A stretch of 63,824 bases of DNA, counting the filler, from Sphacelaria rigidula (Eukaryota), in the NCBI GenBank assembly GCA_964200075.2. It is 9 parts of 9 records of this genome, joined end to end, with 100 filler letters (N's around TTAATTAATTAA, not from the genome) between each part and the next. Parts side by side here need not be neighbours in the genome. Positions count along the whole stretch, not along the records: positions 35,516 to 42,518 come from CAXNAA020017007.1; 8 more parts are not named here. One strand, written 5' to 3'. Within the stretch, counting starts at the first letter, position 1. Each line of letters begins with the position of its first letter. Made by a program: the position numbers and the translations under genes. This document shows, piece by piece, positions 1 to 63,824 of this stretch. The notes beneath the pieces are model-generated. The model worked only from the letters and a program-made list of their open reading frames with translations. It was not told the origin of the DNA and searched no databases.

Positions 1-1190
1 CAATCAATAGCACCATCCTCAACATAGATGATTGGCTGTTAAATTGAAATGCGGGAAGCACATACATTTTGTTTTTGGCGCAGGAATTGTTCGAACGATA
101 GAGACGCGGTTGCACAGACAGGGCACATCTCGATCACAGCTCGTCGCGCATCGATGTCCTCTGCACTTCTGTGCACAAAAAGTCGGCACCATCTCTTATG
201 TTTACAAACTTCACACGCCACACCTTTTCAAGTCTTTTACCACCCGAGGTATGCTAGCCCCGTCCCGGAAAAATACTGTGTGCGGTGAAGAGCGATGACA
301 CTTTGACTGTTTCATACCCGTGTCTTGAGCCGCCGATGAAGAAGTTCGAACGTGTATACGGTAGCGTAGCAGCAGTATTGACGGCAGAGCAAAAGCACCG
401 TTGAGATGATACGACATGCGTGCGAGATGCACACTCAAGGTGTATCAGCCCTGCCCGAGAAGTTCCAGAACAGCAGCATGAGCGCGTGTAGGGAGAAAGG
501 GTCTTCGTTGTTTTCATGTATTGCAGCGGTGGCGGCTACCAGCGTGCGCCGCTTGCAAACTATGAAAGCATGTACCCACGGAAACTGGGAATGCTCAGCA
601 AAGACGTACAACATATGTACCGGCTTCACGCACTTGACTCGTGGCTCAAAACCTGTAAGGGGTTGTCTGGGACTGTTGTCCACATGTAGTCGAAATCCAC
701 ATCTTCATGAGAAGATGTGTTCTGTCTAGTAAACAGAACAGTTACTCTGAACATAGGATGCGTCGTAGCCTACGTGTGTCCATCCGCGAGGGGGCTGCAA
801 TGAGGGGGTTCACGATCTTGAGTGGCCCTATGGTTGCACAGCTCACTACTGCTATATACTTCGGCTCGTTCGAAACGATTCTGATCGTTCCGCGGACAAC
901 CGTACTGTTAGGCCGTGTCTTATCAGTTTTTCTCCCACTCAAAAATATGCGGTTGAATAGAATTGGTCGTATTCAGCTCGTATCTGATACGTCCACGGCA
1001 TTTATGTTATGAAATGGCTTCATGTCCATTCATAATTATTCGGGTGCGACGGGCAGAGTGGGAAACAGAAAAGCTTAGCTTTTTCCGTTGGAAACACGCC
1101 ACGGACACGAACGAACGGGAACATGACTTCTACGCTGCAGACAACCATGCTAGATACCACCCTTTCGCAAAATGATGCAAATCCTACATA

Positions 1191-2405
1191 CGAGCTGGGC
1201 CAGCCTAAAAACCGATTTGATCTCTCAAATCGATATCTCAACGACACAGACGAGTTGGGCCGTGATCCTCATATCGTATCAATCGTCTAATAAAGGGAAA
1301 GATGTCCATCTGCCCAAAAATCTGGACCAACGTTTCCTCGTTGATTAAACCCCATGTCTAGTAATTTCTATACCTAGCGGAGGTAGCGTTCACACTAGAA
1401 TCTATATGGAACCCCGAACGATCGATTGAGTGGATGATGACGATTTTTGGTGCGGACCTTCCCTGGAGCACGGGGAGACGATATATACCCTCACCTTCAC
1501 CAAATCTGTTATCTATCTCGAGATACGGCGGACATGAGCTTCGATACTAGAATCAATATACCACGAGCAGAGGCACTAGATGACCTCAATCTGGATATCG
1601 CGTCTCAGTTTTCGAGAGTTGTGCTATGAACTTTGGTATGGAGATCCGCTAGTGCATAATGAAATAAAAAACCAGCTTTGCCGGATTTTTTCGTCTCTTT
1701 TTTTAAATCTTTTTTTCGTGTTTTTAGGGGAGTTTTGAGGAGAAAGTAACATTGCTCTTGGGCCTTATCTCAATTTTTTCAGCTTAATTTTTAGAATGGT
1801 GATCTAAACGTGGCATGGAGAACGACATATGTACGCTGAGTAAAATAATAAATGGCCTTTATTTTTAAAAAAATGAGAGGTTCGGGCGTTCTCGTCAAAA
1901 AATGGTCGTCACCATAATACTAAAACGCCCTCAATCATTGAAGAATAAAAATACAAACCAACTTCCTATTTTTCTTGGTTCATCATGACCTAGCGAGGTC
2001 CCGCACAAAGTTTCAACCCACAAACACCGAACGTGGGACGATAAACGGCCTGCAAATACTGTTCCGAACTGCCGCCGGCCAGGTTTTTTCAAAGGTAAAT
2101 TCGCAATTTATTTCTTGGAGTTGGACAGTGAAATTTGGTATGGACAATCAACAGGGCATGAAGAAAAGCTGTCGTGAGGTCCCGAAGTTTCTATTGTCTT
2201 CCATGAGTGAAGGGCAATAATCAGTTTTGAGGTTTTAGTAAAATGCCCTTAACTCATGGAAGAAAGAAAAAACCTTCGAGACCTCACAGACAGCTTTTCT
2301 TCATACCCTGTTGATTATCCCTACCAATTTTCACTTTCCAACTCCAAGAAAAAAATGCGAATTCACCTGCAAAGTACAAATCCGCTTGTAGGCTGGCCCA
2401 CCCTG
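1191..2405. mobile_element. Non-autonomous TIR DNA transposon (TA-flanked, Tc1/mariner-like ends)
   Basis: Left end TA|CGAGCTGGGCCAGCCTA and right end TAGGCTGGCCCACCCTG|TA are imperfect inverted repeats. A homologous copy on another contig starts TA|CAGGCTGGGCCAGCCTA at 55153. Confidence 0.75.
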
Positions 2406-2939
2406 TAGTCCATTCGCAGCTACCAACTCGACCCTGCAGCATGGATCACGAGCTGAGCACAGGGATACGTACACTGCAGTGATCGAGAACCAATACCACC
2501 ACCATCTTGGCAGGATGTGTTTATCTTCTGTTGGCTAAGACTTGAAAATGTAATGTTTTTGCGAGGTCCACCGACGGAGTTGCATGTTGAGGTGGGCTAT
2601 CGAAATGCGAACACGCTCATGGACAGTAGACGTAGTACAAAACTGCACGCGGTTCAAATCGCCTTGACTTCCTCCTGTGTTCGGAGGACAGACGGCATGT
2701 CACGTTGCCAGGTTCTTTTCCACATCGCGCCTACATGCTGTCGAAACGCACACACTGTGCAGGCAGTACAGGCAGCACGATACCGTCTGTATTGAACTCG
2801 AGTACACGATAGTTCCGCTTCACGAATTTCGCCTACCTTTTTCGATCAAAAGCGTATGAATTCGCTCAGACCCAAACCCAGGAAACCGAAATAAATCAAT
2901 CCCACCGAACGAACTCATTCGAGTTGGCATTATTTTCAA

Positions 2940-3150
2940 CAAGGCATGCCTTAGAATTTTGTTTTTCGATCGAAAATGTGCGGTGGGAGGGGGAAACTCC
3001 GGTCTGAAAGATCGTAATTTTCACTATTGCCGTTTATTTCGATGGTTATGATCACGACTTATCAGATCGGGAGTTGTTTTTTTCCGCATCACTTTTCCGA
3101 TCGAAAAATGATGTGCTACAGCATGGCCCAAGAGGCGGCCTTGACTATGC
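2940..3150. mobile_element. Palindromic (foldback) MITE of about 210 bp. Other copies at ~33686-33893 and ~34980-35137
   Basis: TTTTTCGATCGAAAA...GCGGTGG arm and its reverse complement surround a short centre. The same sequence occurs on two contigs. Confidence 0.75.
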
Positions 3151-3647
3151 CAATCGGGGCGCCAAGAGTGAGTAGGCTGTTCGAGGATACCATGACGACC
3201 ACAGACAAGAAATCCTTTCTTTCTTTCTTTTTTTCCTGTGACGCTTCGCCCGAGTGCACTTGGTTTTGGGGGCCAATCTCTTGACGGGCGCCTCGCGCGT
3301 GCAGGTGACGCCGTCCCTGGTCAAACCCTACATATTCTTGCTCACTATCCACACCCACCCTGTAGCCGTGGCCTTTTCGCAGTGCTTTAAGCGTGTACAC
3401 TCTGGAGCCGGATCAAACATATGTTATCTTCCGACTGGCTGGTCTAAACGCGGGAGTTCCCTGAAATGGCCACTGCTGTATGATGCATTGGCGTTTGAAG
3501 TATCCAAAGCAACAATCAATGCTCGAATCGCACACGCCATCGTGGAGAACCGCGCAGACGAAATCTACCCCTGGAATGGAGTCTCCCGAGCAACGCGTCG
3601 TTCCCAAAATATACAGGTCAAAAATAACCATTGGCGAAAGGGGTCTC

Positions 3648-3878
3648 GGAGGGAAACTGTAATGCGTGAGAGGACGGCGTGCTTAGAGGACCGCATCGGG
3701 ATGTGAACGCCCCTGTGGTTAGGGCTAGGGCTAGTGTTAGTGTTGGGGTTAGGGTCAGGGGCGTGGTACCTCCAGGGACTGACCCGATTGGTTTTGAAAA
3801 ATGTCGATCCTGAGGTATTTTGAACTACGGCGCAGTCCTCTAAGCACGCGGTCCTCTCACGCATTACAAAAACCTCGT
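3648..3878. mobile_element. MITE with ~34-bp TIRs enclosing degenerate telomeric (TTAGGG-like) repeats
   Basis: TGTAATGCGTGAGAGGACGGCGTGCTTAGAGGAC (3658-3691) is inverted at 3836-3869. The interior contains GGTTAGGGCTAGGGCTAGTGTTAGTGTTGGGGTTAGGG. Confidence 0.75.
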
Positions 3879-5142
3879 AGGAGGGGTCGACTTGGAGGAA
3901 CTTTTGTTCCGGTGCGTGCACACTTCTAAGTGCAATGAACTCTGATATATTCTGTTGAGAAGCGCCGCCGCTTGTGTCTACAGCCGCACAAAGAACCCAA
4001 GGCGAAGAACATCGCGTATTCTGGAACAGGCAACATTATGGGTACTGAAATATGGTCTTCTCTTGGTCAGTTGTATTGATTTTATCGGTACCGGTATATT
4101 CGCCGTACCGTCTCTGCGGCCTTCGTCCGGTACGTCGTGAGCTTTCATCTCTAGAATACACGGACAAGTGTCACTCATCCTAGGGTCGGCCATGCATGTA
4201 TGCTCTCCGCTTGAAAAATGAATGCAAAACACAGATAGCCTAGTGAGGGGTCAAAGGGTTCAAATTTGCAGCCGGTTGTAGGAACAGGTGACTGTCTGCA
4301 GAGATTTTGACTCAAAACATTATTAGAAGACGTCGATGGCCCACCCTGGCGATGAAGCGCCACTATAGAGCTGGCGTGAGGAAGCGGTGGCGCTCTGCAA
4401 AGGAGCCATCCGAAACGTGGTAACACCTATAGACGATGGGATGAATGCCGTGTGAGGCGGAGGGAAGATACCACTGTGCAAGTATCCCGCTGTACTAATA
4501 CTGTATTGTACTCTGCCGTACGCCGTAGTTTGGCTTTCTCTATTTTTACAGACGACGGCAACCCTTAGGATAGATCCTGAGTGTTTTATGGGCGTAATAT
4601 TGACTTCAAATCGAATGCAAGACCCAGATGACCCATCCAAGTGGCAGTCCAAGGCCTTGTCCCCCTGATCCGTGAGTAGCGTGGGAAATCTCATACGTTG
4701 CCGACCGCACTTGCGCTCTACAAACCACGTCGAAGTTGTTTCCCTCGCCAACCGTCCTCAGGGTAATGCTACGGAGAAATAGTGTAAACCAAAACCAGAC
4801 TTTAACCCCACCTATATGAAACATGCATCATGTATCGCAGCATGGTTTCGGAATACAGAGTGGTTCAGTGTGAAGCTCATAATTAACATCTTGTAACTGT
4901 CGTAGAAAAGCCCCGAGCATCCCCACATTTATTTGACAATTTGGTAGCTGTGTGTGATGTAAGTGCGAGGCAATCATTGCGGAATATACACCTGAAGTTC
5001 ATCAGCCCGCTACTGGCTTTCGGGGTCCCAGCTTGAAGACCCCCAGAAGCTGGTACAGATTGCCTCGGGTAGAAAATTCAAGTTTTACTAGTCCCGAGGT
5101 AGTCTGAGGAATGTGCGAAATGATGTTACTCAACTAACTGCG

Positions 5143-5492
5143 TGCTGTCGTCGCATCTATTCTGGCCGCCGGTCCACACCTTCCGGTCTATGTGAGCACA
5201 CCAGCCGGGGTCACACAGGAGGAAGGTCAACACAGGAGCTTGTTTTATTTTTATTCGCTCTTAGTACCCCACCTTCCCCCTGCGGTGCTTGCCTTTATTT
5301 ACATCGCGACAGGGGTTCAGCAGTCCATTCCCCTCGTCGACCGTTAAATCGAATTTTGTGTACGCACGACATAGTCGCTCTCCACTGTCGGGTATGGTGT
5401 GAAAAAAAAGCCCAGATCACTCCGAGATTTAAACCCACGACCCAACCGTCAGAAGGTTTCGAGATTACCAACTGAGCCACCGGGGCGACCAG
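5143..5492 (-). mobile_element. tRNA-derived SINE family 1
   Basis: Head GGTCGCCCCGGTGGCTCAGTTGG (A box)...GGTTTAAATC (B-box-like), followed by a conserved ~270-bp body shared with at least 8 other copies in the window. Confidence 0.8.
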
Positions 5493-5759
5493 CTCCAAAC
5501 TCTGTCACAGAATAGCTGATCCGAAATGGTATATCGGCGCCGAAATGAAAAGCTCTGTATAAATGAGGTTTTTCGATTTTTTTATCGCCGCAATCAGAGA
5601 CCCCGGATGTGGCGAAAAGCTATATCCAAAACCCAAAGAGGGTATCCGGCAAAAGGGATACACACACCCCATTGGCACAGCCTCTGCGTTATCCCAGGGC
5701 ACCTGTGAGCAAAGTTTTGATCGTTCGCCCTCAGTCAGCCTACATACCAAGTTTATATT

Positions 5760-6125
5760 TCTGTAAGGTAGGTTTCTCGGTTGCACAGTGCATTTACCCT
5801 GGTATGTTTCGTACTCGACAGGCTCTATGAGTTCTGCAAGCTTCCCATACCCGTATCTTACAGTTCTGAACGTTTTCAGCGCCTCCCACACCGGTACCTG
5901 ACGCTTGTATACGATTCGTGAAACATGTTCACCCTCACCTGCGTGCGGGCATTTACCGTCGTGAATATACCCGATTTCGGGTAAGAGTTTCCGTGTAATA
6001 TCTATACCGTACCCGACAGGTTCTGTGAGATCTTCAAGACCTTCATACCCTACCGAACATATCCGTACATCACAAAAAACAATCTTGTGATATCGTGCGA
6101 TGCTGTCAATTTCATACCATATGTG
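5760..6125. repeat. Degenerate internally repetitive element (ACCCG/TACC/AGTTCTG-type subunits)
   Basis: Recurrent GTACC/TACCCG/GTTCTG motifs. The 5505-6176 ORF translates to repeat-like peptides (LTEPVGYG, YGYGKLAELIEP). Confidence 0.45.
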
Positions 6126-7003
6126 AAATATTTTGGCCCGAGTCCGACGATCGTTCTCGACGGTATTCATGTACAACCCTGTTCATCGTCTGGTGTACCG
6201 GTTTGTTTGAAACAGGCAACAATTTGTGCCTGGAAGCATTCACCATCGCGCTAAACAAGGCTTCATCGGAGCGAGGGTCGTACCTTCCCACGAGGCGCTT
6301 ACAGCTGGCGTCACTGAAGTTTTGCGTAGCTTGTCGCGGCGTCAGCACCCTCCGCGTGAGGTTTGACGAGTTCACACTGCGAAGGCTGTGGGCGGCTCCG
6401 ACCGAGCAGCTATCAACTCCGATGAAGAGTGGCCCTGATGAGAGCAGGGTGCCCGTGCTGCAAGCACGCGAAGTTGTGTGGACAGCATGTGCAAATGTCG
6501 AGCTGATGTCTCGGGAGACCAACGTTTTGGCCATTTTGTTTTTTCCCTTGATGGAAGGAGGAAACCCAACCCAACACTTTCCCCGCTGGCCATCGCAAAC
6601 GATCGCGAGCGAGTTCTAGTGCCGATTACCCGAAGGCTCAGCTAGACCGCCTTGCGACGATCATGTGGGGAAGGCGCCTCGAGCGGTGGCTCAAGGTAGT
6701 GTGGGGGATGCTCCCACTAAAACCCCATATCAACTTGGCGCAGTACACGCGCCGCCCTGCTCTCGAGAGCTTCGGCCCTAGAACGTTTTGGCCAATGTTC
6801 AGATCGATGAAGTGGTGACTGGCCGGTGTATCAAAGACCGTCGCATAGTCTGCTCTCACAGATCTCTTGCATTTCGTGCTCATTGTACTACCGGCGGCGA
6901 GACAACACGAAAGAATACCGTCAATCAACAGAGTAGTTAAACAACGGCGCTGTACAGATTTCGTCTCTGTGAGCTACCTTCATTTGTCCGAAATATGACA
7001 CAC

Positions 7004-7103
7004 NNNNNNNNNNNNNNNNNNNNNNNNNNNNNNNNNNNNNNNNNNNNTTAATTAATTAANNNNNNNNNNNNNNNNNNNNNNNNNNNNNNNNNNNNNNNNN
7101 NNN
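7004..7103. other. Artificial contig linker (44 N + TTAATTAATTAA + 44 N). Identical copies at 14107-14206, 21210-21309, 28313-28412, 35416-35515, 42519-42618, 49621-49720, 56723-56822
   Basis: The same 100-bp structure, with a six-frame stop core, recurs every 7102-7103 bp. The intervening contigs are 7003 bp (x6) then 7002 bp (x3). Confidence 0.98.
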
Positions 7104-7343
7104 TTTGGTTTTTTGTGTTGTGTATTTTTTTTTGTTTGTGTTGTGGGTCCTGGGTGTGAGTTGTAAAACAACAACCATGAGTAGTAAGTATTCACCATCG
7201 CCACCAACAGAGCGGTGGTCGTCGAGGGGCTCGTTTCAACGGTAGTGATGGTTATGTAACTTCGGACAGGCGATATCTGAAGCGCACTGGAAAAAAAGGA
7301 ACGGGTCAAGAGCGATTGCGGCCTCTTCTTCGCACGCGCGTAC

Positions 7344-8030
7344 CTTCTCCTCGTCACCCTCATCACCCCCATCAGGCACAGCGATCGTAGCGTCAGCGGC
7401 AGGTGCAGCATCAACAACACCGCCGTCTTCCGGCTGCGCAACCAGTGGCTGCTGCAGCGAACTCGCTACCTTGTCACCTACGATGGAGTTAGCGGTCTCT
7501 TCCGCCCCCTCCGACCCCGCCCCGGGCGTCTTTGCTTCGACTAGCCATGGATTCCCTTCACCTACATCGGGTTCGGCCGCCGTTGCGCCAGCAGGGGTTG
7601 AGGCATCGACAGCCGGGACCAGCGGAGACGTAGCCTCGGACATGTTCGTGTCGAGTGTTTCAAGTTGGATTTCCTCGCCGCAACAGCCACCTTCACCTTC
7701 CGCCGCAACAGCAACCTTCTCGTCCAGCGCTTGTGCTCTCGCAGCCGCAGCAGAAGTCGATACATCATCGACGGGCGGGACTGATGTCGAATCGGACGGC
7801 ACCGCCGTGGCAATGGGCTCGAGTTCCGAATGACAAGCATCGGTAATGCTGACAGCGTCACCGGCAGGGGCAGGGGTAAGTGATGTGGTCCTAGCCGGGT
7901 CGGTGGTAGTGCTGACGGCCGCTGGTGCGGCTTGAGTCTCTGCCGGCTTCGCGACTGCTGTGGTGGTTTCCTGGGGAGGGCCGAACGAAGCGTCCGATTC
8001 CACGCCAATCTTTCCAGCCTCCGTGTGTGC
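7344..8030 (-). CDS. Exon of PX-domain protein gene: Ala/Glu/Thr/Pro-rich disordered region (phase 0/0, 229 codons). The gene probably continues beyond the contig end
   Basis: Acceptor ctcacag|GCA at 8030 and donor AAG|GTACGC at 7344. It lies within the open 7236-8105 frame and is phase-compatible with exon 8440-8622. Confidence 0.75.
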
Positions 8031-8439
8031 CTGTGAGGCAAAGCAAAGCAAGGCAAAGCAAGGCAAGGCGAACGTGCACGACAGGAGAAGAAGACAGCTC
8101 GACATTCGAGGAAACAGACATCAACCCACGCTTGGCGCAAGTATTTCCAAAAATAAAAACAAATGTTGGATTAAGAAGACATACCCTCGCTTCTTCGATC
8201 CTCGTCGAACACATACGGCATTGCTCCCGCCACGCAACGGCGCTATCTCTCCGCTACTCCGAATGAAATCCAACGGCTTACGCTAACTTCCGACACCAAA
8301 ACCTCAGCCACATGACGAGGTTTTATATTTGTTCGCACACGCAAGACGCACCGATTCCCCTGCTTAAACGGTGCTACAAAAAATACAGCAGAGTGTGGTC
8401 TGGGAACGGTAGACAGAATTTCCGGATTGTCAGCATCAC

Positions 8440-8622
8440 CTCGTGTGCGCCGATGTCAGCATAACCACAAGCCTTCTCCACTTTATCCTCCTCCGCGCAC
8501 AGCACCCTAGTCACTGTCGGGGAGTTCCAGGAAGTCTCCAGTTGGCTAAGGGCGATGAGGTAGTCCTGCAAGCCGCGCCGTCTGTCTTCGAGCTCGCTTG
8601 CAACCATTGCCGCGCACGGAAC
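8440..8622 (-). CDS. Exon of PX-domain protein gene (C-terminal part of the PX domain)
   Basis: ttgcag|GTT...GAG|GTGATG, 61 codons. ELEDRRRGLQDYLIALSQ...WNSPTVTRVL matches the PX pattern ExRRxxLqxYL. Confidence 0.8.
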
Positions 8623-10090
8623 CTGCAACTACTCACCAAAATTTTCGTTTTCGCCGGTGTGGTCCGTCCCGTTCATTTGCATGGTGATATATGGTAATAG
8701 ACGTACCAGGCGCACGTAGAAAACGCCAGAAAATCGTTGCCAGGAGCACCAATTCGGGAACACGGGAACACGACGTGGTTTACGTGAGAAAACATGGCTG
8801 AGAGAACAGGTAACACGACGGCGGGGGGAAGGCTGCGGTCAGTAGTGGACTACAGCGCGTCGTCACACCGTCACTGGAGCTGTGGACACCAAGGGTGCCA
8901 GATAATACTGGTACAAGACGGCAGCATGGGCAACCGTTATCGCGGCCGGCCGGAGGGAAAATACTGTACTACGCAGTCAACAGCAAGCACAATATGCATG
9001 ATGGCTTGTGTGTGTTGGACTTTTACCAGCATAACGCATTTTGTTTGGTTGATAACCAGGACTATACTACGTAGTGCTAGTTTCCAACCGAAATAGGGGA
9101 TTTTTGTAATTTCTTTACAGTGTAGTCGACGATTTTCAATAATCGCTCATACCAGTGAACGCTTGATATGCCAAGTTTGGATATGGGAAGATTCTAGGCA
9201 TCCGCTCCACATTCCGAACGAAAATCATCTCTACGCTCAATAATAAACGACTTTCGGACTGAATTAACGGTGTTATCGACCGTTTTTGGTCCAGAACACA
9301 TTCTCTTTTCGGCACCAGCGCAATGATTACGTAAGAAACAAACAACAGGGACTGTAATTTTTTTCATGAGAGCGATCGGAATTGGTTCACCGCTACCCTG
9401 TGTTACGCAGATCTCACTTGGGCGATTTTCGTTTCCAGGTAATCTTCTGAATTTTATCGTGAAGTATTTTTGCGTAGTACTCCAAAGTCCTAGCGTCGAT
9501 AGATATTGGGAAAAGAAGCAGGTGGTGTTCAGGACTAAATCCTCAATTGGTGGTGTCGAGGTGATGCAGAGTAAGTACCTCGTTCATCAGGGGGTGTTAT
9601 CGACAGTCACTGGTCCAAAAAACACAGTTTTTGGGCTCTGGCGCAATCCATAGGTGAAACCTAGAAAACATTCGTTTTCATTTGTTCACGAGGACAATCG
9701 GGATTGCTGCAATTGAGCAAAAATACCCCAAGGGTCAGAACCTGGGGCTGGGTACTCGCAGGACCCCCGAAAACCGGTCAGCCCATAAGTCTTTCAACAT
9801 TGAGTGCAGGGATAATTTTGTTCGGAATATGAAGTGAGTGCCTAGTATCTCCCGATCCTCAAACTTTGGGATCGAACTTTCACTGGGATGAGCTGTGGCA
9901 CGCGAGAACACTATTGAAAATCGCCGACTACGGAAAAAGTACAAAACTTTCCTACTTCAGCTGAAAAACTGTAGAGCTGGCGTCACATAGAACTGCAACA
10001 GCACAACTACTGTATAAAAGTGGTCTGTAACATTACTGCACTAGGACGTCGGCTGCAACCAAGTACGGTATGGTGAGCTACGGTGCTCAC

Positions 10091-10208
10091 GAGTGGAATT
10101 TGCCATCGCTTCGGAGGAAACCTCTCGGACGGTAGCTCCGCCTTTTCCGACCGCAACGCCTCGGTCATCGCGTGTAGAGTGCGGTAGCGCTGCCGGACGC
10201 TCCATGTC
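10091..10208 (-). CDS. Exon of PX-domain protein gene (PX core)
   Basis: gtcag|G...CTC|GTGAGC, 118 bp. TWSVRQRYRTLHAM...LPSERFPPKRW shows the PX RRY-like and Pro-rich FPPK motifs. It ends in phase 0, matching the next exon. Confidence 0.8.
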
Positions 10209-11641
10209 CTGACACAACGTGGAAAGGGGAGACAATGGATAGGTACCTGAGGGATAATTATTTTCCCCGACTGGCGTTTCACTTCCATAATAGCGCACAA
10301 AGTGATCAACCATGGCCTGCACGTCTTCAGCACTTAGAAGGTGTTACACAGAGGACAAAGCCGGCACTCTCAGCTGGGTGTGGCGATTCTGTTCCAGGTC
10401 TTGAGTAAACTGAACATCGGGCATCGCTTCCGAATGTTTCTACCCTCATTTGAAGCTACTAAATCGTATGTCGTTTGACGTTAGAATGCAAAATGCACAC
10501 ACGAGGGTATACTATACAGTAGGGTGCATACCAGCTGTTTTGCGCTCTCGACCCAAAATTCACGCATCCGCAAGTGTTCACTTCAATTCGATGAGTTAGA
10601 CTCTGAAAATTTGCACACACATATAATATAGGGCATTTTAAAACTTTCCAGGAACGGGGATATTCGACATTTTTTTTCTTCGCGTTTTGTCAGGGGTAGC
10701 ATCCCACGCTCCTCAGGAGTAACATCCCATTCTTGGACCTCCGAAATCCAGCGGAAACCCCCCGACAAATGCCCTTCGTTACAACTTCCGAGATGGGAGA
10801 TGCCTCCTAGCATCTGTGTGTAATTTTTTGGAATCTTCGCAAAAAAATAGTGTGAGCATGTGGGCTTTTGTGCGATGAAGTGGGCTTGAAAGGTACAAGT
10901 TCCTAACTACTTCGTTGTAGTATCGAAACGCTTGACGTTGAAACGACCCCAGTGCATCAGTCAGTGCTTTGACCTACGCGACGACACTTCGTACCAATGC
11001 GTAATTTATTATTTTTTCTAATTATTAGGCATTCTGTACCCGTGTCCGGGGGGTCATCACGCGGAGATCCCCGGAAGCCGATCAAGAGCAGAGAAACTTC
11101 AAAATACCTTCAACATCTCATCTTTTCCCTTTGGAGCATCAAAACCTACCTAATTGCCAACTTTGATGGCAGTCAGAGCTTTCCTACGAGAGATATAAGG
11201 GAAAACGTCGGGACTTTTCTGGATCTTTGGTGCATATCACCAGTGGAAATCCGTCGACGTCAAAACCCTGTATCACCCAAACACCAAGGTTTTGTGTACG
11301 ATACGACCTCATGGAAGACGTTTTCAAATCTACTTTCCCGTTAAGTTCCCAAGCTGATAGCGATTCCTACAATGTGAAGCATGTGGAGATAAGTAGAAAT
11401 TGGGTAGAGAATTCGCATAATGAAAATCAGAACAATTTTAGGATCACTGATTGGTCAAGGTACGTTTTCGCCCTCAGCACTACCACTATGGTCTTGAGAA
11501 AAATTTAGCTATATCACCCTCTTCAGTTGTCCATAGTGGTCAGTATGATTTCATGCACGCTGCCGTTGGGTAGGTATTGTGGGGGGCTGTTGCTGACTGG
11601 TGAAGTTTGCGTCGAAAGCATGAACCAGCCTGTGCGAGTAA

Positions 11642-11993
11642 GTGTGTTGTTTTGTAATCCCGTGTATTCTGGACGCCGGTGTGTATGTGGGCGCACCAGC
11701 CGGGGTCACACAGGAGTAAGGCCAACACAGGAGTTTCTTCTTTATTGTTTGTTTTAGTTCTCCACCTTCCTTCTGCAGTGCTTGCCTTTTCTTTAATCGC
11801 GAGAGGGGTTCAGTAGTCCCTTTCCCTCGTCGACCGTCAAGTCGAATTTTGTGTACCCACGACATAGTCGCTCTCCACTGTTGGGTTTTGGGTGAGAAAA
11901 AATCCCAGATCGTGTGACTGCACCAAGCTTCGAACCCACGACCCAACCGTCAGAAGGTTTCGAGATTGTCACCTGAGCCACCGGGGCGACCGG
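11642..11993 (-). mobile_element. tRNA-derived SINE family 1
   Basis: Same head and body as 5143-5492. Confidence 0.8.
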
Positions 11994-14029
11994 CTCAGTA
12001 AGGAAATCACTAAATCGGGACTTTTTTCGCAGACAATTTATCAGTTTTACTCGAAAGTCTCAGGATCCGGTAGATTCTGGTGACAGAAAAAGAAAATTTA
12101 CACCGAATGTCCCCCAAGTCTGTGTTGTCGGAGCAGTTGGGGGAGGTAACCCATTTCCTTGTGTGGAGTGTGTTATTGACAGTGTTTTAACCCATCTAAA
12201 AACATTTATGAGTCAGAGCTTGGGGCTACGCAGTCGAAATAACCTCGATAGTCGGTTGTTTAGCCCATTAGCCGTTCGATAATGATCGTAGAAGTGTGTG
12301 TGTGTTTTTTCCAGGAATCTTAGGCTGATACTGACATCTCCCAATTCCCCAACTTCGAGAGTAACGTTCCCCGTTAGATGTGATGGCAACCGAAAAAAAC
12401 AGAAAAACTGCTTTCAACCTAAATTCCGGCACTCCGGTACCTTTTACATCTCACACCTTACTCCTCATGGTACTCTGCGTTCACGTAGGCAGATACGACC
12501 CTTGAGAGGGGGTGAATTACCACCAGGGCCCGTCGAAGACTCCACATTCCATCATACTGGCGACGACCCCCGCGACACAATTCTACTTGCTTCGTGACCG
12601 GAAGGTTCGATTCATAGGTTCGAACATCCTGCCGCGCACCCAGGGTCGAAATGGTCCAGCTCGACGAATTATGTCGGGATGATACGCATTCGATTCTCGG
12701 CAGAGTGCGTTTTTCTTCTTTCTGAGAAATATATGATTTTCGCAGTTAGAAACGTGAGGATGTCAACACTATTCGTGGTAAACAAACTTTCCTTGACAGT
12801 CGCCGCCGTAGGAATTGCTGATCCAACCCGCCATTCCAAAATGTAAGGCGTGCATCGGGGAAGAGATACGTTGATCCCTTGAGGCCACGGGCTTGTCCCG
12901 AGATAGCGGAGGAGAAGATGTGACGTCAATCGCCTTCGTCAAAATTCAACAGAACGTCGCAAAAATGGTGGGAGACAACCAAACAAAGTTCATCACCCCA
13001 CGAACGAACCTCCTGCGGGGATTGTTGCCTTGAGCACCCAACATACGCAGTACACACGTGGAACAGACTTGCTAACTACTCTCACCGCCAGCCGACTCGC
13101 AACTAACCCGTTTGAAATCGTTGGTTGATTAAGCAACGATTTTCACGTGAAGATACGACACACACGCGCCCCGTACACACGGAAAGCATAACTTTGCCGG
13201 GATGAACATGCTGTGTTGGAACCGCGGCGGTGAACTGGCTTGTTTGGCTGCACAACCTTTGATGCGTAAAGTCTAGATAGGGCCTCATGGCGTTCAAAGT
13301 CCAGAAATAGGGCATCGATCTCGGCGGTGGCGTTTTTATTGCCGTACCGCGCTGTTTGTACTGTACCGTAACGTACCTGACTGTCTGTCTGTACTGCACT
13401 GTACTGTGTAGATTAGCCTGCGTTGCATACCCGTCTGTCGTTCGTCCTGACGCCAAAGGCGGTTCCAACGCCACGGCCATTATAGTTGTTGATGACGTCA
13501 AAAAAAATCGTTCTACGGGGTAGTCGTCGCACTGTACCGACTAAGGGGCAGCCGGCAGCAGTGCGACAGCAATGAACGGAACCAAATCATCATCATCCCA
13601 TCGTCTCATCATGGTATGCAGTGTCTTCTAGCTGTACATGTTGTGACACATACCGCGATTATGCCAGCCAGAGTAGCAATCGGAGCTATGGTAATCGTCG
13701 GAGTGATCGCACCGTGGTGCCATATAAAAGCAAGAACGAAAGAGGATTCAATTATATTTCGCACCGGTATCGGAGTAAACGCACCGGGCTGCGGTAACTC
13801 CGAGGAAACCCCAGTTGATGCGAGAGGTCACCTGTTGCCACGAGTGGGTCCGGAACACTTTTTGAGCTGCAACAGTTTATCGCAGCGCTTTCATATCGAC
13901 ATATCGACATGGCACAATGTGCATGTGCATGCACACAACTCAGCGAAAAACCATGACAGTGTATGGCATGGTACAAGCTTCCTCGCCGGCTGATCGCCCG
14001 CCTCAGTGCCATCATGATTAGTGATGAGT

Positions 14030-14063
<34 letters not shown>

Positions 14064-14494
14064 TTCCGCGCCCCCGCTCGCGCCACCCCACCCCGTCTCC
14101 CTCTGCNNNNNNNNNNNNNNNNNNNNNNNNNNNNNNNNNNNNNNNNNNNNTTAATTAATTAANNNNNNNNNNNNNNNNNNNNNNNNNNNNNNNNNNNNNN
14201 NNNNNNTTGTAGGGATGCGAGGTCAATGGTCTGATGACTATGGCATGCACGATGATGAGTACACCCCCCTCCCCCGTCGCCAAGAATGAGGTTTTCGGGA
14301 ATCGGGGGCGGTGTGAAACGTATTCCAGTCTGTAAGGCTCGTTGAAGGAATCGATCCCGTCAGAGGATTGCGGAGGACTGCTCATACTCTCAAGTACGCA
14401 ACAGCGACCAAAGGGAGGGTATTACAGAATACTCTGAGGGTTGAGGGAAAATTACGCTGGATGGGAGCCAACTGACCACGTGTATATTTGGCAC

Positions 14495-14803
14495 ACAACA
14501 ATGTTTTTGTGAGACTGGGAGTAGCGGATACGATTGAGAGTGAAAAGCGGTCAGTTAGTTCATGAATCGTTTCAGTTCCGAAATGCCCCTGCTCCGCGAG
14601 GCCCGATATGCTTTCTGTAGTAGCTTTCCACAGAGGCCCTTGATATCCCTGAGTAGGATATCGACGTGGAGGTGTAAGCACAGGCCAGTGATGCAGGGTA
14701 GAAAAGCACACACGGAATGGATAATGGGCCAAGATACAGCGAATTATCAAAGCCACTCTCAATCAACGCTCTACTCTCAATCTCACGAAAACGTTGTTAC
14801 ACG
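14495..14803. mobile_element. MITE of about 300 bp with ~45-bp TIRs. Copies at ~17553-17835, ~28515-28815 and an inverted partial copy at ~28888-29110
   Basis: Consensus TIR ACAACGTTTTCGTGAGATTGAGAGTAGAG and its complement CTCTACTCTCAATCTCACGAAAACGTTGT. Shared core GATATCCCTGAGTAGGATATCGACGTG. Confidence 0.75.
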
Positions 14804-16443
14804 CATCAATCTTGAAACTACAGGTGGGTCCCTCTGGGATCAAAGATCAGCGATTAGATATCAGACATCTCTTGATGTGCGACAAAAAAAGAAAAAAAAA
14901 AGAAATCGACAACTCACTTAAGGCGTCCTTTTTCACCCACGCATTGAGAATCATTGCTTCGCGGGCCATATTTGTGGATTCAAGTACACCAATTTTCACA
15001 ACGACGTATCATAGCACACAAATGGTATGTTAAATGGACTCAAAAAATGAAGAACGGAAGCTTGTCGATTTACACACATTTTGCGAGCATTGTGAACGGA
15101 CTCAACCAATGAAAAACATCAACTTATCGAATATTTGAACCTGTAAACCACCACTACCACCACATAAATGCACTCAACAACCCCCGTCGGCATAGCCAGA
15201 AAAGGCCTTGAAGAAGCGAGTCTTCTATACCTTTTAAAAATGGTCGACGACTATCTACGACCCCCGTGTGTTGTACACCATCTGAGCCGACGTGCAGGGA
15301 TGCCAGCATACATACCGTGATGATGTCTAGTAGAACATTTTGAACAGATTTCACTCACCACTGCATTGTATCGCAACTTTAAAGGTGTTTCGTACTTACA
15401 AAGAAAGCCACGCAACGATGGGGATCGACAACATAACAGTAGAAAGGGGAGAGTGAACCTTACTCGTTCTCTGCTTCAGTGGTAGCAACCAGGTACAGCA
15501 CGGTATGTTATCAATCAGCCGCTGTGCTAATCACGTCCATTTCCGACTCGTGTCGGTTGTGCTTTTGTAATGAAACCACTGCACTGTGTACTGTGCTTCA
15601 CACGGAGATAGTTTACTTGTGAACCATACCGTATCTTGCCACGCTCTGAAGACGCCTGCCAGGTCTGCCAGTACGACGAAGAAGGTTACATACATTCATC
15701 GCTATTGCAGCAGTGTGCAAACGTGACAGATTAAAATTATGTAACATCCTTCACGCAATGTGGTATATTATTCCACAAGCTTTTCCCCACGCTATGACTC
15801 CAACGTATCGTGTTACCCACACGCCCGAGACACATCCAGTAACCATGTACACACATGTATATGTTGTGTGCTCAAACGTACTGCAATACACACTACGTCA
15901 GTGTATCGACAATTGCAACTCTGAAAAAACGCCACAAACTGCACACCCCACGTCGAAACGACTTGAATAACTCAGAACACGGAACATGGAACACGTCTCA
16001 CGCCACTGTGCTCGACGATTAATCGTACTAAGGCCGCGCACAACTCCCGACGAAGAGTTGAACGACTTGCACTACTGGTACTACTACTCGGATGCGGATT
16101 AAAACCTCACCTAGCTCCGTGATATGTGGGTGTATACGGACGGGGCACAAGTGAACTCGTTTTCTTAAGATGCCAACACAAACTCTTACGCAAATACATG
16201 TATATACGCATGCACACTAAACACACACAATCATCTCCTGAAACAAATGGCATATTCCATTTAAAGACGCCAACCAAGAGAGGGAAGTTGTGTGGGACAG
16301 GGCACATGCTCTGACGTATATGCGTTTTCAGGGTATATTGAGCACCCAACACCCGATAATCAATACTTAAAAGTACTCACTCAGGGCATCGACTGCCGAA
16401 ACTAGTGAGAATCCCGGAATACCTGTAGTACCGACAAAAAAAA

Positions 16444-16511
16444 GGGTTAGGGTTAGGGTTAGGGCTAGGGCTAGGGGTTAGGGGTTAGGGGTTAGGGGTT
16501 AGGGGTTAGGG
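16444..16511 (+). repeat. Interstitial telomere-like tract (TTAGGG/CTAGGG/TTAGGGG)
   Basis: Directly visible tandem units, well inside the contig. Confidence 0.9.
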
Positions 16512-17088
16512 ATCCCCTATCCAGTTTACCCGAGCACCCACGCGTATTCTTTGCCTTATCCTGCCTCGCCCTACCCTGAGCGCCTTTGCTACGTGGTTCA
16601 TTCACTCCCCCCCCTCCCCCAACAATGGTCAAACGACAAGGGCAAGCAACAGATGAATCCCCCCCCCCTCCCTCCCCGCGCGCACACCCTCCGTCACGAT
16701 CGTTCAAGTGAAGCGAGAACATCGACAAATGGTTCAATGGAGCAATACTACCTCCCGAAGGGCGCCCGCTTCCAAAACCCTTCATACTCATATACATATG
16801 GACTGCATGTGAAAAAGGTACGCCTTTAGTATACGGTAGGAATTTGCATCCGTCGAGAGTTCATATATATCTACACATGCTGTCGGCCTTCACTAACCCA
16901 GTACAGCAATGCCATTCCAGCTAATCGAATCAACCTGCATTCGTTCAATTCCCGTCTCGCCCGCTGTGCCTAGACCATCCGACGGTGCCAGCTTCCCGAA
17001 CCCCTGTTTCTGCGACATCCTCCAAAAGGCGAAAGGAGAAGTGGTCTTTGCTCGGTCGCGTAATGGCATACTTTGGAAGAAAATTCTT

Positions 17089-17240
17089 TCACCACGAGGC
17101 GATCCCTATCACGATGGCTTGCGCAATAGGGAGAATAAGAAAAAGTAGGCCAGCGCCACCAGCGACTGCTCGACGTCGCGCTCCACTGTATGACACGCCG
17201 TCGACAGTCACGCTTGAATCCCTTGTTACATATATATCAC
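17089..17240 (-). CDS. Terminal exon of Pmp-like beta-helix repeat (adhesin-like) protein, with a C-terminal hydrophobic GPI/TM-like tail
   Basis: ccacag|GT (phase 1). Translation (G)DIYVTRDSSVTVDGVSYSGARRRAVAGGAGLLFLILPIAQAIVIGIASW*, with the stop at 17089-17091. Confidence 0.8.
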
Positions 17241-17953
17241 CTGTGGGTGATAGTTAACGTAGAGGTATTATATGAACCATCGCAAAGGGTAGCGGGCAAC
17301 ACACCGATGAACCTCCTACCATTGGCTGTCATGTCATTAATGTCGAGATACTGACACACTAGAACGCGTGTACCACATACCACGTGGTATGGATTGTGTA
17401 CATATGTGATATGTGTTCGGTACTATATCGAGCAGCGAGTTCCCTCCCAGAGCCTTGCTGTACCACTTTTTTGGTATGAGAAAGACGGGCGACGGTAGAT
17501 TAGAGTAACAACGCGGAAAACGCACGAGCTGCAGCTTGTGAGTATATACATATGACAACGTTTTCGTGAGATTGAGTGTAGAGCGCTGATCGAGAGCGGC
17601 TTTGATCATTCGCTTCAACGTAGCCAATTTCTCATTCCGTGTGTGCTTTTCTTTGCCTCTATCACTGGCGTGTGCTTACAGCTACACGTCGATATCCCAA
17701 TCAGGGATATCAAGGGCCTCGGGGGCAAGCTACTGAAGGAAGCATATCGGGTATAAATTTATTCACAATTTGACCATTTTTCACTCTCAATCGTTTCCTC
17801 TACTCCCACTCTCACGAAAACATTGTTATTTACACGATGGCATTTTCCAAAAAACATCCAAGTCCTGACAACGCAATACGAGTTCAGGAGTAGATGAACC
17901 CATGGTAAAGTGAACTCTATATACGGTCGGTACTCGATGTCTCTGTCTCTCAC

Positions 17954-18034
17954 CGCCTTCCTTAGCCTCGTTGTCCACAAAATGTGGTTCGCCTACCATG
18001 GTGATGATCGAGTCCCTAGTCACGTAGACAGCTC
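17954..18034 (-). CDS. Pmp-like repeat exon (81 bp, phase 1/1)
   Basis: gcgcag|GA...G|GTGAGA. Translation (G)AVYVTRDSIITMVGEPHFVDNEAKEG(G). Confidence 0.85.
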
Positions 18035-18399
18035 CTGCGCGAGTACACATTCACACCGTGTCGAAGGAGACCGCGCACCAGCATGCAAAAATCGAATGTG
18101 TAGCATGACGCACCCAGTCACTCGAAGATCGATCGCAAACATAATTCAAACAAGCCCATCGATCATACCGCGGCATCGGGCACGGGTCGTCTAATATTAG
18201 ACTGCGTCATTCCAAACGCTGATGCAGCGACGATGGTTGGGTGATGGATCACACATTAACTGATGATCCCCGCGGAATTGTGCTCTGCTATCGATGAAGT
18301 CTCTGTGAAAACCACCTATCGGCGCGAGATCTTGTTGACGTCCCCATCGCTGTCAAAAATATATTTCGGACGCAAAACGAGCACTCGCGATGCACCGAC

Positions 18400-18790
18400 G
18401 AGCCCCGCGGGGCTTTTGCTAGTGTAAACGCATTACGTGTGTCGGTATTTTTATGGCGGTGCAAGACTTTGCGGGCGCACAAGTACGACATACAGCGAAA
18501 TGACGGTGTCGTGCGTTCAAACCAGATTTCCGTGGTACATCACGGACTGCATGCGGTTGATGGTGTGACCACACGATCTCGGCTTGAATCGTTCATCCGC
18601 CATCAAGGGAAGCAATGGCCTCTAGCAAGATATTTTCTCCCGTTCACGCGAACATACGAATGCACTCCTGGGAGATACTGTATACCAACCTTTGGCAGCG
18701 CGTTGATGGTGTGTCGCGCAGGGTGGCGTCACCCGCAATGTTCTTGCTGATCAAGTTGCTGCTTCTAAACCATATGCAATGGCTGCGGGT
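18400..18790 (+). pseudogene. Possible degenerate C-terminus of a restriction-like-endonuclease non-LTR retrotransposon, inside an intron
   Basis: Fragments RLESFIRHQG (cf. ESFGRLG) and LWQRVDGVSRRV (cf. LQ...ISRRV) in different frames. Weak. Confidence 0.25.
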
Positions 18791-18826
18791 ATAGTTCGCC
18801 TTTTGTACACACGCAGCGCAACTCAC

Positions 18827-18907
18827 CACCATCTTCCGTTGCCGTGTTTCCCCTGAACCATTCTGTGCCGGCCAGGGTAATGTTAGCCCACTGCACGTAT
18901 AGCGCTC
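18827..18907 (-). CDS. Pmp-like repeat exon (81 bp, phase 1/1)
   Basis: tcgcag|GA...G|GTGAGT. Translation (G)ALYVQWANITLAGTEWFRGNTATEDG(G). Confidence 0.85.
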
Positions 18908-19581
18908 CTGCGATTAGTTTGGTACAGGGGATAGTCATTCGGAAAGGCGAGGGAAAATTTCACACGGTGTTTCGCTGGCACAGGGCAGCAGATAATTTCA
19001 TAGCGAGACTCTGGGTTACTCGACCGCCAGTATAGCTCTGTCAGTGTCAGGCTCATCGTTGGGTAACGAAGGTTGGGGGTAGTACACTGCAGCGCGAACT
19101 CGCGGGTGGGTGCGTCAACGGTGACCTAGTCGAAATGGGCGGCACTGCCGGTATACACGCTCACTTGAGACGGCAATCCGTGGATGCAGTAGTAGAACAT
19201 TGCTCCCACCAAAAAACGCGATGCCAGTCTGTTGCGGCGAATCTGGGTGTCGTTATCCGCAATTATAGCTAGCCCGAGCGATCTCGTATCAGCGAACACG
19301 CCATGCATCCCTCGACACCCTGAGTTTTCGACCACTCATGCCCGGTGTCGTGCACTGTGCTGTGACAGCGTAAGCGAGTGCAAAACTACATTCCAACTGC
19401 GCTCGTCGAGTAAGACGAGCAGTCCGACCATGCAACAAGTGTCATTCAACGAGATATACATACAGACACCACAGTAGTGCGCTACCCTGCAGATTTCAGA
19501 CCATCACCCTAACGTCTGTCTGGAATGTAACTGCTAATGTGCTACAGGTAAAACCCACACCTAGCTCGAGCCGTCACTCAC

Positions 19582-19659
19582 CCCCAGCTATCCCGTGATT
19601 TTCGGTGAAGACTGTTAAGCCGTCGACGAACACGTCGCTGGAGAATACGTTCACGGCGC
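19582..19659 (-). CDS. Pmp-like repeat exon (78 bp, phase 1/1)
   Basis: ctgcag|GC...G|GTGAGT. Translation (G)AVNVFSSDVFVDGLTVFTENHGIAG(G). Confidence 0.85.
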
Positions 19660-20129
19660 CTGCAGAGGACAGCGAACCACATGCGAACCCATTGACCACA
19701 AGAATGGCGGTATCGAACGACAACGTGTCCGTGCGAGAAACATTTCAAAGACAGCCCTATCCCACCCGACGTTTTTAAAACAAGCTTATTTTTCCATGGT
19801 AGTATCGCCACCGCAAGATTTTCTGAACAAAGTCCATACGAGCACCCTGTGCCCCGTGAAATTCGCCCCGCGGTATTTCACGGCGGGGGTGAGTAACTGA
19901 TTCCAGACTGCTCGGCGATAAATTTTCGCTGCCTGTCGTATTCTTGCTCCTGTCTTTTTTCTGTCGTGCTGGCGGCTAAGATTGCGGTCTTTCGATAGCT
20001 GCTTCACATCCTTGTTCCACAGCCTTGCTTCTTATGGCATTCTTGCCTGAAGCCCCAGCCATGGGGCTCTCGGGAATTCTCTCGGGGCTTGCACTAGTTT
20101 CTAGCCTGGAGTCTACGCTAGGCCACTTA

Positions 20130-20270
20130 TCTGATTCATTGATTCATTGATTCGTTTATTCATTGATTCATTGTCGCACTTTATCTGACCCCCCAGGGAT
20201 CCGGCCGTGGTCTTATGATAGACGTACCCAAGAAAAGCGAAACTGATACACGCTCTGAAGAAAAATAAAA
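20130..20270 (-). mobile_element. Retroelement 3'-end family with an (AATG/AATC)n tail. Copies at ~21460-21580, ~46030-46148 (opposite strand) and ~57860-57980
   Basis: Shared TTGGGTACGTCTATCAT..GACCACGGC.GGATCCCTGGGGG..A..AAGTGCGACAAT core followed by a microsatellite-like tail. Confidence 0.6.
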
Positions 20271-20710
20271 TCGAACAGATCGATATACAGACCAAGTCGG
20301 GGCGGGAAAAAAAAGGAATAAAAAAGTCAACACAAGCAGAGCACAGAAAGAAATGGCCGACCTGACTACAAAAAAAAGTCCCTGTTTCTTTCATCGTATC
20401 CCATGTTCCCTGTCTTGTCGGCTTACCGTGGGATGAATGCTACTTCATCTCGCGACGATCGATGCATCCATGGATCAACAACGTACGCATGATGACTAAC
20501 CAATGTAGCACCCGCGACACATCAGCCGGGCAGTCACAGTACAGTCACGAACATTCGGTCTTTGTGTACTCAAACCTTCACCGTACCCGTGCCTACGATA
20601 AGCTTGTTCGAGGCCGTCCGTAGGAGCCTCCTTGACCATACATACGTTTGGCATGACAGACAATCGAAATGTCTGCATGTGCTTCCAGCATGACAGACTG
20701 AAAGACTTAC

Positions 20711-20788
20711 CACCGAGTCCCCCTGTGTTGCCGGTGAAGTGTACTTCACCAACAACAGTGGTCGCGCTTTCCCACAGCGTTAAGGCAC
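20711..20788 (-). CDS. Pmp-like repeat exon (78 bp, phase 1/1). The 5' part of the gene lies beyond the contig end
   Basis: acgcag|GT...G|GTAAGT. Translation (G)ALTLWESATTVVGEVHFTGNTGGLG(G). Confidence 0.85.
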
Positions 20789-21605
20789 CTGCGTTATCGA
20801 CGGACAGGCAGGTGGAGCCAATCAGCTAGCATTCGGGGTCAGTGAGTATCACTGGGGTACTACTGCACAAAAAAAGAGACAAGCAGTCTCAATGTGCAGG
20901 GATACGAGATCGGCCGAAAACCTTTGTACAGTAGATGTGCAAAGCTGTAGTTCAAAACAGTAGCTACCTCCAAATATATGAGGGAAAACCAGATGCCGCC
21001 AACAGCATGGTGCTTCTGGTCTGACATAAATCAGCAGCTTCAAGCAGTTTCAAATGAACACCCAGATGCAACTAGCTGTTGATCCGCACCTGATCTACAC
21101 ATAACTGTCCTTGCTGGACGAAACCCGTTCAGAATTGGAACAGAGGGGGTGTACTCATGATCATGCATGCCATAGTCATAAGACCATTGACCTCGCATTC
21201 CTACAACACNNNNNNNNNNNNNNNNNNNNNNNNNNNNNNNNNNNNNNNNNNNNTTAATTAATTAANNNNNNNNNNNNNNNNNNNNNNNNNNNNNNNNNNN
21301 NNNNNNNNNCCCCCCCACCTCTACAACCCTCTAAGTGAGCAAGTTTGATATGCAATTCCAAAAAAAAAACAAAAAATAACTTCCCCCCCCCCCCCCCCCC
21401 CCCCTCTCCCCCCCAGCATGTGGCGTGTGGTCCCCAGGGAACTCCAAAAATAAGTTTATTGATTTTGATTGATAGATTGTCGCACTTCAACTGACCCCCA
21501 GGGATCCAGCCGTGGTCACATGATAGACATGCCCAAGAAAAACAAAACAGAAACACTCGCTGAAGAAAAGAAGGAAACTTCACCGGTGTATTCCAATCGC
21601 CACCT

Positions 21606-21882
21606 CCGCGCCCCGGTGGTGTAATGGTTCGATTGTCACCAATTAGGGTGGAGTGAACGAGGGTTCGAATCCCAAAGTGTTAGTTTTTTCCTTGCAAGTA
21701 TTTGACTTCCACCGTCGGAAGCGTTAGCGCGTGAGTAAACAAAAAGTACTTGGCTCAATATCGTCTGACGAGAGTTTAAGCGGTGCGGGAGTGCTGCCCA
21801 AGTCCGCGAGACCAGAATGCAAGGCGTGTACCGGGGAGAGATGCGTTGATCCCTTGAGACCACGGACTCGTCCCGAGGAAGC
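21606..21882 (+). mobile_element. tRNA-derived SINE family 2. Copies at 25826-26141 (-), 48123-48420 (+), ~61735-61985 (+), with partial copies at ~12780-12910 and ~24785-24925
   Basis: Head CCGCGCCCCGGTGGTGTAATGG (A box)...GGTTCGAATCCC (B box). Body AATGCAAGGCGTGTACCGGGGAGAGATG...CCACGGACTCGTCCCGAG recurs across contigs. Confidence 0.75.
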
Positions 21883-21886
21883 GGGG

Positions 21887-22403
21887 TGTGTGTGTGTGTT
21901 CATAATCTTGCATGCCGTCGTCATAAGATCATTGACCTCGCATCCCTACAAAGCCGGGACGGATCACGCCGGGTTTTCGCCGGAACAGGCTCGCAGTCAA
22001 TCACCGAGCGCGAAGCGCCGTGGTGTGTTCGGTGAGTTGCATGAAGCAAGAGCCGCATCCTGCTGAGATTGTTCGGCCCGAAGCGTAATGGTTATCTTGC
22101 ATTTGGATGACAGCCTCCAACAAGTTGCTTCATTTACTGGTATCGTCACTTCCAGAGACAGACATGGCTTCCACACTGCCTCATGGGTGTCTCGCTATTT
22201 AAACACTACGTTGTACGATTATCCCCTTTGCGCGGAGATGAGGTTCTCCCACCCCGCTCGATATGATCTAGCCCGACCACCATCATGATTACCGCAAGGA
22301 AAACGCAAGTGCGCAAAACAAATCGGTAACCTGTTTGGCTACCTTACGCAGTGAGTGTCGTGTTTTACAGCGTCACCGCCAACCGACGCCAACCCCATAG
22401 GGG
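21887..22403 (-). mobile_element. Apparently full-length (~520 bp) non-autonomous retroelement 'family A' ending in ...ATGAGTACACCCCC (consensus), with a ~15-bp TSD
   Basis: Flanked by GTCCCGAGGAAG(C)GGGG at 21870-21886 and 22404-22418, where it splits a SINE2 tail. Second long copy at 24101-24617. Fragments at 14207-14270, 21145-21209, 35516-35588, 49290-49620 and 61162-61282. Confidence 0.75.
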
Positions 22404-23444
22404 GTCCCGAGGAAGGGGAGGAGTTCAAAGTGCGCCAAAACAAATCCACATCAATGCGATCTTTCCAACTCGCGTTCAACTCATATCAATCTCTTGTAAA
22501 CAGGGCACATCCTTGCTCCGAGTCCAGTAGCACACTCTTAACAGGTGAACCAACTTAGGATTCTCAGCTATGGCTACGTATAGCAGCCTAACGAATAGGA
22601 TTTAATTCGCCCCGCCTCCCCACTTTTAGATCGTAGGTGCAATTGCGGTAAATAATCTAGCCCGACGCTGTCAGAGTAAGAATCAAGTATCTTGGGCGCA
22701 GGTTGTTCGTGAGGTCACTCCGAAGTATTCCTTCCGCCCCCTCCCTTCCCACCGAATTTGGGCTTATACGAAGCTGGGCCAGCCAACACATTTTTTATTC
22801 GGGGGATTGGTGACGCGCGACTAGATTCGGGGAGTTAGACGTTGAAATAATGACACGACATTTTCATCAAGACGCGAAACAATCTTTGGGATACGAAGAA
22901 AAAGAAACAGAAAGTTGGAGCGATTAGAAATTTCAGAATAATATAGAAAATGCCACAAATCCATGAAAAAAACAAAAAAAGCGGTCGTATTCCGAAAAAC
23001 GAATACCTCGCTCGCGTACAGAAGGTCATGGTAACATTTGGGCCGGAACATCCTCAAATTGGGCAGCGCGTGGAACTTTTTGTGTGACACCGCTGCGCCC
23101 CTGTAATCTAACTGATACAGAAGACTCCGGTTATGGAGGCCACGAGTTCCAACTCCGACATATCTTTTTTTTTTCGCAGAATCTGGTTCCGCCATTGAGG
23201 CTATATATAATACAGTACGTTCTTTCATATATTTTTCTGTAACGGAAGAGCGTGCATGGCGAGGTTGGTCTGCAGTTGACAGCAATATGCTTGAATCGGG
23301 CTGATTCGGGAAACTGAAGAAGCTGTGGTGCGCCCATGGGTTGTACGTCGTACATATACATGGCGTGCGGTGCCTGGACTGAAAGACAATGCACCTTTTG
23401 CTCCCAAAAGTGTGTTTAACAATATGTATGTATTCCACCTACTG

Positions 23445-23790
23445 TAGTGTTGTCGTCCCACCTATTCTGGGCGCCGGTCTACACCTTTCCGTATATGTGG
23501 GCGCACCAGTCGGGGTCACACAGGAGGAAGGTCAACACAGAAGCTTTTTATTTTTTGTTTGTTTTGAGTACCCCACCTTACTTCTGCTGTGCTTGCCTTT
23601 TTCTTTCTTCACCACGAGAGGGGTTCAGCAGTCCCTTTCCCTCGTCGACCGCTTAGTAGAATTTTGTGTACCCACGACATAGTCGCTCTTCACTGTTGGG
23701 CATGGTGTGCGAAACAAATCCCAGATTCGAACCCACGACTCAACCGTAAGAAGGTTTGGAGGTTACGAACTGAGCCACCAGGGCGACCGG
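23445..23790 (-). mobile_element. tRNA-derived SINE family 1
   Basis: Same head and body as the other family-1 copies. Confidence 0.8.
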
Positions 23791-23814
23791 TCGACTGAAG
23801 TAAGTGAAGCTCAC

Positions 23815-23994
23815 CTGTTGCAGCTCGTGGCTCGCAAGTTGGTGGCTGATCCCTTGCCTCGCCATCCTTCCACGTACCGTTCCGACGACTCCAGCCTTGG
23901 TGCTGGCGGATGCGCTGTCGGTCGTTGAAGGCGTGACGAATGTAACTCGACGCCAGCCATTCAAGAGTCCGGCGCTCGCGTAGTCACTCCTCAT
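23815..23994 (-). CDS. Probable internal exon of an unidentified gene. Candidate upstream exons at ~25395-25463 and ~26845-26990
   Basis: gcacag|ATG...CAG|GTGAGC, 180 bp, open in only one frame (MRSDYASAGLLNGWRRVTF...ELQQ). No domain recognised. Confidence 0.5.
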
Positions 23995-26900
23995 CTGTGC
24001 GTTTGTGCGTGTGTGTGCGTGTGTGTGTGTTCCCGAGGATATGGTTCGTATGCGGTTGGTTGGCGCAAGCAGCCGTTGGATGTCGGACAGAGCGGTGACG
24101 CGGGGGGGCAAACTTCATGATCTTGCACGCCATAGTCGTAAGATCATTGACATAGCATCCCTACAAAGCCACGACGGAGCTCGCCGGGTTTTCGACGGGC
24201 CAAGCTCGAAATCAGTCACCAAGCGCGAAGCGCCGTGATGTCTCCGGTGAATCGCACGAAGGGTGAGCGCATCCTGCTAACATTGTTCGGCACAAAGCTC
24301 ATCACTGTAAGTATCTTGCACATGGACGACAGTCTACTATAGGTTGCTTCTTTTCCTGGTATCGCCGCTTCCACGGACAGTGACGGCTTCCACATCGTCT
24401 TATGGGTGTCTCGCCGTTTAAACACTACGAAGTAGGATCACCCCCTTTGCGCGGAGTCGAGGTTCTTCACCCCGCAAAATATGATCTAGCTCGACCGTCA
24501 GCATGGTTACCGCAAAGAAAACGCAAGCGCAAAAAGGTCGGCAAGCTGGTCGCCTAGCTTCCGCAGTGAACGGCGTGTTTTACAGCGCCGTTTCCCATCG
24601 GCGCCAACCCTCAAAAGGACGCAAGTAGTGATGTGATGATGACAATGGTGATCATAATCAGAAGTGCATGATGCTTGCCGTTCTCCAGGCAAACCAGTCT
24701 AGACAAATGAAACAAAATGTTTACCGTGAAGCATCTGATTTGCGTCGCTAAAAATGATGGGACGTGGGTAGTAAAGGAACTTTATTTGATGAGAGTCGAC
24801 GCGGTGCGGGATGGGGTGCTGATGGTCATGATCCAACCCGCGATACCAAATTGTAAGGCGTGGGCCGCTGGAGGAAAGATGGGTTGGATCCTTGAGTCCA
24901 CCACGGACTAATCTCGACGAAGTGGAGGGGTTCCAAGTATACCGAAACAAGAAAAAACGGGAAAAATCTCAAGAAAAGGGGGGATTGACGCGAATGACAA
25001 GAAAACGGTGAAAAAAATCATGGACGGAAAGAGAAACAAAGACGAGTCGATAGAGACGTAATCTCTTGCAAAAAATCCAAACTTTCGCAATACTGCCAGG
25101 GGCGACGTGGAAGCGAGCCGCCTAAAGTGTTCCGGTTTGTCCCGGCCCTTCCCGACAATACCGTTAGTATGTTGGAGAATGACCGAGGGTCTTACTAGCA
25201 CCGACGCTTAGGATGCTCGACGTGACAGCACCCCTCTTGTAGGCACTCGTAAAAAAAAGGGGGAAGTCGAATGAGACGTGGAAAGTTAAAAAAAAATGAA
25301 ACACCATATAGATAGCATCGGCCACCAGAAAACGCCTGCGCGACTGGGGCTGCAAGCAGATTGAACGATTTAGTTCCGCACGGTGCATCTTCACCTGGGA
25401 AGCATTGAACACACATGCCAGATTCCCCGCAGCCACCAAAGCGTTCGCCGCGCGCGCGAAGGCCTGCTCAGCACGCGATGACATCAGCGCGGGGTGACAT
25501 CGGTATGGGTCGATATCAATGAGCATGTGGTACCATGAGTGCAGCAGACGATCTTACGCGAGAAGCCATCAGTGTTCCAAGTAACCGTGTACACGATCTC
25601 TGGGTGAGATGCGTTTTTACTACCAAAACAGTCATGACCAACGGGGCAGTATTTGGGGGGAGGGGGGGGGGGGGGGTTAGATATAGCATATCCCAGGAGC
25701 CAAGGACATCCATCACATAGGGTATACCTTTGATGTAGCTTTGTGGAAGTAGACGACATAACTGCAGACTCGAAATCATAGCAAATACATATTTTTTGTT
25801 TCAGACACCCTTGTAAGCCCTCCCCTCCCTCGGGACGAGTCCATTGTCTCAGGGGATCAATCCATCTCTCCCCCGTACACGCCTCGCATTTCGGTCTAGC
25901 GGATTGGATTATGACCATCAGAGCTTCCGCACCGCGTCTGACTGTCGTCAAACAAACTCAATCGAACAACCTATTTTTTTGCTACTGACGTTCTCACGCT
26001 TTGATGCTTTCACAACGACGGAAGTCAGATGCTTTGCAGGAAACAAAAAACTAGACGCATCTGACGGGAATCGAACCCGCGTTTTCCCCACCGCAGTGGT
26101 GTCAGTCGTACCATTCTACTTCAAGCCACCGGGGCGCGGCGGAAAAAAACGTTGTGGAGGTATAGGGATGCAGTATACCTTTGACATGGCTCCGTAAAAG
26201 TACACGGCGCAGCCGCAGACAGGTAGACATGAGGCGAACAAATCTCAAAGCGTCGTTACGTGATGCTCAGGTGTCGAGCGATTTTAGACCTCTGGGTGAC
26301 AGTATGACAAGAGCAAATCCACATCGATGACGGGATGAGGGAATGACAGGCCGCGTACCCCGATGCAGCCCTGTAGACACCGCCATTATGCCAACATTAG
26401 CCGAAATATCATCGCCCGAGCGTGGGTCTTCAAGGGGGGGTATCTTTCGTATGTGGTGGGGCCAGCGCACGCGGTAACCTCCATCAACATGGGGTCGACG
26501 TACGTGAGTTCAGTCGGTGGCCTTACGTGAAGCATGTTAGTAACAAGGCGCATAGCATACGTAAATGCAGGGCCCTTTGAAAATACTTTCAATACAATGA
26601 AAATGAAAAAAAAGTCGAGGGGCTGCGGGAGTACATGGAGGATGGGTAGTCATCATCCAGTTTCTCGAGTACGAATCGTCGAGTGCCGGAGGAGAGATGG
26701 GTCGATTAACTCCTGAGGCTACTGTGCTCTACGGACTTGTCCCCCGGAAGCGAGGGACGTTCAAGAGCATGAAAACAGGATAAATATTTTTTTGCACTCC
26801 GGGTGACGTTAGCATGCGGTCAAGTCCAGGCAAGCAAAGCATTACCCCGGTCGGCGCGATCGATATCAGAAAGAGCCGTACGGGACCAATCACACGCGCC

Positions 26901-27047
26901 GATCAACGCCTTGAACGCGAAACGTTTCCGAGTCTTTACTGCATGGGGCGGCTGCCCATGAACATTGGGAAGCAAATGTGTTGATGCTACCTGTAACAAT
27001 AAGACGATATTAGTATGAATATTTCCGTGAATATATTTGTACATGAA

Positions 27048-27605
27048 CCGGTCGCCCCGGTGGCTCAGTTTGGCAACCTCCAAACCTCCTGACAAACGTG
27101 TCGTGAGTTCAAATTTACGTGATGTCACACATTTTAGGATTTTCTTCTCACACCATGCCCACCAGTGGAGGGCGACTATGTCGTGGGTACCCAAATGTTC
27201 GACTTCACGGTCGACGAGGAGAAGGGACCGCTGAACCCCTCTCGCGAGAAAGAACAAGGCAAGCACCGCAGAAGGAAGGTGAAGTCTCAGTTGGCAACCT
27301 CAAAACCTCCTGACAGACGGGTCGTGAGTTCAAATCTCGGCGAATTCACACCATCTGAGATTTTTTCTCATACCATAGCCAACAGTGGAGGGCGACTATG
27401 TCCTTGGTACTCAAATGTTCGACTTCACGGTTGACGAGGGAAAGGGACCGCCGAACCCCTTTCGCGATGAAGAATAAGGCAAGCACCGCAGTACTAACAC
27501 AAAGGGAAAGAAAAAACGCCTGTGTTGGACTCCCTCCTGTGTGACTCCGGCTGATGAGCCCACATATACGGTGCCCAGAATAGATGGTATGACGACACAC
27601 ACGCA
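27048..27605 (+). mobile_element. Tandem (head-to-tail) pair of SINE family 1 copies
   Basis: The first copy (27048-~27283) breaks after GAAGGAAGGTG. The sequence then restarts at CTCAGTTGGCAACCTC and runs to the ACAC tail. Confidence 0.8.
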
Positions 27606-30600
27606 ACACACAGGAACCTCTACACCACCACAAGCTGCCGGCAGAACGGACGACACTCGGCCGATAGGATGGTGTTGATGCTCAGAAGTCGATTTTGCAC
27701 CAGTTCGCTACGAGCTAGGTGTTGATTACACGCGGAATATTTCTGTGTTCATTGAATATATGCGGTGCCACATTAAGACTCAAATCGACTACACTACGTG
27801 CGCGCTCGCAGGGGTTAAGAGGAGGATGAGGCGAAGTCCAAGGGACGTACTACGAAAAATATATTAGGGAAAAAAAAGGTCAGCTCAGAGAACTAGGCCA
27901 ATACATTAAACACCTCTTTCCATTTGCGATGTATCTGATGCTGAAACGAGTCTGTATCATAACGTACGTACTACCATACGTTGCTGCTACAACACTTCCA
28001 CAAGAGAAGCAGTGCATGGGATGGTGCCCTAGTGGTCTCATGAACGGATATGTTTTTTCCTTCCCTAAGTCTCCGAATTTTGGGGGGCGACAAAAAATCT
28101 CCGAAGATGGGGGAGAATATTTGTTAACCAGGTCAGGCCATATATCACTTTCGCACTGACTACAGTGCAGATTACTCCGAAAATCTACTGTCGGGTGATT
28201 TTTTTCAGTTTTTTCCCGGAAAAGTCGGGGGGGGGGGGGCGGAGTCATTTGTTGCTTGCCTGAGTTCTTTGGCCTTTGACCAGGCATTCCTTCGGGGACG
28301 GACCACCGTTCCNNNNNNNNNNNNNNNNNNNNNNNNNNNNNNNNNNNNNNNNNNNNTTAATTAATTAANNNNNNNNNNNNNNNNNNNNNNNNNNNNNNNN
28401 NNNNNNNNNNNNTACCCCTTGGACCAGCGATCAACTTTTGCCTCCCTTTTAGCCAATTAGGCCGAAGAAATCGTGAATTTGGTGATATTGAGTCGTGATG
28501 ATTTATCCTAACCGTGAATGTTTTCGTGAAATTGAGAGTAGAGGATATGATTGAGAGTGAAAAGCGGTCAAATAGTGAAAGAATCGTTTCGGTTCCGAAA
28601 TGCACCTCCGCGAGGCCCGATATTATTTCTGTAGTAGCTTGCCACTGAGGTCCTTGATATCCCCGAGTAGGATATCGACGTGTAGCTGTAAGCAGACGGC
28701 AGTGATGAGAGACAAAAAAAAGCACACACGGAAGGAAGAATTGGCTGAGTTGAAGAAATGATCCAAGCCACTCTCAATCCGCGCTCTCCTCTCACTCTCA
28801 CACAAACGTTGTTTCACGTACTTCCGCAGCACAATAAGCGGCCCAACTCCACCGATTTGGGTCCACAAGACATTGAGAATCTTGCGTTGATTGAGAGTGG
28901 GTTTTCTTATTCGCCCCAACTTGAACCCATTTTTCATTCCGTGTGCGCTTTTCTGTGCCTGTAACACTGTAGTGGTGCTTTCAGCTACACGTCGATACCC
29001 TACTCAGGGATATCAAAGGCTTCAGTGGCAAGCTACTACAGAAAGAGTACCAGGCCTCGTGCAACGCCCGGAGGAGTATTTCGGGACTGAAACCACTTCA
29101 CCATTCAACTGACCTAGACTCTCGGGCACAGGGCCATTACATGGGGATTATTTTGTAGTGAAATAAATTATTCGCGAGAAGTGTGATCATGGCCGAGCGT
29201 TCAAGATCGGCACCTGGCGAACTCTGAGGACCCGTTTTTTTATCAGCCGGAGGACTAAAAAATGGGAAATGTCCTGTTTCACTGTACTGCAGCACAAACA
29301 CACTCACGTCCGCTCTCTCATGTGCTGTAGCTATCACTGTTCTGTGGTGTATTCACACCTCACGGAGACGGTTTGGTCTTCGCTGAGATCGCCTGAGCTG
29401 CCGTATTGTTGTGTTCGTCTCTGTAAAATACTCCGGAGTACAGTGTATCGGTCAGGACACAGTGCTGTCTACACACTTGACTGTTGAAAACTTCATGTTA
29501 CCCAGACCCATCACACGCGCGATAACGAACATGGCCGGGTAACGACACGCAACCAGCGCCGGTATGCACCGCTCGACCGGCTAGGCCAGACCCCGTGCGC
29601 CGATGAGAGGAGCAGCCCCCAGCACGGTGTGGATAAACTGCACTGCCAGAGTACTGCTTGCACCCGTCAGCATGACAGCCGCTGCCGCCGGCATCGGCAT
29701 CCAGCGCTCGACATCACGGAAAGGCACGGCCAGCCATACTCAGACAGGGATATACCGATACACAAACATCGCAATTACCCCCTGCGGCGGCAACATACCA
29801 CTCGCTGTCTGTTTGTCTGCTTGCAGCTTCGTTTCTCTGCTGCTGTTATTTTCGTCCCGGCGCTACGATAATGCTCACTCGTGTACTCTAGTACGTACAC
29901 TACAGGTGTTACTCGACTCTGCGAGTCAAACACAAGCACTTTTCATTACATAGTCCACTACGAAGGTCGCATTTCATTGGCGCTGGATTCCGCCGATTCC
30001 TCACTGAAGGACCTCTGATTGGTCGAACTTCATTTTTCACTACAAAAATTCACCCCCGATGTATGGGCGTTGTGCCGTCTCTCAAAATCTCACGAAAATA
30101 ATGTAAACCTTTAGACCACAAGGGTAGCCCATCTGGATCACACATGCTTTTTTTCAAGTGGAATTGATGCCGATTCAACAGGTGACCAGCTCTCTCGCTG
30201 TTTTAGGGTCAAGTTCGGTGGCCTCCTATATTTTTCATGGGACCGCGTAGCGACCGCCTGACCCCCGTTGCGCACTGGTGCACCCTTTTCCTCGGCATTG
30301 CGACTGTCTCTAGTGTTGATCTCCGGTGCCAACGGGTTCGACTCTGCCAACACGGCGCTGACCTGGCTCCGCCCGAACACATTGTTGAACATACTTTTGT
30401 TTCTCTCATAATCCTGAGGCTACCTATCCTCGACGTCAACACCGGCCCAACGCAGACCGAGAAAGAACTCTCGGGTTAGGGGAGAGGGGCACATATACCA
30501 GGCAAATTGTGCGTCCGCAGAGCGCCAAGACGTGTGTTGTACACGTTTTTGCAAGTCGATAGTGATATTGCCACTCGAAAGGGTAGAACTTTGGCGGAAG

Positions 30601-32829
30601 ATTCCTACTTCATTTCAGTCGCAACACCGAAATTTGGATCTTTGGTGAGATCGACAGTTCTGGGTGCTCCCTAGCGTGCGCAGAACGCGCTTTGTCTAAG
30701 TCGCCACCGCAGGCGCCGACTTGAGGTCTTGCAACGCACACTTTCGCTTGGGGGAGACCCCTTGCACCCGTGCCTGCCCGAGACTTCTCGATATACCTTG
30801 GGGTGGGGTTAGCGTTAGCGTTAGCAGTAGTGATAAACTGTATCAAGCAAGATTGTAGCCGAACAGGAGTAATGATGCCTCCTTCCGTTCGAACGAGGTG
30901 GGTTAGTTGAACCCTTTGACTGCGAGGGTAGGTCACCTCCTCAATCGATATCGATTTCCCTTGAAAAAAAGGATGTGATCCAGATGGACTACTGTACTCG
31001 CATCGCGGTCTAATAGTTGACCGGATTTGGGGCTATATTCTATCCGTGGTTGACACATTGTACAATTATCACTAACCATAAGCCCAACCCGAGGCATACC
31101 GAGAACACTCGGGCAAGGGAGATGCGTCGGGATCCCTAGGCACAGTACGGCGTTGGTAAACCTCAAATCGGCGCCTATGGCGCCGATTTCGACAAAAACG
31201 CATTCTTCACACGCTGGAAGCATACCCAACTGTCAGGATCCACCAAATATACGATTCTCCTTGTTCACACTTTGCTTGCCAACTCGTGTCGCCCAGCTCT
31301 GGGTAACTTCACTCAACTATGGACCAGCCCTGTACTGCCGTGATGATTGACACAAAATACATAAAATCAGGGTTTCGTCAACCATGATGAATTTCGGGGG
31401 ATTCACGAAAACTCTCCCGCCGTGTCTTGTTAGACCAGATTCTATGGCAGTCTCAATTGTTTCGAGCATCGGGAAGAAGAAAAAAATCGGGGAACGTATT
31501 TTATGGACATCGATTTGGACCAAATCGGAGGAGAAAAAAAATGAGGTGTCACGATCTCGGAACGGTAAAAAAAATCGGGAGAAATCATTCAGATCGTGAC
31601 TCCCCGCGATTTTGAGGAGATGGCGTGCGTGCATTGACGTACAGGGGTAGGGTACGAGACGTTTGATACTTCCGCAACGGCAGCAGAAGACAGTCTTGTG
31701 ACAGCGTAGGGCGTGCCTGCCCGCGCAAGCTGCTGAAGCAGCTTCGCACGGGGGTTTGACAAGCGAATAAAAAGTGCTGACGCCGTACCCTGCGGCGATG
31801 ATAATATTATATGCTGCGCTGCGCTGTCATATGTAGAGGAAAGTGCCGTATTAGGCCCACCTTAAGCCACCCCTGACTTGAACCGATATTTTGGTATCCA
31901 ACGATAGCTTAGACTACTCTCCAACATCCAAAAAAAAGAAAAGAAAAAGAGTGATATGGAGAGGCGGTAGCGGCTCTGCGGTTCATGGTTCCTCCGCGCA
32001 GAAAAGTCTGAAAGCACGACTGCTGTCTTATCAAGCACATTTTCGCGTATTATGCGATTACCTGCGTTCTGGAACGTCTCAGAACCCAATGCTTGGTATG
32101 CACGCCATGTATGTCCTTGACGTCACCATCGAAAAAAAAAGCACACTCATGCCCATATCCGGGGACAAAAACACACACACATCCCCGGGGTTCAGGACCG
32201 TCGATTTCGGGGCAATTTTTCGTGTATTTTTACGTCATGCGTGCCCCGTGCACGGCAGGCGACGCAAAATCAACAGTTTAATGCATTGATTGACTGCTGT
32301 GTGGACATGTGAAGGCTCCCGAAAAAAAATCGTGGGTTTTGGTGCCAGTTTGCTCACTTTATGGGGGTTCAAACATGGGCACACGCTCCTGATTTCGCCC
32401 GCGCCACACTTGAAAGCAATAAAAAAATTTCTTGTCGGGTCAAAACTGCTGTAGGACCGACTGCTGTATCCTTTTCACATTCGCTCTTCAGGTGGCGAGT
32501 GCTGTACAGCGCTTAAACAGCTTTTTCAGCCGCCGTAGGTGTCATGTGCTTGGTCCTGTCAGTGCTTCGGGCCGCCTGGGCCACGCTCAAGTCTACATGT
32601 CGTGTCACCTTTTGCTTCGTCCTTAGCAGCATGATCGACACCGAACCCACATCAGCCTGCACGGCCAGACCCAGTGACTGTGACTGCCGTAGCTCGTGAG
32701 TGACGAGGTCGATCGGCACGCTGAAGAGCGCGAACGAAAGTTGGAGATGTAGACTCACCGTTGCGAACGAAAAAAAGAGGGTTTCCACGTAGTGGGCGTC
32801 ATTTTGTAACCGTTCTTTCCGAAGTGTGC

Positions 32830-33000
32830 TTAATATATATACTATATTATATGTTATACAATATATTTATATATTATATATAATTATATATATGAATATT
32901 CATCAAGGGGCAGTATATACTATAATATTATATAATTGTATATTGTTAATAAAAAATATAAAATATATATATAATAAATTTAAATAATTAATTAATTAAT
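32830..33000. repeat. AT-rich low-complexity (TA/TAT) tract
   Basis: Directly visible. Confidence 0.9.
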
Positions 33001-34219
33001 TGGATGGATGGATGGATCGATGGTCGGTCATTTGATTTATTTTTTTGAGCAGGGGAAAGACAATATGGCACTTGACACTTTCCATCATCACTGTAATGAA
33101 CGGTACTGCACTCTCCTAGTCCGTTGTCGCTGTACTTAAGGGGCGATATATGGCACTGCACTATTAAACTCTGCTCGCGCACTCTTTGTTCGCTGTACTG
33201 TTCTCGCGATACCGACTGTGCCATCATGTATCACTACACGGCATTATCATGTACTGTACTGACGGAGTGTCCTGCACTGTAATACCCTAGGGTACCAAGG
33301 TACGACACTGTACTCGCAGGATTATTCACCGTCTGCCTGCTCTTCGGCCTCATGCACGAATACGCAGTACCACACTCGTGCAGAAATGACCGTCTGTGTA
33401 CAGAACTCTTCAACTAATCTGTGATACTGTCTGTATCATGAAACGGTCCCTCCGATTTTGAAAAAAATGGGATCTCCCGAAAATCGAGATTTGTTGCCAT
33501 AATTTTTTTTTTTATATATAGCAAATTGTTTTCGGATCGACAAAGTGCAGCGGAGAACAAATGCCGATCTGAGAGGCTGCGATTTCAACATAAATGACGA
33601 CACAAAAATTGAAATCAAGATCGATCATATCGGAAGTTTCAATGTTGCTTCCCACAGCACATTTTCAAATACATATATATATGAGAAGGGCGTGTCTCTC
33701 AGCACAATATTTTTCGATCAAAAATATGCGGTGGAAAGGGAAAACTCCCATTTGATAGGTCGTGATTTCAACTGTCGTAGTTTATTTAGAAGATGGTTGG
33801 AATCACGACCTATCAAATAGGAGTTTTCCCTTTCCACGGAAATTTTTCGCTCGGAAAATGATGTGCCAAGACACGGCCCAGGACACGCCCTGACTGGCTG
33901 GACTAGACCTTGAATCTACTCACCCTTGGCGAAGACACCGGTTAAAAATAAATATATGAAAGTATATACGATATACGAGTACCAGTGTTCGACACTACAC
34001 ACGTCCCGATGTGGTCCAGCATGCTAACAAACATTCCATGCCGGGTATACCCTCTAGAACACAACTTGGAAAGAGAAGTTTTTTCCACAAGGGTATCGTG
34101 ATACAGTACGATCGCTTGGGCTGGCCGACCAAACCCCGACGGACAAACCGTCAACAGTCGAGAAGGCATCAACCGCAAATAAATATCCGGGCGGCTTCCT
34201 CGCAGTACAGTTGTATAAA

Positions 34220-34482
34220 CCCTTTGACCGCGAGGGTAGAAAATATGTTGAATCGGCATCAGTTTCACTTGAAAAAATGATGAATGATACAGATGGACTG
34301 CCTCCGCGGTGTAAGGGTTAACACTTTTGGGACCGGACTGCCAGAAACATGTGGTTTGCACGTAGGGGCCTTCCCGTGAACTGGCATCATTTTCACTTGA
34401 AAAAGACTGAAAATGATGCCGATTCACAGAAAAAGGCTTCTGTGTGCAAACCACATGTTTCTCGAAATCGGTGCCAAAAGGG
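34220..34482. mobile_element. Two abutting piggyBac-like mini-MITEs (34220-34317 and 34322-34482) sharing one TTAA. Related ~100-bp copies at ~30105-30212, 30908-31020, 42973-43078 and 45020-45130
   Basis: T(T/A)AA|CCCT...AGGG|TTAA-type ends with short TIRs and a shared core TGAATCGGCATCA.TTTCACTTGAAAA. Confidence 0.6.
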
Positions 34483-35137
34483 TTGATTCAGCAGCCCAAA
34501 CAAAAAAGAGACATACCCTTAGCTCTGGGTGAAATTCTATGGTTGATTTTGTCGAACAAACTAATCGTAACACCTACCCTAACCCAATCAACAACTACAA
34601 GGAACCCTCGGGCAAGGGGGGTTAAAACATTCTCCTAGGCAAAGCGTGCGTTGACAAACCTCAACTCGACGCGGGAGGCACCGATTGGGACGAAAAACAC
34701 GTTCCGGACGGGCTGGGTCCGCTGCTCACCTGCCCCACACCATAAATTTTCTCAGTCCTTACTTCACTCCAAAATCAAGTAGTCATCTTGTTGACGATAT
34801 ATTATTGACCAAAGCTCAAGCTCTACTGCGAAAAAAATGCCTTGATTGATGTACACCGTTACATGCGCACCTGTCTGCAGCTTGTGGAATCTCGCCAACT
34901 CTTGAATCGGCATCAACTTCACTTTAAATAAGTGTATAATATCCGGATGGACTATCATGGCCGTCTAAAGGTGAGGTCGTGTCTTACTTGTTAGCACACA
35001 TCATTTTTCGATCGAAAAAGTGCGGTGGGAAACAAAAATCCCGATCTGATAGGTGGCGATTTCAACCATATTCAAAATGAACAATTAATGACGATGGTTG
35101 AAATTACGACCTGTGACATCGGGATTTGTGTTTTCCA

Positions 35138-35415
35138 CTGTACAAACACCTCAAGAGACCGGCGGGTCTCGGTGGAAGGCAATCCGGTGGGCAGTAGTTC
35201 ATAAAAGACGAGAACGGCGTCCTACTGAGGAACAAAATTGACATCCTGAAACGGTGGGCTGGATTCTTCCTCACCCTGCTCAACGCCAAATCGCCCACGC
35301 TGGACCCAGCCATCATCGAGGAGGTGCGGCAGCGACCGGCAGCGTCAACCAGACGAGCAGTCCGGGGGATGCACAACTGGAAAGCGCCAGGACACGACTC
35401 CCTTCCTGTGGAGCT
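35138..35415 (+). mobile_element. RTE-like LINE ORF2 fragment (region just before the RT domain), decayed and cut by the contig end
   Basis: LYKHLKR...Q*FIKDENGVLL...ILKRWAGFFLTLLNAKS...MHNWKAPGHDSLPVEL has the typical LINE W..FF..LLN and KAPG.D.LP.EL motifs. It carries one stop and an apparent internal deletion. Confidence 0.8.
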
Positions 35416-35671
35416 NNNNNNNNNNNNNNNNNNNNNNNNNNNNNNNNNNNNNNNNNNNNTTAATTAATTAANNNNNNNNNNNNNNNNNNNNNNNNNNNNN
35501 NNNNNNNNNNNNNNNGTCCCGGCTTTGTAGGGATGCGAGGTCAATGGTCTGATGACTATGGCACGCATGATCATGAGTACATCCCCCCTCATCACCACGT
35601 CCGTCTCGAAAGGGATGCGTGGTCAATGGTCAAACGACTAAGGCAAGCAACAAATAAGTGCGCCCCCCTCA

Positions 35672-37540
35672 TCACCACGTCCCCACAAAGGGATATTCAA
35701 TACGTCTCTCGCCTCCTTTAGAATTCAAGAGACTGAACGGGACAGAAGCCCCTAGCTTGAGAAGCACCCTCTCCTTCTCCTCCTGGGAAATATTGGGCGC
35801 CCCCACGACCCCTCGCAATGTGGTCAGCAGCTCCTGCGTGTACATCGTATTGTTCTTCGTGTTGGACTTCAACGCCGAATTTTTGCCCTGCGTGTTCGTG
35901 GGTTTGATTGCACCATTCCGGGACGGGATCGTATACACCTTTTGCTTTGTTGCGCCCTTTTTGGTCTGATCGCCCAACACGTAACAGGCGATATTATCGT
36001 GGAGCTTCGTCTGAGACACTTCGGAGCATGAAAGAACGGCCGCTGCATGCGGACCACTGAACACTCGCCCGTCTAGCGCATGCAGAACCTCTTTGCCAGT
36101 CGGTTGAAGGCAGGAGTACCGTGTAGCCTCTGATACGCCTGTCACGTGGGGTTCACGCTTGAGGTACAGCTCTCCTGCGGGGTTCCACCCGGCGCCCTCC
36201 CCGAAGAACAGTTGTTCCTTCACTTGTTGTTCTGCCACGTCTCGGCATTCCGCGATAGGAGCAAGCTTTTCCACCGCAGTAGGGGTCTTTTTGTTGACGT
36301 CTTGCTTGAAGAACCTGTTCGCCATCTCCTGCCACTCGTCGAGCCCCACTCTCGCCCAACTCCTGTTGTCTCGCAACGTCACGGAAAATAACTGCTCCGC
36401 GATCTTCAAGTCGGATTCCGGCATCTGCGCCATATGCATGAGGTGAAGGACCACCAGCCACTGGTAACGGTCTTTACCTGTCACACAGAATATGTCTGCC
36501 ATTCGGCGAAGGCCTGCCAGTCGAAGGGGGAAGTTTCCCGTGCGCAGGCCCGTCCGGAACGCCATATACGCTGGATAATAGTGGAGGACGAAGCTCTCCC
36601 ACACTTGGAACCTCTTGTGGTTTGCTGCACGCGCCCGAACCCAAGCTCGAATAGCAGGGATATCTTCCTTCCTCGCATGTGTTTTCACCTTGTTCGCTCT
36701 GTCGCGGAACTCTTGTGCTAACTGCTCAACGGTTTTCCCGAAGGGGTCATGATCGTCATTATATTCGCGTCGCCGACCCTCGGCCGCCGCTGCCGCTGGC
36801 CCAGTACAAGGGGGTGCCACTGATGCGATGTCGGCTGTGGAGTCCGTCCGACTATCACCCACCGCGGCTGGTTCTGCGCAGTCGGTAGGGGATAATTCCA
36901 TGCTGACGGCGGCCGATGCTCCGGCGACGGGGCCGCCTGCTACTTCCGTGCCCCTGACGCCGGCCGGCGCTCTTCCGCTGTCGTCGGTGGACACGAACTG
37001 CACAGGTCCTGATTCTCGGAGGTCTACCAGTCCCGTACTGGCGTGGAAGACGCAGAACACCGGCGCATCGAGGCCCGCGATGCCATGCGTTGCTTGCCAG
37101 GAACAATCCTCCCCACGACACTGGATCTGCCCGGTAACTATGGGGTCGAAAGGTGGAGGGCTCGGCGATCGCAATGGTTGCTGAGGCGTGCTAACGACGT
37201 TCGTTGGCCGCGCAGAACCCGCGACCGCTGCGGCGTGAGAAGCGGACGCCAGGTTATTGCCGAATGGAGGTGCGACCCTTCGCTCATTCCGCATGGGCGG
37301 TACGGGGGTGGAGTGCGCACGTTGTACTCCGGTGGGGGAGTTCGGCGGCACAGGAGTTCCTCCCGCGGCGCCCTGCAGAGGGGCGGCTGATTCCGCGGGG
37401 TCCGGCACTGGCACTGTGGCGGCAGCCGCGGCTTCAACAGCCGACCCCGGCCCATCCCCAGCGTTGGTGTCTTCCATACTGGGCCCACGCTCGGAGTAGT
37501 ACATGGCCACGATTTTGTTCCACATGGCTTCGAAGAACAC
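35672..37540 (-). pseudogene. Largest open segment (622 aa) of the Academ-like transposase, containing an EsV-1-7-type Cys/His motif at ~37019-37120
   Basis: Long GC-rich ORF. CRGEDCSWQATHGIAGLDAPVFCVFHASTGLVDL fits the EsV-1-7 repeat pattern C-x4-C...G...C-x2-H-x3-G(M/L)V(N/D). Confidence 0.7.
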
Positions 37541-40130
37541 GCAGATGGTGTGGTGCGCGACACGGTAGTTGCTAGCCTCCGATGATTTCCTCCCGTCCAG
37601 TCCAAGCGCCTCCGCTACGTATTCGATCCCCGCTCCCCAATATCACTTCATGATCGCCTTCGCCATGTGATATAGGAGGTGCCAGTCACCTACGTATACC
37701 CGGGACCATTGGTATTCGCGGGGATTACTCCGAATGAGGTGGTACATGAACCGAAACGTCTCCTTGTCACCGGCAACCATACACGCAGCAGGCGCGCCCC
37801 TCTCACCCACGCGGCGTATGTCAGCAATGCAGTCAATCGCTGCTTTCGAGTCGGCCCAGCTCTTCGTGCTCCAACTGCATGAAAACGTACTTAAACACTT
37901 GGGGCTCCCGCTGCATCGTTGGTACTGCCTGCGTCGCAATTTCAACAGTGCGGCGGAGAGAGGACTGATGAGGTCGCTGTAGCACAGCGTTGTATATTTT
38001 CAAATCACGACGTAAACCCCGACCCCGTGGTGACAGTATCCGCCGGGTCAAGGGATCATGCGGTAATTTCGCTTTCGTAAGCCATGCACATCGGCATATT
38101 GCGTTTCGACAATCATTTCCCACACAACTCGTGCTATGCTGCCAACGTTGGTGTTGCAGCTGACATTGTCACGTGGGGCGAAGGCGATAGTGTGATCCCT
38201 CCGTGGGGGCGACGAATTGGCATCTACAGGACAATCCAACCCGCCCTACTCCCGCAGAATCCATGGCGGGCAATGCGTGTGCATCAGCGGGGCACTGCGA
38301 CTGTGGGGGTGCAAAGCTGGTACTGACACGCGGGAGACGACGCTGGAGTGGATTGGCGGCACACCCAATCGCAGCCGCCGGAGTTCAAGAAATCGACTTC
38401 GCACGGGTATTCAAACGCAACATACAGGCACAGATAACTCATCTCACCTATCGAAGTTCGAGTTCCAAGCAAGTGTCGATGGAGCCACCCTCGCCTACGA
38501 TCCTTCCCACCGCGCATCGAAAAGCTGCTTTGTCGAACACGGAGAGGTATTTGTCCCATTGCTCGCCATCCATGTGCCAGTGTGGTCCCGTCGTTACATC
38601 TGCGGCCACAAGTTGATCTTGCTTGCGATGGTTCTGTACGAGAGACAGGTCACCGCACGGGGTTTCCACCGCCACGCAAGTGGCAGCCACAGCACACACA
38701 TGCACATCCCCCCCATTAACAGCCATCGTGGCCCGAAAGTCGCAGTTGTCCCAAGGGATCGCAGCAGCTCTTAACGCAAGCGCCACCAGATGCTTGTCCA
38801 ACCTCAACTTCACGAAGTACTGCTCGCGCATGTATCGCATACACTCGGTCGTGCAGAAGCCGTGAGCGGCGACGTAATCTATGACCGTCACAGGTGTGCC
38901 GTGCGCTTTCAAGACCTGCGCCAAATTGAAGTCATGCATCGCCCTGAATTTCCGACCTAGAACAGTTTTCAGGAGATTTTGCACCAGTATAAAAATTCTC
39001 CAAAGCTGCATGTTTCTCTTCCTCTTCTTCCGCAAAGCCTTCTCCCGTTCTATCGATCTATGAATCGTTGCACTGTCACTTGACTCCCCCATAGCGCTGG
39101 TACTTGGCACACCAGTGATCGTTGTTGTCGCGCTCCCCCTGGCAGCGAGCCCCAACCCGGGGTCATCAGCTGGTACCACCACATGGCACATACTGTCAAG
39201 CAAGTCTAACAGTGTCGACGGTGTATCGTGCTCCAGGAAATTTTTCACAGGCCGGATTTTTCTCTCCAAGTCGCCGCATATTTCTCACTCGCGTTCCCCG
39301 ACACGTTATGCAGTTCAGTCGCACGTTCGATGTGTTTCCTGACGATAGATCCGGCCGCTCTCACCAACGCCCGTTTATCCTCCGCGGACCCTTGTGGAGC
39401 TGGGCGTCCAGGAGAGAGACCGTACGTGCGAGTTCTTGTACCCAAGCGCGCATAGTTCTGAGATCCATATCAACTGCCATCGCTACCTCGGGCGCCACCG
39501 CCGAAGGCAGCAGATACACGGACTTTCGTCGGCAATCACCTGCGGCCTCCCCAACCCCGCTCACCTCTTTCATCTTGGCGTGGGCTGTGCCGCCCTTCAT
39601 CACCGTGCCGAAAATCGCCATAGCCTGATCCCGGTTGCGCCGGTCGCCGACAGTCCGGGCCCGTGCGGCCTTCCTAGCTTCTGTCAGCCACGATTGGACC
39701 TCCCCCAGGCTCACTACTCGCCCCGCCTCAAGGTTCGCTATTACTCTCTCGCGTACTTCTACGACGAAGTCCAGGTCGGCAGGGGCAGGATCAAGAGTGA
39801 GGTCTACCGTTCAAGGCGTGGGACAACGCGCGCGAGTGGACTTGGTCTTTTGCCTATCGCTGTTGCGTCTGTATCGCTCGAAGGAGGGCAGAAAACAATC
39901 ATTCCGGCTACACAAGCAATCGGAACTAGGTTGGTACCTCTGCACAAGCACAGCGGAGCACGCGCTACTGCCATCCACACACTGGAGGAATACCTCCGCC
40001 TCTGCAACCCGCGCGGGACCGAGATGGGGCCAGCTTTTTCCTTCGCCGGGCCCGGGTCGATGGCACGCCACGCATAGACGCGATGCAGAGTCGTGTGTTT
40101 TACCACAAGATGAGCACATATATCACTGAC
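35672..40130 (-). mobile_element. Decayed Academ-like (AcademX-type, DUF6589-like) DDE transposase coding region. Upstream low-complexity coding-like sequence may extend to ~41460
   Basis: Colinear motifs across frameshifted ORFs: N-terminal Cys cluster (39811-40119), AAGSIVRKHI, IPWDNCDF..T...G..VH (~38740-38755), AGDKETF (~37760), VGDWHLL (~37680), TGKDRYQW, LDEWQEMAN (~36320-36343) and a C-terminal VPFSLLNSKG. In-frame TGA at 37643-37645 and several frameshifts. Confidence 0.7.
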
Positions 40131-42618
40131 CTTCGACGACGGGGTAGGTGATGCCGCACTCCACGCGACGACAGACCCGCTTCGGTCGTCGACGGCGGCT
40201 GTTTCCGCTAACGGGTTTCGAGTGAGCCGGCGCAGACTGCTCCATCGTACAGCTATCACGGCTTTCGGGATGCCCCTGTGCACCACTGCGTCGCGTCGTT
40301 ACCCTCGTTCGGTCACCGTGTCGTCGATGCCTACCACAACGATATTTGGCGGGTGAGGTTTGCTTTCCCCGATCCCTCATGATATCGCCGCTAGCTCCAC
40401 TCGTTGGCATGGACGTAACCCAATCGTCTTCACACCCCACCGCAGATGCGCTGCCGCCGTCTCGACAAGCTCCTGGGGTGAGGTCAGGCGGAGCAGCACA
40501 AGAAGCCCTCTTCTTTTTTTTATGCAGTTTCGATCTTGATCTCGAGGAGTTGGAGGGTGTCGGTTTCGAAGATCACGGCGACCTGGGTCGCTTGTTGCGG
40601 TGTCCCGAGGGCGTTGAAAAGTCGTCCGGCAACCCAAGTGCAGGCTGAATCGACGCGGTGTATGGGGATACGGGTATTGTAGCCACCCGAGGAGAATGTA
40701 ATGCCTTCAGCGTGTGTTCCTTTGCTCGATCCCTGTGCTGCAATGCAACCTCCTGCTGCCCAGTCCATGTTCCCCATGCGCTACTCACATCCGGTTGGTT
40801 GATCATGTTCCTCTTCCGTCTAGACGCCGATACGTGGGCGTGCGGAGGTGTGCCTCTACCGGACCCAGGCGGGGCCCGTCTTTTATTTTTTTTGGCAGGT
40901 GGAGTAGAAGTCTCCATCTGACAGGGTATCCCGCCCGTAGTTTCACCGCCTTCGCGACTTGTCGTTCCCACGTCGTCGAGGATTGTCCTCTGCGCAGTGG
41001 ACGCCGATAGCTCACGTGAGTTCACCTCCGACGCACAGGAACTAGGTACTGTGTGCGTCGGGCCTTCCCTGGGCGATCGCCTCTCTAGTTTTTCACTCTG
41101 CTAGGTCCGCCGGTCGTCGCCCCCACCCACCGCCCCCTCGGTTTGTATGGGTGCACCATCGACCACCGCGCCTGGCGCCCGAGAGTCACAGAACAGTGCG
41201 ACCGCCCTGTGTTTTTCATACAATTGGGGACTGAGCTCCTCTCCTACTGCGTCTTCGTCACCGACGTGGGCGCCAGCAATTGCCCTCATATTTGACATCG
41301 ACACTGCGGGTTCTACGCCTGTCGGCCCAGAACTTCTCTCGACCACATTTGTGGCATGTGCCGGGCGGGATGACAGCCGCAAATACGCAGGTGTTTCACT
41401 ACCTGCCCGCGTAAGATGCAACAACGCGTATGTGTGCAAGAACTTAGTTCTGTGCAATATCTGACATTTACTGAGTCAGGGTCGGGGAATCTTGTGAATG
41501 TATAACCCTATATATATTCCACGCATGCACACGTCCTGCGTTTGGTTCGAAAGCCGCAGTCATCACCTGAAAGCAAGCAGTGAGGAGCATGCGATCATCA
41601 TCTATCTGCGATAGCTCGCGGGGTTACTACAATAGTGAACCGAAGATGTTCCTACCTAGGGATCGGTTCTGGTGTCGTATGTGAGGCTCGGGCTGCCCTG
41701 GGCGGCGTCTCAGTAGCCGCCCGGACGTCACATCCCGCGAATTAGCCCTAGGGATCCTCCACATCTGCCGCGAGGGTATATATAGGGGGGGGTGGTTGAG
41801 TGGGGAGTTGAACACCAACGCTTCTGATCGAGCGTGTCATCTACCCTGCCGTTCTCATGTCCTCGCCTCCTGTGGCGACGGAGGTATATGTTTTCTGTCG
41901 CGTGAAGCGGTCACGGCGTCCTATCGTGATTCTGAAGTACCATGAAAAATGAGAAGTCGAAATCTATGTCCATGTCAAGGACGGAAATCTCGACCCACGC
42001 CTTGAGTTAGTTATTTGATTCCGGGAGTCAGAGTACTAAATTGAACTCCTGCTCCAGCTCGGGACAGACACTAGGTGCGAGTTGTGCATTCGCTTGTGTA
42101 CAACGCAGGCCGTCGATTTATTACGGCCCCGCTGTTTTCAGAACGTGATGCAGCTACGTCTTTATCATGTTGCTTTATACACACTTGTACTCCATGTAGC
42201 GTTTTTTTTCAAACAGGCAAATCTAAAAAATGAGGTAGCACGATGAAACATGGTTCAAGCCCAAAACCGTGATTTCCCCACACTTTCAGCGATGGTGCCC
42301 AATAACTTTTTTGTCACCCGAACGCCCCTCGATCGCACAGATACTTCTTCTGCGCATTTGACCGACTCTGTGAGCTTACCGCGCCGGCCGGAACCGTCGT
42401 TTCTCCTGATTTCACCCCCCCCCCCCCCCCCCCCCCCCAAAAACAATGGGGGAAGGCCGGATTAGGGAGGCACGAGAAAGATCACCAGGGAGGTGAAATA
42501 GAATGAAAACGGGCTTACNNNNNNNNNNNNNNNNNNNNNNNNNNNNNNNNNNNNNNNNNNNNTTAATTAATTAANNNNNNNNNNNNNNNNNNNNNNNNNN
42601 NNNNNNNNNNNNNNNNNN

Positions 42619-42886
42619 TCAACACCGGAGCTTTTTCTTTTTTCTTTTGTGTTTAGTACCCCCACCTTCCTTCTGCGGTGCTTGCCTTTTTTTTTTATCG
42701 CAAGAGAAGTTCAGCAGTTCCTTCCCTCAGCGACCGTTAAATTGACTTTTGTGTACCCACGACATAGTCGCTCTTCACTGTTGGGCAGTGTGTAAGAAAA
42801 AATATCAGATCGCTCCGGGTATCGAACACCACTTCTCAACCGTCAGAAGGCTACGAGGTTACCAACGGAGCCACCGGGGCGACCGG
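42619..42886 (-). mobile_element. tRNA-derived SINE family 1 (cut by the contig start)
   Basis: Same head and body. Confidence 0.75.
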
Positions 42887-44662
42887 CACTGTAAGGCACA
42901 TCTGACAGTAGTGTTCACCCCTTCGGACATAAAACCAGAGTCAGATTTCCGTGCAGTTTCCGTCTTTTTTTTTCAACTTTTCGATCGCGAGGGTAGTCCA
43001 TCTTGACCATGTACAATTTATTCTGGTGAAATTGATGCCAATTCAACAGACGACCTAATATCGCTGTGCAAGGGTTAATCGCGTCTGTGTGAATTTTTAT
43101 GGGTCCGGTTTATTTTTTCATTTCGCTCTACCTTGTTTTGGGTAGTCAGCCTCTTACCGCGGAAGGCGTCCGCATCAGATGCTCAGTAGTACGGAGTACT
43201 GCGCAGATATCGCGATGATTTTTTTTTTTTGTGAAGACAACAGTACAACAACAACATCAACGAAAAACATTGAAAATAGAACATGAACAAAAACAAGACA
43301 AGCACCAGAGCTCATGTAATTGTCATAAGAAAGGTTGATGTCTTGATTTCAGAGTCAACACCGATATTCAGACCTCTAGAAGGGTTGACGGCCCCCAGTG
43401 GTTGTAGCGACTCGGTTAGTTGGGTTTGATTTATGTCTGACGAAAGCTCGGATCGGATCGGGTGTGGAAGAGCTCGTGGAAGAGCACGATTCAAACCTGT
43501 ATTTAGGTTAGTGAGATCTTCGTTCCGGAGCTCGTTATGATGATGCTTACCATTATTACTTTTTCCGCACATGAGTCTGATATCTCGAACCCGTGCTCAC
43601 AGACGTTTGCTCGTATTCCCGATACCGTTCCTGCTATTCCTTAGAAGACATGAAGTTCTCATCGTTCCTCGTGAGACTGGTACGAGAAACAAGAACGAAA
43701 CAAACATGCAATACGACGTAGGAACACCAAATAAAACTAGAGGTATCTCGAACTCGAGGTTCCTGCTATATTTTACAGTATTATGCCGTCAAATATACCG
43801 GGAACCTCGAATTTGAGATACCTCTAATCTAATGAGAAGAGACCCCGAGAGAACATGATGCCAACTCGCTGACAGTGGGAATCGTACCGTCAATTTGACA
43901 TCTGTGTGAAGGAGTCGGGAACGAAGAGCTCGCTGACAAGCTACACAAACTACAAGATACAAATTTGACACAATGATCGTGTTGGCCCGCAACCATACTC
44001 TTTTCAACGAACAACTTCACCGCCACAGTGGGCCGCATCTGCCGAGGTGGCATCAATTTCGCTTGAAAAATGAACTTGATACCCTGATAAGTCACTCTGC
44101 CTATCCAAGTTTTGGATTTTGATTTCGAACCTCGAAATCTAACTCTTGGGGTGCAAAGTTGGTTCGTGGCCGTACAAAGGGGGTCCGGGACGCTGAGATC
44201 GATAGATGAGAATCGTCCATTTGCGTGCTCGGCCCGGTGGCTAGAGAAGCGATATATGTGGGGCAGGATTACTGAGCATGCAACGGTGAGTTGTGTCATG
44301 AGCATCTGTTGCTCTTGTTGACCCGTCGCGCGGGTATGAGTATGAAGCTAACGTGAGACCAAAAAAATGTTGGAAAGGAAGAGGAGGAGGAGAATGAGGA
44401 CGAGCGGCTCGTGTATTTTCGAGGGCACGGAAATGCTGTCACTTGTAATGATTGCTGCCCGTTGAGACACGAAGGAGAGTCTCACACGCAGAACGTATGC
44501 CCTGGACGGGGTTGAAGGCTTGGCAAGGTGGCGCATAGGCTGACCTTTTTATGGTGGTATTTGCAGCTCGTACCCTGTCAAAGACTGACTGGAGAAATTA
44601 CGCGAACGGAGTGCTGTCGGTCTCTTTCACACTGCACTATTGTGATAACACAAGATCTTCGT

Positions 44663-45018
44663 CAGTCGCCCCGGTGGCTCCGTGGGTAACCTCGAAACCT
44701 TCTGACGGTTGGGTCGTGGATTCAATTCTCGGAGCGNNNNNNNNNNATTTTTTTTTTTATTTTTCCCAACAGTGGAGAGCAACTATGTCGTGGGTACACA
44801 AAAATTCGATTTAACGGTCGACGAGGGAAAGGGACTGCTGAACCCCTCTCGCGATAAAGAACAAAAGGCAAGCACCGCAGAAGGAAGGTGGGGTACTGAA
44901 AAAGAAATAGAAAAGAACAAGCTCCTGGGTAGGCCCTACTCCTGTGTGATCCCGGCTGGTGCGATACCGGAAGGCGTAGACCGGCGCCCAGAATAGATGG
45001 GACGACAACACACACACA
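44663..45018 (+). mobile_element. tRNA-derived SINE family 1. Further decayed copies at ~48995-49275 and ~58245-58475
   Basis: GTCGCCCCGGTGGCTC head, conserved body and ACAC tail. Confidence 0.8.
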
Positions 45019-46752
45019 GTCAACCTTTTTGACCGCCAGGGGTGGGTAGTCTCTGGGTCGTGGATACATTCTTGAGATGAAAATGATGCCACTTCACAAA
45101 TTTTCCGTCGTGGCTGTCAGAGGGTTGAAATCAACCAAGTGTACAGTGAACAACAGTACAATGCAGTAGTACTGCAATACAGCACAGCACCGTTGGGCCA
45201 GCACTGTCTGTGGCACTCTTGGTATGCAGTTTATGTAGCGGCACGTGTATGGCGATAGGAAGAGGTCTCGCATCATACTTGTGTCGAGGCGGCCTGACGA
45301 ACTGTACGTAAACAACGGTTGGTACAATGGAGATGCCGCCAATTCTAACGCAAACCCTAGCCCTAACCCCGACCAAGGCATCGCCCTCTTGGTTGTAACG
45401 ATCAATTGTCTAGTCTAACACGCCCATTAGAAGAATCTCAAACTTGAGGTTCTCACTTTACGTAATTGTTGTTGTACTGTATACCTTCGATGCTCCATCG
45501 CTAGACAGCAAATGATTACGAGCTTGGCTAGCTAAGAAGGGTAGAGCTTACGCATTTGTCGTGAAAATGGTTGTCACTTGATTTTAGTGTGACCACCGAT
45601 ATTTGGATATTCAGAAGGGCTGACACTCCCGAGTGCTCTTATTTTGCCCAGAAACAAGGTTTCGTCCGCAGATACCGATATCTGTCCGCGCACCCTTTGC
45701 CTAGAGCACCCTTGGCACTCCCCTTACCCTAGGGTTCTCGTATGCTTCGGTTTTGGGTTAGAGTTAGGCGAGTTTTTATCAAAAGGGTTCATCTCCTCTT
45801 CGAAAATTCCCTTACGAAAGGGTGTTGCCCCCACAGCGACCAGTTTGAGTCTTGTCGATAAGCAGTTTCGTCCAGATCGAAGCCCAGATCTGCACGAAGG
45901 TTCAGAAATGCGGCGGCTCTGGGAATGGTGGTTGGCCCAATATTTCTGCGCTTTCACGAATAAGATGCAACATTTTGTCACGACTTAGTCTGCTATGTCG
46001 TCCTGTTCGACCCCTCTTTCTTTTTTTTCTCTTTTTTTTCTTCTCAGAGCGTATTTGAATTTCGTTTTTCTTGGGTACGTCTACCATATGACCACGGCTG
46101 GACCCCTGGGGGATCAATTAATGTGCGACAATCAAATAAAAAATCAAAAGGCAGCACAATATCTAGACACCGAGCCCCGAAAAAAACACGCAGGCACCTA
46201 CCACCCACGCGCGTTAGCCCCAGCGCTAGCCCTTGCTAATCTACACACGGTGGCATCTGTCTTGGAGGAATAGCGGCAGCGTGCGTGTCGAACAATGGCG
46301 AAAACGTGTCGTTGCTGACCGTCTATGCGCGTGTGCTGTGCGCTCTTTTCACCCAAATCATTGTTTCTCATCGAGTTCTGGCCATATTTGAGCAAGGTCA
46401 CGCCCAGCGTGCTCAGCTGATGAGCAAGTACGGCTCGAGCTGTGTGTTTTTGGTTTGCGGGGGCACCAAGCTCCCCAGATGCACCTCTGATTTTGTGTTG
46501 GGTTGTATGGTAAGTGTTTGCCCGTGCCTCTTTCAACGGGATACGTTCCTATTCAAGGTGTACCCAAAATCAAAATACTCTATAAAAAGGGGATTTCAGG
46601 AAATGTTTCGTTACTTTCTGGAATTTCCTTTTCAAGGGGAATTTTGGGGCACGTTTTTGGGGGGCGATATCTCAGCGACCACTCATTGCCCGTATTTCAG
46701 GAGGGGATTTTCGACAAAGGGATTACCCCTTTCAACAAGACAAGAGTCCGCC

Positions 46753-46782
46753 TTAGGGTTAGGGTTAGGGTTAGGGTTAGGG
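46753..46782 (+). repeat. Interstitial (TTAGGG)5
   Basis: Perfect telomeric hexamers inside the contig. Confidence 0.9.
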
Positions 46783-47141
46783 TAAGCGTCGGCGTCAGCG
46801 TCTGTTCAAAATAGTAATTTTCCGAGAACGCTATGTCATCCGTTTCTACGCAGTGTCATTCCCGTTCCATGTTATGGAGGCGGTATCTATCAGATTGTGC
46901 CCCCCCCCAGACACACCGCAACTGATGTCTGATGACGCTGAAATTTCCAATATATATTTGCATGATGACGCAGGTGGGTGTTGAAGGAACAGGTTCGGTG
47001 GCGCGAGGCGCTCAGCGCGCTGTGCGGATTTGAACACGGTGATTATCGGCAGGGCACCTTTTTTTTTTTGGCACAATGCATGAAGAATGACGATTGTAAA
47101 GGGTACAAAAGAAACCGGCACGGAGGCAGCACCAAGTCTTG

Positions 47142-47651
47142 CATACGTCGGACAGATCAGCTCCCTGTAGCTCGAACTAGCTCTTTTTTAGCGTAACTCA
47201 TTAGTGAGCTATGAGAGCTACATGGGCTACGCATTGTTTCCTGCGTAAGCTATGAGAACAACATGAGCCACCAACCCGTAGCCCATCCGCGCATGTTTGC
47301 CCACGGTGAGCTGTGAGAGCTACATGAGCAACGCATGTTTGCCCTAGGTGAGTTACCAACCTGTAGCTCATCAGCTCATATTCGCCCCGGGTGAGCTATG
47401 AGAGCTACATGAGCAACGCATGTTTGCCCTGAATGAGCTATGAGAGCTAAAATAGCTACGCACGTGTGTCCTGGGTGAGCTATGAGAACTACATGAGCAA
47501 CGCATGTTTATCCTGGGTAAGCTACCAACTTGTAGCTCATCATTGTGCGTGTACCTTGGGTGAGCTATCGGACGTAACTCACATGTACATGTTTTACTAC
47601 AAGTGAGCTACAGTCCACAGATGAGCTAGCTCATGAGCTGTCCGACGTGTG
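47142..47651. mobile_element. Non-autonomous hAT-like element filled with a ~42-bp AGCT-rich minisatellite
   Basis: TIRs CATACGTCGGACAG / CTGTCCGACGTGTG, with a perfect 8-bp TSD AAGTCTTG at 47134-47141 and 47652-47659. Internal units GTGAGCTATGAGAGCTACATGAGCAACGCATGTTTGCCCTGG. Confidence 0.85.
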
Positions 47652-50600
47652 AAGTCTTGCCACTTGTCTCATCAGACTTTTCCCGTTCATGGGTGAATGA
47701 TCGAAGTAATAATTCAGCGAACAAGCACTTCACAGGCTTCACCTTGTCACTGAGGCTGTTGGGTTATTTGTTTCCGCGCCATCTCGCGCAAGAGCTGGCG
47801 GAGTAGCTGTTTCGGTGCGAACTGTGTGTCCCTTACCAAGAACAACTGCGCAGCCACCTCGGCAGGTAGCAAGGTCTCCTTACGAACAGCACCAGAGCGT
47901 GCGGAGAATTCATCATGCCAGTCTGATAGCCACCAAGATGGTTGCTGTTTTGTTCTGGTATTATTGTCACGCTGAGTCAGGCTGTGGCGGGCTTTTGCGT
48001 TTGAAGATTCTCGAGGTTCGCAGAAAATTGTCTTCGCCGATATCTTGCGGACTTTTTACCGTCTTATCTTGGCTTCACAATGCGACACATGGTACGAATA
48101 ACATCGAGTAAAATGATAGACAGCCGCCGCGCCCCGGCGGTGTAAATTGAAGTGGTCCGACTGTCATCATTAGGGTGGAGAAAGCGTAGGTTCGATCCCC
48201 GATGCGTTTGGTTTTTTCTCAGAGGTATCTGATTCCCACCGTCGAAAGCGTTAGCACGTGAGTAAACAAGAAATAGTTGAGTTTGCTTGATTAGAGTTGA
48301 CGCGGTGCGGGAGTGCTGATAGTCATGACCCAGTCTGCGAGACCAAAATGCAAGGCGTGTGCCGGGGAGAGATGGGTTGGTCCCCTGAGACCGCGGACTC
48401 GATCGTCCCGAGAAAGGAGATATTCAAAGTGTGACAAATGAAGAGATAATAATAATAGGAACAAGCAAATAAGTTTAATTATTACCGCAGAGCAACATTT
48501 CCACTGGCTACACAAGGGCATCCTGACCTCTGAGCACACACAGTGCAATATCTTTTCAGCAACATGTGACTGCAGATCGGCAGTTCTCGACTGACAACCG
48601 CTTGGCATCTGCGCAGGGACACATGTCTTTTACCTTACGGATGCCGCAGTCCTCATTGACTGCTTGTAGCGCCAGCTCTCCCTGGTGATATGATCACCTC
48701 TACTCCCAAGCAGCTTTTTTCAATAGGGGGAAACACTGTGAAAAATGACTGGCGGTTTGTTGTACGAATCCCGGTATGCAATGCGAACCCGAGTGGGACA
48801 AGGACGCTTCCACATCATGGAACTGTAGTGATTGTTCGACAAATGCGTAAGCACGACTTGCCATGAAACTCTCGTACCGCCGACACACGATAGTTTATTC
48901 AGTTCCCCAACATTGTAATAGGTATATCGCTGTAAACTGCAGACCGACCCGCTGATGATTCGCTCTGCCGCGTAAGAAAGAAATTGTACTGCATGGTAGA
49001 GGCTCGAATCTCGGTGAAGTCACGCGATCTGGGATTTTTGCTCATGTCATGCCCAACAGTGGAGAGCGACTGTGTCGTGAGTGCACAGAGTTCGACGTCA
49101 TGGTTGGCAGGGGAACGGGACCACTAAACCCTTCTTGCGAAAACAAGTAAGGCAAGCACCGCAGAAGGAAGGTGGGGTACAGCAACAAAGAATAACGATG
49201 GGAGATTGATATTCCTTCTGCGTGACCCGGGCTAATGCGCCCACATATACGAAAAGGTGTCGACTAACGTCTAGAACTGATGGGTTGACCGCACTCATTG
49301 TTTTTTTGCGGTAACCGTGATGGTGGTCGAGCTGGATCATATTGTGCGCGGTGGGAGAACCTCAACTCCGCGCAAAGGGGATCACCATACCACGCAGTGT
49401 TTAAATGGCGAGACACCCATGAGGCCGTGCAAAAGCCGTGGCTGTCTGTGGAAGTGTGGCGATACCAGAAAATGAAGCAACTCATCGGAGGCTGTCATCC
49501 AAATGCAAGATGGGCATGGGGCCGAATAATCTCCGCAGGATGCAGCTCACCCTTCATGCGACTCGCCGAACACACCACGGCGCTTCGCGCTTGGTGATTG
49601 ATTGCGAGCCTGGTCCGGCGNNNNNNNNNNNNNNNNNNNNNNNNNNNNNNNNNNNNNNNNNNNNTTAATTAATTAANNNNNNNNNNNNNNNNNNNNNNNN
49701 NNNNNNNNNNNNNNNNNNNNCCCCCCCCCCCTCCCCCCCTCCCCATCCAACCAGGACAGGGGGTTTAAGAGAGAGAGGGGGAAGACCCCCCCCCCCCCCC
49801 CCCCCCCCTAGTGCTCCGTCTCGAAAGGGATACGTGGTCAATAGTCGAATGACTATCTTGAGGTAACAAATGAGTACACCTCTCCCTCCCCGTAGTATGT
49901 ACATGCCTTGCTATTTACTGTCCAGCACTGGGTCACAGTAGACTCGTGGCGATTTTCGTCGAATCTCGCTGCTTCTTTCCCATGTCACCCGTGGTCGTTT
50001 TCGCGCTCTCGGGTGACGGAAACCAGGGATATGAACGGAGACTGCTAATTGCTGTCGGGATTCGCAACTCACCGAATCCGCCCGAAATAGCATCATGTGC
50101 ACTGAACACACGGCTTCGATCAATACAGGCGCAGCTAGTCGGATTTTATGAAAATCTGTAGGCACAAGGCTCGTACACGTGTCCGTCGTGGTTCCTATGT
50201 ATTACCCCGCAGTTTCTAGTTTCACCGATAAATCCTGATCGCCCCCACGAGGGAGTGGTGTTACTGGTTGTCGTGTATTGTGTGGATTCCCTCTGTACAG
50301 TGAGTTTAGAGAGCTTTCGTTGCGCCCGGAGCCCAGGGAAAACTTGAGACATGATAATTATTTGGATCACTTTTTCCGTTCTGTGAAGGAGTTCACACCC
50401 TGAACAATACTTGGTCACAAGTTGCGATGGTAAAAATGCCCTGCGTGAAGTATAGCCCTATTTCAACTATTGTCGATCCGAAAATGTGTCAAAAGTTGCA
50501 GGAGAAAAATGTACTGCGCAAAGTACATTTTTTCTACTGCAACTATTGACCGAGGTGTGCGTTACTTTCTCGCAGTTGCTTCCGAATTATGTCGCGGAGC

Positions 50601-50923
50601 CTGGTCCCTCTGTAGTCATTGGTCGTCCCGCACATTTGTTCCATGTTTTTCGTCGCATATTCCTGAGTTTCTTCGTTGTGTCAACTTTTTTTGGAATCCC
50701 CCCGACTTTGCATGATGTTTCATCCAATTCCGTGTGGTTTCCCATGTTGATTCAAATACAAACATTCCGTATTTTTTCCCCCTCTGACTTGGGTCCCGTC
50801 CCGGATGCTTCATCTTTTTTTTGATCGTCCCACACTTTTTATGCGCTCTTGTTGGACCTCGCGCCTGCGCGTTCTTCAACTTTGTTTTCTGCTCCGTGTG
50901 CACACTATTTCGTCCGCCCGCAG

Positions 50924-51385
50924 TACCTTTTCTGCCTCGTGGTCGACGCCGTGCGAACGGACCTCGCCGCGCGCGCTTCTTCTCCATCTCATGCGTCGGC
51001 CGCCTTGGATCTCCTCCTGATCGAGGGCTGCGCCAACGACAACAATAACAAAGCGCTGGCGGGAGAGGGGCGCCGGCAAAAGAGGCGACAAAAGAAGAGA
51101 GAAAAGAAGCGCGCGAACAAAAGCGTATCTTCCTCCTCGTCTTGTACCGCGTCAGTTTCATCGTGTGCATCGTCGTCGCCGTCATCAATATCTTCAACGA
51201 CGCCTGCCTCCATATCTCCGCCGAGGCCGTTAGGGAGTAGTGTTTCTGCTGCTAAAGATCGGAGTTCGATAAGCACTGGAGGGGGGGGTGCAGGCAGCGG
51301 GGCGAGTGGTGCTGGTTCTGCTGCCGCCCCCGCGTTCGTGGCGGTGGAAAAGCAGGTTAGGACTAGCAGCGGAATTGCATCAACG
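50924..51385 (+). CDS. Probable internal exon of an unidentified gene (basic NLS-like segment plus Ser/Gly-rich region). Alternative donor at 51355
   Basis: ccgcag|TAC acceptor, donors CAG|GTTAG or ACG|GTGAG, and an open GC-rich frame containing GRRQKRRQKKREKKR. Confidence 0.55.
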
Positions 51386-54300
51386 GTGAGATGGTGACGC
51401 AGGGCGGCTTGGGGAGAGTGCTGATTCGAATGGTCGAGGGGGGTGCGAGATACAATTTTGCCGCCTCTGTTGTAGATGAGAGAATCTCGGACGGTACAGG
51501 GAGGAAATCTCACGTGGCCGTCTTCGAAACCCGGCAACACTCTCACTTGACCGTGTTTGAACCGAAAATGACATGAGTAATTCCGCTAGATCGGGTATCG
51601 CATCTAAACTGCTGAATATATGTACCCGAAGTCGTGGCACGATCTGACTGTTTGTTTTAATTCATCGCTGAATATATGTACCCAAAAAATTCATCGCTTT
51701 TCAGACTGACAGTCACGGAGGATTTGGAGCGAGTGGGTTGGCGTTTCAGCTTGGTTGCGACGGTGGGGACTCTGACGACTTCACGGACGACGAAGATGTG
51801 GATCATGACTTGCTCTTTGTGAGTTTTCTTTGCGCTTTTTTTTTTTGTAGGAGAAAACTGGTTACATTATGTAGGATTAAATGGTGCATGTTTTCAAGTG
51901 TCAAAATGTACTTATGTTTCGATTTTCCCGTATTTCTTTCTATTTTGATTTTTGTCGTTAATCTGTATTAATCGGTAGAGACGACGTTTCTGGGGTTTCC
52001 GACGCGTTGTGCCCCAGAAGAGCTCACCCGAAGAGTTTTCCCCCATACTTGAGTGACTTACCGTCTCGGTGCCCACTAGAAAACGACTATACAGCATGCG
52101 GGAAGTCGCCTGTGTGTGCTCCGTTCACACTGTATCCACAAATTAAAAGCCAATAGCCGTCGCATCCCGGTGACGAAGCGGTTAGATTATCGACCAGTTT
52201 TGGTGGAGTAGTGGATTCGAGTTTCCGACGGTCATCACTTGTTGTTTTGAACTCCGTGAAAAATTGAGTTTTAGGAGGAATGGCTCGGTGAATATGGATG
52301 AGCTGTAGGATTGCTGATACTCAACATCCAATGCGCAAGAATAAATATTGTAAGGCAGGTACATTGTGCAGGGAGAGAGGTGAATTGGTCGAGCAAGAAG
52401 GAGGTTAAGGATTTGACAAAACCACAGCGCACAGGCACGGTGCTGACGTTATCCAGTCCTCCCGTTGGAGTTTGTATGGGGTGGTCTTATCCCTCGTGTT
52501 TATTTTTTCTCGATGGTAAAATTCATGACTATTGATACCGCTGATGACCACAAAAAAACAGGAAATGGAGCAGCTCAAGCACAGAGTGCGCTCTCGAACG
52601 GAGATAGACTTCCTCCGCAAGACTTTGCGGCAAAATTACGACCGTTTCATTTCCAACGGGGCCGGTGGAGGTGGAGGAGTTGCTGCGGCGATGGCACCTC
52701 AACATTGACTTGCTATGACGGGAAAAAAGATGGATAGAAAGACTGGAGTTACTCCCTTTCATACAGGAGCGCAAGATATGCACGCGCTAGGTAATGAGCA
52801 TTTGTGTGGCCTTCTGTGAGAACTGCAGCGGTGAAGAGGGGAGGAAGAGATCGGTAAAGTGGCGGAGTTGCCCGGAGATCATCCCATGTCCCTGTGGAAG
52901 GGGGTTGCATCCCGATGATCATCCATGCATGGTCATAGTAATCGAAGCAATCAGTGAAGAGATAACGTTCATTTTTTCAACAAGGAAATAAGAAAAAGAT
53001 GAGAATTTCAAAAATTTTGCCCTTTGCGCGCCAGGATGCCACGCGGTCGCTTGGTTTCGTTGAAGGTGTGTGTGCTGTGTGCTGTGATACTACGTGACTG
53101 TACTCTTCTCGTGCAGGGGTCGCGCATCTTGTTTTTTCAAGACAAGAATCTTTATGGGTGAAAATAGTATGCATTACTATCGTCTATTGTTTGCTGTTTC
53201 TTTTTTTGTTCCGCGTATTGTTATGCGTGGTTGCGGGCATAATGTCGGTGGTGGGGGAGGGATGGGTCGACCGCCACGTTTCGAATGTACTTCTTGAAGA
53301 AAATCTTTCATGGCATAAGGGAGGAGAGGGAGTCAAAACAGCTCGTGTGGTTCGTCTCGCGAATCCAAGACGTGAGTGTCGGTTCGGGGGGGGTCGCGGT
53401 TGGGAATTCAAGAGGTTTTCTGTGACATGCATAGCTCAGTCCTTGCGTTAGCTTGTTCGAGTGGGGCGTAAAATAAGGCGTACTTTCGTATTTTTCAATT
53501 CGAAAGATCGCCTCGACCTCTTCACCCGTGGTTTGTCGCCGGCAAAACTTTGTGACAGGGGGAAAAGAAAAAGAAAAAAAGCGGGTGCCCGAGGTTTTGT
53601 CATTGGGTAACGTTTTTCGAAAGACCACGCACAAAGTTATTTTGGAGTCCTGCACAAGTTCGCTTGCGTCGTCTCAGTAGACGATGATTGGAGACGGCAT
53701 ATCGATGACACGGATGTCGTGATCGGCGGGAGTTCAATGAAGATGCCGCTTGCTTCGGTTTGACACGGTCACCATCCAGGGAAGGAGTGGTGGGGGGTGC
53801 TGCTACAGGTCACTATTTCGCACTTGGGCGTGAAATATGTGCGAGGTGGTGGGAGGGTATGAATTGCTTTTCCTCCTTTGATTATTTTTTCGGTACTGCA
53901 AGTATTTCGATCAGGCGAAGATGAAGGTTACAGAGGGCTATGGGTGCTGAGTGTACAGCGTCAAGGAACGTCCATGGCAGTATTGCAGTGGAGAGCTTGA
54001 GTTTGGTCTCTCGGCGAGTGTGGCATCTCCTCAATGCTGGTGGTGGTCGTGATGGTTTGGCTTCAATTTTTCAGTGAAATACTGCACCAAATGTACTCGG
54101 CTGCCTGGTGTGCCGTATAGCGCAGCTGTCTTCCAAGCAAGATCCCGCAATAGAATATTCATGAGCGAGGGCGATAGCTTCTGCACAGAACGTGGCCATA
54201 GACTGGGTGATTTCCTATGAAAAGACGGATAATATATATAAGTTCATCTGTGCACTAATGCCGTGGAAGTCATTATCCACGAGATGACTCTCGTAGTGCG

Positions 54301-55152
54301 TACATGCATGCAAATGATGCGTGTGCTGCGGTACTTGTGGTGAGTGCGGGTGTGTGTGCGAGATCCAGCTTACTTTTGTCGTGATGGTTTTTGCGTTTTT
54401 CTGTTCGAGCATTATCTGTGGTTGTTTCCGTATACATGTGTAACACGTCACGGGGAAGTCATGAAACAAGTGGCGGTGTACGGCACTGTACGTGGGATGA
54501 AGGAAGATATTTAAGACAAGTTCCAAAGCTTTCCGCGGAACAACATTTAAAAAAAAAAGGCGTTCACACATTCATGGTAATATCGAGTTAATTCTTCGTA
54601 TCCGCTGAAAAGAAATTTCCTTGGTTGCCTGCCGAGAACGTGTTTTTGGTACACACTACATTTTCGGGCCCTTCTCGGCGAGTTTTTGAATGCATGGTGT
54701 TCGGGTATATATCCTGCACGTGGGCGAGGTTTTGTGTAGTTTACCGCAGGTGGCACAAGCACAAGATGCAAATGATGACCGCTACCACCATCTTCACGCA
54801 GGCTAGATGATGGCATTGGGTGCACAAACCTCCTGGTGTTTTTTAGACGACTGTGAGGTGGGACTTTGAAAATTGACCGTCTAAAGAAATAAAAAGTCGG
54901 AAAAGTCCGCCCGAACATTTTCCAGTCCGTGAAAAGTGATCTCAAAGCTACTGAGGAGACTGGAGGTTCCCAAAAGGCCTCAGAACCGAGTCCAGAGGTT
55001 TTGGTAACATTTTGAAAAATAAAATGCGGGTCGTTTCTCTATGAACGACGGCGCTTCATGTTCAGCCTGAAATTCTCTCACTTGGATCCAACAGCTGGAA
55101 ATATTCTGTTTCGTGAAACTTCAAAACACGCAACAGGTTCTTCCCGACCGTA

Positions 55153-56148
55153 CAGGCTGGGCCAGCCTAAAGACGGATTTAAGCTCTAAAAGCGATATCT
55201 CAACGACACAGACGAGTTGGGCCGTGATCCGCATATCGCATTAAGGTGCCCATCTGCTCCAAAATCTGGGCCAATTTTTCCTCGTCGAGTAAACCCCATG
55301 TACAGTAATTCCTGTACCTAGCGGAGACAGCATCCACATTAAAATCTATATGAAACCCCGAACGATCGCTCAAGCGGATGATGACGATTTTTGGTGTGGA
55401 CCTTCCCTGAAGCACGGGGAGACGATAGGTACCCTCACGTTCACCTGATTCGTCATCCATCTCGAGAAATGGCGCACATAAGGTTCAACACTAAAATGAG
55501 TATATTACGAGCAAAGGCACTAGATGACCTAAATCTGGATATCGCGTCTCAGTTTTTGAGAGTTGAGCTATGGAATTTGGTATGGAGAACCGCTAGTGCA
55601 TAACGAAAAAAAACACAGCTTCTCCGGGTTTTTTTTCGTGCTTTTAGGGGGTTTTGAGGAGTAATGAACATTGTTCTTGGGCCATAACTCAATTTTTCAG
55701 CTCAATTTTTAGAATTGTGATTTGAAACTTGGCATGGAGAACGACAGAGGTATGCCGAGTAAAACAAAAATGGGCCTTTTTTTTTTCATGAGAGATTCGG
55801 GCGTTGTCGTAAAAAAATCATCGTTACTATACTGAAATACCCTCAGTGAAAAAATAAAATAAACCCAACCTCACCCATTTTCTTGGTTCATCACGACCTA
55901 GCAAGGTCCCGCACAAAGTTTCAACCCACAAACACCAAACGCGGGCCGATAAACGGCCTGCAAAATACTGTTCCGAATTTCCACCGCCTCGGTTTTTCAT
56001 ATGTAAATTCGCATTTTTTTTTCTTGGAGTCGGATAATGAAATTTGGTATGGACAATCAACAGTGCATGAAAAACAGCTGTCTGTGAGGTCCCAACGATT
56101 TTTTTTTTCGTGAATTAAGCGCAAAAATCAGTTTTGAGGTTTTAGTTA
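55153..56148. mobile_element. Second copy of the TA-flanked TIR element at 1191-2405
   Basis: About 1 kb of colinear similarity starting at the TIR. Confidence 0.8.
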
Positions 56149-57326
56149 AGAGCAATGGACTAGAAAATGTATACCTTCTCGTTTTTGCCCAACAAAGGTA
56201 CGAAAACACTGTTAAACGCGCAAACAGCCAAAAACACCATTTTGACCGTTTTCGCTACGATTTTTCCACGCACATCATTCGCGGGGGGCATTGGCACCCC
56301 GGTCTCGAAAAAAAACGGGAAAAAAACATCTTACTCGAGAGATATGGCCACGCGAAAACGGACGTCTCGCCTTCAGAAACCNNNNNNNNNNGTATACCTG
56401 ATCTAGGAATTATTTTTCAATCGTACCTTATCTGGGCCACCGATCGGCCGAGAACGTACCTGTGCTAGGCCATGGCTCTCGAAACTGTACCTGATGCGGC
56501 ACATCGCGCGCAAGGGAGTCTACACGCCAACTCCAACCATGGCGCCCACATCTTCGGCTCTTTTCCCGCTCATTCGCCGTTCACGGACGGGACAACGACC
56601 ACGCCCCCTTCTCCCCGGAAATGGTTCTCAAGTCTCTCCGCTATTATTACTGTTCTGTCTCTAGCTCTTTTTGCGTGACGACCAGTACTGTATCCGTTGC
56701 TTGAACCAACCATCGATGGTGCNNNNNNNNNNNNNNNNNNNNNNNNNNNNNNNNNNNNNNNNNNNNTTAATTAATTAANNNNNNNNNNNNNNNNNNNNNN
56801 NNNNNNNNNNNNNNNNNNNNNNCCAAATAGGGGCCTGGGACCACGACGAAACCCACACCGCAAAAAAAAAAGAGTGCCCCCCCCCCCCCCCCCCCCCCCG
56901 CGCGCGCTCTACCTGTCCCGTGCTTGTTGTGTGTATATGAATGCTGGGGTACGGCGTCGTGTTCTCTCCCCTGCTTGTACGGTACGCGTGTTTTTTTTTT
57001 TCTCAATTACTTTCTTTTATTCCCTCCGTGTGTGCATAATACACATGTGTGATGCAGTACATTTTTTGGCCTTTTCTGTTGTTGGTACCAGGGGCAAGGG
57101 CTAGTATAAATAGGAATAAGTAGGGAGCACCTCTTTTTTTATACTGAAAATATTTGAGAAAAAAAATAAGCACATGTCCTTCTCTCTATCCGTCTGGTCC
57201 GTGCATCGCATTCTATGATGTAATTTTTATTTTATTTTTTTCCTTTCTTTTGTTTTCGCCCGTGTGAATCTTGTGGTGGCGATTTTGTTGTCGTTGTTCA
57301 TGTCGTTGTGTGTGTGTCTCGGCCAG

Positions 57327-57401
57327 AGCGCGCACGAAGCGTTGAAGGCGGAGCTCGCGGAGTGGCTCAAGCAGGGGCGGCGGAAGTGCTACCTGCAGAC
57401 G
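57327..57401 (+). CDS. Probable internal exon (25 codons) of an unidentified gene
   Basis: ggccag|AGC...ACG|GTAAAA. Translation SAHEALKAELAEWLKQGRRKCYLQT, phase 0/0. Confidence 0.55.
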
Positions 57402-59128
57402 GTAAAAGTTGCTTCCCCTTGGTCCCTGGAAGAGTTGAACTCTCTCGCGGTGAGTCATTTTTTGTTGTTGTTGTTGCCGCTGTGTGCAGCAAACCAGCCG
57501 TGATGCTTCTATCAGCTCTGGCCCCATGACGCTGTACAACAGCAGAAACCAGCCGTGATGCCCCCAGCTAGTAAACGCTACTGTACCCCTGTCCGTGTGT
57601 AACAACAGCATGTTCAGCAATATTGCTGCATCTGCTTGAACTGCTGTGTATGATGTCCATAGCAACCCTGGGGAATGGAACCTATATACCCTAGCAGGCC
57701 TTACCCGCGGCGCCATCCCAAATGAACTCGGCTCTCTGATGGTGAGCAGCTTCGGACGCTGCGTACAGCAGTAGTAGCCATGACTATCAACCCCAGCCCG
57801 TGCCATCTTGCAGGAGAGCTCAAGTCTCTTGTCGTGAGCCGTTTTCGCCGCTAAAAATCGCAATCTGATTGTCGAATGTTAACTGATCCTCAGGGGATCC
57901 AGCCGTGGTTAACACCATACAATAGACGTACCCGAGGTGTACACAAACCAGAAATACTCGGTTGAGGAAAGTGAAGAGAAGAGAAGGGTATTCGTACCCA
58001 TGGCTCTAGAAACTCTTACTCATGCCGTCATCTTGGTGAGAACCTTTTGCGGCTGTGGTGTAGAGAAACAGCAATGTGGCCCTAACAACATCTCTACCCC
58101 CAACCTGTTTGCCCTGAAAGAGTTCAACGCTCTCTCGTTCTCGTGGTGGGGCCGCGTTCGCTCGCTGGACAGATAAACACCACCCGCGTCATTGTCATAG
58201 AGAAGAGCTCAACTCGCGTTGTCCTCTCCAGGTGAAAAAAATTGACCTAGCGGTCGACGAGGGAAAGGGACGGCTGAACCCCTCTCGCGATCAAAAATAA
58301 AAAGTCAAGCACGTACCACGAGAGTAAGGTGGAGAACTAGAACAAACAAATAAGAAAATACCCTCCTGTGTTGGCCTCCCTCCCGTGTGTGACCCCGGCT
58401 GGGGCGCCCACATATATCCCGAAAGGTGTAGACCGACGGCCAGAATAAATGGGATAGCAACACGACGTACACACATAGAGGTAAACCGTGTTTCGCTATT
58501 GTGTACGGAAGCAGCGTTGACTTCGATCCATGCCGTTACCCTGCAGTCATCCTACGATGGAAGGAGAGGGGAAAGGGGGGGTATTTTGGACCATTTCTTG
58601 AAAAAGAATGCCACTTCAAATTGTCGTTGAAAGCAGCAACTTTTGTTCGAACGCGAGCAATGCTAAGGTAGGGGTGCACGTCTTGAGCAAAATCTTGTCT
58701 GGTTGATGGGCTAGCTCCTAACGAGTTTAGATGCACAAGAATATGGGTCACGGCATATCCCTCTTTTCAATCCATTCGGGATATCCCCAGCACATTGGAA
58801 TAGTAATAATCCTGGCGTACTCTCGCATATTTTCAGAAGTCGAGTTCTTAAATGAGATGAAGGGCTCCCAACAATTCTAACCTCAAAAAATATGCGTGCA
58901 CTCCTACCGTAGCATCGCTTTGAAAGGGCTTGTTACCAATGAGGCACACTCATGTATACCACTTGACACCAAATACAAGGGCACCGCTCTTGATCGTGTT
59001 ACGCCGTCTGACACACCTATGAGCCCCTGTTTTACGTGGAACCAATCGCCCCCCTTCCTCCTCTGTGGTAGGATCACTCCATGGAAAAGCACAACCATCT
59101 TGGAGCAAGCCCTTTTTTTTTGGTCAAA

Positions 59129-61580
59129 AGACAAAAGTGGGTCGATGCACGCCCTTTTCAGCCGAACAGGGGGATAGTGGCAAAACACAGGTATGCAGGT
59201 ACGAACTCTGCCCGCGATCGTCTAAAATCGACCGAAATCCAATCCTGACGCAAAGGCGAGTCGACGACGGCCTTGACAGGGCGCCGGAGTCTACTTTCAC
59301 GAACTAACGGGCGCGCCTACGGATCAAACAGTGCCGCGGGTAACAAGGGTTGCGCAGTAGGCCCCTCTTGGTCCGAGGTGGGACGACCCATCGATACCTA
59401 CTAAGTTTATTCTGCCCCCCCCCTCCCCTTTTTCCATGTTTCGAGCCTGTTTTCGCTGAAATGTGTTCTCTGGTCACTACTCTCCACCCCTCGAAACTCA
59501 CCTTCCAGGCCACAATACGGTAAAACATCACAGAACCTAGAACATCTCCGCCGCATTTTTTCGCGGCCTGGAGGGATTACCCCGCACACAAACCAGACCC
59601 CATCGGGATATGCAGCTGGTCGCCACCTCACGGAACAACAACCATAGAGGCCGACGATGATATCTCAACATATTATTGTCTCGTATCAGTTGCAGAGACC
59701 CCAGCGGAACCCAACGGGTCGCGCTCCCGAAGAAAATGGCCAAAGAATGCTAGAGGGGGCGTGACTGCTCTGGCCAGAGAGATTGATTTTTTTCTTTTAT
59801 TAGACAAATTCTCGAACAGTTTCGGACCGTTGCTACTTTTCCCGACATTTATCATACGTAAAGGCATGCTTTTTTACCTAGTCCAGCCGATATATCCATT
59901 TTTGAACTTCTGCTGTTTTGGTCTTGGGATGCGACCATGGTTGTTTGGCAACGATAGCGCTCGTAGAGTAGCACAACGACCCTGGGCACTGTCCAGACAG
60001 CGTCACGAGTCGCGGCCCAAACAGACCTACCGACCTACCTATACCTACACACAGACACCACGTGTCGTGTAACGAACCCAGGTCTACTTCGGGCACCGCT
60101 CCCATTATGGACCAGTTTTCGTGTCAGGGGTGGTGTCCACCGTATGTCTACAGCATCTCGTATTCGTCCTTCCTTCGTCGGGTTAACGGGGTGATTGCAA
60201 CAGATCCGCGTAACGTTCTGCTGTTAGCTGTGGGTCACGCGGGTTGTCATCGAAGGGGATAATCAATCCCTTTCAAAGATCACTCGTTGGAAAAAAGGGA
60301 TTGATCCGACAACGTCCAATTTCAGTATTCACGAGGAGCAGATTTTGTTTTTTCGAGGTGGACGCCGAGATGCGCCCAGATGTTCACTCGGGTTCGGTCA
60401 AGGTTAAGAAAAGCGTCGGTTCTAGACGTGGTCCTTAGTCCAACATCTCTGTACTGCTACAGACGAGGACGCAGCAAGGCAGCGCAACACGTACACACCG
60501 AGCCCCGAGAAAACACGCACAGTCACCCAACACTCACGCGCATTATTGCAGCAGCAGCGCTAGCCATTGCTCGTCTACATACGGCAGTCTGTGTGTGGAA
60601 ACCCACTCTGTGAAGAATGGTGGCCGCGTCCGTGTCAAAATTACAACCGAAGACGTGCCTTTACTAACCGTTTGTTTCCGGACGTCTGGCACGGTTTTTG
60701 GCTCGGATCAGGGAATATGGCCATCGCAGACACATTGCATTGCGTCACTGAGAGGAGTCTAGGCCAAATATGAGAGGGATGATTGTCGGTCTCTATGGTT
60801 GTTGTTCCGTGAGGTATCGACTAGCTGCACATCTCGATGAGGTCTGGTTTGTGTACGGGAGATTTCTCCAGGCTGCGGGAAGATGCGGGGGAGATGCTCT
60901 AGTTCCTGTGATTTTGCCGTGTTGTGACGTGAAGAGTGAGTTTTGAGGGGGGAAGAGTTGTCCCCAGGGGGCATATTTCGACAAAAAGGGGCTCGAAACA
61001 TGGAAACAAGCGAGGGGGGGGGCGTACTCATTTTTTTGCTTGCCTTAGTCGGTTGACCATTGACCACGCACCTCTGTCGATACGGGGGGGGAGTTTTGAG
61101 GGGGGGGAGAGTGGTCACCAGAGGGCATATTTCGACAAAAAAGGCTCGGAACATGGAAAAAGAGGGGGCGTGTATTCATCATCATGCATGCCATAGTCAT
61201 AAGATCATTGACCCCACATCCCTACAAAGCCGGGACAGAGCACGCCGGGTTTTCGCCGGACCAGGCTCGCACTCAATCACCAAGGGGGTGGGGGAGGCGG
61301 TAATATTAGCAGATGACGGTGGGTCGTCCCACCTCGTTCTCGGACAAAAAGGGGCATACTGCGCAGCCCTTGTTGCCCGCGGCACTTTTTGGTAGGTAGG
61401 TGCGCGCCCGTTAGTTCGTGAAAGTCGAGTCCGATGCTCTGCCTAGACCATGGTCAACTTGCCTTCGCGTCAGGGTTGAATTTAGATCAATTTCAGAGGA
61501 GCACGGGCAGAACCCGTACCCTTGCTTTGTCACCACCCCCATTGTAGCTGAAAAGGGCGTGGATCCACCCACTTTCGTCT
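59129..61580. repeat. Diverged inverted repeat pair (~59129-59500 and ~61091-61580)
   Basis: For example, CACGAACTAACGGGCGCGC (~59300) is inverted as GCGCGCCCGTTAGTTCGTG (~61410), and GAGGTGGGACGACCCA is inverted as TGGGTCGTCCCACCTC. Confidence 0.75.
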
Positions 61581-62507
61581 GTTGCTCTTATTTTTACCCC
61601 CACATACACTTGGTAGCGAACAATATTCCCCAGATCGATCCCATTCATCTCCTCCATTACTAAGCGCTACAGTTTGTTGACGCGCTGTGCATGCTGGGCG
61701 CGAACTCGGCATATCATCCCTATCACTATTACTACGTAAGTTCGATGCCCGATGCGTTGGGTTTTATCTTTGAAGTACCTGATTTCCACCGTCAAATATT
61801 GAGTACGTGAGTAAGCAAAAAGTAGTTGGCTGCGTTGGTTTGACGAGAGTTGACTCGGTGCAGGAGTGCTGATAGTCATGATCCAATCCGCGAGACCAAA
61901 ATGCAAGGCGTGTACCGGGGAGAGATGGGTCGATCCTTTTGAAGACCACGGACAAGTCCCGAGGAAGGATAGGTGTTCAAAGTGTGAAACAAAACAAAAC
62001 AAAAAAATCCATGCCGCCGCGCCCCCGGTGACCTAAATTAAAATGATGCAATCAAAGCTAGTTAGGGCGAAAGAATGCGGATTTGGAATCCCGCCAGATG
62101 CACAGTTGGGTTTCTTCTGAGAAAATGGATTCGCCTTCCCCGTCGTTGGAAACGTGGGGGCCTCCGTGCGTAGCAGAAAAATGAAGGGCTAATTTTCTAA
62201 TTTTTGGACGATCATCAACGCCTTGCGAGAGTGCGATAATACCACAGTGCATGGTGAGTACCGGGGGGGAGATGAGTCAATCCCCCAAGACCTCGGACTC
62301 CTCCCATGAAAAAGGAAGGGGGGAAAAGTGGGGGAAATGTGCCAAAACAAATGTACGCCTCCCCACCCTTGGCACTTTGAGAGGTTGAAAGAGACCAACA
62401 TGTGACGTTGACTTACGCCCTGGTTAACCCCCTCCTTCCCCCCCCCGCCATCTCTCTCCCTTTCTGTACCTTCGCGTCATCGGCCCTCTATTCCGTCCGT
62501 CCTCCGT

Positions 62508-62551
62508 TAAACAAACAACAACAACAACAACAACTACAACAATAACAACAA
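62508..62551 (+). repeat. (CAA)n microsatellite just upstream of a splice acceptor
   Basis: Directly visible. Confidence 0.9.
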
Positions 62552-62561
62552 ATGTGCAAAG

Positions 62562-63527
62562 GCGTCGGAGGTCGAACACGCCACGGAAAACGACACTGAT
62601 TCCGTGGCGGAAGCGGGCATGGCGGCCGTCAACCTCCTCTCGATGGCGCTGCCGCCGCCGCCTCCCGTCAAGCGCAAGGATCACGCGCCCCTCGGCCTGC
62701 TGCAAATGATCGTTACGCCCCTCCCGCCGGGACATTCCTCGCCTGCCGCCGGCATAGGCCGCGGCGTCGACGTCAACGGTGTCACAACTGGGTATGCTAC
62801 CCAGCAGCAGCAAGATCACCCCCGGTATGATTTACATACACACAATGATGGCGCTGGTGCAGATGGGGAGGACCAGCTGCCCAGCGAGCTGTTGTCAGCC
62901 GGCGGCGACGCCGAAGCCGACGGCGCTGGCGGAGGCGGAGGCGGAGGCGTCGAGGGCGGTGCCTCTAGAGCAAGACACAGCAGCCGCCGTCGAGATATGG
63001 ATGCTGACAAAGATTATGATGATGATGATGATGGTGATGGGGGTGATGGTGATGATGACAACGAGAGCAGCTTGTTTACTGAGCTACTCTCATCCGGCGG
63101 GAGTGGAGCGGGGGAAGCGCTGACCGAGGAAATCGAGCAAGCGATGGAGGAGGAGGAGCAAGATGAAGAAGAAGACGACGACGAGGAGGAGCGGCTCTGG
63201 GACATCGCTCCGCTGCCACCGTCGTCGCCGAAGGCGGGGTATTTCTCAGACCCGACGCCTCAGGCGGATTACTTCTCCTCCACGTTGCCCAACAGCGACG
63301 AAGTGCTGGCCGGGGGCAGCCGCTGGGAAGAGGAAGGTGTGGGGCAATCGGAGGCGTTCGTGGAGGACCTGGGGGGAGGGAGGGTGGGGGGCGACGGCGA
63401 CGGCGACGGCGACGGCGTCGACGGGAACGGCGTTTGGGAAAATGCAGAAGGGGGAGAGATGCGGGCTGCTGCTGCTGCTGATGATGACGACGGTGATGAT
63501 GGTGATGCTGCTGGAGATCGGAGGGTG
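62562..63527 (+). CDS. Large internal exon (322 codons) of an unidentified gene, mostly acidic/Gly-rich disordered sequence. Possibly the same gene as exon 57327-57401
   Basis: caaag|GCG acceptor and GTG|GTGAGT donor. A single long GC-rich open frame in phase 0/0. Confidence 0.75.
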
Positions 63528-63824
63528 GTGAGTATATTTCTAGAGAGGGAGTCATATGCGTACGTTAGCGTGCTTCGGTGGTCCTGTGTTTTTGTTCTGT
63601 CATTTTGTTGTTAGTGTTACTTTGTTTATATTTTCTTGTCTGGTTTGGATTTTCTGTTGTTGTTTCTCATCTTATTCGTTCTTTTTCCCTATTTTTCGTT
63701 GTTGCTACAAACAACCCTAGGAACTATTTAATATTTTTGCTTCTATTTTGCTGTACTCCCCTGCAGTACGCATGAGTCGTTTTAGAAAAAGAACTTGAGT
63801 ATTCACAACCATGGGAGCGGGGGG

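Follow-up and report, generated by a model that had tools for sequence, protein, structure and literature searches.

The window analysed here is a stretch of 63.8 kb made up of nine contigs, one of which (7,003 bp, 14207-21209) carries on its minus strand four small exons of 78, 78, 81 and 81 bp followed by a last exon of 152 bp. Listed in the direction of transcription, the features are the following:

20789..21209, minus strand, part of the next upstream intron, at least 421 nt up to the contig end
20788-20711, minus strand, exon A, 78 bp, phase 1/1, unit (G)ALTLWES...HFTGN...GLG(G)
19660..20710, minus strand, intron A/B, 1051 nt, phase 1
19659-19582, minus strand, exon B, 78 bp, phase 1/1, one unit, VFTEN...IAG(G)
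18908..19581, minus strand, intron B/C, 674 nt, phase 1
18907-18827, minus strand, exon C, 81 bp, phase 1/1, one unit, WFRGN...EDG(G)
18035..18826, minus strand, intron C/D, 792 nt, phase 1
18034-17954, minus strand, exon D, 81 bp, phase 1/1, one unit, HFVDN...KEG(G)
17241..17953, minus strand, intron D/terminal, 713 nt, phase 1
17240-17089, minus strand, terminal exon, 152 bp including the stop codon TGA at 17091-17089

The junctions A/B, B/C, C/D and D/terminal are predicted splice junctions; as read from the sequence, all eight splice sites are canonical and all five exons are open. The introns are all of the GT-AG type, starting as G/GTGAG or G/GTAAG and ending as [CT]GCAG/G or CACAG/G (the slash marks the cut), and every one of them is in phase 1 and interrupts a Gly codon as G/G[TCA]. 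Exon A, the first one visible on the contig, has the acceptor aacgcag/GT and the donor G/gtaagt. The GC content is 55% in the exons versus 45-53% in the introns. The initial annotation had described four exons of 78-81 bp, all of phase 1/1 and with one repeat unit apiece, and our reading of the minus strand bears this out. Upstream of exon A no further unit was found in 20789..21209, where the contig ends in a dispersed repeat, and the 5' part of the gene is therefore missing from the contig. Besides the exons, a dispersed repeat of ~100 nt and a run of the 8-nt tandem ATTCATTG were observed in intron A/B, a MITE-like element of ~280 nt (17546-17827) in intron D/terminal, and a telomere-like tract ~570 nt past the stop of the gene. 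The contig gave no match to Rfam.

Each small exon encodes one unit of 26-27 residues of the form (G)A[LV]...G...F..N....G(G). In the spliced reading, 156 residues long, FxxN occurs four times and GGA[LV] three times; the GGA[LV] motifs, located at junctions A/B, B/C and C/D, are present only after splicing. The fourth junction, D/terminal, reads GGD-I, so that the earlier claim of a GGA completed across each junction holds for the first three and was slightly overstated for the last one. The coherence of the units was assessed with leave-one-out profiles, built from the remaining units and searched against the 2,519 ORFs that six-frame translation of the window gives. In every case the omitted exon was the best sense ORF outside the training set (E 5e-5 for A, 0.13 for B, 0.049 for C and 1.8e-7 for D), although an antisense reading of exon A outscored exons B and C. 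The half unit in the terminal exon matched positions 1-17 of the full profile (E 1.6e-7), and apart from the exons that profile found no sense ORF with E below 2 anywhere in the 63.8 kb of the window. The period of 26-27 codons per exon compares with 26-28 residues in the homologues described next.

A profile of the five units retrieved 47 proteins at E <= 1e-3 among 1.84 billion. Sixteen of the 20 best matches, as well as four of five further matches tested, passed the cut-off of the Pfam family PF02415 (Chlam_PMP; gathering cut-off 20.6 bits), and the Pmp-type identity that had been proposed for the repeats is supported by this retrieval of PF02415 proteins. Of the four non-passers among the top 20, two were Por-secretion-tail proteins, a third matched miscellaneous families only below threshold, and the last was a 64-aa ORF that copies the window's own exon D. 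Two of the matches are named brown-algal proteins, CAN0286448.1 of Ascophyllum nodosum and CAM9564572.1 of Laminaria digitata. Pfam itself detected no family at E <= 10 in any of the five single-exon peptides. The 19-residue PF02415 model covers F..N.A...GGA[IV]Y, that is, the end of one unit and the start of the next, and thus straddles the intron, which accounts for this result; the silence of Pfam on single-exon peptides is no evidence against membership of the Pmp family. As a substitute for Pfam's own PF02415 model, a stand-in model was derived from 12 segments of the profile matches that Pfam had recognised. Among 2,520 sequences it placed the spliced reading on top (26.5 bits, E 5.7e-7) through four matches, every one of them lying across a junction; the best unspliced ORF scored 15.4 bits. 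A longer exon A, extended upstream in frame (LIGSTCLSVDNAG before the acceptor), was also considered and rejected, as the stand-in model scores none of the extension and the predicted acceptor agrees with the other three.

Other searches gave negative results within their respective scopes. Alignment of the four exon ORFs in a word-indexed protein search yielded no match among 1,652 candidates, and none of the 81 pattern stretches matched in metagenome contigs with the Laminaria protein P0030 was a relative. In the literature, we found no paper joining polymorphic membrane protein repeats with brown algae, and no title concerning algae among the papers listed for Chlam_PMP/PF02415; the main text of the Phaeoexplorer preprint contains neither "Pmp" nor "polymorphic" nor "beta-helix", and its supplements may list the family. 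When "polymorphic outer membrane protein" was combined with brown-alga terms, the phrase occurred, among the papers listed, only in a Saccharina paper.

In chlamydial Pmps one repeat corresponds to one coil of a long beta-helix, as stated in the available portions of PMC11166332 and PMC10715098, the former depicting a coil of PmpD as residues 615-641. The proposal that the repeat period equals one beta-helix coil agrees with this comparison (26-27 residues here versus the PmpD coil in that portion of PMC11166332). The Ascophyllum relative is predicted to form a right-handed beta-helix: its AF2 model (pLDDT 97.1) has approximately three strands per 27 residues and aligns with solved beta-helices, with Z 15.6 and 1.8 A over 140 residues for 8egr_A, and Z values of 14.1 for the pectate lyase 1ee6_A, 12.7 for the autotransporter Vag8 (7akv_G) and 10.3 for the pertactin entry 2iou_H. 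AF2 has been reported to over-predict beta-solenoids for repeats, according to the accessible part of 10.1101/2024.10.30.621056. Foldseek gave no match against the PDB at E <= 0.001, and searching the PDB sequences with the unit profile returned only four chance-level rows (E 0.13-0.44). By analogy with the relative, we infer that the protein encoded in the window would adopt the same right-handed parallel fold.

With regard to the host, the evidence comes from a different contig of the window, where a 656-aa ORF had four matches, all of them brown-algal and the best one at 83% identity from Sphacelaria rigidula; the ESM Atlas gave no usable match for this ORF. The contig that bears it and the ends of contig 14207-21209 have a dispersed repeat in common (94% identical), and, with the possible source study set aside, 57-69% of the words sampled from the latter contig also occur in runs of two further studies. 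An origin of the gene from a contaminant was discarded, since dispersed repeats link its contig to others of the window, among them the one that bears the Sphacelaria-like ORF. Going by that other contig, the alga is close to Sphacelaria.

Given the exon structure, the repeat family and its period established above, together with the layout of the tail and the old age of the exon copies documented below, the locus is probably the 3' end of a nuclear brown-algal gene for a Pmp-type beta-helix protein, with one coil per exon, whose product enters the secretory pathway and most likely carries a GPI anchor. The body of this protein would be a right-handed parallel beta-helix of FxxN / GGA[ILV] repeats, in which each 78-81-bp exon would specify exactly one coil of 26-27 residues; the introns, all in phase 1, cut the GGA turn at its second Gly codon. 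So regular a layout is most simply explained by ancient tandem duplications in which an exon was copied together with its intron; selection at the protein level would later have held the exons, while the introns may have drifted and gathered transposon fragments.

How the protein is attached depends on the reading of the terminal exon, which encodes in order the half unit (G)DIYVTRDSSVTVDGVSY, the triplet S-G-A, a ten-residue spacer composed of R-R-R and seven small residues, and a hydrophobic stretch of 19 residues before the stop, with a hydropathy of 1.8-3.0 over the last ~25 residues. The succession of SGA, basic spacer, hydrophobic tail and stop given in the initial annotation was recovered in 17240-17089, and the GPI-signal layout it had suggested can be recognized by eye. 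GPI anchoring requires an N-terminal signal peptide; a signal-peptide-like start was seen by eye in P0039, a full-length relative with a Pfam LNR (Notch) domain ahead of its repeats. For the terminal exon, word-indexed searching of proteins produced no relative among 238 candidates, none of the 599 pattern stretches that it matched in metagenome contigs was a relative, and a similar C-terminal tail was present in none of the 44 retrieved proteins matching the spliced reading, so that the GPI-like tail is uncorroborated by homologues. An unlikely competitor keeps the same gene and fold and takes the hydrophobic stretch as a membrane anchor, either a tail anchor facing the cytosol or a type I span devoid of a tail. 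A basic cluster is expected on the N-terminal flank of the hydrophobic segment of a tail-anchored protein, and the R-R-R just ahead of a 19-residue segment at the extreme end would fit such a cytosolic protein as well. In addition, the Pmp-like proteins of trichomonads are held by a C-terminal transmembrane domain, as reported in the available part of PMC6701047. Against a membrane anchor, however, the stretch has no residue after it, includes Pro and Gln and reaches only a moderate hydrophobicity, the small S-G-A triplet stands 12 residues upstream (by eye, the usual layout of a GPI omega site), and the cytoplasmic tail with sorting motifs of the trichomonad proteins is absent. In a type I span, R-R-R would face outward, contrary to the positive-inside rule. 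The relatives have a secretory appearance as well (P0039 being the case in point), and exon C contains a single N-x-T sequon (NIT). The tail looks like a GPI signal, and from it we infer GPI anchoring, a surface location and an adhesive role: if so anchored, the helix would be displayed at the cell surface or in the wall, where it could serve as a rigid binding or adhesion scaffold.

The exons form an old and diverged array. Pairwise nucleotide identity among the four small ones is 49-59%, the introns show no similarity to each other beyond inserted dispersed repeats, and 58 of the 93 identical residues between units are on different codons, a pattern that fits ancient exon duplication under selection at the protein level. 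In P0032, an ORF from another assembly, 22 of 27 residues are identical to exon B, and the intron preceding this exon is read through there in a stretch that carries stop codons in the window; exon D shares 62 of 64 residues with P0011, again an ORF from another assembly, in an overlap that takes in part of the exon and some read-through of the intron. Such a state bears on two further explanations. The initial annotation had regarded the symmetric one-coil exons as cassettes of a system that diversifies a surface recognition or adhesion protein via skipping, duplication and exchange between paralogues. Its premise is sound: exons A-D are phase 1-1 and multiples of 3 in length, so that an internal exon can be skipped or duplicated without a frameshift and with the Gly at the joint kept, and as the joints read G-G-[A/D], any subset of exons B-D could be removed or repeated in frame, a gain or loss of whole coils that a beta-helix would presumably tolerate. 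The Ectocarpus precedent that had been invoked, one LRR or TPR repeat per exon, exists as well, and in the available portions of PMC11378527 and PMC3341825 brown algae are described to use 72-bp LRR exons in this manner, alternative splicing included. The diversification itself found no support and we hold it to be improbable, for the exons are not only diverged at the nucleotide and codon level but also unequal in length (78 versus 81 bp), the unlike introns and differing codons lack the traces that recent duplication, exchange or homogenisation would leave, and the other eight contigs of the window contain no paralogue. Moreover, introns of the same phase follow automatically from the duplication of one exon-intron unit, and a genome-wide screen of Ectocarpus for equal-length symmetric exon pairs yielded almost only LRR/TPR loci, according to the accessible text of PMC3341825. 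Still more doubtful is the extension of this idea to a third class of brown-algal exon cassettes beside LRR and TPR, extracellular and GPI-anchored, with coils added, dropped or swapped; the present exons would then mark the stable 3' end, and a larger, more dynamic array would lie off the contig. If it were true, alternative splicing or exon exchange would adjust how long a recognition or adhesion rod is and what surface it presents, and the "shuffled receptor" story of brown algae would extend to an extracellular fold, but the present evidence gives no indication of this. The least probable explanation takes the exons for a pseudogene, the decaying and unexpressed remnant of a Pmp-repeat gene in surroundings rich in repeats. 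Dispersed repeats do fill the introns and flanks, with the telomere-like tract nearby, and searches of annotated proteins found no full-length orthologue. Five open exons with eight canonical splice sites argue otherwise, as do the unit consensus, retained despite differing codons, and exon B, which is in frame in a diverged copy next to an intron with stops.

Under the preferred reading, that of an old one-coil-per-exon array in a secreted and probably GPI-anchored protein, the structure of the gene would mirror that of the protein, an exon being a coil of the beta-helix and the intron falling at a constant turn. Repeats of the Pmp type, familiar mainly from Chlamydia and trichomonads, would also occur in ordinary nuclear genes of brown algae that are rich in introns, and may there be linked to the membrane through a GPI-type tail. 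A warning for annotation follows as well: domain scans of single exons or unspliced ORFs miss this family entirely, because of the position of the Pfam model across the intron.

The gene belongs with the Pmp-type repeat proteins. With CAN0286448.1 and CAM9564572.1 it shares FxxN and GGA[ILV] motifs recurring every 26-28 residues, whereas the retrieved Pmp-type proteins, many of them partial, have no hydrophobic C-terminal tail. The likeness to the chlamydial Pmps consists of the repeat motifs and the correspondence of one repeat to one coil. Those, however, are bacterial type V autotransporters without introns, equipped with a middle domain and a C-terminal beta-barrel, while the gene described here has long spliceosomal introns and a short hydrophobic tail; no autotransporter barrel is present at its visible C-terminus, which consists of the 19 hydrophobic residues and the stop and matches no Pfam family. 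The Pmp-like proteins of trichomonads are closer in being eukaryotic and in having Pmp repeats only, with the bacterial C-terminus replaced by a eukaryotic membrane attachment. According to the available portion of PMC6701047, this attachment consists of a transmembrane domain and, behind it, a cytoplasmic tail bearing endocytic motifs, and that portion describes no exon-per-repeat structure. Here the hydrophobic stretch ends the protein, as in a GPI signal. A parallel in gene architecture comes from the same host group, namely the ROCO and NB-ARC-TPR genes of brown algae (Zambounis et al. 2012, PMC3341825; Teng et al. 2024, PMC11378527; both as far as the accessible text goes), in which one repeat per small symmetric exon, long introns and a frame kept on exon loss or gain are likewise found. 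In the same portions of these sources, their exons are of equal length and highly similar (72 bp for LRR, with a stated phase of 2), the proteins are intracellular, and evidence of shuffling, positive selection and alternative splicing is provided. The gene reported here differs from them in that its repeat is a coil of a putative beta-helix, its exons of 78-81 bp are in phase 1 and long diverged, and its protein looks extracellular.

Five exons on the minus strand of piece 3 of the window (14207-21209) make up the candidate Pmp-repeat gene fragment, and the exon/intron layout put forward in the initial annotation was borne out exactly on that strand.

Exons of the candidate gene fragment
20788-20711, minus strand, exon A, 78 bp
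19659-19582, minus strand, exon B, 78 bp
18907-18827, minus strand, exon C, 81 bp
18034-17954, minus strand, exon D, 81 bp
17240-17089, minus strand, terminal exon, 152 bp

The introns A/B, B/C, C/D and D/terminal measure 1051, 674, 792 and 713 nt, in agreement with the long introns described for brown-algal genes (10.1101/2024.02.19.579948). Donors read G/GTGAG or G/GTAAG and acceptors [CT]GCAG/G or CACAG/G (slash, splice junction). All introns are in phase 1, interrupting a glycine codon between its first and second bases, and the lengths of the internal exons are all multiples of three. The four small exons carry one unit apiece, (G)A[LV]...G...F..N....G(G), and the spliced reading, joined by script, contains four FxxN motifs. 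A GGA motif had been proposed to be completed at each junction; this holds for A/B, B/C and C/D (GGA[LV]), whereas the last junction reads GGD-I. Upstream of the exon A acceptor the frame remains open for 12 codons (20789-20825, minus strand, ...SVDNAG) with a faint likeness to a unit end; this stretch received no score from the stand-in Pfam model described below.

The window consists of nine pieces of 7,003 or 7,002 bases separated by identical linkers (44 N + TTAATTAATTAA + 44 N, at 7004-7103, 14107-14206, 21210-21309 and five other places, spaced ~7.1 kb). The equal piece lengths, together with dispersed repeats at several piece ends, suggest whole contigs of a fragmented, short-read-like assembly. 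A 62-nt dispersed repeat occurs as inverted copies at both ends of piece 3 (14207-14268 and 21145-21206, 94% complementary), with further copies in pieces 4, 6 and 9, that of piece 6 being 94% identical to the piece 3 ends; its presence at both contig ends is the likely reason for the assembly break. Because piece 3 ends at 21209 in this dispersed repeat, the gene is cut off there and its 5' part lies outside our view. Of the sampled words of the contig, 57-69% were present in runs of two further studies (possible source study excluded). Other elements were observed in and around the gene: (i) a telomere-like tract at 16440-16515, ~570 nt past the stop codon, in which (TTAGGG)n grades into (TTAGGGG)n directly after an A run, possibly an interstitial telomeric repeat or a retroelement end; pieces 1 (3717-3761) and 7 (about 46753-46782) hold short look-alikes; (ii) two inverted copies, 83-86% alike, of a ~300-nt MITE-like element (14497-14806 and 17546-17827) on either side of the terminal exon and the stretch downstream of it, with more copies at the start of piece 5; and (iii) in intron A/B, an 8-nt tandem run (ATTCATTG x4-5, 20134-20173) within a ~100-nt dispersed element also found in pieces 4 and 7. 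Database searches with a 656-aa ORF of piece 6 (35672-37642, minus strand) gave four relatives, every one from a brown alga; the best, at 83% identity, is an unnamed protein of Sphacelaria rigidula, and the others, one of them with PF20231, come from Scytosiphon and Ectocarpus. Its match to the EsV-1-7 cysteine-rich motif is weak (22.1 bits, under the cut-off of 25), and it probably belongs to a mobile or virus-derived brown-algal gene family. The piece is GC-rich (57-60% GC; 35672-37642 and 38448-39284, both minus strand). From the Sphacelaria-like ORF, the 62-nt repeat that ties its piece to piece 3 and the long introns, we take the window to derive from a brown alga closely related to Sphacelaria.

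The repeat was tested against chance by leave-one-out, with the remaining units as the profile and the 2,519 ORFs from all six frames of the window as the target. Every omitted exon was the top non-training sense ORF (E = 5e-5 for A, 0.13 for B, 0.049 for C and 1.8e-7 for D). The antisense reading of exon A outscored exons B and C. The full unit profile matched no other sense ORF at E < 2 anywhere in the window. In exon A, the codons of V-G-E-V-H-F-T-G-N form an imperfect DNA palindrome, so that the opposite strand (20694-20780, plus strand) also reads an FxxN-like peptide, VAGEVYFTNNSG, with a match to the unit profile at E 0.001; chance pairing of codons (GGT/ACC, GAA/TTC) is the probable cause.

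Taken one by one, the five exon peptides were assigned to no Pfam family at a threshold as loose as E <= 10. When the five units were combined into a profile and searched against 1.84 billion representative proteins, 47 matches had E <= 1e-3, three of them E <= 1e-10. Sixteen of the top 20 scored above the threshold that Pfam itself sets for PF02415 (the polymorphic membrane protein repeat of Chlamydia), as did four of five further matches tested; the top-20 misses were two Por-secretion-tail proteins, the short ORF P0011 and one protein for which miscellaneous families matched below threshold and none above. Three of 20 matches checked for names had one: Ascophyllum nodosum CAN0286448.1, Laminaria digitata CAM9564572.1 and a JGI "predicted outer membrane repeat protein". 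The PF02415 model spans 19 residues (F..N.A...GGA[IV]Y) that run from the close of one unit into the opening of the following one, and every intron of the gene splits it in two, which explains why single exons find no family. With a stand-in model built locally from 12 Pfam-matched segments of the matches, a proxy and not Pfam itself, the spliced reading came out on top among 2,520 sequences (26.5 bits, E 5.7e-7), with four matches each lying across one junction residue (27, 53, 80 and 107); the best unspliced ORF reached 15.4 bits. By this proxy, the proposed splicing thus creates the Pmp family signature. P0039, an unnamed full-length relative of 932 aa, may indicate how a complete member of the family is organised: a start that looks by eye like a signal peptide, cysteine-rich stretches including an LNR (Notch) domain by Pfam, and then 15 Pmp-type units by our profile. 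Its C-terminal part is 40% identical to P0030, a Laminaria protein.

In chlamydial Pmps, one FxxN/GGA repeat forms a single coil of a parallel beta-helix, as illustrated for residues 615-641 of PmpD, according to PMC11166332. The repeat period of the homologues (26-28 residues) agrees with the 26-27 codons per exon in the gene. We modelled the Ascophyllum homologue, not the protein of the window itself, with AlphaFold2 (166 aa, 20-sequence alignment), obtaining a mean pLDDT of 97.1 and about three strands per 27 residues; AF2 is described as over-predicting solenoids for repeats (10.1101/2024.10.30.621056). Foldseek against the PDB returned no matches for this model at E <= 0.001, and a wider structural aligner superposed it on solved right-handed beta-helices.

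Solved structures superposed on the Ascophyllum model
8egr_A, phage tail protein, Z 15.6, 1.8 A over 140 residues
1ee6_A, pectate lyase, Z 14.1
7akv_G, autotransporter Vag8, Z 12.7
2iou_H, pertactin entry, Z 10.3

Allowing for the use of a homologue and for this tendency of AF2, the best reading of the gene is one exon per beta-helix coil, each intron falling in the GGA turn.

The terminal exon encodes, in order, a half unit, S-G-A, R-R-R plus seven small residues and 19 hydrophobic residues (including one Pro and one Gln) directly followed by the stop. GPI-attachment signals typically have this layout, which makes the tail a candidate by sequence. The hydrophobic end could instead be a membrane anchor. 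A tail anchor fits the layout if the protein is cytosolic, but relatives look secretory, and a type I span would have its basic cluster on the wrong side. Because relatives such as P0039 look secretory, we favour a predicted GPI attachment signal. Protein and metagenome-contig searches with the terminal exon returned no relatives of the tail, and none of the 44 retrieved proteins matching the spliced reading has a similar one.

Pmp-type repeats are already known in eukaryotes such as trichomonads (PMC6701047); the family is present in annotated brown-algal proteomes, as the Ascophyllum and Laminaria matches show, and a Saccharina unigene is on record (PMC10573767). In the literature searched, no work was found linking Pmp repeats with brown-algal gene structure. 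What the gene adds is a tidy exon-coil correspondence; GPI-type attachment of a Pmp-type repeat protein is possibly new. The product would be a rigid helix exposed on the surface of the cell or within its wall and, to judge from the Pmp-like proteins of bacteria and trichomonads (PMC6701047), may serve as a binding or adhesion scaffold.

The units share 93 identical aligned residues, 58 of them on different codons; their likeness has therefore been kept at the protein level and does not stem from recent DNA copying. Nucleotide identity between exons is 49-59%, and introns share nothing beyond inserted dispersed elements. Two unnamed short ORFs found in other public assemblies correspond to parts of this locus. 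P0011, which probably comes from the same species, is identical at 62/64 residues across part of exon D and intron read-through. P0032 matches exon B at 22/27 residues, and the intron ahead of exon B can be aligned with it only across stop codons on the window's side, so exon B is better preserved than its intron. The unit copies are old, since the exons have diverged, the introns are unrelated and transposon fragments lie inside two of them. The array most likely arose by tandem duplication of one exon-plus-intron unit, which would account for the same intron position and phase in every unit with no need of selection for shuffling.

The initial annotation went further, proposing a candidate diversifying adhesin or recognition system in which exons can be skipped, duplicated or swapped. 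The arithmetic is sound, as loss or repetition of exon B, C or D keeps the reading frame and the joint still reads G-G-[A/D], and the precedent it cited stands: brown-algal LRR and TPR genes have one repeat per exon, with shuffling and alternative splicing (PMC3341825; PMC11378527). We nevertheless consider diversification improbable here, given exons of 78 versus 81 bp, their low nucleotide identity and the differing codons of most shared residues. The unit profile revealed no paralogue elsewhere in the window, and metagenome-contig searches with the terminal exon and with P0030 found no related genomic loci. The one-repeat-per-exon LRR and TPR genes of brown algae have exons of equal length and close similarity, whereas the exons of the present gene are neither equal in length nor closely similar (PMC3341825; PMC11378527).

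What the first reader, a model, noticed from the sequence alone, without database searches (positions are those of the whole stretch)
35672..41460. Academ-like DNA transposon in a probable brown alga
Seen: frameshifted minus-strand ORFs join into one long protein with WDNCD, GDKET, GDWH, KDRY and DEWQE..N motifs, followed by VPFSLL..KG.R. Established: Academ transposases (fungal members overlap DUF6589) use this kind of DDE arrangement, and AcademX continues into an XPG/PIN-like nuclease. Inference: this is an AcademX-like element cut off just before the nuclease by retro-insertions and the contig end. I know Academ from animals, fungi and red algae/plants and am unsure whether it is described in brown algae.
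Basis: partly seen in the sequence, partly recalled or inferred. Interest (0 to 1): 0.7.

Follow-up and report, generated by a model that had tools for sequence, protein, structure and literature searches.

The report
Broken AcademX transposon in brown seaweed
This is a dead, truncated copy of a many-copy jumping gene whose relatives fuse a cut-and-paste enzyme to a DNA-trimming nuclease; the type (AcademX) is known from animals, and I found no paper reporting it in brown algae.

Summary
Window 35516-42518 is one 7,003-bp contig holding a decayed copy of a multicopy DNA transposon (120 protein matches in the genome). It carries six in-frame stops, frameshifts and two introns, and both ends are lost at G-runs. 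Sister copies supply what is missing. They have 12-16-bp terminal inverted repeats (CAGTGTTACGCC) and 4-bp target duplications (4 of 8 two-ended copies exact, 2 more 3-of-4). Their transposase matches DUF6589 (2 of 16 sister ORFs above cut-off; 0 of 9 window ORFs). Downstream lies a domain that folds like Exo1/XPG/FEN1 (Z 12-15), then a cysteine cluster. The same two-domain layout occurs in annelid and amphioxus proteins and in an Ectocarpus protein mislabelled 'solute carrier 35'. This fits AcademX (nuclease, 3-4-bp duplications). Corrections: part of the 'frameshifting' is an intron; the truncating repeat is non-coding and not shown to be a retroelement; the nearby LINE-like fragment lies on another contig. 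No paper I could search reports Academ in brown algae, and a curated 2025 Ectocarpus library lists none. Repbase and the defining paper were not available. Verdict: new host lineage for a known, poorly studied transposon type.

The parts
35516..42518 (.). Single contig (G000:C17007) holding the element copy; N spacers on both sides
35663..42426 (-). Remnant of the AcademX-type element. Both termini and the nuclease exon are missing; the full element is estimated at about 12-13 kb from overlapping sisters (inference)
   Evidence: 85-91% BLAST identity over 1.7-6.5 kb to L021, L025, L027, L033; 88-92% in alignment to three sisters
42211..42426 (.). Inner arm of a ~420-bp palindrome (probable passenger MITE) fixed in this subfamily about 700 bp inside the left terminus. 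The outer arm and left TIR are lost here at the central G-run
   Evidence: absent from left ends of 5 of 5 older sisters compared
38448..41475 (-). Exon 1 (start not fixed): low-complexity N-terminus, Cys motifs near 40116, first catalytic Asp (WDNCD 38753-38739). Stops at 41103, 40575, 40125, 39813, 38450; deletions near 39394 (43 nt) and 39274 (1 nt)
   Evidence: open as 1,059 aa in L100
37929..38447 (-). Predicted intron 1 (GT..AG, 519 nt)
   Evidence: splice sites shared with sisters; similarity to older subfamilies stops near 37931 and 38444; weak hint from possible RNA contigs
35713..37928 (-). Exon 2: second catalytic Asp (GD[K]ET), GDWH, KDRY, catalytic Glu region (DE[W]QE..N), VPFSLL. 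Stop at 37645; 2-nt deletion near 37873; compensating 2+1-nt deletions at 36144 and 36105
   Evidence: DUF6589 matches in sisters
36661..37477 (-). ~270-aa low-complexity insertion inside the transposase core, absent from the L040 and L045 subfamilies
37016..37120 (-). EsV-1-7-like cysteine motif inside that insertion
   Evidence: Pfam PF19114, E 1.4e-4, 22.1 bits, below the cut-off of 25; Cys/His kept in L021, L022, L027
35663..35712 (-). Start of predicted intron 2 (donor GC here, GT in sisters); in sisters the next exon begins LGHSNKS and encodes the nuclease
35516..35670 (+). Unrelated high-copy non-coding repeat (two ~85-bp units ending in C-runs) joined at a G/C run; it truncates the element
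   Evidence: 1,808 candidates, 43 matches among 40 scored; context

Best explanation
A dead, doubly truncated copy of a brown-algal AcademX-type cut-and-paste DNA transposon. The complete element (~12-13 kb, inferred from overlapping copies) is bounded by short TIRs. It encodes one spliced polyprotein: an N-terminal region, a DDE transposase of the DUF6589 type, an Exo1/XPG/FEN1-type 5' nuclease, and a C-terminal CXC-like cysteine cluster. Shown: multicopy family, termini, 4-bp TSDs, domain order, nuclease fold. Inferred: the DDE domain cuts at the TIRs and joins the ends to target DNA with a 4-nt stagger. The fused 5' nuclease then trims the 5' flap or non-transferred strand at the ends or at the gapped insertion junction (about 60% likely; the alternative is processing of the donor break). 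The cysteine cluster binds DNA. This copy cannot move itself, and the eight two-ended copies found are internal-deletion derivatives mobilised in trans.
For: 120 matches in the genome. Terminal 16-mer: 109 hits versus 4 for the control. 6 of 8 two-ended copies match at 3-4 of 4 flanking bases, versus 1 of 56 non-cognate pairings; permutation p 5e-5. All 8 carry pieces of the family's coding exons. DUF6589 in 5 of 16 sister ORFs, 2 above cut-off. The algal transposase profile finds 1,048 proteins; 22 of 24 hits scanned carry DUF6589, 17 above cut-off; named ones include Owenia, Branchiostoma and Ectocarpus. The separate algal nuclease profile hits the C-terminal part of 16 of the long hits at E<1e-3 within the 186-protein session set, and the two groups align collinearly. 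The sister's nuclease model (pLDDT 73) matches only 5' nucleases in the top 17 rows (Exo1 Z 14.8, XPG 12.2, FEN1 12.0; next unrelated 5.8). PMC10045372 (passage) states that AcademX makes 3-4-bp TSDs and encodes a nuclease.
Against: No window ORF matches DUF6589 by itself (0 of 9). No Repbase Academ sequence could be compared; the DUF6589-Academ link is recalled. The transposase model was poor (pLDDT 41.6) and matched nothing, so the RNase H fold is not shown. Nuclease pieces hit no Pfam XPG/PIN model (0 of 14), and Foldseek gave no E<=0.001 (best Xrn2/Rat1, 3.5e-3). 2 of 8 two-ended copies lack a 4-bp TSD (one fits 4 of 5 at 5 bp, one none). No complete intact copy was seen in one contig. Splice joints were not listed directly.
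Confidence: 0.9

Rival explanations
1. A DDE transposon with the same architecture that forms a third Academ lineage, or its own group, rather than AcademX proper.
For: Named brown-algal rows fall in one long-branch clade (27 rows, SH-aLRT 93, quick tree). Identity to animal proteins is low (14-19% in the nuclease alignment). TIRs are only 12-16 bp, and there are large lineage-specific insertions.
Against: Both domains and the cysteine cluster are collinear with the animal proteins; TSD length fits AcademX; no helicase family appeared in 16 sister ORFs. The tree has no AcademH outgroup and is midpoint-rooted.
Confidence: 0.07
2. A host gene family or an endogenous giant-virus gene (the EsV-1-7 motif and FEN1-like nuclease could suggest a phaeovirus remnant).
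For: Introns are present; weak EsV-1-7 motif; the Atlas shows poxvirus G5 and viral XPG clusters at 0.84 and 0.81, lead level only.
Against: Dispersed copies with sharp shared termini in unrelated flanks and TSDs; pervasive decay; EsV-1-7 domains are common in brown-algal proteins, including a Tc1/mariner transposase (PMC12477816, passage).
Confidence: 0.02
3. The CAGTG termini belong to a Tc1/mariner or Sola element that carries or flanks the gene.
For: Two Ectocarpus Tc1/mariner families have CAGTG-CACTG termini, and Sola families make 4-bp TSDs (PMC12477816 supplement 1).
Against: TA precedes only 2 of 21 left and 4 of 34 right ends; the duplication is 4 bp of variable sequence; all 8 two-ended copies contain this family's exons; the Ectocarpus Sola termini are AACCG and GGCGG.
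Confidence: 0.01

Closest known systems
AcademX lineage of the Academ superfamily (Kapitonov and Jurka 2010; Kojima 2020, Mob DNA 11:15). Neither paper was held; known here through a passage of PMC10045372 and from recall
   Same: TIR element, 4-bp TSD, one protein with DDE-type core plus 5' nuclease plus CXC-like cluster; collinear with annelid and amphioxus proteins of that layout
   Different: Host is a brown alga (recalled range: animals and a red alga). TIRs are only 12-16 bp. Two introns in this subfamily, a ~270-aa insertion with an EsV-1-7-like motif inside the core, a low-complexity insertion inside the nuclease, and a passenger palindrome near the left end
AcademH (helicase-bearing Academ; PMC10045372 and PMC10799480 passages)
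   Same: DUF6589-type core (link recalled)
   Different: AcademH makes 9-10-bp TSDs and encodes a helicase; here the TSD is 4 bp and the partner domain is a 5' nuclease
Ectocarpus siliculosus CBJ31386.1 ('similar to solute carrier family 35, member F4', 1,480 aa; P0175)
   Same: Same polyprotein: WDNND, GDEET, GGWH, core, then GEGEL / DTD / SGCDF nuclease motifs; 28% identical to the window's C-terminal 316 aa, E 2e-38
   Different: Different sublineage (groups with L045); no large insertion in the core; its third motif reads GEIQE; the database name does not describe it
Exo1 / XPG / FEN1 / Xrn 5' nucleases
   Same: Fold (Z 12-15, 234-366 residues aligned, rmsd 3.8-5.2 A); acidic motifs at the expected places by my reading (FEN1 pattern recalled)
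   Different: 8-14% identity, fused to a transposase, activity untested; this domain is absent from the window copy

Membership tests
Academ / AcademX | Multicopy element with terminal inverted repeats | tested here: met
   shared CAGTGTTACGCC ends, 12-16 bp. The window copy itself has lost both.
Academ / AcademX | 3-4-bp target-site duplication (PMC10045372 passage) | tested here: met
   4 of 8 exact 4 bp, 2 of 8 with one mismatch, 2 of 8 not; 1 of 56 non-cognate pairs reach 3 of 4
Academ / AcademX | DDE transposase of the DUF6589 type (link to Academ recalled) | tested here: met
   2 of 16 sister ORFs above the Pfam cut-off and 3 more below it; 0 of 9 window ORFs; Atlas 28 of 30 named hits DUF6589, share of members 10-14%
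Academ / AcademX | XPG/FEN1-type nuclease downstream in the same protein | tested here: met
   Fold match in sister L045, where the core's C-terminus and the nuclease share one open frame; also in P0175. Pfam alone found nothing. Absent from the window copy.
Academ / AcademX | C-terminal cysteine-rich (CXC/TCR-like) cluster (recalled) | tested here: met
   Algal cluster aligns with the animal one; TCR hit in 6 of 24 hits scanned, 1 above cut-off; lin-54 CXC E 9e-5 for the mostly non-algal profile A4
Academ / AcademX | Sequence or phylogenetic grouping with Repbase AcademX entries | not testable with these tools
   Repbase and the defining paper are not held; the tree has no labelled Academ reference
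DDE transposases | RNase H-like fold of the catalytic core | tested here: inconclusive
   Model pLDDT 41.6; no Foldseek match
AcademH | Helicase and 9-10-bp TSD | tested here: not met
   TSD 4 bp; no helicase family in 16 sister ORFs; not every locus was scanned
Tc1/mariner | TA target duplication | tested here: not met

The most novel reading that the evidence does not exclude
Brown algae carry an old, so far unreported clade of AcademX elements, the first in stramenopiles. At least three sublineages coexist in this genome, and one is closer to Ectocarpus copies than to its neighbours, so the split would predate the host genera. The elements use minimal 12-16-bp ends, and one sublineage has an algal EsV-1-7-like finger inside the catalytic core. 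A near-complete Ectocarpus polyprotein and apparently unbroken exons in L040 would make the open question of what the fused 5' nuclease does testable in a model alga.
Probability: 0.55. Interest if true: 0.55.

Novelty: new member of a known kind. Interest (0 to 1): 0.42.

Why it matters
Academ is among the least studied DNA transposon superfamilies, and the job of the nuclease fused to AcademX transposases is unknown. Finding it in brown algae extends it to another eukaryotic supergroup. It also fills a gap in a recently curated Ectocarpus library (no Academ listed) and corrects a mislabelled Ectocarpus protein. The very short ends would make simple substrates for biochemistry. The copy in this window is dead and of no functional interest itself.

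Tried and rejected
Pfam on the window's own ORFs: no DUF6589. Pfam and PDB sequence searches with the algal nuclease profile: nothing useful; the mostly non-algal profile A4 gave Exo1 only at E 0.05. Transposase structure: low confidence, no match. Bipartite ends offset by one helical turn (lead e1-7787493): a GACGC word sits at 36-48 in left ends and 53-56 in right ends, but 46-214 of 300 shuffles matched as well, so not supported. Palindrome as the element's terminus: rejected, the shared sequence runs about 700 bp further. Retro-origin of the truncating repeat: no RT ORF in 5 loci; identity unresolved. Expression: no RNA holder listed. Three runs guessed to be RNA, from one study, were laid on sister L021; cover in the predicted introns was low and no intron-spanning joint was among the rows shown (328 joints hidden). 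Word-index homolog searches reached only 1, 18 and 10 proteins. The careful tree did not finish; the quick tree is quoted. More two-ended copies could not be fetched, so the TSD count rests on 8 copies. Papers not held: Kojima 2020, Yuan and Wessler 2011.

Full report
Observation. The window is a string of separate contigs joined by N spacers, and the finding lies on one of them, 35516-42518. The copy is dead: stops at 41103, 40575, 40125, 39813, 38450 and 37645, and frameshifting deletions near 39394, 39274 and 37873. Sister L100 has exon 1 open over 1,059 codons, and L021 has exon 2 within an 817-codon open frame, so the pieces are one gene. Two breaks are predicted introns, not frameshifts: 38447-37929 (GT..AG) and one starting at 35712. 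The splice sites are shared with sisters, and DNA similarity to older subfamilies stops near these points. As a weak hint, a 98%-identical contig in three runs guessed to be RNA (one study) stops matching sister L021 at 5939, one base from the acceptor I count at 5940, and runs on for 317 letters. The joint itself was not listed.

A repeat family. The last 342 codons give 120 matches in the genome (118 of 142 candidates scored; not a copy number). The closest three sisters aligned are 88-92% identical. Upstream, copies share sequence for about 1,150 bp beyond 42210 and then diverge at CAGTGTTACGCC. A 16-base pattern for this end has 109 hits against 4 for its control. Left and right ends differ after 12-16 bases (20 and 87 hits for end-specific patterns). 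Eight fetched loci hold both ends facing inward: four have exact 4-bp duplications (ATCG, CTCT, GGAT, AAGA), two have one mismatch, one fits 4 of 5 at 5 bp, and one has none. Only 1 of 56 non-cognate pairings reaches 3 of 4. All eight are internal deletions of 3.7-7.1 kb that contain pieces of the family's exons. No full-length copy was seen in one contig; about 12-13 kb is my estimate from overlaps.

Both ends of the window copy are lost at G-runs. At 35663 it joins an unrelated, very abundant non-coding repeat; nothing showed this to be a retroelement. At about 42426 it ends in the middle of a ~420-bp palindrome that this subfamily carries about 700 bp inside its left terminus. The palindrome is absent from five older left ends and recurs elsewhere, so it is probably a passenger MITE.

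The protein. Window fragments match no DUF6589 (0 of 9), but 5 of 16 sister ORFs do, two above the cut-off. A profile of 11 algal pieces found 1,048 proteins. Of 24 hits scanned, mostly long ones, 22 carry DUF6589 (17 above cut-off), six a TCR/CXC hit, and none a helicase. Named hits, from 30 looked up, are Owenia, Branchiostoma, Ectocarpus and a green alga, Prasinocladus; most have no name. The D, D, E candidates WDNCD, GDEET and DERQE correspond to the DNxD, GDxKTY and ALDEAHE of the long, largely unnamed hits. Downstream in sisters comes a domain with HAVD, YD, GEGE, DTD and GCDF motifs and a cysteine cluster. A profile of it hits the C-terminal part of 16 of the same long proteins and aligns collinearly with them. 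The model of this region from sister L045 (43 sequences, pLDDT 73, pTM 0.74) matches 5' nucleases in all top 17 rows of a 48,161-chain search: Exo1 Z 14.8 (273 residues, rmsd 3.8), Xrn1 14.7, XPG 12.2, FEN1 12.0, against 5.8 for the next fold. Foldseek ranked Xrn2/Rat1 first but without E<=0.001. The transposase fold could not be shown.

Host and relatives. A protein labelled Sphacelaria rigidula by NCBI is virtually identical to sister L021 in the tree, and Ectocarpus proteins are among the best hits, so the host is a brown alga. Ectocarpus siliculosus CBJ31386.1, named 'similar to solute carrier family 35', is a member with both domains. In a quick tree of 85 rows (only hits spanning the core were kept; midpoint root; no AcademH outgroup), the six rows from this genome and the named brown-algal rows fall in one clade (support 93). 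This genome contributes three sublineages, one grouping with Ectocarpus (99). That fits old vertical descent but does not exclude transfer among algae, and many rows are unnamed.

Mechanism. Shown: dispersed copies, TIRs, 4-bp TSDs, domain order, nuclease fold. Inferred from DDE chemistry (established knowledge): excision at the TIRs and insertion with a 4-nt stagger, with deletion derivatives moved in trans. The nuclease most likely trims 5' flaps or the non-transferred strand during excision or insertion. PMC10045372 suggests that the TSD difference between AcademX (3-4 bp, nuclease) and AcademH (9-10 bp, helicase) relates to these enzymes; no activity was tested here.

What is known. Kojima 2020 and Yuan and Wessler 2011 were not held; the 'XPG' label, the DUF6589 link and the host range of animals plus a red alga are recalled. 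Seen: passages of PMC10045372, PMC5751038, PMC10799480, PMC4455052, PMC12210899, PMC12973397, bioRxiv 2021.09.26.461848 and bioRxiv 2024.02.19.579948 (0 'Academ'). For PMC12477816 I saw passages, the first part of section 5, a search of 5 supplements and parts 2-3 of supplement 1: no Academ among the Ectocarpus superfamilies. Its FASTA supplements could not be read, and an unclassified entry could hide the element; bioRxiv supplements were closed. Ten library searches listed no paper that places Academ in brown algae; only listings were seen for most. Repbase itself was not searchable, so 'unreported' is provisional.

Verdict. A real, decayed AcademX-type transposon; a known kind in an apparently new host supergroup. 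Interest 0.42.

Noticed in passing
L125:190-260 (G000:C15170): A left end and a right end of the family sit back to back, 9 bp apart: a tandem insertion or a reinserted end-to-end junction.
   Followed up: no
L101:7395 and 7667 (C747); C11819:6920 and 7192: Two right-end termini nested 272 bp apart in two contigs; a subfamily with an extended end or a preferred insertion site.
   Followed up: no
L041:3193-3377, L051:4743-4952, L042:183-520, L120:8054-8404: The ~420-bp palindrome also occurs in or beside other Academ subfamilies, including their second intron; sampling is biased to such loci.
   Followed up: partly
L091:1852-2293, L057:5751-6175: A second ~440-bp palindromic MITE with GGGATTTTACAAA ends, found in several fetched loci.
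   Followed up: no
window 35516-35670: The truncating repeat has C-rich ends and internal tandem units, recalling 'unknown7-N1_Ec32' in PMC12477816 supplement 1 (description only, no sequence compared). It also sits in C-runs of L074 and L075.
   Followed up: partly
window 35198-35415 (+): Short fragment resembling an RTE-type LINE protein (recalled resemblance) at the end of the preceding contig; unrelated to the element.
   Followed up: no
P0071, P0073, P0114: Some AcademX-like proteins (two from Owenia, one unnamed) carry an OTU protease domain ahead of the transposase.
   Followed up: no
P0156: A green-algal (Prasinocladus) protein has the transposase core and a weak nuclease match, hinting at chlorophyte members.
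   Followed up: no
window 47204-47568: Tandem array of a 42/85-bp unit; TTAGGG-like runs at 16444-16511 and 46753-46783.
   Followed up: no
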